A stretch of 64,000 nt of DNA from Dendrobates tinctorius (GCF_039654945.1 NW_027361716.1:21142001-21206000), one strand, 5' to 3'; numbered from the stretch's first letter, positions 1-64,000 are shown. Notes: generated by a model not told the origin, from the sequence alone. Made by a program: numbers and translations.

Positions 1-2940
1 AAGCACGGACTGTACTGGCCAAACTAGTAAGGCCTTTAGAAGAAGTGCTGCCAGCTCCGGCGGTTCAATTACGAGTACACCCTGAGGATCCTTGGGAAGT
101 AACAATACGAACCTTACAGACCCACGATGTCTAAGCACAAGAGAAGGGCCGAAATATTTTGGAGCAGATGCGGGACGTGCTTTCTGGATTAACTGCGGCC
201 CAACTCTCACAGATAAAAACATTGCTGGGACAGTACCATGAAGTATTTGCTAGTCATGAGGACAATTTTGGGTGTACCACCGCCATCACTCATGAAATCC
301 CCACAGCAGGAGCGGCCCCTATCCGGGAACGATATCGACAGATTCCGCCACAACTCTATCAAGAGGTGAAAACTTTGCTGGCCCAAATGCTGCGAAAAGG
401 GGTGATACGGGAAAGTCAAAGCCCCTGGGCGGCCCCAATCGTGTTGGTCCAGAAGAAAGATGGTACACTACGATTCTGTGTGGATTATCGTAAACTGAAT
501 GCTTGCACTATTAAGGACTCATACCCGCTGCCTGTCCGCCTTGGGGAAGGCAACATATTTTCCAACCCTGGACTTGGCCAGTGGGTACTGGCAGGTGCCC
601 ATGTCAGAGGAAGATAGGGCCAAGACGGCGTTCATATTGCCCATGGGACTGTTTGAGTTCAATCAGATGCCGTTTGGGCTGGCCAACACCCCTGGGACCT
701 TTCAATTTTGAGGCCACGTTGATCTACCTGGATGACATCATTGTCTATGCCGCCACCTTCGAGGACCACCTGAAGCGGTTGGGACAGGCACTCAGCCGGT
801 TGCAAAAGTACGGGTTGAAGGTGAAGCCTCAGAAATGCCACCTATTTCGCTCTCAGATTGAGTATCTGGGTCATGTCATTTCGGCAGAGGGTGTGAGGCC
901 ATCCCGGGAGAAGGTTGCTGCTATTCAGGAATGGCCTACCCCCTAGACGGTGAAAGATGTGCGGGCTTTTCTGGGGTTAGCCGGATATTACCGTCGCTTC
1001 GTAAAGAATTTTGTATGTCGAGCTCGAGCCCTGCACGACCTACTGAAGGGGGCTGCCGCTGGGGCCAATGGGCAAAAAATCCAGTGGCAACACCCTCAGG
1101 AAGAGGCTTTCCGAGACCTCAAGGCTGCACTCTCGGATGCCCCAGTGTTGGCTTATGCGGATTTCTCTCAGTCGTTCATCTTGCACACTGACAGGAGTCT
1201 TCACGGGCTGGGGGGCTGTGTTGTCACAGGTTCAGGATGGCCGGGAGAGAGTGATCGCATATGGAAGTCGCTCACTCCATGACTCCGAGCGTAACCCTGA
1301 CAATTACAGCTCTTTTAAGATCGAGCTCCTCGCAGTGGTGTGGGCTATGACGGAGAGATTCACTGAGTACCAAGCGGGCTCTGAGGTGGTAGTGCGAACT
1401 GACAACAACCCGCTGGCTCATCTGGAAAATGCCAAATTGGGGGCTCTGGAACAATGATGGGTGGCCCGGATGGCGAAGTACAATTATAAGATTATCTACA
1501 AAAGAGGGGCCGAGAATTTCCATGCAGACGCCCTCTCCAGGATTCGACATACAACTCCAGGGCAGAATCGAGACAAAGAATTGGAAGGGGAGGAAATCCC
1601 GTTTGCTCTCACTGCTACCGTGCTCACAACTGGCAATAAAAAGATATCTTCATCTGATACCCCAAGGGGCATACTGGAACAATCCCGGGATAAGTGGTTA
1701 CAGCAGCAACAAGAAGACGAAGAGGTTGGCCTTCTCAGGACATGGGTCGCCGCTGGGCAATTACCCACTGACTCTCAACGGCAAAATTTGCCTCAAGACC
1801 TGTTGCTTATGCTGCGACAATGGGAGAGGTTGGTTATCCGAAAGGGATTATTGTATCGTAAAATAACATCACAAACAACCTCGATGACGTTTTGGCAGGT
1901 GGTTACGCCAGGAGCCCAACTTCACGTATTGGCCCGGGAGGCTCACGAAAAAGGGGCCCATTTCAGAACAAAAAAACTTTGCAATGGCTGCAACAGAAAG
2001 CTTACCACCCGCGCTTGCCGGCTGTTGTGGACGAAATTTGCCGGACCTGCCGGTTGTGTGAATTAGCCAAACCACCCGCTCAGCAAGCCGCAACACAGAC
2101 TATTGTGACCTCAGCGCCCCTTGAGCTCCTGACGGTGGATTATTTGACCATTGGGCCCGCATTTCCGGGATACGAACACTTTCTCGTTATGATAGATCAT
2201 TTCGATAAGTTCGCTGTGGTCACCCCCACTCGGGATCAGACCGCAGAGTCAGCTGCCTCTGCAATTTGTAGAAACTTTATACAAGTATACGGCTGTCCTC
2301 AACGAATACATTCTGATCAGGGAGCATGTTTTTTGGGAAAAGTCATGGAAGAACTACATCATCTCTATGGAATTGACAAATCCTGGACGACACCGTATCA
2401 CCCGCAAGGGAATGGGGCTTGTGAACGATTTAATCGGACATTGATCCAGATGTTGCGCACTCTGGAGAGTGACAAGAAGGCCCGTTGGCCCGAATATGTT
2501 TCCGAATTAGTTTGGGTCTATAACAATAGGGTACATTGAGTGACTGGGTATACCCCCTATTCCCTGTTGTTTGGGCGAGAAGGTAAAGGGATCACGGAGG
2601 TGGAGTTAGACCCCGAAGAACCTCAGGCCTGGGCTGGGGTGTCGTCTTGGGTCCGAAATCATCGTCATCGGCTGCAAACTCTTCACCGAATTGTACACAC
2701 CAAGCTCCGAGACTGGGAGCACCCAGAGAAGAATACAACCCCGCCTCCTCACCTCCAAAGCGGGGACCAGGTGCTTGTGCTAGATCAACGCCCCCAAAAC
2801 AAACTGGAGCCGCATTGGGAAGAAAGTCCTTATCGGGTCTTACGCCGTATCCATCCAGACGGACCGGTGTACGAAATATGACCTGAGGAGGATGAAACAC
2901 TGCCCACTCGTGTTGTGCATTGTAATATGTTACGCCCATG
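1..2940 (+). pseudogene. Degenerate Ty3/Gypsy pol (RT-RNase H-integrase), 5' part outside window
   Basis: ORF pieces: [40 protein letters not shown] (~724), RNase H IAYGSRSL...NYSSFKIELLAVVWA, integrase IHSDQG...TTPYHPQGNGACERFNRTL. Multiple stops, frameshifts and small deletions. Confidence 0.95.
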
Positions 2941-3299
2941 TACTTCCTCGACCCGAAGCAACCGGAGCCTACCCTGTCGACATCCGAACCGTCTTCAGTA
3001 TGTTGGGACCCGGACGACGACTAAGATTGTCTCCTAGGACCCGGAGGCCCTCCACGCAGTAATGAATCATCTAACACAATTAGCCCGCCCGCACCAACCA
3101 GCCTACCGATGTCCACCACCCCAGATGACTCTACCCCAGTTGAACTTAGACGCTCCGAGCGGTCAACAGCCGGCAAACCCCCCCCCGAACAATATAAGCA
3201 AGATCAATTCATATGGCAACAAAAATTGAAACCCCTACAGACTGAGCTCAATAGACTAAGGCCCTCGCCCGAGGACTGGCGGGCTTACAGGGTGGGGAG

Positions 3300-4734
3300 T
3301 GTGGGGAGGAGGACTCCCAGACAGTGAATGGGCAGGTACCCAGGGTACTGACAGCAGGGTTCCTGAGGGAACGATACTGGGAGGGCAGTAAAAGGAAAGA
3401 CTTGACTGAAGTTGTCAGGGAAACAGGGGGCGGGGCAAGTTTAAAGGGAGCAGGGGGCGCGCTGAAGTGGCAGTTGATAGAGAGCCGGACAACAGACAGG
3501 GAGCCGTGTGAGACAGAGAGAACCGAGGGAGCGGACGGTGTGTTGTGGAGAGACCGACAGGGGCCTGTGAAAGAAAAGCTGCGGACTCACCGACACGTGA
3601 GACTTGAGAGCTGGTCACCGGCGGTCGCTCCCCTCATACGGTCACATACAGCCGCCCCCGCTGTTTCCTGCCGTGTTGGGGCAAGTCCACGACCTCTACT
3701 GACTGCTGCGATGACAGACCATTCCTTTACAGCGGTCAGGACACAGCCCCCCTGCCTTCTCCCTCAGCTGCGGCCCTGTCATCACCGGGCCCAGGAGGCG
3801 CCACCTCGCTACAGGCGGCAGGAGAGGCCCCTGTCCGGTTTGCTAAGGGGCCCCAAGCAGAGGTTGGTGAACAGTTATATTTAGAGACTGCGTCATAACT
3901 CCGCGGTGGGACGAGAGCCGCAAGGAGACGCCTGTTGCGCCCCACCGGCATCGTTTCTTCAGGGCCTGTTGTGCCCCACAGGCATCGTTTCTTCAGGGCC
4001 TGTTGCGCCCCACCGGCATCGTTTCTTCAGGGTCTGTTGTGCCCCACCGGCATCGTTTCTTCAGGGCCTGTTGCGCCCCACCAGCATCGTTTCTTCAGGG
4101 CCTGTTGTGCCCCACCGGCATCGTTTCTTCAGGGCCTGTTGCGCCCCACCGGCATCGTTTCTTCAGGGCCTGTTGTGCCCTACCAGCATCGTCTCTTCTG
4201 GGCCTGTTGCGCTCCACCGCCCCAGTTTCTTCAGGGCCTGGTGTGCCCCTCCGGCATCGTCTCTTCAGGGCCTGATGCGCCCCACCGGCACCATTCCTCT
4301 TCAGGGCCTGTTGCACCCCACCGGCATTGTTTCTTCAGGGCCTGTTGCGCCCCACCAGTATTGTCTCTTAAGGGCCTGTCAAGCCCAGTTCCGTCCTGGA
4401 ATATCGAGGCATCAAGGCAGCCGCATCAGTGACCCCTACGCGGCCACACTTGTGATCCTAACAGACCCCCTGGAAGGATAAGTTTAATATAGGAGATAAG
4501 GACCCGTAGTTTGGTCATACGTGGCCTATAGCACCGGGGCAAACCGGGTTAATCGCATTACAATAAGGAAGTGTTGTTATTATTGTTGAGTCCCTGCGTG
4601 GACTAGTTTGTTGTTAACACTTTTGGTTTGCTCAATATAGCCCTAGCGGCTACAGTTTTATAAAAGTTTATTCCACAAACCACACTCAGTCTCGTGTCTC
4701 GTCACTGCATCCTGCGAACCTGCTGAACCCTACA
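3300..4734 (+). mobile_element. Probable 3' LTR of the Gypsy element
   Basis: Purine tract agggtggggag (3289-3299) is followed by TGTGGGG. The segment ends CCCTACA (imperfect terminal inverted repeat), with an ATAAAA signal near 4660. No second LTR in the window to confirm. Confidence 0.6.
3928..4380. repeat. 34-bp minisatellite (~13 copies) inside the putative LTR
   Basis: Unit gggcctgttgtgccccaccggcatcgtttcttca; the ORFs across it show 34-aa periodicity. Confidence 0.95.
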
Positions 4735-5089
4735 CAGGCTAACTCCACATGGAGTAAGTTCGTGACTACTTGGTGGCAAGTCGTGGGATAGTTTTTTCTT
4801 GTATTAGAGCATTAGTATTTGGTTTAAGCAATTATTCCCTGACTGAAGAACTGGCATCCTTGTGAAGAGTGCACCAGTTCTACAAGGTTCAACTCAGTTC
4901 TTACTTAGGTGTAGGGAAGGTGGACTGACGTACGGAACTGACAGTTGTGCCAGATACGGGGGTGGCCCTGACAGGATTAGCCGCAGACAGAGACAGCGGA
5001 GGCCACAGACGGAGAGCAAAGAGAGGCCGCAGACAGAGACAGCCTGGGGTATCACTAAACCGAACGGACTCGGACTGGTGAAACGCTGT

Positions 5090-5615
5090 GGTGGTTGCCT
5101 TTGCTTTTGCTTGTCAACAACAAAGAAGAAGAGAAAGACGGAGAAGACGTCGCTGTCGCTATTGGCAACACCCCATCCGAGAGAGCCGTGGAGCCTACCA
5201 CTCTATGTACACCGAGCTGCAGCAAAACCTGAAGAAGTTTTTTGACTACACAAGGATGTCAGAACAGAGCTTCCATGAGTTGCTGCTACGTATTCAAGGA
5301 TCCATCACCAGGCAAGACACACAGCTCCGCCGAGCAATTCCTGCTGAGGAACGTGTTTTGGTCACCGTGAAGTACGTAATTTGGAAAAAGAAACACCTGC
5401 CTTTAATATGATTGCTATAAAAGCCATGTACTGACTTTTTTTCTCATTTTTTGTTCCACAAATTCCTGGCCACATTATCATCATTCTTTTTCAATTCAGG
5501 ATTGGAGTGTCCACACTTTCTGGAATTATTGGAGACACCTGTCATGCTTTAGGTGACGTTCTGTGGCAAGAATTCCTCCCCCAACCCAAAACTGAACTCT
5601 GGCTGGAAAATGCGT
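5090..5615 (+). pseudogene. Harbinger/PIF transposase N-terminal remnant (HARBI1/ALP1-like), internally deleted
   Basis: YWQHP..RGAYHSMYTEL..KFFDYTRMSEQSFHELL..RQDTQLRRAIPAEERVLVT, then an intron-like gap and FLAT..GVSTLSGII. The catalytic DDE region is absent. Confidence 0.85.
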
Positions 5616-5619
5616 TCTG

Positions 5620-6899
5620 GTGGAAATATTTTTTTTTTGTCCTCGGTTTTCTTGACCGAGTGGGAGTGGTGGCCTCTGTAGCAGTCATCTGGCATGGTCC
5701 TGGACTGGGCCGCATTATGGATACCGCTGGCTGCAGGGGTGCTGGACTGGGCAAGGGTGCTGGACTGGGCAGAGGTGCTGTACTGGGCAGCGTTGTGGAT
5801 ACTGCTGGCTGCATGGGTGCTGGACTCTGGAGCATGATGGATGCTGCCGGCTGCAGGAGTGATGAACTCGGCAGCGTGGTTGATCTGTGAATTGGAGACG
5901 GTGGTGTTGGAAGATAGCTTGGTGCTGTGTGAGTTGGAAAATGAATAGGCTGCTGGTAATATCCTCTAGGTGGTCAAGGCGTTTGTTGACATCCATGAAC
6001 CCACTCTTTAATCTGTCACCAATCAACCTAACCCCATCCTGGAAGACCGAGCATAAGTGCATAAACTCGGGCATGCCTGACCTCTCCCAGGCCCTCTGCC
6101 GCTGACGAGAAGACCCAACAAAAGCAGCAGCAGAGGGCTGGGAGAGAGGGAAACCAGATGGACCGGCTGCCTGTTCCCCAGCCTGTGAAGCCTGCAAGGT
6201 TGCTCCATCGCTGGTGGATGATTGGGACTGCGTCTGTTCAGTGGCTGGTAGATGAGGGGCCACTTCAAAAGAGGATGATCCAGGTTGTGTTGTGCTGCAC
6301 TAGGTTCTGTATGGAAAAGAAGAGAAAATCATTAGTGAAAAAATTCAGGTTGTGTTGTGCTGCTCCAGGTTCTGTGTGGAAAAGAAAAGAAAATATTATT
6401 AAAAAGAAAATAAAAATAAATATATATACTTACGTTCGCTGAACCAGCGCAGGCCTCATAAATGCAAGGTTCTGGTGGTATTTGTACTTCCGGAACCTTT
6501 GAATGGCACCACTTCGAACACGAATCTCCTCTCTCATGTCCTTGTTGAAGCGGTCCTTCTTTGAATGCCAACGAATTTTGATTCTCTTCACTGTGAAGGG
6601 GGAAAAAAGTGAAATTAATTGTAAAACAATAGATATATATGTACATGTTAATGTATATTAACAGGTTCACTGCTGCGTCAGACCACATTGCAATACTTAC
6701 CAAAATCATTTCTGGCACATGGAGTGGCACGGTCCCAATCAGCCAGCAGGGATGTTTCCACTTCTTCCCAGAGACGTTGAATCAAAACATTATCGGAGTG
6801 CTGACGGTCACAGGTGTCCCACAATGGTACTCGCTCTTGCACAAGGTGGATTAGTTGCTCATTGTCAATATCCAGTGTAGCTTCTTCCCGTTGTGAAAC
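5620..6899 (-). pseudogene. Harbinger ORF2, spliced MADF/Myb-SANT-like DNA-binding protein
   Basis: Minus exon 6899-6701 reads DNEQLIHLVQERVPLWDTCDRQHSDNVLIQRLWEEV, ending at a GTAAG donor. Exon 6590-6434 reads KRIKIRWHSKKDRFNKDMREE..SGA..KYKYHQNLAF, also with a GTAAG donor. A Pro/Ser/Gln-rich tail follows. It is convergent with the transposase. Confidence 0.8.
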
Positions 6900-7072
6900 C
6901 TTTAGATAAAATAGAAAAAAAGAATTTTAAGTAAAACTGAAAAAAAAATTCTATTACAACTCTGATGAAAAGACTATTTACACCCCATCTGTTCTGTCTC
7001 CGACATTTAATTCACAACCTTTGACTGTCTATTTTGATAATATTTACAATGATTTGCTGTGAATATCCATAA

Positions 7073-7644
7073 TGTTCAGTTTCAGCCATAGATTTAGTGT
7101 TTTCATTGTTTTTGGCTCCATCTAGTGACCAGAGTCATAACTGCAGTGTCATTGTGTATTTACTTTCATTTTTGCTTCTATAGTTTCCCTCTCTTCACAA
7201 TGCATGCTGGGAAAGCTTGCAAAGCACCCTGGTAAGTTTGCAAAGCATTATGGTTTAGTTCAGCCCCCATTTTTCCCTCCAGTCCTCCATTTTCTATCAA
7301 ACCTGCATTCTGGGAACATCTCATTTCTCTTCCGCCTTGTGTCAGCAACGATGGTAGGTAACCACGCTTCCTATATCTAATTCCTATCTCATATTAGCCT
7401 GTTTAGTTAGCTCCCTTGGTTAGCTATTAGTGCAGATAATGTAGGTTATGTATATTATGTATTCCTATGAACCCAGTACTGATTGTATTTATATGTTTTA
7501 CTTGTAGTTTCACCACATCAATATACCACTACGTTCAATAAAGCACAGATTCAACCTACGGTCTCCTTATTGGACCCCCGGGATAGCAGTTTAGCTGTCT
7601 GTATAAGCTACATGAATCCCGGTTCATTTAGTGAGGACAGAACA
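7073..7644 (+). mobile_element. 5' LTR of a BEL/Pao-like retrotransposon
   Basis: TGTTC...GAACA termini and AATAAA at ~7537; followed by a leader and a BEL-type gag N-terminus. Confidence 0.65.
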
Positions 7645-7854
7645 GTGAAGCAGCGGCTCTCCAGCTAGTGGGAATACAGAGAGAAGAGCCTTCCATCTTG
7701 CAGGACCGCAGTAAAACAATAGCTATCCAGCTAGTGGGAACTCAGAGAAAGAAGAGTCTTCCATCCTGCAGGGGCCACCCAGCTAGTGCAATTCAGGGAA
7801 AAGACAGCCCTTCATCCAGCTTGCAGGAACTAGTAAACTACGGGAATCCATCTA

Positions 7855-8253
7855 GTGAAATTCAAGTCACCGGATACACAGAGACTAATACAGCTACAGC
7901 AATCTCTGCACAGCCAAGCATCCCTCCAAGACACCATATCACACAAGACAAAATCTGCTACATCCATCTCTTCAAAGACCGTATCCATCAGTAGCACGGT
8001 CGCCATTGCCCGCGCAAATTCTGAAGCCGCCAAAATGCAAGCAAGCTATGCTGAAGAAGAGAAGCAACTTAAATTAGAGAAAGCACGCTTAGAAAACCAA
8101 GAGAGAAGGTCACGCATAGAAAGAGAAGACAAAGAGAGAAGGTCATGCATAGAAAGAGAGGAGCAAGAGATAAGGTTATGCTTAGAAAGAGATGAGCAAG
8201 AGAGAAAGATTCAGTTAGAGAAGGCGCGTGTGGATGCTGCCTTAGAAAGCCTC
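7855..8253 (+). pseudogene. BEL/Pao gag N-terminal fragment (Ser-rich plus coiled coil), truncated
   Basis: KSATSISSKTVSISSTVAIARANSEAAKMQASYAEEEKQLKLEKARLE resembles vertebrate BEL/Pao Gag starts; broken at ~8253 by another LTR. Confidence 0.65.
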
Positions 8254-9272
8254 AGCACAGCCACAGAATTAACTAAGCCTAAAGAGATAAATGGGAAAGT
8301 TAAACTGCCCCGGAGTAGAACCCCAAAGGAATAGATAGCCCCCGAACATATATTGCCGGTGAGACAAGATGAAGCACAAAACATAGGCAGAGAATAGAGT
8401 AAGCAAATGATGGGGCCCAAACTGTCTAGATAGAACTGGACAGGAAAGGATACTGTCTGCGATCACGCAAAAAAAACCTAAGAAAAATCCAACACGTCTG
8501 ATATGCAAAAATACTGAGGCCACACGACCTCTCCCCACTAAATCAGAAGTCTGGTATGAACTGGTTACTAAAAAGACTAACATACACTGTGGCATATGGA
8601 GCAGGGTCCAGCACAGGTCCCAACAGGGAACCAGGCTGAACTAACACCAGCTAAGCAAAAATCAGAGACAAGCAAAAATGGATCCAATGCAAAAAAAGAT
8701 TCAAGAAGACAAATAACTTATCTGAAAGATGCAGGACGGAGCAGGAGACAAGCAGACTTCAGAATATTTTCAGGAAGCAAACCAAATCACCTGCAAGAGC
8801 TGAGGGAAGGTTGTTCACTTAAATCTCCCCAGTCTGTAACACCTGACCTCCAATCATCCTGCTCAAGTGATTGACTTCTATCAGCTAGACCAGCTCCATT
8901 ACCAGTGGCAGCCACCAGAGGGAGCCCAAACTCAGAAGCAAGGTTAAAAGTGTTCACAACAGTACCCCCCCTTGAGGAGGGGTCACCGAACCCTCACCCA
9001 TGGACACCAGGCCGATCAGGATCAGGAAAGGCGTGAACCAATCTCTGGGCATGAGTGTCCGAAGCAAAGACCCAAGAATTATCCTCCTGACCATAACCTT
9101 TCCACTTGACAAAGTACTGGAGTCCCCGTCTAGCCAGACGAGAATCCAATATCTTCTCTACTTCATACTGCAGATTACCCTTAACCCCAATACAGGATCA
9201 GGGGGCGCAGCCATGGGAACTACTGGCTCCACAAACCTTTTCAACAAAGATTTATGAAATACGTTGTGAATG
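8254..9272 (-). mobile_element. 3' fragment of a chromovirus (sushi-like Gypsy): integrase end, chromodomain, PPT and truncated LTR
   Basis: Minus strand reads IHNVFHKSLLK, then QYEVEKILDSRL..LQYFVKWKGYGQEDNSW. PPT ...gggggggtac precedes LTR start TGTTGTGAA at 8961. The LTR resembles 34460-35200. Confidence 0.85.
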
Positions 9273-9404
9273 ATGGTGGTGGGGGAGGAGGCAATGATTG
9301 AGGTGGTGGAATGGGCAGTGATGGGGTGGTGGGGGAGAATGATAGGGGTGGTGGGGGAGAAGGCAATGATGGAGGTGGTGATGAGGACAATGATGGGAGT
9401 GGAG

Positions 9405-10235
9405 AGGGGCTGCATTATACTTTATGAGGGGGCTACACTATATTCTGTGGGGGGACTGCATTATTCTCACGGGACTACATTATATTCTGGGGGTCTACAT
9501 CATACTATATGAGGGGGCTACTGTATACTCTATGGGGGTTGCATTATATTCTGTGGTGGGGTTGCTTTATTCTCTCAGGGAACTACATTATATTCTGGAG
9601 GGGCTACATATTACTATATGAGGGGGCTACACTATATCGGGGCTGCATTATATTCTGTGGTGGGGCTGTATTATTCTCTCAGGGAACTACATTATATTCT
9701 GGGGGGCTACATCATACTATATGAGGGGGCTACAGTATACTCTGAGGGGCTGCATTATATTCTGTGGTGGGGCTGCATTATTCTCTCGGGACTGAATCAT
9801 ATTCTGGGGGGCTACATATTATTATATGAGGGGGCTATAGTATACTCTATGGGGGGACTGCATTATATTCTGTGGTGGGACTGCATTACTCTCTCAGGGG
9901 ACTACATTATATTCTGGGGGGCTACATCATACAATATGGGGGGGCAGCATTATGCCCTATGAGGGGGCGACAATATACTCTATGGGGCGCTGTATTATAT
10001 TCAGTGGTGGGGCTGCATTTTACTATATGAGGGGGGCTGCATTATACCCTATGAGGGTGCTACATTATGTTCTATGGTGGGGACTGCGTTATACCTTATG
10101 AGGGGGTTGCATTATATTTTGTGGGGTGCTGCATTATATTTTATGAGGGGGGCTACATTATATTCTATGAGGGAGGCTACATTATATTCTATGAGGGGGC
10201 TACATTATATTCTATGAGGGGGCTACCCCTCTATG
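9405..10235. repeat. Degenerate ~23-24 bp minisatellite
   Basis: Repeated ggggctacattatattctatgag-like units. Confidence 0.85.
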
Positions 10236-11339
10236 ATTCTACCCCAACCCTTGCTATATAATTAAGACGTGTACTACCTTATATTATACCCTGATATTAG
10301 CGTGTCTCAACACACAATTGGTGGTCTTGAATTTATGTCTATGTAGCTACATGATGGGCTGCATGAATGATTTTCTCTGGTGGGCCCAAGGTGCTCCAGT
10401 CCGACGCTGTCAGCATATATCACCTAAAAAGCGCAGTCAGGGAGTCAAGCCAAAGATGTCATGGATGTCCATGATAAGAAGGAAGCAGTCCCGAAACCAG
10501 AGAGAGGTGAGAGGAGCCCCACACTATTGCTGCGGAGGCAGCTTCGTCAAGGGGAGTGACATTGGTGCTCTTGCAGTATCTATTACCCATTTATTTTGTT
10601 TTAGCCCCACTAATAGGCTATTATACCTTGGGCTGTTTACCATCATATTTCTCTCTCGTTGGCCACCACATTACATGTATATATATTGTGTACACTCCTT
10701 TACATTCCAGCTGTCAGGATCCTGTCAGCGTTGGCAAACTGCCACGGCTGGGCAGGGTGACTTACCCACACTACTGGTGAGCCCGGGGTTCGATACTACA
10801 GTGAAAGTTCAAGCAGACAGGACCTGCGACACTGAAAGTAGTAAGGAGTACAAGAACCTACGATCATGTGACTGCAGGGGGCGGGGCTTAGCGTCCTACT
10901 GCTGCAGATGTAATATAGTTACTGCAGAGATACTGTAGTAGAGGAGAGGGAAATGCAGGTCAGACAAGCAGAGGTCATACACAGAGAGGGCAGTGCGGTA
11001 CCAGAGGGACGAGCAGAGAATAGTCAAGTCACAGGCAGAGAGTCATACACAGAGAGGGTAGCGCAGTACAAGAGGGACATGCAGAACTCGTAACAGGGAC
11101 GGAACCGGTTCAAAACCAAACAAGCAACAAGTTATCAGGCACAAGGCACATGTACGCAAGAGGTCAACTAACTCAGCCGAGGGCAGGAGTATAACTGACA
11201 CTGGACCTAGTTCGAGTGGCCACTAAATCACTAAATAGCCGCCCTCTGCCAGAGAGGGGCAGAAACAATTAACCCCTGTCTTACCAGGAGGGGCCAAAGA
11301 CAAAACCCCGTCCTGGATCATGACAGTACCCCCCTCTCA

Positions 11340-14300
11340 ACGGGGGGGCCACTGGACCCCAGGGTCTCTCAGGATACTTGGCATGAAATGCCCGGACCAA
11401 CCGATCCGCATGAACCGATCGGGCAGGAACCCACGACCAGTCCTCAGGACCGTAGCCTTTCCAATGCACAAGATATTGAAGAGAACGACGGACCAAATTG
11501 GAGTCAACAATTCGTTCCACCTCGTGCTCAGACTGCCCGTCTACCAAAACCGGTGGCAGGGAAGACAATAATCCCTCCCCACAGGACCCCACAGGTTTCA
11601 AAAGGGCCCTATGGAACACATTGGGGATCCATAGAGACGGCGGGAGACGCAACCGAAAAGCCACCGGGTTAACCGCCTCGGTAATTTCATAGGGACCAAT
11701 AAAGTTAGGTCCAAGCTTCGCAGAGGGGACCTTGAGCCTTATATTCTTGGCAGACAACCATACCTTATCCCCAACCTGGAACACCGGCCCCACGGACCAT
11801 TTTTGTCTGCAAAAAACTTATATTTAGCCTGAGCCTTCGTAATGATACTCTGGACTTCCCGCCATACCTCCCCTAACTGCTGGATAGTCTCATCTGCTCC
11901 AGGACACCCAGAGTCCAAACGGGAGAACTCTCCAAAATGTGGATGAAACCCATAGTTGCAGAAAAATGAGATGTACCCGTAGACTGGTTAATGCAGTTGT
12001 TAAACGCAAACTCGGCCAAAGGTAACACCAATCATCCTGTCGGGCTGAGGTCAGGCAACGCAGAATTTGCTCCAGAAACTGATTGGTCCGCTCAGTTTGC
12101 CCATTAGTCTCTGGATGATAAGCGGATGAAAAAGACAGACCAATACGCAACCTCTTACAAAATGCCCTCCAAAATCTGGAAACAAATTGTACCCCCCTAT
12201 CAGACACCATATTCAAGGGTACCCCATGCAACCACACCACATGCTCAACAAACATTCTGGACAATGTTTCCACATTAGGTAGAGCCGCCAAGGGTACAAA
12301 ATGTGCCTACTTACTAAACCTGTCCACCACTACCCAAATGACGGTATTACCCTTGGAAGGGGGAAGATTGGTGATGAAATCCATGGACAAATGGGTCCAT
12401 GGTCTACCAGGAATTGGCGGTGGCACAAATTCCCCGGCTGGCCGGTTATGGGGGGTTTTCGCACGGGCACATACATCACAAGCAGACACAAATTCCCCAA
12501 CATCAGAGGCTAAAGAAGACCACCAGAATACCCTAGCGATGGCCTTCCGGGTAGCCAAGATCCCTGGATGTCCACCCAGAACTGAGTCGTGGATCTCCCG
12601 AAGGACCTTGAGACGAAATTGAGCTGGCACAAAAGTTTATCCACCGGCTTAGCCAGAGGGGCAAGAGACTGAGCTTCCCAAATCGCCCGCTCCAACACAT
12701 TAGAAATACCTGCCACCACCACCCCAGGCTGAAGAATGGAGGATGGAGGTTTGGGGGGGACACCGGATCCAGACTGCGTGACAAGACATTTTTGGATCCT
12801 GGCCGAAAAGTGATGGAGAACTGGAATCGGGAAAAAAAAGTGACCATCTAGCCTGTCTAGGAGTCAACCTTTTAGCTGACTCAATGTAAGCTAGGTTCTT
12901 GTGGTCCACAATTACGGTTATAGGATGGACAGCCCCCTCCAAAAAATGCCTCCATTCTTCAAAGGCTAACTTCACGGTCAGAAGTTCTCGATTCCCAACA
13001 TCATAGTTTCTCTTCGCAGGGGAGACTTTCTTAGAGAAAAAGGCATAGGGTCTCAAATTAGTCAAAGTGGCGGGTCCTTGGGACAACACCGCCCCCACCC
13101 CCACCTCTGAGGCGTCCACCTCAACAATAAATGGTTCAGAAGGGTCCGGTTGAATAAGAACCGGAGCAGACATGAAACATTTTTTTAAAAACTGAAACGC
13201 CGCTATCGCTGCCGCTGACCAATTCTTGATATCGGCCCCCTTTTGAGTCATATCTGTGAGAGTTTTAACTACCTGTGAGAACCCCCTTATAAACTTGCGG
13301 TAATAATTAGCGAATCCTAGGAAATGCTGCAGAGCCTTCAAATCACAAGGTTGAACCCAATCAACAATGGCCTGCACCTTATTAGGATCCATGCGATACC
13401 CCTCAGCAGACACAATGAATCCCAGAAAAGACAGTTCCTGAACAAAAAATAAACATTTCTCTAGCTTAGCAAAGAGACAGTTCTCCCGGAGCCTTTGGAG
13501 AACTACCCGAATATGACCAATGTGAGCCTGTTCATCAGGTGAGTAGATAAGTATGTCATCCAAATACACAACCATAAAACGTCCAATAAAATCAGAGTAC
13601 ACATGATTGATGAAATTTTGGAAGACTGCTGGTGCATTGGTCAGACCGAAAGGCATGACCAAATTCTCAAACAACCCTTCAGTAGTGAGAAAAGCAATTT
13701 TCCACTCATCTCCCTCCCGGATCCGGATAAGGATATATGCTCCCCGTAGATCTAATTTCGAAAACCACTTAGGCCCAGACAACTGGTTGTACAAATCAGG
13801 AATAAGTGGGAGGGGGTAAGTATTTCTCACAGTTATCTTGTTTAACTCTCGAAAATCGAGGCATGGGCGCAAACCACCGTCTTTTTTTTTACGAAAAAGA
13901 ACACCACCGCCATGGGAGAGACAGAAGGATGACTGTGTCCTTTACGAAGACTCTCGGAAATGTATTCTTTCATAGCAGCCCGCTCGGGACCCGAAAGGTT
14001 ATACAAGCGGGCCTTGGGCAATTTAGCACCTGGAACCATGTCAATGGCACAATCAAATGGGCGGTGTGGTGGTAAAACTTCAGCCTCTTTTTCGGCGAAA
14101 ACGTCCGTATAGTCCTTCAGGTACTCCGGAATACCTTCCACACCAACGGACGACACAGACACAGTAGCAAGACATCTTTCAGAACAATTAGGTCCCCATT
14201 TAACAATATCCCGGGAACCCCAGTCAATAATCGGGTTATGCCTTTGCAACCAGGGAAACCCTAACACCAGACCAGCAGAGAGGTTATCCAAAACAAAACA

Positions 14301-14600
14301 TGACATACGCCTCTGGTGAAGGGTCCCCACCCTGAGGGTGAATTCCTCAGAAACAAAATGGAGACCGTCCTTGATGAGAGGTGTAGAATCAATGGCCATT
14401 ATTTTTATAGGAGTCTCCAACCTAACTGTCCCTAATCTACAGCTGGCCACCAGCTTGGAGTTAATCAGGTTCTAGGATGACCCACAGTCCACAAAAGCCG
14501 AAGTAGGGAAAAAGCAGTTCTTAACACCAAGTTCCACCTTTATCAGTATCTTAGAAAATGAAGAAAGGGGTACCTGAGAGTCTGAGTGACCTCCAAGATG
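11340..14600 (-). pseudogene. pol of the chromovirus (PR, RT, RNase H, integrase, chromodomain), disrupted
   Basis: AFVDCGS protease motif; LDLRGAY..VYLDDILIYS; EVDASEVGVGAVLSQ; SDRGVQFVSRFW..HPETNGQTERTNQ; GPYEI; HEVERIVDS..LQYLVHWKGYGPEDWSW. Confidence 0.95.
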
Positions 14601-14609
14601 ATCACCCAG

Positions 14610-15461
14610 ACTCAGCCGCTTGTTAGGGCAGGAGGGGCAGTCCTTTTTCCAATGTTCAGAATCACCGCAGTTTTCCAAAGCGCCGTCATCTCCTTTCTTT
14701 CTCTTTGAGGTCGATGGTTCCCATCTCCATGGTCTCCAATGTAGGACTGGCTCCCCTTCCTTGGGAGAATAACGGGGTCTCAATCTGCATCACTCCTCTT
14801 GCCTGTAGCCTGCGATCCATTTGGACGGCCTGTGTCATAGCATCCTCCAGAGAATCAGGCAGAGGGTGGAGTGCCAAGGCATCTTTCAGATGTTCAGACA
14901 GGCCTCTACGGAACAAGCCCCGAAGGGCGGCATCATCCCAGAAGACCTCAGCAGCCCAGCGTCTGAACTCTGAGCAAAACCACTCGGCAGAGTGCTTCCC
15001 CTGACATACACTCATCACCATGTCCTCAGCCATACGCACCCGATCAGGCTCATCATACATATATACAGCAGGGCCTCAAAAAATGCATCCACAGTCATAC
15101 GCTCAGGGGCGGTGGTCCGAAGGGAGAAAGCCCATGCCTGCAGGGCTCCCCTTAACAGAGACATAATGACCCCCACTCTCTGACTTTCATCCCCAGAAGA
15201 GTGTGGTCTTAATGAGAAAAAAAGCTTACAGCCCTCCTTGAAAACTTTAAATTCCTTTTTATCTCCAAAAAGGTATCTGGTAATTTAACCGGGGACTCGG
15301 GAAACTAATGTAACATCTTGAGCCCCCGATGATAAAACCCCCTGCACAGTGTCAGAGATCAGCTGCTGAGACTGAGCCAGGACTCGTTGCTCCCCAATAA
15401 GTTTATGAGACATCTGAGTCAGGTGCTTTACCTGCTCAGAAAGAGCGTGCATAGGATCCAT
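14610..15461 (-). pseudogene. gag of the chromovirus (frameshifted)
   Basis: ATG at 15461 (MDPMHALSEQ...), QGKHSAEWFCSEFRRWA..WDDAALRGLFRRGLSEHLKDAL, and a partial zinc knuckle CGDSEHWKKDC. Confidence 0.85.
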
Positions 15462-16802
15462 CACACACAGGAGAAGGAAAAAAAAAAAAGGTAACGGTCA
15501 GTTATAATGTCAGGATCCTGTCAGCGTTGGCAAACTGCCACGGCTGAGCAGGGTGACTTACCCACACTACGGGTGGGCCCGGGGTCCGATGCTACAGTGA
15601 AAGTTCAAGCAGACAGGACCTGCGACACTGAAAGTAGTAAGGAGTACAAGAACCTACGATCATGTGACTGCAGGGGGTGGGGCTTAGCGTCCTACTGCTG
15701 CAGATGTAATATAGTTACTGCAGAAATACTGTAGTAGAGAAGAGGGAAACGCAGGTCAGACAAGCAGAGGTCATACACAGAGAGGGCGGTGCGGTACCAG
15801 AGGGATGATCAGAGAATAGTCAAGTCACAGGCAGAGAGTCATACACAGAGAGGGTAGCGCAGTACAAGAGGGACAGGCAGAACTCATAACAGGCACAGAA
15901 TCGGATCTAAACCAAACAAGCGACAAGTTATCAGGCACAAGGCACATGTACGCAAGAGGTCAACTAACTCAGCCGAGGGCAGGAGCATAACTGACACTTG
16001 ACCTAGGTCGAGTGGCCACTAAATAGCTGCCCTCTGCCAGAGTGAGGTAGAAGCAATTAACCCCTGTCTGACCAGGACGGGCCAAAGACAAAACCCCGTC
16101 CTGGATAATGACACCAGCAGTCTTTTCCCCCCAACTGTTTCCATCTGCTTATGATTTTTCATGTTGGGCCCAACATTTTGCATGCACTTCATCACCGTTC
16201 TTCGGGATGCCCATGTACGGGTACTAATATTGTTTGATACTGTGTATACTGCATACCTTGTATTGTCGAGCACCAAAGAACGAAGGAAGAGAATAAACCA
16301 CCACCATGGAGTATAGTCCTAAAATGATTTTATTAAATATTACATACAAACCCAAACTGCTATATACCAATAGAAAAGGGGCAGGTCACCAGCTTAAAAT
16401 GCAAAATTTCATGTAAATACAGCCAATCACAAAAATGACCTCATATTAATATTGAACAACCATATTAAAGTGCAATAGTGTTGAAACAATACCTTCAATA
16501 ATAGTGATAAATGACCTATCATCATAATTGAGCGTACCCTCACAAGAAAGTGCTAAGTGCAAAAGGACAAAAAAGCTAAGATGGTCATACAAAATAGCCA
16601 ACCTAAAATAAGGTAGTGCAAAACAGGTCAGAATTATCTATATCAAAATACAAAGCCCAATGCTCATATAATAGAAGCCAAATGAGCAATTATAAATAAA
16701 TAAGTAGCCAAAAAAACCGACCTAAATACAAAGTAGAGCACAGGGAAAGTAACTTACTGCAGTGTAAGCGGTGACCAAAATTTCCCCTGCCGCCCTGGCA
16801 TT

Positions 16803-17301
16803 GTATTTTGTCTTCCAATAAGACAATGATCCCAAACATAAAGCAAAATCTACAATGGAATGGTTCACAAATAAACGTATCCAGGTGTTAGAATGGCCAA
16901 AAGTCCAGACCTGAATCCAATCGAAAATCTGTTGTTCACAAACGATCTCCATCAAACCTGACTTAGCTCGAGCTGTTTGCCAAGGAAGAATGGGCAAGAA
17001 TTTCAGTCACTCGATGTACAAAACTGATAGAGACATACCCCAAGCGACTTGCAGCTGTAATCGCAGCAAAACGTGGCGCAACAAAGTATTAAGTTAAAGG
17101 AGCCGAATAATATTGAACACCCCAATTTTCAGTTTTTACATTTCCACAAAAATTTAAAATAACCAATAAATTTAGTTCAACTTCACATTTGTGCTCCACT
17201 TGTTAATTCTTCACCAAAAATTTACATTTGGTATCTTATTGTTTGAAGCATGATATGTGGGAAAAGGTTGAAAAGTTCCAGGGAGCCAAATACTGGCACT
17301 G
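16803..17301 (+). mobile_element. Tc1/mariner 3' remnant (transposase C-terminus and right end)
   Basis: [32 protein letters not shown]; ends ...cactg|ta. Confidence 0.85.
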
Positions 17302-17302
17302 T

Positions 17303-18260
17303 AGCAACCATAACTCGTCCGGATATAACAGCCATAGTTGGAATTCTCTGCCTATGTGTAAGCAAGCCACGCCAAAAATAATGGAATGCAATTAAGAGAA
17401 TTCATCAATATATTAAAGAAACTCAAAGGCTAAATCCTAAGATATCTGTATCAGGAGATCTCACTCTCAGAGGTTATGTTTAGGGATTGGGCTGGAGATT
17501 CAAGTGATCGGAAATCAACAAGTGGTTACTTGTTCAAGTTAGGAGAAAATTCAATCTCTTGGTCCAGCAGAAAACAAATGTCAGTCACATTATCGTCTAC
17601 AGAAGCAGAATACATGTCTGCTGCTTATGCAAGACAAGAAGTAATTTGGTTGAAACAACTTTTGGAAGATTTCGGCAAGCCATTAGCTCAACCAACAGTT
17701 ATCTATGAGGACAACCAAGGACGCATTAAACGTGCCAGCTGTGAGAAGATTAGTGCAAGGACTAAGCACATTGATGTAAAACATCACCACTTACGTGACT
17801 TAGTGGAACGTGGTGTTCTCGAGTTTGTTTATTGCGAGTCTGACAAGATGATAGCTGATGCTATGACAAAGCCATTATCAAGAGCCAAGTTTGTGGACTT
17901 CAGAACCGCAATGGGACTAACAGGATAAGTAGTTGTTGAGTGGGGGTGTTGGAATATGTTTGGTGCAACAACTCCATTCTTGTCTATAAGTGTTTAGTTG
18001 CTAGATTTGTATTCTGTTTATAAAGTTAAAAGAAAAACTCCCAGAGGCTCACACAGGGAGAGCATGTGACTGTATTTCCTGGTTTTCCTGTGTCTGTGTA
18101 AGAGAGAAGGAGCCTGCTGTAGATGATGCACAGATAGAGACACACAAATGATTTATTCCTGGTCTATTAAGCTTATCATATATTGTTCCTGATTGTTCCC
18201 GAATAAAGAAGCGCTGTTGTCACACGCTTGGAGAGTATCCTGAATAATTCACTGCCAACA
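17303..18260 (+). mobile_element. Ty1/Copia 3' remnant: RT end, RNase H, PPT and 3' LTR (17947-18260)
   Basis: TRPDI..., DWAGDSSDRKSTSGY, SWSSRKQ..LSSTEAEY, YEDNQ, RTKHIDVKHH, ADAMTKPL; PPT gagtggggg; LTR TGTTGG...CCAACA with AATAAA. Confidence 0.92.
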
Positions 18261-18503
18261 CTGCCAGTGGTTGCGTCTGTCTGCGGGTGTCTGTGTGTGT
18301 GTGTACCCCATGCTACAACCAGCCCATAGTGATTGTACTTAGGCGTCGTCTGATGGGACTACTACTCCCATCTAGCTATGTCTGCTGTCACATATAACAG
18401 AGACAGCATGAGCCGATGATGGGAGAATAGTCTCATCACCTGACACCTGTGTTCAATTGTAAAAAAAAAAATCAAAACATTTACATAATTACGTACCTAA
18501 AGA

Positions 18504-19837
18504 CAGTGGTGTAACTATAAAGTTATGGGCCCCGGTGAAAACTTTCAAAAGGGGGCCCCCCCATGCCAAAATACACACATATCTCAGCTCCGTACACCTC
18601 GTAACACCCGGCTCTGCTCCGTACATCTCGTACACATGCGGCTCCTCTCCGTCCACCTCATACACATGCGGCTCCGCTCCGTACACCTCGTACACATGCG
18701 GCTCCTCTCTGTCCACCTCGTACACATGCGGCTCCGCTCCGTACACCTCGTACACACGCGGCTCCGCTCCGTACACCTCGTACACACGCGGCTCCTCTCC
18801 GTCCACCTCATACACATGCGGCTCCGCTCCGTACACCTCGTACACATGCGGCTCCGCTCCGTACACCTCGTACACATGCGGCTCCTCTCTGTCCACCTCG
18901 TACACATGCGGCTCTGCTCCGTACACCTCGTACACACGCGGCTCCTCTCTGTCCACCTCGTACACATGCGGCTCCGCTCCGTACACCTCGTACACATGCG
19001 GCTCCTCTCTGTCCACCTCGTACACATGCGGCTCCGCTCCGTACACCTCGTACACACACGGCTCCTCTCCGTACACCTCGTACACACGTGGCTCCTCTCC
19101 GTACACCTCATACACACGCGGCTCCGCTCACCTCGTACACACGCGGCTCCGCTTCGTACACCTCGTACACATGCGGCTCCTCTCCATACACCTCGAACAC
19201 ACGCGGCTCCTCTCCCTACAACTCGTACACATGCAGCTCCACTCCGTACACCTCGTACACACACGGCTGTGCTCCATACACCTCGTACACACATGGCTCC
19301 GCTCTGTACACCTCATACACACATGGCTCCGCTCCATACACCTTGTACACACATGGTTCCACTCACCTCATACACACACAGCTCTGCTCCGTACGCCTTG
19401 TACACACACGCTCCGCTACATCCACCCTGTAAATCCCTCCTGACCCCACACAGAAACTACCTCATCCAGCACCATGACAACCAGCACAGCAGAGTCCTGC
19501 AGAAAACGAGGCCCCTGATCATGTGACCCCCTGACTCCTCCCCTCCTGTGACCTCATCACAGGTCCTGTGCGCACAGAAAAGAACAGCCTAGGTAGTCAT
19601 TGCAGGCTGAGGGGGGCTGCGGTGGGTCTATCTAGGAGGGTGAGGATGGGGTGCATGGGGGGGCGTTGCGGCTCAGTACAGTGCAAGAAGAATAGACTCC
19701 GCGGGGGGTCAAAAACGGGATTGTCCTGCGAGAATCGGGACGGTTGGGAGATATCTTGGTCTGACCTGCCGGGCCCCTGACTCCCCCCAGGCCCGGTTGC
19801 AGTGGAGACTGCTGAGACCGTGGTAGTTACGCCCCTG
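18504..19837. mobile_element. Non-autonomous hAT-like DNA transposon
   Basis: Terminal inverted repeats CAGTGGTGTAACTA / TAGTTACGCCCCTG; no clean 8-bp TSD seen. Confidence 0.6.
18585..19420. repeat. 30-bp minisatellite inside the hAT-like element
   Basis: Unit tacacatgcggctccgctccgtacacctcg, ~27 copies. Confidence 0.95.
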
Positions 19838-20687
19838 TATATTGAGATACAAAGTACATACTCACCGAACACCTAATCCCCGGCGCCCGCGTCTCCCTCA
19901 AGCAAGCAAAAATAATAAACCAACATATACTCCCTGTCCGCAGAAGTCCATTTAATACCAAGTGTCTCACGGCGATCTCACATGTAGAACAGTCACATCG
20001 GGAGTTCATCAGCTGATCAACTCTAGATCTCACGCAGCGGTGCCGTAAGTGAGAGCACCGGAGCTGATGAACTCCGGTGAACTCTCAAAGCAGCGCAGTG
20101 ATACACTGCGGGAGCGATTACCTCCTGTCATTGTATCACCGTCAGACAGGTAGAGTGGTCACATCCTGGGACGGTTGTAGGCAAAAGTTTAAAATGGGGC
20201 ACCAAATGCTAACATATTGCACATCACAGAGAAGCATTTCTGTTGTATTTACATGCGCTGAGTTCAGGCCGCAAAACGAGTGTGATCTACAATACTGAAG
20301 TCGTTCGACGCTTGTTTCCCGGCCTCTTTCCACCGGCTGAGGAATAATGATGGGGACAGAGCATCGGATAGTGGTATAAGAAAAAAATAGGATCAACTTG
20401 CTGAATGTATAAAAAATACCTTCTTTATTTCACACCATTAAAATAACAATGGAATCCATGTGAATAAAAACAGATCACATTCATACGCATTTCTCGCTAT
20501 CAGCCCTTAGTCATAGAATGTGATCAATAAAATAAGTTTCTGATTTTATCTTTGGATACAAACTCCTCTCTTTTTTGCATGTCTGTATATCTAATGGAGT
20601 TTTCCTTGGGCTAATGCCCATTTGGTGGTTTGGAATTTCTGCTGTCGACCACTAGTGATTATGATCCTTGCCTCTGGGATTTTGTAT

Positions 20688-21320
20688 TATCTATCCTTAA
20701 TGCAGCAGCCAGGGTCGTCCATCTAGCTAATTGGTACTCAGACGTGACCGCTCTTCGCCAGTCGTTACACTGGCTGCCCATTCACTACATGATCCTATTC
20801 AAAGTACTTGTTCTCACCCACAAAGCTCTCCACAGTGCGGCACCCCCTGATATCTCCTCCCTCATTTCTGTCTATCGGCCTAGCTGATCGCTGCGCTCTG
20901 CAAATGACTTTCGACTAACCTCTGCACTGATCCATACCTCCCACTCTGGAATGCTCTACCCCAAGAAACTAGGACCAACCACAACTTGCACAGTCTTAGG
21001 CGCTCCCTCAAAACACATTTGTTCAGAGCAGCCTATCACGTTCTCTAATCGACATCATTTTATGTGTGTGTGTATAGCCATTCACTACCTCTATCTATCC
21101 CCCACTCCCTCAAGATGGCAGGACCATCATTGTAAATACACACCTGTACTTTGTATCTCCCCCACCTCATTGTAGATTGTAAGCTCTCACAAGCAGGGTC
21201 GTCTTATTTTGCTTTAGTTATTGTATTGTTAACGTTGTTACTTATGACTGTTGTGTTTGAAACTGCTAAACTGTAAAGCGCTGCGGAATATGTTGGCGAT
21301 ATATAAAGATTATTATTATT
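20688..21320 (+). mobile_element. L2-clade LINE 3' end
   Basis: SILNAAAR..LHWLPI..FKVLVLTHKALH ORF2 tail; 3' UTR ctgtaaagcgctgcggaatatgttggcg followed by a (TTA)n tail. Confidence 0.85.
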
Positions 21321-21567
21321 ACAATGTAGCCCTACTCATATAGTATAGTGCAGCCCCCATAAAATATAATGTAGCCCCCTCATAAAGTATAATGAAGCCC
21401 CCATACAATATAATCCCGACCCCCACAGAATTTAAAGCAGCCTCCACAGAATACAATGTACCCCCTCATATAGTGTAATGTAGCCCCCTCAATCACCCCG
21501 AGTGGAGAAAGCAGAGGGCCGGGCGGTCCACGCGTCACCCCGACGTTCGTTTCGGAGGAATTCTCCT

Positions 21568-23243
21568 TCAGCAGGCAGTATCACACAGGATAGGATTAGA
21601 TACACAGCTGAGCAGTCAGTATCACACAGGATAGGATTAGATACAGGGCTCAGCAGTCAGTATCACACAGGATAAGATTAGATACACAGCTCAGCAGTCA
21701 GTATCACACAGGAGAGGATTAGACACATGGCTCAGCAGGCAGTATCACACAGGATAGGATTAGATACACAGCTGAGCAGTCAGTATCACACAGGATAGGA
21801 TTAGATACACGGCTCAGCAGTCAGTATCACACAGGATAGGATTAGACACATGACTCAGCAGACAGTATCACACAGGATAGGAATAGATACACAGCTCAGC
21901 AGTCAGTATCACACAGGATAAGATTAGATACACAGCTCAGCAGTCAGTATCACACAGGATAGGAATAGATACACAGCTCAGCAGTCAGTATCACACAGGA
22001 TAGGATTAGACACACAGCTCAGCAGTCAGTATCATACAGGATAGGAATAGATACACAGCTCAGCAGTCAGTATCACACAGGATAGGATTAGACACATGAC
22101 TCAGCAGACAGTATCTTACAGGATAGGAATAGATACACAGCTCAGCAGTCAGTATCACACAGGAGAGGATTAGACACATGGCTCAGCAGGCAGTTTCACA
22201 CAGGATAGGATTAGATACACAGCAGCAGTCAGTATCATACAGGAAAGGATTAGACACATGGCTCAGCAGACAGTATCACACAGGATAGGAATAGATACAC
22301 AGCTCAGCAGACAGTATCACACAGGAGAGGATTAGACACATGGCTCAGCAGTCAGTATCACACAGGATAGGATTAGATACACAGCTCAGCAGTCAGTATC
22401 ATACAGGATAGGATTAGACTCATGGCTCAGCAGACAGTATCACACAGGATAGGAATAGATACACAGCTCAGCAGTCAGTATCACACAGGAGAGGATTAGA
22501 CACATGGCTCAGCAGTCAGTATCACACAGGATAGGATTAGATACACAGCTCAGCAGTCAGTATCACACAGGATAGCGATAGATACACAGCTCAGCAGTCA
22601 GTATCACACAGGAGAGGATTAGACACATGGCTCAGCAGGCAGTATCACACAGGATAGGATTAGATACACAGCTCAGCAGTCAGTATCACACAGGATAAGA
22701 TTAGATACACAGCTCAGCAGTCAGTATAACACAGGATAGGAATAGATACACAGCTCAGCAGTCAGTATCACACAGGATAGGATTAGACACATGGCTCAGC
22801 AGACAGTATCATACAGGATAGGAATAGATACACAGCTCAGCAGTCAGTATCACACAGGAGAGGATTCGATACATGGCTCAGCAGTCAGTATCACACAGGA
22901 TAGGATTAAATACACTGCTCAGCAGTCAGTATCACACAGGATAGGATTAGATTCACTGCTCAGCAGTCAGTATCACACAGGAAAGGATTAGACACATGGC
23001 TCAGCAGGCAGTATCACACAGGATAGGATTAGATACACAGCTCAGCAGTCAGTATCACACAGGATAGGATTAGATACACAGCTCAGCAGTCAGTATCATA
23101 CAGGATAGGATTAGACACATGGCTCAGCTGACAGTATCACACAGGAAAGGATTAGACACATGGCTCAGCAGTCAGTATCACACAGGATAGGATTAGATAC
23201 ACAGCTCAGCAGTCAGTATCACACAGGATAGGATTAGACACAT
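21568..23243. repeat. 41-bp satellite array, ~41 copies
   Basis: Unit ggataggattagatacacagctcagcagtcagtatcacaca. Confidence 0.97.
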
Positions 23244-23356
23244 GCCGCGTGCTTAGTTACCCGCTATTTACCTTGGACACCAGCATCCTCGCTGGTACTG
23301 ATCGCTGGTGAGTCTGCCTGTTTGAGAGCTCACCAGCGATCATGTAGCGATGCAAG

Positions 23357-24076
23357 TGTGGGGATGGTGACTTGATGGATAGACGTGACTGGCAGTAGGA
23401 GGGGACGGTTTGTGCACCAGAGACGGAGATTGACAGGATAGAAGGGTGACATCTGGGAAAGGTAGATAGGAGGGTGTAGTACTGAGAAATGACCACAAGA
23501 TGGCAGGGGAGAGTAGTTGAGGACTGAACATCAGCTTATGGCTCAAGAAAAGGCTTAGTCATGGGGGGCGGGGAGCTAGGAACCCAAGAGGGGAATTCCC
23601 GGTGAGAGAGGGGATAAATAGAAAAGGGTAGGGTTCCAGGCAGGTTAGTCCAGGGAGGAGCTCGGTAGAAGATGGTGAAGAGAGAAGAGCTCGACCAGGG
23701 GATGGACAGCAAAGAGACAGTCAGGGGGGTGGCCCTGACCTGACGGACCGCAGGACAGACGAGGCCCCGGGGGTACCGATTGGACGACGACCTCGGGCAG
23801 GTGAAGTGCTAGCGGTAGATTGGTCTAGGACAGCCCCAGCAAAAGATCCGTGAGGGACGTTACTTCGACTGGAGCAAAGGTGCAGCTACCCGGGCCTGGA
23901 GACAGAGAATTGTAAAGTGGCTGCGGTGCGTGGCTATGGTCGTCAGGAGGACGACGTATAAATCCGGAACTGTTACAACCGAAATCTGTCTCTGCCTCGT
24001 CCTTGCATCGCCTAGTGTCTGTGTCATCCAGACAGGGTAAGCAGCGGTCCACCCCCCTATCCGGCCCCCTACCACA
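23357..24076 (+). mobile_element. Solo LTR, same family as the LTR at 26260-26981, inserted in a MITE-like repeat
   Basis: TGTGG...CCACA termini; colinear high similarity to 26260-26981; flanks carry accagcgatc MITE-like repeats; TSD not clear. Confidence 0.85.
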
Positions 24077-24590
24077 CACCAGCGATCCTGACCAGGTCGT
24101 ATCGTTGTCGGGATTGCTGGTGCGTCGTTTAGTGTAACGGGAAACTTAGGGCAAATCCCTCAACGCTCTGATTCTGACCCCAGGGTTCTATTAAAGGGAT
24201 CATTGGCATGCAAGTCATGGAAAATCCACTCAGTGCTCTGGTTCTGATGCCAGTCTCTCTTAAAGGGATCCCCGGTATGGAAGTGAGGGCAAATTCACTC
24301 TGCGCTTTGGTACTGACCCCAGGTCTCTCTTAAACGAATCTCCGGTATGGAAGTTAGGGTAAATCCCTCAGCACTCTGATTCTCACCCCAGGCTTCTATT
24401 AAAGGGATCATTGATATGGAAGTCAGGACAAATCCACTCAGTTCTCTGGTTCTGACACCAGGCTGACGGGATGATGTGGGATATTAGGCGTATTAGTCTG
24501 GTGGCTCTGGCTGATGGGATGACGTGGGATATTAGGGGTAGTAGTCTGGTGGCTCTGGCTGATGGGATGATGTGGGATATTAGTGGTAGT

Positions 24591-27500
24591 AGTCGCCTCC
24601 CCGCACGGCCTCCTGCATTGCTGTAGACCCGGCTGCGGAGGGTTCTGCAGCCTCCGCCGGGCTGAGCGACGCCGCTGTCCACGTCCCCGAGCCACCCCGC
24701 CCAGCGGCGCCACATCCGGTGTCGCCGGTGCGGGACAAGCCCGCGGCCAACGCTGCTGCGTTCCGCCTGCCAGCAACGGCCTATCCCCTGAAGCCGACCG
24801 CCACTCCGGCCCCATCCATGACTCCGTTTGCGGCCTGCCCCGCGGCCGCATCTGCGTCACCCCCGGGGTCGGCCACGGCCTGCTTGTCGGGCCCTGCGGT
24901 ATACCCCTCGGGAACCACGGCTGCCTCTGCCCACCACCCGGCCCCAGCGGCTGCTGGGTTGCCGGAAGCTGCGGCCGCATCTGCCCCGCTCTCAACCCTG
25001 GCCGTGTCCCACCCACTAGACTCCGGGGCCTACACCGGACCCTCCGTCTGGGTCATGGAGGTCATACGGAAGAAAAAGGCCAGGGAGCAGGAAGTTTGGA
25101 ACCTGCTCCATGAGAGAGGGGAGGCTGGCATGGCGGCTTCACGATCTATGGGGCGGCTCGTGTACACCAACTTGGAGAAGGGATAAGGGTTCATTCGGGA
25201 CCTCGCAACCAGCCAGAAGGTGCACATCAAGGTGACCTCCATCCGTCACGGCCGGGCATTGTGGGCGGGGAACCTGGTAGCGTACTACAATGAGTACTGT
25301 CCCCACGGCTACTACGCAGTAGCCGTAATCGCTGAACCCGAAGACCACGAGCCCTCATAAAAAGGACCCCTAGAGACACTCCCTGCATCCCGGGAGCTCT
25401 ACGGCTGTGAAGCCCCCTTACTACTGATGAGACATCGGCTGTCAGGCGATGGTCCGGACTGTCGGGATTTCGCTGCACCGTTGTGCAGGCCACGAGGACA
25501 GTTTTTCATCCAGGTTAAAAAGAATGTTTTTATTGTTTGATCTTTTTCTCCTGACATAGCGGGGATGTGGGGGAGAAGATACTAATGCTAAAGGGAGGGG
25601 GAGCATTTATATTCGGTTTTAAACAAAGATGTGGTGTTGTGAGAAAATGTTGTGTTAGGAAAAAACAAACAAAAAAAAGGGGGGGGATTACTCCGGTTAA
25701 GTAACTCCTATTGTTATTAAAGTAGTGGTAATTATATATACAGTATGTTAAGAGTTGATTTAATGAATAGTGTGTGTAACCAAAAAAAAAAATGTGTAAC
25801 AGGTCCCGGGTACGAGGTAGATGTAACGAAGACGCCGACCATGACTCTTTTAAGTGATGGACAAAGAGACGAGAGATATAGAACCAGACAGTGGTCCATC
25901 AGTCAGGTCCCCGACACCACGGACACCCCAAAAGGACGCCAATGATGACCCGGTAGGCAAAAGGCCTCGGTCATGGCGTCCCGGACAGCTGAAGGTAGTA
26001 GAAGGGGAGAGTAGTGGGAGGTACACGCCATAGAGTAGTTCGGGTGGACCTCGCCAACCTGAAAGAAGTTGTCACGTGGTATGCGCGCCAGCGAGTAGTA
26101 GTAGGCTGCTCGGAGCATGGTGGTCCCGTTTTGGTTCGGCCCCCGTGGGCGGCGGGTTTGGCCCAACGACCGGTCTGACAGCAGACTGTGGACAAGCTTT
26201 AGGATGACGTAGATAGGAAGTACGATTGTCGGGACGACAATGGACAAAGGAAGGGGGAGGGTGGGGAAGGTGACTTGATGGACAGACTTGACTGGAAGTA
26301 GGAGGGAATGGTTGGTGCACTATGGACGGAGATTGACAAGGACAGCAGGGTGATAGCTGGGAAAGACAGACAAGAGAGTGCAGTACCTAGAAATGACCAC
26401 AAGATGGCAGGGGGGAGTAGTTCAGGACTCAACAGCAGCTTAGGGCTTGAGAAACGCTTAGTCATGGGGGGCGGGGAGATAGGAACCCAGGAGGGGAATT
26501 CCCGGTGAGAGAGGGAATAAATAGGACTGGTTGGGGTTCCAGGCAGGCTAGTCCTGGGAGGAGCTTGGCAGAAGACGGAGAACAGCGAAGAGCTCGACCA
26601 GGGGACTGACAGGAAAGAGACAGTCAGGGGGGTGGCCCTTACCCGACGGACCGCAGGACAGACGAGGCCCTGGGGGTACCGATTGGACAACGACCTCGAG
26701 CAGGTGAAGCACTGGCGGTAGATTGGTCTAGGACAGCCCCAGCGAAAGATCCTCGAGGGACGTTGCTTCGACTGGAGGAAAGGTGCAGGTACCCAGGCCT
26801 GGAGACGGAGAACTGTAAAGAGGCTGCGGTGCGTGGTTGTGGTCGTCAGGAGGACGACGAATAAAATCCGGAACTGTTACAGCTGAACTCTGCCTCCGTC
26901 TTGTCCTTGCTTCGCCTGGTGTCTGTGTCGTCCAGACGTGGTAAGCAGTGGACCACCCCCCAATCCCGGCCCCCTACCACATTTGGCGTAGTCGGCAGGA
27001 TTGCCGCCGCTAATACGATATCTTCCGCGGCAGGCCAGCGCCAGGAGGACTCCAAAAGAACTGTTCAACTGTGGATTACAAATACCAGTGGATTACAAAA
27101 CTGCTCACCTGTGGATTATAATTTGGAGACTTGGTTCCGGTTCATCGTTTGTCATCAGAGGATCCGGGGTGGTACCAGAAGCCGATCAACATGGCTGTGG
27201 TACTCCAACGCCAGGAAGAGGCCCTGGCATTTGCAGTTATTTTGGACGGACTGGGGCAATCTCCAAGTTACCCCTGTGGGGAGCAGTGTATGTCTGGAGA
27301 CCACCGCCCCTCATACTGGACCCGGGAAGATGGGTGGAGAAGCCGACCATCGCTCCACCCAAGGGAGGGAGTGGCCCGGGTGGGAAGACCGGCTGCACTG
27401 TTTGGCGCCATTCGATTGCTGTACACCGGACGGGATGCGACGCTGCAGTTGCCGTGACCTCGGACGCCTGGAATGGAGGTGGCGTCAAGAGGTCGGATCT

Positions 27501-27690
27501 CGCTGGGAGACCTGCTTTCTGGAGCCACAGACAGCCCCCCGGACATCGGACGGACAGGAGGAGCGACCGCGGGCCCTGCGGGATCAGCCGCCGAAGACAT
27601 CACCTGGGAGCCTCCCTGCGGGACCCACGAGCCTGGTGACTGGCCCTGCTGGACGGCCGTGTGAAGATCGGAGGTTGCGGGAGGAGTCGC
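24591..27690 (+). mobile_element. Circularly permuted non-autonomous LTR retroelement (3' internal, PPT, single LTR 26260-26981, tRNA-Ser PBS, 5' internal)
   Basis: PPT aaaggaagggggag lies before the LTR and PBS TGGCGTAGTCGGCAGGAT (26984-27001) lies after the same LTR. AGTCGC occurs at both outer ends. No RT or integrase motifs. Confidence 0.85.
24593..25360 (+). pseudogene. C-terminal part of the LTR-element ORF with a cold-shock (OB-fold)-like domain; one in-frame TAA
   Basis: Ala/Pro-rich linker, then GRLVYTNLEKG*GFIRDLATSQKVHIKVTSIRHGRALWAGNLVAYYNEYCPHGYYAVAV, matching the CSD pattern G-x-V-x-x-N-x-x-KG[YF]GFI...V-x-V/I...L-x-x-G-x-x-V-x-Y...G-x-x-A-x-x-V. Confidence 0.65.
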
Positions 27691-30100
27691 GGGATGATGT
27701 GGAATATTAGGGGTAGTAGTCCGGTGGCTCTGGCTGACGGGATGATGTGGGATATTAGGGGTAGTAGTCCGGTAGCTCTGTCTGACGGGATGATGTGGGA
27801 TATTATAGTGAATGTGGCTATGCGGAGTGGGCGGGGCTATACACTTTGCTTTATATATAGATATACTCATTATAATTTGTTAGAACTAAGCGTAGTTACC
27901 GTATTTTTTGGACCATAAGATGCACTTTTTTCCCCAAAAATTTTTGGGGAAAGTGGGGGTGCGTCTGTGGCGCCCCCAGGAGTATGGTCGCCACAGTGGC
28001 ATTACCTTCCTCCTAGGGAGAGTGATGTCATGCCTGGAAGCAATGAAGGGTCTCTCTGGCAGTTAATCACTGCATGCAACACAGTTTCCACTCCGGGTCA
28101 ACAGAGGGAGCTCTGAACCCAGAAATGAGGGGGAGGAGCTGTCTCTGGGGGCCAGGAAGGAGTGAGTCAGTTAGTGTGAGGAGGGCGTCATGTGCAGACG
28201 TGGAGGAGAAGAGATGGGGAGACTGAGGAAAGTGGAGAGCTCAGTCCCAGTGATAGCGGATGATCTGGAGCCTGGTCTCCAAGGGTGTATGGATACTAAC
28301 GGTCCTGCAACAGAAACCAGAGGAATAGGAAGCTGTAAATGCCCTATTACCACATAATCCTCGGAGGCACAACAGCGACGGGTGAGCCAAGAGAGATAGA
28401 AGGCTACGGCTGTCTGCCATGCGAGTGGAGTGTGGATAACATCAGAAAGGAGGAACTCCAGTGTAACTCAGTACTGGGAGTACTTCATAGAGAGCGCTAG
28501 TAAAGAGACTGCACAACCCATCTGCCAGAGTGATTCCTGATTTTCTTCCAGGCTAACCAGCTCCTGTGCCATCTGTACTCAGGACCCTGGACTGCATTTG
28601 CCAAGTAAAGGTAAAGAAATTGCATCTATTGTGTCCTTGCCTTCATGCTGCAACCTCCCCGGCACTGCTACATCTCTATGCCTGACACTGCACCTTCCTT
28701 CCCAACACCCATCTACACTGCCCTGGGACAACAGCCCTGCCTGTGGAGGGTTATAACATCTTGGCTGCACCACACCATCTGTCCCAGCAGATCTGTCTGC
28801 AGCGTCGGCTTAACATCTTCATTGCCGAACACCACAGGTGGCGTCACGAATCATCTATTCATAAACTTTATTCCATCACTTCACTCCCTTACATGGATGC
28901 CCAGGGCCACGGACCGGGTCACCGCTACTGTGACACTTCCCTGTGAAATACCGGCCCGGTACCGAGTACCCCACTGCCCTGGCGGGCGATCCATTTTGGC
29001 GTCACGAACAGGATTTACGGAGCCCGGTGTCCCCGGGTCTTGTGTGCCAGAGACTGTGCTGTGTGCTATGGACTATTTGTGAAAGTGCCACCATTATCCT
29101 GCTGCTTGGCGCGCGCGGGAAACAAAAGAGTCGGGCCGTTGTGGGCGGAGCCAGCCGAAGAGCACGAAGAAGTGAAGTGCCGCGCGGGAAGAAGTGACCT
29201 CGCGTGAGAGGTGGCAGAAGCTGAGGCCTGCAGCCGGTAAGCCTGCTCAACCCCGGGGCCTGGCTAATGTTAACTGGGGGGAGAGAATGTCAGAGGCATG
29301 CGCCGATGCAGTGGCGGATGCCCCCGCCAACCCCTCAGCGCCGCAAGATGCAGGGCCCAACGCGGCTGCGGCTCCAATAGCACCCACCGCAGCGGTCCCC
29401 ATAATGCCGCTGTCTGTGCCTTACATACCGGGAGCAGCATGGCTACCGCAGTATTCATGGGAGTCACATACCCTGAGTGACTTCAAAGAGAGACTGTGCA
29501 GTTTGTTTGAAGTCTATCCTCTGTCTGAAGGCCAGAAAGTGAACATCCTTAATGGGCAGCTAACAGGTGCAGCACAGAGGGAAGTAAAAGCCTGGCAGGA
29601 CACTGATAAAGAGACTGTTACAAAGATTCTGGCCAAGCTAAGAAGCACCTTTGACACTCGCCCTGCAGCTGAGATCAAGATGAGATTCTTTGGGTGTAAG
29701 CAGAAAGCCCAGGACAGTATACGGGACTATGCTCTTAACCTGCAGGAGGCGCTGCGAGCCGTCAAGCAGATTTACCCAGACAGTGTGAAAGATGGAGACG
29801 GACTGTTAAAGGAACAGTTTATTGAAGGACTCTTATTCAGCACCCACAGAGCACAGCTGCGCATCATAGCCCTACAGAACCCTGATCTGGACTTTGCTGA
29901 TTTCAAAGACAGGGCTATCCGGGTGCTGCATGAACCAAATGTCAGCCATCCAGCGCCCCCTAGGCGCCCAGCGATTACATACCACCAGGAAGCAACATCT
30001 TTCCCTTCCATCCCTGTGGAGGCTGATGCACAGACTCTGGACAAAGATCCATCTGCAGAACTGCGTCTTCAGGTCCAGGAGTTGACCAATGGTATGGCTG

Positions 30101-31351
30101 TGGGTCGCCCTCCCAGGGCTGTGGGGTATTCGGTACCGGGCCGGTGTCAGTGGGATGTGTCACAGTGGCGGTGACCCGGACCGTGGCCCTGGGCGCCCAA
30201 GTAATAGAAAGATGTGAGTTAAATGAATAGTTTGTGACGCCACCTGTGGTGTTCGGCAAGGGAGGTGTTAAGGTGTTAAGCCGACGCTGCATGCAGATCC
30301 TCCGGGACAGATGGTGTGGTGCAGCAATGATGGTATAGCCCTCCACAGGCAGGGCTGTAGTCCCAGGGCAGTGTAGATATGGAGACACTTAGGTGATGTA
30401 GTGTCTGGCGCAGGGGATGTAGCAGTGTCAGGCAGACGCAGGAAGGAATGGAGGACACCAGGGTATGTAGTTCCAAAGCTTTACTCACAGTCTGTAGTGC
30501 CCGCTTCTGTGCCGTGTCCTCCGGGTCAGGGACTCAGTCAACCCCCAGGCAAGATGGAAAGATCCCTTCCACACTCTGCCAACTTATGTACCTTTCCTGA
30601 ACGTCTCCTCTATAGCGCCTTTAAGTGTGAAGATCTCCAGTACCGTGTTACACTGGAGTTGCTCCTGACAGATGTTCCCAAGAACTCTACTTGCACGGCA
30701 GACAGCTGTAGCCTGCTTCGGGGACTCTCTACTCCTAAGTCCCGGCTCTCTATCCGTATTGCTGTTGTGCCCTCAAGTCTTAGATGGGAGTAGTGAATTT
30801 ACAGCCCACTACTCCCCGGCCTTGCTCTTAGAACATCTAGGCAAGGTTCTTCCTCTAACCCACGTCCTCTGTGTTCCCTTTTACTCCTACGTTCCGTACT
30901 TGTCCTTTTCCCTTCTATGGAAGCTCAGGCTTCAGGTCAACGTCCTTCTCCTTCTTTCCTTTCCCGTGCCAGCTGGCTCAGGTCACTGAGGCAGCTGCAG
31001 CACTCCTTCCTTCATCCCTTCTTCCAGGGATCCCCACTCCTCCCGAGTGGCTTCCTTCCTCACTGACCTCCTGTCAGACTGACCTGTCATCCTAAACCAT
31101 CCCGCTCATATATATACTCTGAACTCCACCCACCTCCCAGCACGTCTAGTGTTCCAAGCAGGGAACCACCAAAGGTGCTCTGCCTCTCTCTAAGTAAAGA
31201 GCCGCAATGTGGTTATGCTGAACTACTCTATTGTGTGGAGTGCGAGTGTTGGAGCGTGGTCAGGAGCCTCCAACTTACCTGGATGGTGGGGCACCACACC
31301 TTAGGAGAAGGTGCAGTACCTCTGTGGCGACTGAGCCTCAGGGGCGCCACA
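30101..31351 (-). mobile_element. Solo LTR in antisense orientation, related to the host 5' LTR; 4-bp TSD GCTG
   Basis: Reverse complement starts TGTGGCGCCCC and ends GGGCGACCCA; GCTG at 30097-30100 and 31352-31355; removing it restores gag (GMAALAK). Confidence 0.92.
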
Positions 31352-31554
31352 GCTGCACTTGCTAAAACCGTGCAGTCCCTGCAGGTATCCTCCAAGGAGA
31401 AGATCCAGCTCACCTCCAGTCCAGAAGATGTATTGTGGCTAAAGAAGAAGAGGATCCCGCCACTCCGAGGATGGAACAACGATCGCTATGACCAGGTTGG
31501 ACGTCCCATCTGTCGTCACTGCCACAAGGCAGGCCACATCGCTAGATTCTGTTA

Positions 31555-31600
31555 TTTAAACGAGCAACCCCTGGGGCAGAGGGCCAACCCCCAGGAGTAG
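31555..31600 (+). other. -1 ribosomal frameshift signal (slippery T TTA AAC plus hairpin)
   Basis: TTTAAAC at 31555-31561 is in gag phase, followed by a cctgggg...ccccagg stem; pol lies in the -1 frame. Confidence 0.75.
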
Positions 31601-31659
31601 GACCACAAGGCCCAAAGAACTGGTGAGCCAAGTATGTTTGAGGGAGACCAGTCCTCCCA

Positions 31660-34459
31660 GTGGTGATTGATGGTATCCCCATGAACGCTTTGCTGGACAC
31701 TGGCTCCCAGGTGACAACTATGCCCTATATCCTTTACAAGCATTATTGGGCTGATTCTGAACTTACTCGCGGCCCAAGTGATGAACTCACAGTAGTTGCC
31801 AGTAATGGTCAGTCTTTACCGCAAGTGGGATGTAAAGAAATTACTGTTAAAGTGGGTCGAGTAGAGTTAAAATCTCAAGGTCTGATAGTTGTGAATATTG
31901 ATCAACGAGAATGTAACCCAATGATGACTCTTGGTACCAATGTGATTGAAAATTGTCTTTCTGAGGTTATTGTCTTGTTGCAACAGGTGGCTGAGACTGC
32001 TGGTTCCAGTGACCAACGAGTCAGGGCCCTGATGCAAAGACAGCAGGTAGAACTCTCTGGCGGAGAAATTGGCAGCGTCAGAGTGAGTGATTCTTTCCCA
32101 ATTGCAATACCCCCCAGATGTGAAATGTTGATTTGGTGTCGGGCAGCCATAGTCCTCAGAGGGAAACATTACCAGGCAATGGTAGAACCAGTGTATTCTG
32201 ATAGCAGGCCCACTGTCCTGACAGCCAGGGGGGTAGTTGATGTCCATAAAGGGAGGGTACCTGTACGCCTCTTGAATTGTGGGGAGGAGGTCACAATACC
32301 TTGGTATGCCACAGTTGCTAAGCTGCTTACTGTCAGTAACAATGCAATACAGGCAGCAGAGCCCTTGGTCTCATCTGACCAGGTGGAGGACAATGGCTCT
32401 GTAAAGCAGCAGGAGGAGAGGTGTCAGCAGCTGCATGTGGGAACTGACTCCACCTCTTCATACCAAAAGAGTGGGGTTTACTGGGTGACCCAGGAGTATG
32501 AGCGGGTATTCAGTAAACACCCTCTAGACTTTGGGAAGGCAAAAGGGGTTCAACACCATATCCCCACTGGAGACCATCCACCCATAAAAGAAAGGTACCG
32601 GCCTATACCCCCAGCACAATACCAGTGTGCTAAAAGTATGTTGTGGGAAATGAAGGAAGCTGGGGTGATCAGAGACAGTTGTAGCCCCTGGGCAGCTCCA
32701 AAAGTATTTGGGAAAAAAAAGATGGTACCATGAGAATGTGTGTTGATTACAGAAAAATTAACAGCATTACACATAAGGATGCCTACCTATTAACCAGAAT
32801 TGAAGAGTCATTAGCCGCACTTAAAACTGCTAACTATTTTTCCACCTTAGATCTCACTAGTGGGTATTGGCAGGTTCCCGTGGCAGAGGCAGACAAGGAG
32901 AAAACAGCGTTTACCACCCCAATGGGTCTCTGTGAGTTCAACTACATGCCATTCGGGCTCTGCACCGCTCCAGGGACATTCCAATGGCTGATGGAGTGCT
33001 GTCTGGGACACAAGAACTTCGAGACAGTCCTGTTGTACCTTGATGATGTCATTGCTTTTTCCAAGACTTATGAAGACCATCTGAAACACCTGGCTGAGGT
33101 GTTTGAAGCCTTGTCCAACTTTGGCCTGAAGGTGAAGCCTTCCAAATGCCACCTCCTGAAGCCCAAGGTTCAGTACCTCGGTCATGTAGTGAGTGCAGAA
33201 GGTGTGGCACCGGATCCTGACAAGGTCACTGTCATCCGGGACTGGCAGAAGCCCAGCAACCTCCATGAGTTACGTGAATTCCTCGGGCTGGTAGGCTACT
33301 AATGAAGGTTCATCAAAGGCTTTACTGAGATAGCCACTCCTATGCAAAATCTTCTGGTGGGTCAGCCCAAGAAGGCCAGAAAGCAGAGTCCTGCATTCGA
33401 ATGGAATGAGGAGCTGGAGAGGTCCTTCACTCGACTGAAGATGGCTCTCACAGGAGATGAAGTTCTGGCCTACCCAGATTATGACCAACCCTTTGTGTTG
33501 TATACTGATGCCAGCAACGTGGGACTTGGAGCAGTACTGTCACAGGTACAGAATGGCAAAGAAAGAGTGATCTCCTATGCCAGCAGGAAGCTGCGTCCCA
33601 CTGAAAGGAACCCTGACAACTACAGTTCCTTCAAGCTGGAGTTCCTCGCCATAGTCTGGACTGTGACTGAACGATTCAAGCATTACCTAGCTTCACCCAA
33701 GTTTACCATCTTCACGGATAATAACCCGTTGGCTCACTTGGACACAGCAAAGCTAGGTGCACTGGAGCAACGATGGATGGCTCGGCTGTCTAACTATGAA
33801 TTTACCATCAAGTACCGAGCGGGGCACAAGAATTCCAATGCTGATGCGCTGTCCAGAATGCCCAATCTGCCAGATGCAGGAGAAGACCCTGAGGCACTTG
33901 AAGAAATAGAGCTACCTGCCTTCCACCGGCCAATTGCGGCCCAACGTGCCCAAGGAGTGAGGAACAGATGGTCTATCCTGAAAGAGCATACCCTCAATCC
34001 ATTGCCTCATCATGACTGAGCAGAATCCCAGGATAGTGACCCTGCAGTCCGCCTGGTAAAGGAGCTGCTGTCACAAGCCTACTCACGCCCGGATTCAGAT
34101 GCTCCTGAAGAAACCCAGCAGTTGTGGAAGGAAAGAGGCAGACTTTTCATCTATGAAGGAAAGCTGTGTCGGAGGAGTATCAATGCAGCACTCATGAGTT
34201 GGTCTGGCAGGTGGTAGTCCCAAAGAGAAAGGCATCGATGGTCCTGGAAGCATACCACAATGGAGCTGGACACTTCGGATGGAAGAAGTTAGAGGCCTTG
34301 CTTCGGGAGAGATTCTATTGGGCTGGTATGAGGAAGGCTATTGAAAATTGGTGCCGGGAGTGTGGACAATGTAATCTGCACAGAAAGAACCGTAACAGCC
34401 AGCGAGCTCCTTTGCAGCCAATAATAATCAAGCAACCCCTTGAGTTGGTCGCCCTGAAC
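31660..34459 (+). pseudogene. Gypsy pol (PR, RT, RNase H, integrase zinc-finger region), disrupted
   Basis: ALLDTGSQVTT; RMCVDYRKIN; LDLTSGYWQ; LYLDDV; LYTDASNVGLGAVLSQ; YHNGAGHFG..CRECGQC. Confidence 0.95.
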
Positions 34460-35200
34460 TGTTATGAATGTGTCACCGAGGAGGAAAAGCAAAAACAAGC
34501 TAAGCCCCAGAAAACCAGAGAGGTAGGTAACTAAGCGGATTGCAGACCCCTGATCCTATCCAAACAACTAGCAGTAGCCGTGGAGCGTACTTACGATGAT
34601 CCTAGATGCCTCGTCACAGCCAGAGAACTAAATAAGCCTAAAGAAAGAAAAGGGGAAATCTAAACTGCCCAGAGCAGAACCCAAAGCAATAGACAGCCCC
34701 CAAACATGTATTGTCGGTGAGACAAGATGAAAACACAAACACAGATAGAAAAATAGGCTGAGCAAACGATGGGGCCCACACTAACTAGAAAGGAAAGGAA
34801 AGATGCTGTCTGCAATCACGCACAAAACCCTGCCAAAAAATACCAAGACTTTCTGATAACAAAAACCCTGAGGTCGCTAGACTTCAATTCCCTATATCAG
34901 CACTCTGGTATATTCTGAAGACAGAGCAAAAAGAGACCAATCTGATCAGGGACAAAAGCAAACTGGCATAAACAGAGACATAAAAGTGGAAATTCAGCAC
35001 AGCCCCAGCAGGGGCTGGCTGACCACAAAAACTGAGTAAACCAGACCAAATCTCATGTGAAAAAATAGCAGAGCACACTTAGCTTGAGAAGGCAGGAACA
35101 GAACTGGAAACCAGAACCTCAGGGCAGGAAAAAATCACCAGCACAAAATTAGGGAGTCGGCTGTCTTAAATCCAGTCAGAGACTCCTGATGTCCAATCAC
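34460..35200 (-). mobile_element. Chromovirus-type LTR fragment truncating the Gypsy integrase
   Basis: Begins TGTTATGAA at 34460; clearly similar to 8254-8600 (cacagcc..taagcctaaaga..ggtgagacaagatga..gatggggccca). Right boundary uncertain. Confidence 0.7.
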
Positions 35201-35369
35201 AGTCCTCGTCCTCAGGTGGCAGGTCTCTGCCATTTAGATCAGCTTCATTACCTGCTGTCACCACCAGGAACATGGACGCCGGGAAGATGGACGCCGGTCC
35301 GGGGACGGCGTATGCTCAGGTTCAGATCTCGTCCCGAGATCTCGTTGCCAAGATTTGAATCTTGTCTCC

Positions 35370-35750
35370 CGCCAGCTGCCCCAGCACAGCCCACCTGCCC
35401 CAGCCCAGCACAGCTTCCACAGCCCAGCTTCCCCAGCACAGCCCAGCTGCCCCAGCACAGCCCACCTGCCCCGGCACAGCCCACCTGCCCCAGCACAGCC
35501 CAGTTGCCCCAGCACAGCCCACCTGCCCCAGCACAGCCCAGTTGCCCCAGCACAACCCAGATGTCCCAGCCCAGCTGCCCCAGCACAGCCCAGCTGCCCC
35601 ATCACAGCCCAGTTGCCCCAGCACAGCCCATCTGCCCCAGCACAGCCCAGCTGCCCCAGCACAGCCCAGCCCAGCTGCCCCAGCACAGCCCAGCTGCCCA
35701 GCACAACCAACCTGCCCCAGCACAGCCCACCTGCCCCAGCACAGAGCTGC
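35370..35750. repeat. 19-bp minisatellite
   Basis: Unit ccccagcacagcccacctg. Confidence 0.9.
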
Positions 35751-35999
35751 CGCCACCGCACCAGCCTGGACCACTAAATGACCCCTGTGACCACTCCTCC
35801 ACATGTGCCGGATCTCTTCCCAGGTAAGCTGAATTCGGACTGTAAGACGGCCCTCCATTTGACACATTATTATTTTTTCCCTATTTTCCTTCTGAAAATT
35901 TGGGGTGCGTCTTATGGTCCGGTGAGTCTTATAGTCCGAAAAATACGGTAGTTACTATGCCCGGGCAGCGCCGGGCTCTTCATCTAGTATATATGTAAA

Positions 36000-37272
36000 C
36001 TAGCTGAAGAGCCCGGCGCTGCCCGGGCATAGTAACTAACTGTGGTTATAGTAAATTATAATTATCCTCCATCCCATAGACCCGTGCCCATATACCCATC
36101 ATACATATCCACGATCCCATAGGCCCGTGCCCATATACCCATCATACATATCCTCCATCCCATAGTCCCGTTCCCATATACCCATCATACATATCCCCAT
36201 CCCATAGTCGAGTGCCCATATACCCATCACACATCCTCCATCCCATAGTCCCATGCCCAAATCCCCATCATACATATTCGCCATCCCATAGTCCCATGCC
36301 CATATACCCATCATACATATTTGCCATCCCATAGTCGAGTGCCCATATACCCATCACACATCCTTCATCTCACAGTCCCATGCCCATATACCAATCATAC
36401 ATATCCTCCATCCCATAGTCCCGTGCCCATATACCCATCATACATATCCTTCATCCCATAGTCCCGTGCCCTTATACCCGTCATACATATCCTCCATCCC
36501 ATAGTCCAGTGCCCATATACTCATTACACATCCTCCATCCCATAGTCCCGTGCCCATATACCCATTATGACATCATCATCACCATGGCAACGGTTATGAC
36601 ATAACCGTCACCATTGCAACCTATGACGAATCAGCGTTGCCCATATACCCATCATACATATCCTCCATCCCATAGTCGAGTGCCCATGTACCCATCACAC
36701 ATCCTCCATCCCATAGTCCCATGCCCATATAGCCATCACACATCCTCCATCCCATAGTCCCATGCCCATATAGCCATTATACATATTCGCCATCCCATAG
36801 TCGAGTGCCCATATACCCATCACACATCCTTCATCCCATAGTCCCATGCCCATATACCAGTCATACATATCATCCATCCCATAGTCCAGTGCCCATATAC
36901 CCATCACACATCCTCCATTCCATAGTCAACCAATATGACATCATAATGAGCTGCGGGGCTTGCAACCTATGATGACATCAGCGTCGCCATGGCAACTATT
37001 GTGACATTATAATGAGGGGCGGGTCTTCATACGCACACACTTTCCCCATTATGTAGAGAGGGGCATTATGACATCATAATGAGGGGCGGGGCTTGACGCG
37101 CACACACTTTTTCCCCAGTATATAGATAGGGGCAAAATTGTTTGGTGAATTGGAACGCTCAGGGTTAAAATTTCGCCTCACAACATAGCTTAGGACGCTC
37201 TCGGGGTCCAGACGTGTGACTGTGCCAAATTTTGTGGCTGTAGCTGCGACGGTGCGGATGCCTATCCCGGAC

Positions 37273-37318
<46 letters not shown>

Positions 37319-37340
37319 ACTTTGAGCTTTATATATTAGA
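36000..37340 (-). mobile_element. Complete non-autonomous Helitron
   Basis: Minus strand A|TCTAATATATAAAG ... hairpin gcccgggcagcgccgggc ... CTAG|T, with no TSD. Contains a (CA)n tract (37272-37318) and a 41/43-bp minisatellite (36060-36930). Confidence 0.85.
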
Positions 37341-38756
37341 TAATACATAAATGTATAATCACTTATAATGATTACACACACAAAACAAATATATGTGACA
37401 TGTGACCATGTGTATGTAATGATATTATGGTCTTCAATGGAGAATGAAAAAGAAGAGGTTGAACAAAGAAATGATATCACAATTCTTTTTTTTTTTTTAA
37501 ATAATATACCTTTTTTTAGCTCTATGGATTTACAAAAACGCATAAAAAATGTGCTTATTTTCCACTGCTTTTTTCTGCCAAGAGAAGCGGAAATGTCTGC
37601 AAGCAAATACGCATTGTGTACACATAGCCTTAGTGTATTGTCCGCATGCTACTTTACCCTGATTGCCACCACACCAGGGCAATCGGGAAGAAGTGGGCCA
37701 AGCGCCAGAATCGGAGCATCTGATCTGATGTGCCAATTCTGGGGTGGTTGAGGGCTTGTGTTTTTAGGCTGGGAAGGGCCCAATAACCAGGGACCTTCCC
37801 GGCCTGATAGTATAAGCCTGCAGCTGTCTGCTTTACCTGTGCTGGTTATGGAAAATAGAGGGGGGGGCCCACACATCACTTTTTTAATTATTTATTTAAT
37901 AGGTTTAATAAGGCTAAAAACACCCTTTAGTGCCACATGAAATGCATTAAGGGTGTTAGTTATAATTTGGGGGTCTTGTGACATATCTACAGGACAGCTA
38001 CCTATTCTATCTATATCTGTATATAGGATTGCAGAACACCAGCCTTATAATACATAATTACAGTATATAAAAGATGATAACGCATTGCATACTCATGTCA
38101 TGCGATGTCATACAGGTGCTAGTTGACGGAAAAAAATCGCACTGGCATAACAAGCTGAACTATGCGGATTGCACTTGTCCAGCTTTTCAGGAGCCACTGT
38201 GAGGTGAGCGGCCCTATAGGTGAGAGCCCACACCAGGTATGAAGACCCTCGTACATGCTGCAGTTCTTATTTTACATGGACACTCAGTGTGGGGGGGAAG
38301 CTGCCATCTGATCAGTCCTGCTGCTGGGCCACATTGCTCCCTGAGAAGTCAGTCCTTTCATGGACAACACCTGGAGAAAATCCAGTCATGTGACCTCCAT
38401 ACTGGTTGTGGAGCACCCCAGGGCAGAGGGGGTCGGGGCTGCAGTGCCTGCGCTGCTCCTCGTCTCCAGCAGAGGGCGCCGCGCTTCTGGCTGCTGTGAT
38501 GCGTTCTTGCTTCTTGTTACGTGATCTCTTTCTCAATGAAGAGACGTTTCCGAGCTGCAGGAACAGTTTCATCCCCAGAGCAACAGAATTCCTGAATGAG
38601 AGCGGCTGCCACAGCGGCTCCCCACGGCGGGTGCACCGGGTGTCCTGGCACCATGACCCGCACCTAGCGGCTGAGGAATCGCCGACCCTCGCGTCACCCC
38701 CGCACATGTCTCCTGCTGAGAAGCGGCTCGGTGGGGCTGCGCAGGGTGTCCTCTCC

Positions 38757-38877
38757 ATGGGGGCACAGGGGACTGTACGCAGGAGGAGCCCCCGGCCGGG
38801 CACAGCGCGGGCCACCGACCCATCCCTGCTACTGGCACTGATGGCCCTGATCTCAGCGCTGCAGCATCCTGTGCAAG
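38757..38877 (+). CDS. Candidate first coding exon (signal peptide) of an unidentified secreted or membrane protein
   Basis: GC/CpG-rich non-repetitive island; tccATGG context; MGAQGTVRRRSPRPGTARATDPSLLLALMALISALQHPVQ-G has a basic n-region, hydrophobic core and VQG cleavage-like end; phase-1 donor AAG|GTAAGA. Confidence 0.6.
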
Positions 38878-39039
38878 GTAAGAAGAGAGGACCCGCTGCG
38901 GTCTCCTGCCCAGGGAGACACCACCCGAGATTGTGCCTCCCACACCGCGTGCAGGTGCAGGGCAGCAGTCACACACAGCGGCAGCCACTGAGAACCCAGA
39001 GCCGCGCACTCACTGCGATCACAGCCTAATGCAGGTGTG

Positions 39040-42000
39040 GGCAAGAGCAGAAATACAGCAGATACCCTGGGAGAGGGCTACAATCAGATCTGTAAGAGCA
39101 GAAATACAGCAGATACCCTGGGAGAGGGCTACAATCAGATCTGTAAGAGCAGAAATATAGCAGATACCATGGAGAAGGCTACAATCAGATCTGTAAGAGC
39201 AGAAATATAGCAGATACCATGGAGAAGGCTACAATCAGATCTGTAAGAGCAGAAATATAGCAGATACCATGGAGAGGTCTACAATCAGATCTGTAAGAGC
39301 AGAAATACAGCAGATACCATGGAGAAGGCTACAATCAGATATGTAAGAGCAGAAATACAGCAGATACCCTGGGAGAGGGCTACAATCAGATATGTAAGAG
39401 CAGAAATACAGCAGATACCATGGAGAAGGCTACAATCAGATCTGTAAGAGCAGAAATATAGCAGATACCATGGAGAAGGCTACAATCAGATCTGTAAGAG
39501 CAGAAATATAGCAGATACCATGGAGAAGGCTACAATCAGATCTGTAAGAGCAGAAATATAGCAGATACCATGGAGAAGGCTACAATCAGATCTGTAAGAG
39601 CAGAAATATAGCAGATACCATGGAGAGGTCTACAATCAGATCTGTAAGAGCAGAAATACAGCAGATACCATGGAGAAGGCTACAATCAGATATGTAAGAG
39701 CAGAAATATAGCAGATACCATGGAGAGGTCTACAATCAGATCTGTAAGAGCAGAAATACAGCAGATACCATGGAGAAGGCTACAATCAGATCTGTAAGAG
39801 CAGAAATATAGCAGATACCATGGAGAGGTCTACAATCAGATCTGTAAGAGCAGAAATACAGCAGATACCATGGAGAAGGCTACAATCAGATATGTAAGAG
39901 CAGAAATACAGCAGATACCCTGGGAGAGGGCTACAATCAGATATGTAAGAGCAGAAATACAGCAGATACCCTGGGAGAGGGCTACAATCAGATCTGTAAG
40001 AGCAGAAATATAGCAGATACCCTGGGAGAGGGCTACAATCAGATCTGTAAGAGCAGAAATACAGCAGATACCCTGGGAGAGGGCTACAATCAGATCTGTA
40101 AGAGCAGAAATACAGCAGATACCCTGGGAGAGGGCTACAATCAGATCTGTAAGAGCAGAAATACAGCAGATACCCTGGGAGAGGGCTACAATCAGATCTG
40201 TAAGAGCAGAAATACAGCAGATACCCTGGGAGAGGGCTACAATCAGATCTGTAAGAGCAGAAATACAGCAGATACCCTGGGAGAGGGCTACAATCAGATC
40301 TGTAAGAGCAGAAATATAGCAGATACCCTGGGAGAGGTCTACAATCAGATCTGTAAGAGCAGAAATACAGCAGATACCCTGGGAGAGAGCTACAATCAGA
40401 TATGTAAGAGCAGAAATACAGCAGATACCCTGGGAGAGGGCTACAATCAGATCTGTAAGAGCAGAAATACAGCAGATACCCTGGGAGAGGGCTACAATCA
40501 GATCTGTAAGAGCAGAAATACAGCAGATACCCTGGGAGAGGGCTACAATCAGATCTGTAAGAGCAGAAATATAGCAGATACCCTGGGAGAGGTCTACAAT
40601 CAGATCTGTAAGAGCAGAAATACAGCAGATACCCTGGGAGAGAGCTACAATCAGATATGTAAGAGCAGAAATACAGCAGATACCATGGAGAGAGCTACAA
40701 TCAGATATGTAAGAGCAGAAATATAGCAGATACCGTGGGGAGGCTACAATCAGATCTGTAAGAGCAGAAATATAGCAGATACCATGGAGAGGTCTACAAT
40801 CAGATCTGTAAGAGCAGAAATATAGCAGATACCATGGAGAGGTCTACAATCAGATCTGTAAGAGCAGAAGTATAGCAGATACCATGGAGAAGGCTACAAT
40901 CAGATATGTAAGAGCAGAAATACAGCAGATACCCTGGGAGAGGGCTACAATCAGATCTGTAAGAGCAGAAATACAGCAGATACCCTGGGAGAGGGCTACA
41001 ATCAGATATGTAAGAGCAGAAATACAGCAGATACCCTGGGAGAGGGCTACAATCAGATCTGTAAGAGCAGAAATACAGCAGATACCCTGGGAGAGGGCTA
41101 CAATCAGATCTGTAAGAGCAGAAATACAGCAGATACCCTGGGAGAGGGCTACAATCAGATCTGTAAGAGCAGAAATATAGCAGATACCCTGGGAGAGGTC
41201 TACAATCAGATCTGTAAGAGCAGAAATACAGCAGATACCCTGGGAGAGAGCTACAATCAGATATGTAAGAGCAGAAATACAGCAGATACCATGGAGAGAG
41301 CTACAATCAGATATGTAAGAGCAGAAGTATAGCAGATACCATGGAGAAGGCTACAATCAGATCTGTAAGAGCAGAAATATAGCAGATACCATGGGAGAGG
41401 TCTACAATCAGATCTGTAAGAGCAGAAGTATAGCAGATACCATGGGAGAGAGCTACAATCAGATCTGTAAGAGCAGAAATATAGCAGATACCCTGGGAGA
41501 AGGCTACAATCAGATCTGTAAGAGCAGAAATATAGCAGATACCATGGGAGAGAGCTACAATCAGATCTGTAAGAGCAGAAATACAGCAGATACCATGGGA
41601 GAGAGCTACAATCAGATCTGTAAGAGCAGAAGTATAGCAGATACCATGGGAGAGAGCTACAATCAGATCTGTAAGAGCAGAAATATAGCAGATACCATGG
41701 GAGAGAGCTACAATCAGATCTGTAAGAGCAGAAGTATAGCAGATACCATGGGAGAGAGCTACAATCAGATCTGTAAGAGCAGAAATATAGCAGATACCAT
41801 GGGAGAAGGCTACAATCAGATCTGTAAGAGCAGAAATATAGCAGATACCATGGGAGAGAGCTACAATCAGATATGTAAGAGCAGAAATACAGCAGATACC
41901 ATGGGAGAGAGCTACAATCAGATATGTAAGAGCAGAAGTATAGCAGATACCATGGAGAAGGCTGCAATCAGATCTGTAAGAGCAGAAGTATAGCAGATTC

Positions 42001-45000
42001 CATGGGAGAGAGCTACAATCAGATCTGTAAGAGCAGAAATATAGCAGATACCATGGAGAAGGCTACAATCAGATCTCTAAGAGCAGAAATATAGCAGATA
42101 CCATGGGAGAGAGCTACAATCAGATCTGTAAGAGCAGAAATATAGCAAATACCATGGAGAGGGCTACAATCAGATCTGTAAGAGCAGAAATATAGCAGAT
42201 ACCATGGAGAAGGCTACAATCAGATCTGTAAGAGCAGAAATATAGCAGATACCATGGGAGAGAGCTACAATCAGATCTGTAAGAGCAGAAATATAGCAGA
42301 TACCATGGGAGAGGGCAACAATCAGATCTGTAAGAGCAGAAATACAGCAGATACCATGGGAGAGAGCTACTATCAGATCTGTAAGAGCAGAAATATAGCA
42401 GATACCATGGGAGAGGGCTACAATCAGATCTGTAAGAGCAGAAATATAGCAGATACCATGGGAGAAGGCTACAATCAGATCTGTAAGAGCAGAAATATAG
42501 CAGATACCATGGGAGAGAGCTACAATCAGATCTGTAAGAGCAGAAATATAGCAGATACCATGGGAGAGGGCTACAATCAGATCTGTAAGAGCAGAAATAT
42601 AGCAGATACCATGGAGAGGGCTACAATTACCGTAGATCTGTAAGAGCAGAAATATAGCAGATACCATGGGAGAGGGCTACAATCAGATCTGTAAGAGCAG
42701 AAATATAGCAGATACCATGGGAGAGGGCAACAATCAGATCTGTAAGAGCAGAAATATAGCAAATACCATGGAGAGGGCTACAATCAGATCTGTAAGAGCA
42801 GAAATGTAGCAGATACCATGGGAGAAGGCTACAATCAGATCTGAAAGAGCAGAAATATAGCAGATACCATGGGAGAGAGCTACAATCAGATCTGTAAGAG
42901 CAGAAATATAGCAGATACCATGGGAGAGGGCTACAATCAGATCTGTAAGAGCAGAAATATAGCAGATACCATGGGAGAGGGCTACATTCAGATCTGTAAG
43001 AGCAGAAATATAGCAGATACCATGGGAGAAGGCTACAATCAGATCTGTAAGAGCAGAAATATAGCAGATACCATGGGAGAGAGCTACAATCAGATCTGTA
43101 AGAGCAGAAATATAGCAGATACCATGGGAGAGGGCTACAATCAGATCTGTAAGAGCAGAAATATAGCAGATACCATGGAGAGGGCTACAATTAGATCTGT
43201 AAGAGCAGAAATATAGCAGATACCATGGGAGAGGGCTACAATCAGATCTGTAAGAGCAGAAATATAGCAGATACCATGGGAGAGGGCAACAATCAGATCT
43301 GTAAGAGCAGAAATATAGCAAATACCATGGAGAGGGCTACAATCAGATCTGTAAGAGCAGAAATATAGCAGATACCATGGGAGAAGGCTACAATCAGATC
43401 TGTAAGAGCAGAAATATAGCAGATACCATGGGAGAGAGCTACAATCAGATCTGTAAGAGCAGAAATATAGCAGATACCATGGGAGAGGGCTACAATCAGA
43501 TCTATAAGAGCAGAAATATAGCAGATACCATGGGAGAGGGCTACATTCAGATCTGTAAGAGCAGAAATATAGCAGATACCATGGGAGAAGGCTACAATCA
43601 GATCTGTAAGAGCAGAAATATAGCAGATACCATGGGAGAGAGCTACAATCAGATCTGTAAGAGCAGAAATATAGCAGATACCATGGGAGAGGGCTACAAT
43701 CAGATCTGTAAGAGCAGAAGTATAGCAGATACCATGGGAGAAGGCTACAATCAGATCTGTAAGAGCAGAAATATAGCAGATACCATGGGAGAGAGCTACA
43801 ATCGATGTGTAACAGCACAAATATAGCAGATACCATAGAGAAGGCTACAATCAGATCTGTAAGAGCAGAAATATAGCAGATACCATGGGAGAGAGCTACA
43901 ATCAGATCTGTAAGAGCAGAAATATAGCAGATACCATGGAGAGGGCTACAATTAGATCTGTAAGAGCAGAAATATAGCAGATACCATGGGAGAGGGCTAC
44001 AATCAGATCTGTAAGAGCAGAAATATAGCAGATACCATGGGAGAGGGCAACAATCAGATCTGTAAGAGCAGAAATATAGCAAATACCATGGAGAGGGCTA
44101 CAATCAGATCTGTAAGAGCAGAAATATAGCAGATACCATGGGAGAAGGCTACAATCAGATCTGTAAGAGCAGAAATATTGCAGATACCATGGGAGAGAGC
44201 TACAATCAGATCTGTAAGAGCAGAAATATAGCAGATACCATGGGAGAGGGCTACAATCAGATCTGTAAGAGCAGAAATATAGCAGATACCATGGGAGAGG
44301 GCTACATTCAGATCTGTAAGAGCAGAAATATAGCAGATACCATGGGAGAAGGCTACAATCAGATCTGTAAGAGCAGAAATATAGCAGATACCATGGGAGA
44401 GAGCTACAATCAGATCTGTAAGAGCAGAAATATAGCAGATACCATGGGAGAGGGCTACAATCAGATCTGTAAGAGCAGAAGTATAGCAGATACCATGGGA
44501 GAGGTCTACAATCAGATCTGTAAGAGCAGAAATATAGCAGATACCATGGGGAGGGCTGCAATCAGATCTGTAAGAGCAGAAATATAGCAGATCCCATGGA
44601 GAGAGCTACAATCAGATCTGTATGAGCAAAAATATAGCAGATACCATGGGAGAGGGTAACAATCAGATCTGTAAGAGCAGAAATATAGCAGATACCATGG
44701 GGAGGCTACAATCAGATCTGTAAGACCAGAAATATAGCAGATACCATGGAGAAGGCAACAATCAGATCTGTAAGAGCAGACATATAGCAGATACCATGGA
44801 GAGGTCTACAATCAGATCTGTAAGAGCAGAAATATAGCAGATCCCATGGAGAGAGCTACAATCAGATCTGTATGAGCAAAAATATAGCAGATACCATGGG
44901 AGAGGGTAACAATCAGATATGTAAGAGCAGAAATATAGCAGATACCATGGGGAGGCTACAATCAGATATGTCAGAGCAGAAATATAGCAAATACCATGGA

Positions 45001-47545
45001 GAAGGCAACAATCAGATCTCTAAGAGCAGAAATATAGCAGATACCATGGAGAGGTCTACAATCAGATCTGTAAGAGCAGAAATATAGCAGATACCATGGG
45101 AGAAGGCTACAATCAGATCTGTAAGAGCAGAAATATAGCATATACCATGGAGAGGTCTACAATCAGATCTGTAAGAGCAGAAATATAGCAGATACCATGT
45201 TGAGGGCTACAATCAGATCTGTAAGAGCAGAAATATAGCATATACCATGGGGAGGCTACAATCAGATCTGTAAGAGCAGTGATATAGCAGATACCATGGA
45301 GAGGTCTACATTCAGATGTGTAAGAGCAGAAATATAGCAGATACCATGGGGAGGCTACAATCAGATCTGTAAGAGCAGAAATATAGCATATACCATGGGG
45401 AGGCTACAATCAGATCTGTAAGAGCAGTGATATAGCAGATACCATGGAGAGGTCTACATTCAGATGTGTAAGAGCAGAAATATAGCAGATACCATGGGGA
45501 GGCTACAATCAGATCTGTAAGAGCAGAAATATAGCAGATAACATGGGGAGGCTACAATCAGATCTGTAAGAGCAGAAATATAGCAGATACAATGGGAGAG
45601 GGCTACAATCAGATCTGTAAGCGCAGAAATACAGTATATCAGATTCCATGGAGAGGACTACAATCAGATCTGTTAGAGCAGAAATATAGCAGATACCATG
45701 GGGAGGCTACAATCAGATCTGTAAGAGCAGACATATAACAGATACCATGGGGAGGCTACAATCAGATCTGTAAGTGCAGAAATAAAGCAGGTACCATGGG
45801 GAGGCTACAATCAGATCTGTAAGGGCAGACATATAACAGATACCATGGGGAGGCTACAATCAGATCTGTAAGTGCAGAAATAAAGCAGGTACCATGGGGA
45901 GGCTACAATCAGATCTGTAAGAGCAGAAATATAGCAGATACCATGTTGAGGGCTACAATCAGATCTGTAAGAGTAGAAATATAGCATATACCATGGGGAG
46001 GCTACAATCAGATCTGTAAGAGCAGTGATATAGCAGATACCATGGAGAGGTCTACATTCAGATGTGTAAGAGCAGAAATATAGCAGATACCATGGGGAGG
46101 CTACAATCAGATCTGTAAGAGCAGAAATATAGCAGATAACATGGGGAGGCTACAATCAGATCTGTAAGAGCAGAAATATAGCCGATACAATGGGAGAGGG
46201 CTACAATCAGATCTGTAAACGCAGAAATACAGTATATCAGATTCCATGGAGAGGACTACAATCAGATCTGTAAGAGCAGAAATATAGCAGATACCATGGG
46301 GAGGCTACAATCAGATCTGTAAGAGCAGAAATGTAGCAGATACCATGGGGAGGTCTACAATCATATCTGTAAGAGCAGACATATAACAGATACCATGGGG
46401 AGGCTACAATCAGATCTGTAAGAGCAGAAATAAAGCAGGTACCATGGGGAGGCTACAATCAGATCTGGAAGAGCAGAAATATTGCAGATACCTTGGGGAG
46501 GTCTACAATCAGATCTGTAAGAGCAGAAATATAGCAGATACCATGGGGAGGCTACAATCAGATCTGTAAGAACAGAAATATAGCATATACCATGGGAAGG
46601 CTACAATCAGATCTGTAAGAGCAGTGATATAGCAGATACCATGGAGAGGTCTACATTCAGATGTGTAAGAGCAGAAATATAGCAGATACCATGGGAGAGG
46701 GCTACAATCAGATCTGTAAGAGCAGAAATATAGCAGATACCGTGGGGAGGCTACAATCAGATCTGTAAGAGCAGTAATATAGCAGATACCATGGGAGAGG
46801 GCTACAATCAGATCTGTAAGAGCAGAAGTATAGCAGATACCATGGGAGAGGGCTACAATCAGATCTGTAAGAGCAGAAATATAGCAGATACCATGGAGAG
46901 GTCTACAATTAGATCTGTAAGAGCAGAAATATAGCATATACCATGGGGAGGCTACAATCAGATCTGTAAGAGCAGAAATATAGCAGATAACATGGAGAGA
47001 GCTACAATCGATCTGTAAAAGCAGAAATATAGCAGATACCATGGAGAGGTCTACAATCAGATCTGTAAGAGCATAAATATAGCAGATACCATGGGGAGGT
47101 CTACAATCAGATCTGTAAGAGCAGAAATATAGCAGATACCATGGAGAGTTCTACAATCAGATCTGTAAGAGCATAAATATAGCAGATACCATGGAGAAGG
47201 CTACAATCAGATCTGTAAGAGCAGAAATATAGCAGATAGCATGGAGAGATCTACAATCAGATCTGTAAGAGCAGAAATATAGCATATACCATGGGGAGGC
47301 TACAATCAGATCTGTACGAGCAGAAATATAGTAGATACCATGGGGGAAGGCTGCAATCAGATCTGTAAGAGCACAAATATAGAAGATACCATGGAGAGGC
47401 TACAATCAGATCTGTAAGAGCTGAAATATAGCAGATACCATGGGGAGGCTACAATCAGATCTGTAAGAGCAGAAATATAGCAGATACCATGGGGAGGCTA
47501 CAATCAGATCTGTAAGAGCAGAAATATAGCAGATACCATGGGAGA
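39040..47545. repeat. 50/51-bp satellite array, ~8.5 kb, ~170 copies
   Basis: Unit agagcagaaatatagcagataccatgg(g)agaaggctacaatcagatctgta. Confidence 0.98.
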
Positions 47546-48849
47546 AGGCCTCCTGCAATGACACAAATCTACACTGGTCTCAGCGCTTATTCCATTCTCC
47601 CCAGTCGTTTTCCGAAGAAAAAAGCACCAGCAAATCTGCATTTTTGACCCTGTGACAGATCCCCATACCTCTGCTTCCTGGACCCCAGTGACCGAGATGT
47701 TGGGGGGACCAAGGTCCCACATGTTATTCTGGCTGCAGAATCTTTAATTAGGGCGTAAAAAAGGTGCTGGATTATCAGAGGAAATGTCCGTTGTATTTTG
47801 GGATGTTTAATCTATAGGTGCTGGAGTTTGTGGACAATCGGATTACTATTGTTTTACTGTACATGCAAAATATATACATGCACTTTTTTGCCATATAATC
47901 TGTATTAAAATAAACTTTAGAAAACTTGCAATTTTCCCACTGGGGCTATTTTAGTCATTGTGCAGGAAGGGGGAGGAGGTGAGCTGTGACATCGCCTATT
48001 GTGGTTGTTGTATCCTGTGTTATCAGCGGTGTGTGGAGATGTTACCTGTGTTGTAATCCTGCCTCTGATGATAGTGGAAATGCAAACCATTCTCCCTGAT
48101 GGGAAAGGAAATCTGAGTGTAAAACAGCCCTCGTGATCAGCATGAAAATTGCAAGATTTTTTTTTTTTTCTAAACAGATATGTAAAAAATGTTGACAATT
48201 TAAAAAAAAAAAAAAAAAAATACATGAAATGTAAAAACCTGATTTAAACAATAGGTGAATTTCTGCTTATACACTGCCTTTATGCGCTTTCTCATTGATC
48301 ACACAGAGTAGCGGTTTGTGTCCATGGCAGTGTGTGGCTGCTGTATTAACATTTAGTATTTAAAGGGTTACTCCCATCTTCATAATTTAAGCACTTTTGC
48401 AATTTGCTACTTATTACATTTTTTAGGCTTTCCTGAGAAATTCTTTCCTTTAGTTTTCAGTTCATTGCCTAGGAGACCGACCACTGCTGCTGCCTAGCTT
48501 CTAAGCCCTGTGCCTAAGCTGGCCGGGATTGGGAGGTAACAGTGTGTTGCAGCAATCCTAACCAGCTTTAAAAATGTGCTTATAAGCTAAATAGAAAAGT
48601 GCTGGTGAGCACTGAAAATGTACTGCTGTCTAGTACAGGTGATCGGTCTCCAAAGCAGCAAGCCGTAAGCAAAAGAAAAATGGTAATATCTCAAGAACAA
48701 CGGACAATTTGAATAAGCAGTATACTGCAAAAGTGCTTGTATATACAAGCGCTATCCGACAATACCTATTGTAACGAAATGGGTCCTATCATTGGTTCTC
48801 CATATTCACTGGTTCAGAGTCATTGTACATTATCCTGAGACTTTGTGTC

Positions 48850-49550
48850 GGTAATAACAACAAAGGTATGACCGATAACAACAAAGCTATGACCAATAAC
48901 AGCAAAGCTATTACCGATAACAACGAAGCTATGACTAATAACAACAAAGCTATTACCGATAACAACAAAGCTATGACCAATAACAACGAAGCTATTACCA
49001 ATAACAACAAAGGTATGGGCCGATAACAACAAAGCTATGACCAATAACAACAAAGCTATTACCGATAACAATGAAGCTATGACCAATAACAACAAAGGTA
49101 TGGGCCGATAACAACAAAGGTATGGGCCGATAACAACAAAGCTATGACCAATAACAACAAAGCTATTACCGATAACAACGAAGCTATGACCAATAACAAC
49201 AAAGGTATGGGCCGATAACAACAAAGCTATCACCAATAACAACAAAGGTATGGGCCGATAACAACAAAGGTATGGGCCGATAACAACAAAGCTATGACCA
49301 ATAACAACAAAGCTATTACCGATAACAACGAAGCTATGACCAATAACAACAAAGGTATGGGCCGATAACAACAAAGCTATGACCAATAACAACAAAGCTA
49401 TTACCAATAACAACAAAGCTATTACCGATAACAACGAAGCTATGACCAATAACAACAAAGCTATGACCAATAACAGCAAAGCTATGACCGTTAACAACAA
49501 AGCAGTGACCGATAACAACAAAGCAGTGACCGATAACAAAGGTATGACCA
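48850..49550. repeat. 21/22-bp minisatellite
   Basis: Unit gctatgaccaataacaacaaa and variants. Confidence 0.93.
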
Positions 49551-50344
49551 TCAGTCTGCTGTATGCCAGGTTAGCCCCTGAACGACCAGGGGTAGATTTT
49601 GGTTTTGCATTTTCATTTTTTGCTCCCCCTTTTCCCAGAGTTATAACTTTTTTATTTTTTTGTCAGAATGGCCATATGAGGGCTTGCTTTTGCGGGACAA
49701 GTTGTCATTCCAACTCACCGGTATCCCATGATCCGGTGACGTTGGACACCGGTATGCGTATTTCCGGCTCGATTGCTGGAAGCGCATGTTAAATGCTGCT
49801 GTCAGAGTTTGAAAGTGGCATAGCCACTGGTGAATCATGATTCCACCCACGGCTGTTCAGGCACATGTCAGCTGTTCAAAACAGCTGCCATGTGCCGGGA
49901 AAGATGTGGGCTCAGCGCCGGAGCCCACATCAAAGGGAGGCAGTCCGACATCGATGTACTATTACGCCTGACGTCGGAAAGTGAAAGAAACTGGGGTATG
50001 GGTTGATTCACACAAGTGTCTTTCATCTGTTTGCACAACAGAAAGTGTTGGCATGCATTACTCTGGTCCCTTGTAATAAGCAGCTCCTGCACGGCCTGCA
50101 GTATAGATGGGCACACAGAGCTAATCACCCTACCATTGGTATATGTCCATCTGAACCCTGCCTAGGTCTTCATTCTCACATTTGTGTTTAAACACATACG
50201 TGAAAAAATGATATCGGTGTCATCATTGTTTTGGATCAGCGTGCCATCAGGGTACGGATCATGTGTCCATTTTTACCATCAGATGTCGGTAACGCATCCA
50301 ATCCACATAGGAAAAGAAATCAAACCATAGATGTCCATAAATTA

Positions 50345-51620
50345 ATTTATGTGTAATCATGAGAAATGACGCATTGAAAAGTATTGAAGACACTTACTGA
50401 AATGTATTTAATAGAAAAGCCCTTGTTGATGATGATAGCTTCATGCATTGCTCAGGTGTGATTTTGGCCCATTCTTCCACACAAACACTCTGGCTGGTTT
50501 CACATTAGCGCTTTTTAAGCGCACGCACGGCCGGGGGTAGCTCCGCCCCCGAGCCGGCTCTCTGCCCGGCGTGCCCGCCCCTTGCTTGTAGCGCCGCCTC
50601 CTAGCGGACAGCGGCGCCTGCGATCGGCGCACCCTATCTTTAGCATAGGGTGCGCAGATCGTGCGCAGGCCGTGCGCTAGTTGCGCTTTGACCTGCGCTG
50701 CGCACTTTTGACGGTGCGCCGTGCGCGCCAAAATCGAACTTTTCGGATTTTGGCGCGCACGGCGCACCGTCAAAAGTGCTCAGCGCAGGTCAAAGCGCAA
50801 CTAGCGCACGGCCTGCGCACGATCTGTGCACCCTATGCTAAAGATAGGGTGCGCCGATCGCAGGCGCCGCTGTCCGCTAGGAGGCAGCGCTACAAGCAAG
50901 GGGCGGGCACGCCGGGCAGAGAGCCGGCTCGGGGGCGGAGCTACCCCCGGCTGTGCGTGCGCTTAAAAAGCGCTAATGTGAAACCACCCTCTTCATATCT
51001 GGAAGGTTCCGTGGGTGCCTTCTACAATCTCTGAGCTTTAGCTCCTTCCATACATTTTCTATTGGATTCAGGTTAGATGATGGGCTCAGCCATTTTATCA
51101 GCTTTATTTTATTTCTCAAACCAATTTATAGTTTCCTTGGCTGTGTGTTTGGGATCATTGTCTTGCTGAATTGTCCACCCTATTTTCATCATCCTCGTAA
51201 ATAGCAGCAGATTTTTATAAAGAATGTCTTGGTACATTTATCCATTTATCCTTCCTTCAGTCATATGAAGTTTGTCAGTGCCGTATGCTGAAAAACAATC
51301 CCCACGCAATGATGTTCCTGCCTCCAAACTTCACCGTTGGTATGGTGTTTTGGGTGATATGCAATGTCTTTTGCCCTCCAAACATCTGTGTATTATGGCA
51401 TCCAAATAGTTCAGTTTTGGTCTCATCTGACCAGACTATATTCTCCCAGTATTTCACAGGCTTGTCTAAATGTGGTTGAGCAAACTATAAACATTCTTTT
51501 TGTTCAGCAATGGAGTCTTGCGTGGTGAGTGTGCATACAGGCCATGGAGGTTGAGTGCATTACTTATAGGTTGCTTTTAAATAATTGTACCTGCTGATTC
51601 CAGGTCTTTCTGTAGCTCTG
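50345..51620 (-). mobile_element. Tc1/mariner transposase remnant, interrupted by a MITE
   Basis: Minus strand YWENIVWSDETKTELFG..PTVKFGG..WG and QQDNDPKHT. Confidence 0.85.
50492..50989. mobile_element. Fully palindromic (foldback) MITE, Harbinger/Tourist-like, 3-bp TSD TCT
   Basis: ~240-bp arms nearly perfectly inverted about ~50740; ends GGCTGGTTTCACA / TGTGAAACCACCC; TCT on both sides. Confidence 0.88.
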
Positions 51621-52314
51621 TGAATAGCACCATAGGCTATAATGTGTATGTGGAGGTGAACATGTATTCCCATAAAATTTAATTTTATTCAATAGAAATT
51701 AAAAAACACCTATGACCGTGAGTAAATAATCAATAAATTTCCTTAAAAGCCCTGTTAAAGGCTACAATATACTATCTGCACCCTTCCTTGCCGTGGAGGT
51801 TGGCACCCTAATAGATACGGTTGTTTGGCGCCCCCACTCAACGTCGTCTGACCCTGTCTCCCCTACCTCACCCTAATTTCACAGGTGGGAAAACAATGCC
51901 AGATAGAAAAGATATGAAGGAAGGGAAAAACCTTAGCATACACAGAATGCAATGCAAGAGTAACCAGGGCAATAAGCCCACAAATATAATGATAGTAAAG
52001 GTAACCCAAAAAAAGGCTACTATCAATAGCCCTCACAGAACAACTATTAAAATTGCCTATTGATACACAATAAACCAATGAGCCAGAAGATAACCATGAA
52101 TTGCTACCAGCATGATGAATAAGATAAACATGCAGACAAGGACATCACGTCCCAGCAATAAATTAGCAGTATATGGCAATTGGTAATCGCCTCTGTTAAT
52201 GCAGATAAAGAAACCACTGATGGTGTATAAAAATAAACATGATGTAATATTGTTCCATAATAAACAAATAAATAAAGAGATTTTAGAACACCACCCGGTG
52301 GCTACTTATCGTCA

Positions 52315-52375
52315 AAGTCGCCCCGACGCGTTTCCCCGGTGTAACGGTTCATCAGGAGGCCCCAGCCAGACTTCA
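52315..52375 (-). ncRNA. Minimal type I hammerhead ribozyme motif (inverted copy)
   Basis: Reverse complement of the same motif. Confidence 0.65.
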
Positions 52376-52866
52376 ATACCACTGATACTCGATATGCTCC
52401 ATGATGCCAAAAGATAACAGGATATAAACATGGCATGGCGGCGGTCACAGAAAATAAATTTAAATAGCCCCGCTATCATGTGTCAACAAAGCCCATTGGG
52501 TACACGGTCACAAAGGATACACGTCATCCACTTTGCCCAGCCAATCACTGAGTGTTACTCATTACCCATTCCCATTGCGTTCCACTATCGGACCAGCGTG
52601 CGTGTCACGCCTACTGCGCATGACCGGAAGTGATGTACCGGAACATAACGGCGCTTGTTACCTTGCGACCAAGAAAAACAGACACGGCATCAAACCGTGA
52701 CCTAATCGCACGCAGGCGCATTAGCGCCAAGGTGATAGACCAAATAACGTCACATGACACATGATAGCGGGGGCTATTTAAATTTATTTTCTGTGACCGC
52801 CGCCATGCCATGTTTATATTCTGTTATCTTTTGTCATCATGGAGCATATCGAGTATCAGTGGTATT

Positions 52867-52922
52867 GAAGTCTGGGGCCTCCTGATGAACCGTTACACCG
52901 GGGAAACGCGTCGGGGCGACTT
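52867..52922 (+). ncRNA. Minimal type I hammerhead ribozyme motif
   Basis: gcctc-CTGATGA-a-ccgttacaccgg-g-GAAA-CGCG-TC-ggggc: stem I gcctc/ggggc, stem II ccg/cgg, palindromic stem III. Confidence 0.65.
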
Positions 52923-53709
52923 TGACGATAAGTAGCCACCGGGTGGTGTTCTAAAATCTCTTTATTTATTTGTTTATTATGGAACAATATTACATCATGT
53001 TTATTTTTATACACCATCAGTGGTTTCTTTATCTGCATTAACAGAGGCGATTACCAATTGCCATATACTGCTAATTTATTGCTGGGACGTGATGTCCTTG
53101 TCTGCATGTTTATCTTATTCATCATGCTGGTAGCAATTCATGGTTATCTTCTGGCTCATTGGTTTATTGTGTATCAATAGGCAATTTTAATAGTTGTTCT
53201 GTGAGGGCTATTGATAGTAGCCTTTTTTTGGGTTACCTTTACTATCATTATATTTGTGGGCTTATTGCCCTGGTTACTCTTGCATTGCATTCTGTGTATG
53301 CTAAGGTTTTTCCCTTCCTTCATATCTTTTCTATCTGGCATTGTTTTCCCACCTGTGAAATTAGGGTGAGGTAGGGGAGACAGGGTCAGACGACGTTGAG
53401 TGGGGGCGCCAAACAACCGTATCTATTAGGGTGCCAACCTCCACGGCAAGGAAGGGTGCAGATAGTATATTGTAGCCTTTAACAGGGCTTTTAAGGAAAT
53501 TTATTGATTATTTACTCACGGTCATAGGTGTTTTTTAATTTCTATTGAATAAAATTAAATTTTATGGGAATACATGTTCACCTCAATATTATGTTATATT
53601 CCTTTCTTATAATGATTTTGTGGTACTATAATGTGTATGTGCCATATCTCTGAAAATCAACAAGTATACAACAGGTATTTGCAACATGGACATCTGAATG
53701 AGGCCTTAC

Positions 53710-54067
53710 AGGGGTTGTCCAGTCCAATCCGATAAGTCGATAATCATTCTATGTGACTGCAGACTTCTGAATCCCCCCAGCGAACACACTGTGTGTGGTG
53801 GAGATGCGCCGGTTTCTGAGTCGGATCGGAAGGTATGTATGAGTTATACACTTGTATAGAGTGAGGCCGGACCTTCTAGGCAGCCACAACCACTGGTCGG
53901 CCGCATCACTACAATACAAGTGTCTGGAGCGAGGTATATCTCATACATACCCTCTGGCCCCAACTCAGAAACCGACGAGCATTCACTGAGGGGATAATAA
54001 GTTTGCAGTCACACGGAGTGACACACAGAGTGACTGCAGACTTATCAGTTTGGACCCGGCAACCCCT
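53710..54067. mobile_element. T2/Kolobok-like MITE
   Basis: AGGGGTTGTCC ... GGCAACCCCT|TTAA termini with internal inverted similarity; similar starts at ~48360 and ~55157. Confidence 0.6.
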
Positions 54068-56029
54068 TTAATGAAGAGAAAAAGGAAAGCGCTTTAGATC
54101 TTTTGGGACTTTGCTGCTATATTTGCAGTTTGGGAACGGAATTCGGACAGTTATGAAACAGTTGGTAAATAGTTTTTGGGCCTGCAGGACAGGAGCTTCA
54201 TCTTATCCATAGTTTGCCAGTTGTCATTGATGTCTTATAGGGTAATATAGTGCAGATTTTGGTGTTTTTTTCTCTTTAGTTAAAAGTAGAGGATGCAAAG
54301 TAAGACAAGTAGAAGGCCATGTTCAGATGCAGTGAATTCCAGGACTGTGCAAATATGTGTGATTTTTTACAAGACACAATTTCCAGACAGCTGATAGAAC
54401 CTGTAAGGATTTGAGGGTGTTCTATGGAAATTCAGATCTGCAGATTTACCACCTTTTCATCCAATTTTGGCTGGGGTCAGACCTGCAAGAAACTTGGACG
54501 AGTCTCGCACGTCAATACCGGATCGGAGTGTTCAACTCCATGTATTTCTATGCAGCTGAACGCTCCTATCCGAGTGCCAGTGTCAGTGCCGGGTATTGAC
54601 GTGCAAGACTCGTCCGAGTTTCTTGCAGGTCTGACCCCGGCCTTTCAGAAATATCTAGAAAAATCCACAGCGGAAATTGACCTCTTCTGCAGAGTAATTG
54701 ATGCTGCAATGTTTTCAATGTGGATTTAAAATACACAGCATTTGTGAGGATAAAATGGGCAATCCATTATGCAGCAGCCGAGTCCCATGTGCATGTATCT
54801 TATAAAGGTATGGGCACATGGGACAATGACCTTGTAGAAAGTGCTTGGTGATGATTTCTGGCTGCCTCTGTAATACGCTGCTCTTGCACAGATCACAGCT
54901 ATAAAATACCGGAGCAGTGACAAATGTCGGCATTGCTATATACGGTACATCTGTCTCACGTTGTCCTGTTAGATACATTTATCTTACAACTCTGCTGGCG
55001 AAACATTTTTCTTTTCTCCATCAATGAGCCGTCTACGGAGTGTCTGTGTTTAGCAGCTTTTTGCCTTTGCTTAGCTATCAAGAGATACTGTGCATGGATG
55101 GATCACTCAGATTCTAAATACACAGATATATAATGATCAGTCATATTATTGACCCTTTAAAGGGGTTGTCCACTACTCAGCAACACCATCTCAATCAGCA
55201 ATAGTGAAACCTATACTCACAATGACACTGTCTCTCCCGGGGCTTCCATAGCATTGTTATGTCACACCATCCCTGCGGGCAATCAATGGACGCTTTGCTC
55301 TTCCTGCCTTAAGGCAAATCACATATATCCAGAGGAAGTAGGAGCTGTTGCTCTCTCACTTCCTCCATATGTATGCGATACATCCAAAAGCGGGGATAGT
55401 GAAGCGGCTGCTGATTGGCCACAGGGATGGCGTGACATCAATGCTATGGAAGCCACGGGAGAGACATCCCCAACACCGATGGAATGGCGCCGGCATGTAG
55501 TAGCTTAAATATCAATTAACGGTTTCTGGGAAATGGACAAAACTAAAAATAGAAATTCCAGCATTTAGCATTATAAATGTTGTGCGATATCATATACTGT
55601 ATAACAACTTACTCTGATTCTGCAGGTCCTTAAGATCACAGCTATACCAGACTGATATGATTTTTTATGTTTTACTGCATTTTGCATAGCAAAATCACTT
55701 TTTGTAAAATAAATCTTTTGTTTTTATGTTGCCAGGTTTTCATTAGTACCAGTTTGCGTACACATAAATGTCACTGAGTCTTTGACCAGTTAGATTTTTT
55801 CTTTTCAGTTATTTTGGAAGATTGAATAAACAAAACCCAGCAATATTGGCCCTACTTGTAGGGGCCTCTTCCTGGCATTCAGCGCAGAGTATAGATGACA
55901 TGCCACCTTTATTCTACATACATTCCATACATTATTCCATACAACACGTATATTGTTTCCTTCATGTGCCAATAACTTTGCATAATAAAAACATAAGAGC
56001 TTTTACCCCATTCAAAGGTAAACTGTAAT

Positions 56030-56670
56030 CCCCACACAGCTCTCCATACAGTATAACGGGCCCATAAAGTACTCCATACAGTATAATGGCTTTACACAAT
56101 GCTCCAAACTGTATAGTGGCCCTATACAATGCTCCATACTGTATAACAGGCAGATAAAGTCCTACATACAGTACAATGGTTCCACATAGATCTTCATAAA
56201 GTATAATGGCTCCTCATAGTCTTCCATACAGTGTAATGGCCCCCACATAGTCCTGCATAAAGTGTAATGGGCCCCACATAGTGCTCCATGCAGTATAATG
56301 GCTCCACATGATGCTCCATACTATAAAATGGCCCCACATAGTGTTCCATACTGTATAATGGCCTCACATAGTGCTCCATGCAGTATAATGGCTCCACATG
56401 ATGCTCCATACTATAAAATGGCCCCACATAGTGCTCCATACTGTATAATGGCCTCACATGATGCTCCATACTATAAAATGGCCCCACATAGTGCTCCATA
56501 CTGTATAATGGCCTCACAAAGTGCTGCATGGTGTATAATGGCCCCACACGATGCTCCATACTGTATAATGGCCCCACGTGATGCTCCATACTGTATAATG
56601 GCCCCTCATAGTGTTTTATACTGTATAATCTGCCCACATAGTGCTCCATATAATATAATGACCTCACATA
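56030..56670. repeat. 30-bp minisatellite
   Basis: Unit gtataatggccccacatagtgctccatact. Confidence 0.9.
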
Positions 56671-56809
56671 CCGTATATAATGTATTCGTGTATAAGCCGA
56701 CCCGAGTATAAGCCAAGGCACCTAATTTTGATGCGAAAAACAGGAAAAACTTATTGACTTGAGTATAAGCCGGGTTGCATTGTCCCCTAATCCCTATTTT
56801 GGTATGCAT

Positions 56810-57320
56810 GGTTCTTCACCCCCATCCTTGTCTGCATGGCTCCTTATCCTCCATCCTTGTCTGCATGGCTCCTTATCCACATCCTTGTCTGCATGGCTCC
56901 TTATCCCCATTCTTGTCTGCGTGGCTCCTTATTCCCATCCTTGTCTGCATGACTCCTTATCCACATCCTTGTATGCATGGCTCTTTATCCTTATCCTTGT
57001 CTGCATGGATCCTTATCCCCATCCTTGTCTGTATGGCTCCTTATCCCCATCCTTATATGCATGGCTCCTTATACCCATCCTTGTCTGCATGGCTCCTTAT
57101 CCCCATCCTTATATGCATGGCTCCTTATCCCCATCCTTGTCTGCATAGCTCCTTATTCCCATCCTTGACTTAATGGCTCCTTATCCCCATCCTTGTCTGC
57201 ATGGCTCCTTATTCCCATCCTTGTCTGCATGACCCCTTATCCCCATCATTGTATGCATGGTTCCACATTCCTATCCTTGCATGCATGCTTCCTCATCCCT
57301 GTCCTTGTATGTATGGCTCC
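56810..57320. repeat. 28-bp minisatellite, following a Tc2-like left end (ccgtat...gagtataagccg, ~56671-56775)
   Basis: Unit atggctccttatccccatccttgtctgc. Confidence 0.88.
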
Positions 57321-58812
57321 CATGAGAAAAGCATAAAAAAACCAAACATCCTACTTAACTTCCGTGCGTGCCCTCGCAGCATCTTTTTACGGTGCCTGCA
57401 GCATCTGCAGCTGAGCGATAACGTGTCCCCACTCATTAAGGTAATGAATATTGACCTCTCTCCATGCCTATGGGAGTGGAGAGAGGTGAATATTCATCAC
57501 CTTAATGAGCGGGTACTCGTGATAGCCCGGCAGCTGCTGGAAGCCGGCGGCTGCAACTGTGCACGCTATAAGAAAAATGAATACTCACTGCCAGTGCAGT
57601 GAATATTCATTTCTCTTTAGCAGCAGGCATAGTTACATCCGCAGCATCCGGCTCCTGCCTCCTGTGATCCGCTGCTCTGCCTCTCCCCCTTCCCCCTCCG
57701 TCTTCCAGTCCTCTGGAGATGGCGCACGTTCCGGCCGGGAGGGCTCTGCGTTCCCCCTCTGGAACGCATATCATAATTTCGCCGCCACTGATCTAGGGTC
57801 TTGACTTCAAAGTTCAATTCCTCATATAATACCCTGCATATACCCTTACATTGCCGTGTATTAGTCTCTTTGGCAGAAGGCTTGCAGGCATGCTCTAGGC
57901 CGTGTTCTGGTTGGGTTTAATAGAAGTTCTAAGATGGCAGCCATGCAGGCCATTGTTAGGCTCCTGGCTGCCATAGCAACTGCAGGCACTTGACAAAGGG
58001 AGCCCCCTCCTTCTGTCTATCCCCTAGATGCTCTCTGAGATGTATTGCCATCTTAAATGTTAGTGATTTCCGTGGCATTATGGCGCTGAAGTCATCCTTC
58101 TAGGGCATTATGTCACTCCACTGACAGTGACATAGCTGCTCATTCCCACGGTCAGGCTCCTATCTGAATCCATCAGCCATGTGCTCCTCAGCAGAGGTTG
58201 CCAAGGGAAGTAAATCAGTTTGTTTCATGTCTGTAACCATAGCAACAGAATACAGTACATTTTCTCCCTGTCATTTGGCGCGCACCTCGTAGACAAGTCA
58301 GAGTTCAACTGAAATTAAAGCTTCAAAAAGTACCAAGTTTTGTCCCTAAAGAGAAATTGTTTCCATCCAATTTTTATCTTAATTCTTAAATGGGTAAAAT
58401 ACAAGCAATTTTCTGATTTATCCCTTATTAAAAATTATCTACCTTCTCAAGAATGGAGGGATTTACAATGTTATAGTGTATAGCTCATTGCCTAGACAAC
58501 CGGCCACTCCGCAGCCACAGCCTGGCCGGCAAGGAACATGTGTCGTGAGTAGGCTTTATGCTTTAGCGGCTATCCTCACCTCCCTAAAGTTGGTCAGATT
58601 GCTGGATCCGACCAGTCTTAGTTGTCCTGTGCTTCACTGACGCTGTAGAAGCAAAGCCGCCTAACAATTCAGGAGCACTCAGTTCTGGCCAGCAGCACCA
58701 CCATGTCGATGGTCGAAATGCATCACTTCCAGCAAAGCAGGAAGCCGAAGATCAGGAGCAATTGTGGAGATTACAAGTTGATCAAACTCCTTTAAAGCAA
58801 CTTAATATTCAT

Positions 58813-60575
58813 ATAGTGGGTAAAATAAGTATTTGTTGCACTGTTCGATTTTGCAAATTTTCCCACCTACAAAGAACGGAGATGTCAGTCATTTTTATTG
58901 TAGGTACAACTTCAACTTGTGAGACATATTCTTAAAATAAAAACCAGAAAATCACATTGTATGCTTTTTACATAATCAATTTGCATTTTACTACATGAAA
59001 TAGTAAAAATATTAAATAGTAAATAGTAAAATTTACTACATGAAATAGTGATCTACAGTCTAGATCACGTGAAGTCATTATTTCCCTCTACTCCTCTTTG
59101 GTCAGACCTCATCTGGAATATTGTGTCCAGTTTTGGGCACCACATTTTAAAAAAAGACATCAACAAACTGGAGCAAGTTCAGAAAAGAGCAACCAGAATG
59201 GTGACCAGTCTGCAAACCCTGTCTTATGAGGAAAGGTTGCAGGATTTGGGATTGTTTAGTTTGCAAAAGAGAAGACTGAGAGGAGACTTAATAGCTGTCT
59301 ACAAATATCTAAAGGGCTGTCACATTGTAGAAGGATCAACTTTATTCTCATTTGCACAAGGAAAGACTAGAGCAATGGGATGAAACTGAATGGGAGGAGA
59401 CACAGATTAGATATTAGAAAAAACTTTTTGACAGAGTGATCAATGAGTGGAACAAGCTGCCACGAGATGTGGTGAGTTCTCCTTCAATGGAAGTCTTCAA
59501 ACAGAGGCTGGACAGACATCTGACTGGGATGATTTAGCGAATCCTGCTTTGAGCAGGGGGTTGGACCAGATGGCCCAGGAGGTCCCTTCCAACTCTACGA
59601 TTCTATGATTCTATGAAATAAGTATTTAATATAATAGAAAAACAGGACATAATATTTGGTACAGAAACCTTTGTTTGCAATTACAGAGTTCAGACGTTTC
59701 CTGTAGTTCGTGACCAAGTTTGCACACACTGCAGCAGGGATTTTGGCCCACTGCTCCATACAGATCTTGTCCACATTTTTCAGGGCTGTTGCTGGGCAAC
59801 ATTGAGTTTCAGCTCCCTCCAAAGATTTTCCATTGGCTTCAGGTCTGGAGACTGGCTAGGTCACTCCAGGAACTTGAAATGCTTCTTATGGAGCCACTCC
59901 TTAGTTGCCTTGGCTGTGTGCTTCAGGTCATTGTCATGCTGGAAGATCCAGGCACTACCCATTTTCAGTGTTCTAAGGAAAAGAAGTTGTTGGCCAAAAT
60001 CTCACAATACATGACCCCATCCATCATGTCATACTGTTCCTTTTGCAAAAAACCACCCCAAAGTATCATGTTTCCCCCACCATGATTCATGGTTGGGACA
60101 GTGTTCTTGGGGTTGCACTCGTCCTTCTTCTTCCTCCAAACACGATGAGTGGGGTTAATACCTTAAAGTTCTATTTTGGTCTCATCTGACCACCTGACCT
60201 TCTCTTATGGCTCCTCTGGATCATCAAGTTGGTCATTGGCGAACTTCAAAAGGGCCTGGACATGTGCTGGTGTGAGCAGGGGAACTTTTGGTGCTCTGCA
60301 GGATTTTAATCCATGACGGCCTAGTGTGTTACTTTGTTGGAGACTGTGGGCCCAGCTCCCTTCAGGTCAATGAACAGGGCCTCAAGTGTAGTTCTGAGCT
60401 GAGATCTTTTGTTTCTTTCATTTTCTTAAAAAGGAGCCAACAGTTGTTGCCTTCTCACCAAGCTGCTTGCCTATTGTCCTGTAGCCCATCCCAGCCTTGT
60501 GCATTTCTACAATTTTGTCCCTGTTGTCCTTAGACAGCTCTTTGGTCTTGGCCATGGTGGAGAGGTTGGAGTGTG
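58813..60575 (-). mobile_element. Tc1/mariner remnant interrupted by CR1
   Basis: End resembling CAGTGGG.AAAATAAGTATT; minus-strand Tc1 C-terminus ([38 protein letters not shown]), SDET and QHDND-like motifs. Confidence 0.82.
59049..59613 (+). mobile_element. CR1 LINE 3' fragment
   Basis: [47 protein letters not shown]; (ATTCTATG)n tail. Confidence 0.93.
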
Positions 60576-61175
60576 CCCCTCACACAGTTTGATGGTCCCA
60601 CAACTCTCACATAGTATGATGGTCCCACAGTCTCCACGCCATATGATGGTCCAACAGTTCCCCCATTCTATGATGATCCCACAGCCCCTACACCATGTGA
60701 TGGTCCCACAGTTCCCCCATACTATGATGATCCCAAAGCCCCCACACCATATGATGGTCCCACAGCCCCTATACCGTATGATGGTCCCACAGTTCCCCCA
60801 CATGCTATGATGGCCCCACAGCCCCCACACCATTTGATGGTCCCACAGTCGCCACATACTATGATGGTCCCACAGCCCCCACACCATATGATGGTCCCAC
60901 AGTTCCCCCATACTATGATGATCCCAAAGCCCCCACACCATATGATGGTCCCACAGCCCCCATACCGTATGATGGTCCCACAGTCCCCCCACATGCTATG
61001 ATGGTCCCACAGCCCCCACACCATTTGATGGTCCCACAGTCGCCACATACTATGATGGCCCCACAGCCCCCACACCATATGATGGTCCCACAGTTCCCCC
61101 ATACTATGATGGTCCCACAGCTCCCACACCGTATGATGGTCCCACAGCCCCCCACATACTATGATGGCCTCACAA
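60575..61175. repeat. 27-bp minisatellite
   Basis: Unit atgatggtcccacagcccccacaccat. Confidence 0.93.
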
Positions 61176-64000
61176 CCCAGCAACAACGCAGCAATTGTCA
61201 AACATCAAAGCTTCCAACTGTTGTGTAAAATATATGACATTAAGGGTACACAATGTATCCGCCTAACTATATATATGGAGATTGATGCAGTTACTGCTAC
61301 TAATGGAAACTGATAGAAAGATACAAGACCAATAGCTACTAAGATAACTCTATACAAGCATGTATTTACCTTGCCATGATAGCAGTAAATGCAAGCAAGT
61401 GGTCAGGGCCATAGTGCCATAGCATAATTTATTTCACAACCCAATGGTCCACTGTTCACTGAACATCTAAATATGAATGGTCCATATTGTTCAATATCAT
61501 GTAGGGCAAATGTGAGGCCTGGAATTAGCAAGAAGCAGCATTGAGCCTTTTATAAGTAGTGGGAAGGAATATACAACTGATTGGATCTTTTACTATTGAC
61601 CAGTAGAGAAGTGAAGAGAGAACAAGATGTAAAGTACTTTGTGTAATTTGCTTGTACTGGCAAGGGCACTTACCCCTAAATGGCGATCTACAGGTGGGTG
61701 TCTCTAGTTCATGGAGGAGACTTTGATTTGTCTACAACCCGACAATCCCTGTTGCAAGGAATTTTTGAGAGTTCAACACTGGTCTTCAGGGAAACAGAGC
61801 ATTGCATGGAAGACTCCAAGTGCCAGTTGTGTTTCCTCAAGGAAAAGCACTCCAAGAGCTCTTAACCTGGACATAGAAGGTTTTATTCTAATACTGAGAC
61901 ATAACAAGGGCTCCTAAAAGCACTGCTGTGTTCTTATGACATAAGGGGGCATCTACTGCCTGTATCCTTGGTGTGGATACAAACCCTATACTCTATCTCT
62001 AGACCCCTAAACTAGTGTATATAGGGTAGAACATTAACATCCACAAGTTCCCCAATGTCTGACACTGCCAAACATCTGTCTACTAGAGATAGTCATTCAT
62101 AAGGCGCCGACTAGTCCACCACTCACCCCCTGATCGCCATGATAATTGTGTGCTCTGACCTTATAGCTGCTGGTAAAAGATTTTTCAGCCAGTAGTCATG
62201 TCTTGTTTATAATGGGTTTGTCTATTTCTCCTGTCCTTAACGCTATGTTTAGAGGCCATGGGGGTTTCCAGTGACATGGGACTGGTAACCATCTTTTTTG
62301 GCAAGTTTGTACACGCAGCTATGATGGGTTGTTGTTATTCTTCTAGGAAACACACAAGCTTGACCTCAATGATAATAAACCTGTACGGCGACATAGTTCA
62401 GATCGAAGGACATAACAACAAAAGAATTACTGACTGTTCAGTGACAGCTGACTATGAGGGGTCAGGGCTGTCGTGTGCATTGGGCTGATGCTATAGCAAC
62501 AGGAAACAAGTTGCCCGAGCTTCCTGGAGCCATAGAGTGGTGAGCATCCTATTATAAGTGTGTAGGTTCAGACATATAACATTAATTATATCATATAAAG
62601 TACAGTACAACTCAGAGAGCAACACGTGTGACCCAGAGATAGGTCAAAGGGAAAAATGTGTGACATGGCATTTCAGGTACAACATGGGTCAGGGTTACAG
62701 CTTTAAATATTAATTCATATACCATACTCTTCTGGAATTAAGTCAAGAAAATAATAATCTCCTCAAATCATAAGGAACACCTTAAGCCTAAATGTAACAC
62801 CAAACCTCGGGTACATAAAAAGAAGACAGCCAGGGAGACGGTTCCACTTCTTGATAGCATTTTCACATAGAGTCATATCATTAATGCAGAAAATTACTAT
62901 TGAACGCAGTCTTCCATTTACTGCAGTATGGATTCTAGCTGATGATAAAATATATTGGCATAATCAAAAGAATCATAGTCAAAGGTTTTACTCAGCACAG
63001 ACAGATGGCTGGAGTTTTGGCCATTAGCTAGTAACTTCTTTGGCTAACACCTTCATGACCGATGACGATAATGTGCGATGAGCCTACATCTTTCCCCACA
63101 CTTGATGGCTGATTTAATCAGGCACCAAGTGCCTCTAACAGCTGCGGGTGGATCAGAGATCCATCCGTGTCTGTTAACAAGTTAAATGCCTCCGTTAATC
63201 ACTGACAGCAGTATTTAACACGTGCCAACTGGAAGTACATCACAAGTCCCGCCCATCGACAGCCGGGGGTCTGCAGAAGACCACCCTGCATATCATTACA
63301 ATCCTCCTGTGAACGCCAGCCCGTGGTGGCTGAAGCACTGCTAGGTATAGCAAAGGCGATTGCACAATTGCTGCTTCAAGTCTCTGAAGGGGACTATTAA
63401 ATAAAGTAGAAAGTGAAAAAAAAGTTTTTAAAAATATTTTAAAAAAGAAATCACAAAAGTTCAAATCACCTACCAATAATAAGTGATCGAAACATCGTAT
63501 CTATGCCATATAGTATCAATAATAACAATAGCTTGGGGCACAAAAAATAAGCCATCACCCAGCCCCTGATCATAAAAAATGAAAATATTATAGGTCTTTT
63601 AAAGTGTCGACAAACGCAAAAACTTTTTTTCATAAAATTTCTGAATTCCACTTAAATAAAAAAATAAAGTATACATGTTTGGTATGTCCATACTCATACT
63701 GACTCGGGGAATCATATTACCAGTTGAGCTTTACCATGTAATTAACATGGTAAGCAAAAAAAAAAAAAACAATTGCAGAATTGTATTTTTTTTTGGCAAT
63801 TTCACCGCACTTAGAATTATGTTCTCCATTTTCGAAGTACACTATATTGTAAAATCAATGGTGGCATTCAGAAGTACATCTCATATCTCATTCCGCAACA
63901 AACCCTCATACCACATATTGGTAGAAATGAATGTAATCTGTTGTTATAAAATTATGGGTATATTTCTCCTTGTGAAGAGTACCATGTTGGCATAAGGAAA

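What the first reader, a model, noticed from the sequence alone, without database searches (positions are those of the whole stretch)
24591..27690. Circularly permuted LTR element: apparent integration of a 1-LTR circle without integrase
Seen: one LTR (26260-26981) has a PPT directly upstream and a PBS directly downstream, and no LTR bounds the outer ends. Both outer ends carry AGTCGC (24591-24596, 27685-27690). Joining them fuses ...EDRRLREE to SPPRTASCIAVDP... in frame, giving ~374 codons from ATG 27330 to 25360 with one internal TAA. The host 48-bp repeat has lost ~17 bp at the site, shares AGTC microhomology, and has no TSD. Inference: an extrachromosomal 1-LTR circle of ~3.1 kb was opened inside its ORF and captured by end-joining repair or during Helitron replication.
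Basis: partly seen in the sequence, partly recalled or inferred. Interest (0 to 1): 0.82.

Follow-up and report, generated by a model that had tools for sequence, protein, structure and literature searches.

The report
Permuted frog LTR element beside solo LTR
An old, broken frog retroelement sits in satellite DNA in "rotated" order (tail, single LTR, head) with end-joining-type junctions, as if a circular copy had been pasted in without integrase. A lone LTR of the same family 515 bases upstream suggests the circle popped out next door.

Summary
The anatomy is real. Window 24595-27689 reads 3' ORF part, 3' UTR, PPT, one LTR (26260-26981), tRNA-Ser-type PBS, 5' ORF part. It interrupts a 48-bp satellite, which lost 16 bp and shows no target duplication.

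A natural canonical relative in Dendrobates tinctorius (L001, protein P0001) has LTR-PBS-ORF-PPT-LTR with a 4-bp duplication. It carries both window ORF pieces in one 431-aa protein. Internal lengths match (2373 vs 2372 bp), so the block is one complete, circularly permuted unit with no pol or other large segment missing.

It is a solo LTR with four extra host bases, a degenerate 4-bp duplication.

The true ATG is 27191, and the copy has two frame changes and one stop.

Best reading: a one-LTR circle was captured by end joining, and it most likely came from LTR-LTR recombination at the neighbouring solo LTR rather than from cDNA.

Not settled:
- Base-level continuity at AGTCGC; the relative has about 77 bp (31 aa) more there.
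- Read support for the two junctions.

I found no evidence for Helitron involvement. An unchecked note (s1-386218) reports another permuted LTR insert elsewhere in this genome.

The parts
23243..23356 (.). Host hairpin repeat, upstream flank of the solo LTR
   Evidence: Aligns to L001 4394-4530 (reverse complement), where the two flanks of LTR1 are contiguous.
23357..24076 (+). LTR1: solo LTR of the same family. No PBS follows it. It is flanked by CAAG / CACC, four extra host bases that form a degenerate 4-bp target duplication.
   Evidence: 87.6% identical to LTR2 over 725 nt. The joined flanks have 4 more bases than the uninterrupted host repeat in L001.
24077..24147 (.). Host hairpin repeat, downstream flank of LTR1
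   Evidence: 86% identical to L001 4394-4466.
24148..24462 (.). 69-bp tandem repeat (host satellite)
   Evidence: TRF: 4.5 copies. Word depth is about 100 times that of the element.
24461..24594 (.). 48-bp tandem repeat, left flank. It ends at unit position 38 (..GTAGTAGTC).
   Evidence: TRF: 2.8 copies. Register shown. Uninterrupted arrays appear in contigs (table 5).
24591..24596 (+). Left AGTCGC. AGTC is shared with the 48-bp unit (microhomology).
24595..25360 (+). 3' part of the element's ORF, matching P0001 residues 189-430. It has an internal stop at 25184-25186 and an ORF stop at 25358-25360. The C-terminus is cold-shock/OB-like.
   Evidence: tblastn: 49% identity, E=6e-64. Pfam CSD E=4e-4 on the P0001 C-terminus, below the cut-off.
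25361..26245 (+). 3' untranslated region of the element
   Evidence: 70-75% identical to L001 11297-12175.
26246..26259 (+). Polypurine tract AAAGGAAGGGGGAG
   Evidence: Identical to L001 12162-12175, directly before its 3' LTR.
26260..26981 (+). LTR2, the single LTR in the middle of the permuted block
   Evidence: The family base at 26260 is T, giving a TGTGG start (table 3).
26984..27002 (+). Primer-binding site TGGCGTAGTCGGCAGGATT. It is complementary to the 3' end of tRNA-Ser as I recall that tRNA.
   Evidence: L001 has TGGCGTAGTCGGCA at the same place. The tRNA identity rests on memory and on earlier scan notes.
27191..27689 (+). 5' part of the ORF, matching P0001 residues 1-157, with two frame changes near 27312 and 27397
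   Evidence: tblastn finds three stretches in three frames. The motif CLAPFDCCxPDGMRRC is 78% identical.
27685..27690 (+). Right AGTCGC. The element's sequence runs to 27689, and C 27690 also fits the repeat.
27690..27805 (.). 48-bp tandem repeat, right flank. It resumes at unit position 7.
   Evidence: TRF: 2.4 copies, 91% identical to the left array.

Best explanation
A circular DNA holding one LTR plus the whole internal region of a non-autonomous LTR retroelement was opened inside the ORF. The element's only ORF ends in a cold-shock/OB-like domain. Cellular end joining then joined the opened circle into a break in a 48-bp satellite array, without integrase.

The most likely source of the circle is local. 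A full-length copy once sat at 23357 in the hairpin repeat. Recombination between its two LTRs left the solo LTR (LTR1) and released exactly such a one-LTR circle, which re-entered the chromosome 515 bp downstream.

An equivalent route gives the same order. An illegitimate exchange at GGGAGGAGTC / GGTAGTAGTC releases a circle of 3' part, LTR and host. That circle then re-enters by homologous recombination at the remaining LTR.

Shown: the permutation, the completeness of the unit, the junction features, and the solo LTR with its 4 extra host bases.
Inferred: the circle itself, its local origin and the order of events.
For: 1. Canonical order. P0001 (431 aa, D. tinctorius) holds both window ORF pieces in one protein. 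Its locus L001 is LTR 9028-9803, PBS, ORF 10001-11296, PPT, LTR 12176-12456, with a 4-bp duplication TCTG.
2. One complete unit. Internal length is 2373 bp (708 + 1665) here and 2372 bp in L001.
3. Non-integrase junctions. There are no LTR ends and no duplication. The satellite lost 16 bp. AGTC is shared at the left junction, with 8 of 10 similarity between GGTAGTAGTC and GGGAGGAGTC.
4. Solo LTR. LTR1 is on the same strand, 515 bp away, and 87.6% identical. It sits in a host repeat whose uninterrupted form in L001 has 4 fewer bases at that point.
5. Chance neighbourhood looks unlikely. These are the only two LTR copies in 64 kb. A rough copy number from word depth is a few thousand LTRs per genome (the tool warns that depth is not a copy number).
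6. Age. Using L001 as outgroup, LTR1 has 39 private changes and LTR2 has 24. This does not differ significantly from equal age. CpG counts are 31 and 31.
7. LTR-LTR recombination is known to release circular DNA in yeast (PMC5173269). One-LTR full-length circles are a major form of LTR-element ecDNA (PMC12951756).
Against: - No same-subfamily canonical copy could be obtained, so continuity at AGTCGC is untested. The 70%-identical relative has about 77 bp (31 aa, P0001 158-188) with no counterpart here. Either a little was lost at opening or the subfamilies differ by an indel.
- No 'goes back' joint from 27689 to 24595 was among the 15 joints shown (146 hidden), and no junction-spanning contig was listed.
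- The 4-bp duplication at LTR1 matches at only 2 of 4 bases.
- LTR1 and LTR2 differ by 12.4%, which fits an old shared origin but equally fits two independent insertions.
- A clean break of a circle does not explain why AGTCG(C) is present at both ends. That needs a staggered break with fill-in, microhomology, or partly chance.
Confidence: 0.55

Rival explanations
1. A one-LTR circle made during reverse transcription (a dead-end by-product of an active element) was captured at a chromosomal break by end joining. The solo LTR upstream is an unrelated earlier or later insertion.
For: The permutation and junction features are the same as for the best explanation. One-LTR circles are abundant products of LTR-element replication (PMC12951756). 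The family is multi-copy, and its internal parts are covered by many contigs in four runs from two organisms.
Against: It leaves the same-strand, same-family solo LTR 515 bp away as a coincidence, with only two copies in 64 kb. Nothing in the sequence shows that the block was young or master-like when it was inserted.
Confidence: 0.22
2. No free circle was involved. A broken or stalled 3' end in the satellite switched templates by microhomology (AGTC) onto an element copy. It crossed from one LTR to the other by homology, copied about one unit and switched back. This could be replication-based repair of MMBIR type, or break-primed reverse transcription of element RNA with a strand transfer through R.
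For: Microhomology at the left junction and a short redundancy (AGTCG/C) at both ends fit copy-choice. The target deletion is typical of such repair. An unchecked scan note reports a 1.36-unit permuted concatemer of an LTR element elsewhere in this genome (s1-386218).
Against: It needs three or four switches. It gives no reason for stopping after almost exactly one unit (2373 vs 2372 bp internal length).
Confidence: 0.1
3. Assembly artefact: a chimeric read or a wrong path through repeats produced the rotated order.
For: The region is a mosaic of very high-copy repeats (table 2).
Against: Both junctions join non-homologous sequence (satellite to a moderately repeated ORF) at single points, which repeat-collapse does not create. 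A contig in run X2 matches 24707-24849 without any difference (table 8, record 9). That shows only that this copy, or one identical to it over that stretch, is present in that run, which may be the sample the window was assembled from.
Confidence: 0.07
4. Remnant of a tandem LTR-internal-LTR-internal-LTR array, trimmed by two later deletions.
For: Such arrays are known for LTR elements. LTR1 and LTR2 are in the same orientation.
Against: Host satellites (69-bp and 48-bp) lie between LTR1 and the 3' part, and deletions cannot bring them in. LTR1's two flanks are contiguous host sequence. Two independent deletions would have to end within 6 bp of the same point in the ORF.
Confidence: 0.03

Closest known systems
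Integrase-independent capture of retroelement DNA at chromosome breaks (Ty1 cDNA patches at breaks in yeast; integrase-defective retroviral DNA joined at double-strand breaks). Recalled from the literature; PMC2797772 appeared in the list but was not opened.
   Same: Retroelement DNA is joined to chromosomal DNA without LTR-end processing and without a target duplication. There are small target deletions and microhomology.
   Different: Here a whole, exactly one-unit permuted copy is fixed in a vertebrate germline. The probable donor is a chromosomal pop-out circle rather than fresh cDNA.
Solo-LTR formation by LTR-LTR recombination, with release of a circular by-product (yeast [Ty] circles, PMC5173269)
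   Same: A solo LTR with a target duplication is left behind. The released circle has one LTR plus the internal region, which is exactly the content of the block.
   Different: The circle is normally lost. Here it appears to have re-entered the chromosome 515 bp away.
One-LTR full-length ecDNA of LTR retrotransposons (Drosophila nomad, copia and others, PMC12951756)
   Same: The molecule has the same topology and content as the inferred intermediate.
   Different: Those circles come from reverse transcription and are described as rarely reintegrating. No integrated permuted copy is described in the passages I read.
Circularly permuted insertions taken as a sign of a circular intermediate (for example the 17-kb 'Region B' of wine yeasts). 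From memory; only mentioned in a hit.
   Same: The logic is the same: identical content in rotated order at an insertion site implies a circle.
   Different: The cargo and organism differ, and no LTR element is involved.

Membership tests
LTR retroelement (canonical, integrase-inserted copy) | Two LTRs in direct orientation bounding the internal region | tested here: not met
   The block has one central LTR, and its outer ends are ORF sequence. LTR1 is separated from the block by 515 bp of host satellite, and its own flanks are contiguous host sequence.
LTR retroelement (canonical, integrase-inserted copy) | Short target-site duplication at the ends (4 bp in this family: TCTG in L001) | tested here: not met
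   There is no duplication of satellite sequence at the block; 16 bp are lost instead. LTR1 does have 4 extra host bases.
Frog non-autonomous LTR family with a tRNA-Ser-type PBS and a cold-shock-like ORF (family of P0001/L001) | PBS TGGCGTAGTCGGCA after the LTR, PPT AAAGGAAGGGGGAG before the LTR, TG..CA LTR ends | tested here: met
Frog non-autonomous LTR family with a tRNA-Ser-type PBS and a cold-shock-like ORF (family of P0001/L001) | A single ORF homologous to P0001 over its whole length, with no gag, pol or env | tested here: met
   tblastn covers P0001 residues 1-157 and 189-430 in the two separated pieces. No Pfam family was found apart from a sub-threshold CSD match.
Cold-shock domain proteins (Pfam PF00313) | Score above Pfam's gathering cut-off (27 bits) | tested here: not met
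   The P0001 C-terminus scores 20.6 bits, E=4e-4, over profile positions 9-63 of 66. PDB cold-shock proteins match only at E 0.2-1.6. It is CSD-like, not a demonstrated member.
Captured one-LTR circle (end-joined ecDNA) | Content equals exactly one unit (one LTR plus the full internal region) in rotated order | tested here: met
   Internal length is 2373 bp here and 2372 bp in L001, and all segments are present in rotated order.
Captured one-LTR circle (end-joined ecDNA) | The two outer ends abut each other in canonical copies of the same subfamily | tested here: inconclusive
   Only a 70%-identical relative was available, and it has about 77 bp more at that point. No go-back joint was listed. 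Word searches and the metagenome scan gave nothing.
Helitron-mediated capture | Helitron termini, a hairpin before a CTRR end, and insertion between A and T | not tested
   No Helitron feature was looked for beyond reading the flanks. The flanks are satellites and a hairpin repeat found in other contexts.

The most novel reading that the evidence does not exclude
The circle thrown out when an LTR element collapses to a solo LTR is not always lost. It can re-enter the germline genome nearby by end joining. That would give LTR elements, including ones with no enzymes of their own, a DNA-level 'pop-out and paste' route needing neither reverse transcriptase nor integrase. If the second permuted LTR insert noted elsewhere in this genome (s1-386218, unchecked) is of the same kind, the route would be recurrent in this frog.
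Probability: 0.3. Interest if true: 0.7.

Novelty: new variant of a known kind. Interest (0 to 1): 0.45.

Why it matters
One-LTR circles and the circles released by solo-LTR formation are treated as dead ends. This locus may hold both the scar (the solo LTR) and the re-inserted circle. If so, it would be a natural, germline-fixed record that such circles can return to the chromosome through host repair. That bears on how ecDNA reshapes genomes and on how rearranged TE copies should be annotated. As it stands, this is one old, decayed copy in satellite DNA, and the inference rests on structure alone.

Tried and rejected
- Word-index protein searches with the N-terminal piece, the C-terminal piece and P0001 gave nothing beyond P0001 itself.
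- Pfam on the window's ORF pieces gave no family.
- A metagenome scan with a 20-mer conserved between the window and L001 gave five chance hits with no further similarity.
- The search of earlier findings by sequence was blank.
- Read laying with contigs of 4 runs at 85% likeness showed that the flanks are very high-copy satellites and that uninterrupted 48-bp arrays exist. It listed neither a go-back joint across the break point nor junction-spanning contigs. Most rows were hidden, so this is no evidence either way.
- ARAGORN found no tRNA gene in the window to check the PBS against.
- The tandem-array-plus-deletions reading was rejected, because host satellites lie between LTR1 and the block and LTR1's flanks are contiguous host sequence.
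- I also considered reading AGTCGC as a 6-bp target duplication made by something inserted into the element. Topologically this is the same as circle insertion, so I did not pursue it separately.

Full report
**What is in the sequence**

The region 23243-27805 reads, on the + strand, in this order:
- a host hairpin repeat
- an LTR (LTR1, 23357-24076)
- the continuation of the hairpin repeat (24077-24147)
- a 69-bp tandem repeat (24148-24462)
- 2.8 units of a 48-bp tandem repeat (24461-24594)
- 2.4 more units of the 48-bp repeat (27690-27805)

The block itself consists of:
- the 3' part of an ORF (24595-25360, internal stop at 25184)
- a 3' untranslated stretch
- a polypurine tract, AAAGGAAGGGGGAG (26246-26259)
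- one LTR (LTR2, 26260-26981)
- two spacer bases
- a primer-binding site, TGGCGTAGTCGGCAGGATT (26984-27002)
- a leader
- the 5' part of the same ORF (27191-27689)

AGTCGC stands at both outer ends (24591-24596 and 27685-27690). In both, TCG is a codon of the frame that is homologous to the relative described below. In register, the 48-bp unit is broken after position 38 and resumes at position 7, so 16 bp are missing and nothing is duplicated. AGTC at the left junction belongs equally to the repeat. The repeat's GGTAGTAGTC and the element's GGGAGGAGTC agree at 8 of 10 positions.

**Is the block really a rotated copy?**

The word-index protein searches were blank. The exhaustive search with the 120-aa N-terminal piece found one true relative, P0001. 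It is a 431-aa 'uncharacterized protein' of Dendrobates tinctorius.

P0001 contains both window pieces in a single reading frame. Residues 1-157 match 27191-27689, and residues 189-430 match 24596-25354 at 49% identity, E=6e-64.

Its locus, L001 (GCA_039654945.1), is a textbook LTR element:
- 5' LTR at 9028-9803
- PBS TGGCGTAGTCGGCA
- ORF at 10001-11296
- the same 14-nt polypurine tract
- 3' LTR at 12176-12456, internally deleted
- TCTG on both sides as a 4-bp target duplication

DNA similarity to the window is 70-75%, and the order in L001 is the canonical one. The internal region is 2372 bp in L001. In the window it is 708 + 1665 = 2373 bp. The block is therefore one complete unit in rotated order, and no pol or other large segment is missing.

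1. A second LTR copy exists. LTR1 is 87.6% identical to LTR2 over 725 nt, lies on the same strand, and ends 515 bp before the block.
2. The ORF starts at ATG 27191, not 27330. The 5' part changes frame twice, near 27312 and near 27397. With the stop at 25184, this copy is well decayed.
3. The ORF is not a recognisable Gag. Pfam finds nothing in the window pieces or in full-length P0001. The C-terminus of P0001 alone gives a sub-threshold cold-shock-domain match of 20.6 bits against a cut-off of 27. PDB cold-shock proteins match only at E 0.2-1.6.
4. Nothing I saw points to a Helitron. The flanks are satellites whose word depth is 100 to 1000 times that of the element, and uninterrupted 48-bp arrays are seen in contigs.

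**What LTR1 is**

No PBS follows LTR1. Its two flanks align to one continuous stretch of a hairpin repeat in L001 (4394-4530, reverse strand). The window has exactly four more bases at the insertion point: CAAG before the LTR and CACC after it.

This is what a 4-bp target duplication looks like after decay, with 2 of 4 positions still matching, and 4 bp is the family's duplication length. LTR1 is thus a solo LTR, the scar of an integrase-made insertion that later lost its inside by recombination between its two LTRs.

**Mechanism**

Call the segments as follows:
- A and A' are the two LTRs.
- B is PBS plus the 5' ORF part.
- C is the 3' ORF part plus PPT.
- D is the 515 bp of host sequence after LTR1.
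- E is the rest of the 48-bp array.

A normal insertion would read A B C A' D E. The window reads A D C A' B E.

The simplest path has two steps. First, LTR-LTR recombination leaves A D E and releases the circle B-C-A'. Second, the circle is opened between B and C and joined into a break between D and E.

A second path gives the same order. An illegitimate exchange between the similar 10-mers in the ORF and in the satellite releases the circle C-A'-D. That circle then re-enters by homologous recombination at the remaining LTR.

Either way the two non-homologous junctions have the marks of end joining, and the block is exactly one unit. A circle explains that naturally; copy-choice models do not.

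Release of circles by LTR-LTR recombination is documented in yeast (PMC5173269). One-LTR full-length circles are a main form of LTR-element ecDNA (PMC12951756).

LTR1 and LTR2 are the only copies of this LTR in 64 kb. A contig that matches this locus without any difference has depth of about 4, while the LTR bins sum to 13,000-50,000. That suggests a few thousand LTR copies in a genome of several gigabases. The tool warns that depth is not a copy number, so this estimate is rough. On those figures, a same-strand copy within 1 kb by chance would be expected well under 2% of the time, even allowing for clustering.

With L001 as outgroup, the differences between the two LTRs split 39 (LTR1) to 24 (LTR2), which does not differ significantly from equal age. 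CpG counts are 31 and 31. This is compatible with one origin but does not prove it.

**What remains open**

The relative has about 77 bp (31 aa, P0001 158-188; L001 about 10479-10555) between the points that correspond to the two window ends. I could not obtain a canonical copy of the window's own subfamily. The in-frame join and the repeated AGTCGC favour the first only mildly.

The single read-laying run listed no go-back joint across the break point and no junction-spanning contig. However, 146 joints and more than 3000 loose ends were hidden, so this is no evidence either way. The junctions are therefore not verified by reads. They join unlike sequences at single points, which assemblers do not invent from repeat collapse.

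**Earlier scan notes**

Earlier notes describe this family elsewhere in the same genome, as pol-less LTR elements with a tRNA-Ser PBS and a cold-shock-like ORF. One unchecked note reports another LTR element inserted as a permuted 1.36-unit concatemer (s1-386218). If that holds, rotated insertions may recur in this frog.

**Verdict**

It is incomplete, because the neighbouring solo LTR points to a chromosomal pop-out and local re-insertion. This is a new variant of known processes, of moderate interest, and testable with long reads, a family LTR tree and orthologous loci.

The pieces were searched apart and compared only with the natural protein P0001.

Noticed in passing
window 29278-30150 (+), with inverted repeats 28438-28946 / 30147-30676: A gag/PNMA-like ORF (Pfam PNMA E=1e-3, below the cut-off) sits between long inverted repeats that are 82-90% complementary.
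   Followed up: partly
window 27191-27689: The 5' ORF part carries a conserved Cys-rich motif, CLAPFDCCxPDGMRRCxC (78% identical to P0001 71-97). This is the best-conserved stretch of the N-terminal half and could be a metal-binding knuckle.
   Followed up: no
window 27966 onward: A very high-copy repeat starts here. About 200 contigs per run continue with unlike sequence before 27966, so this is the sharp 5' boundary of an abundant element.
   Followed up: no
window 18514-19454; 21568-23242; 35334-35785; 36011-36995: Four further tandem arrays, with periods of 30, 41, 19 and 43 bp. The 41-bp array ends 114 bp before LTR1. The whole neighbourhood is satellite-rich.
   Followed up: no
L001 9028-12456: This is a canonical copy of a related family in Dendrobates tinctorius with an intact 431-aa ORF, annotated only as an uncharacterized protein. 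It lies inside the range of a called SLAIN-domain gene. Its 3' LTR is internally deleted (281 vs 776 bp).
   Followed up: partly
window 23300-23345 and 24077-24125: The host repeat around LTR1 forms two hairpins: TGATCGCTGGTGAG...CTCACCAGCGATCA and CACCAGCGATCC...GGATTGCTGGTG. The same repeat is present in L001 at 4394-4530.
   Followed up: partly
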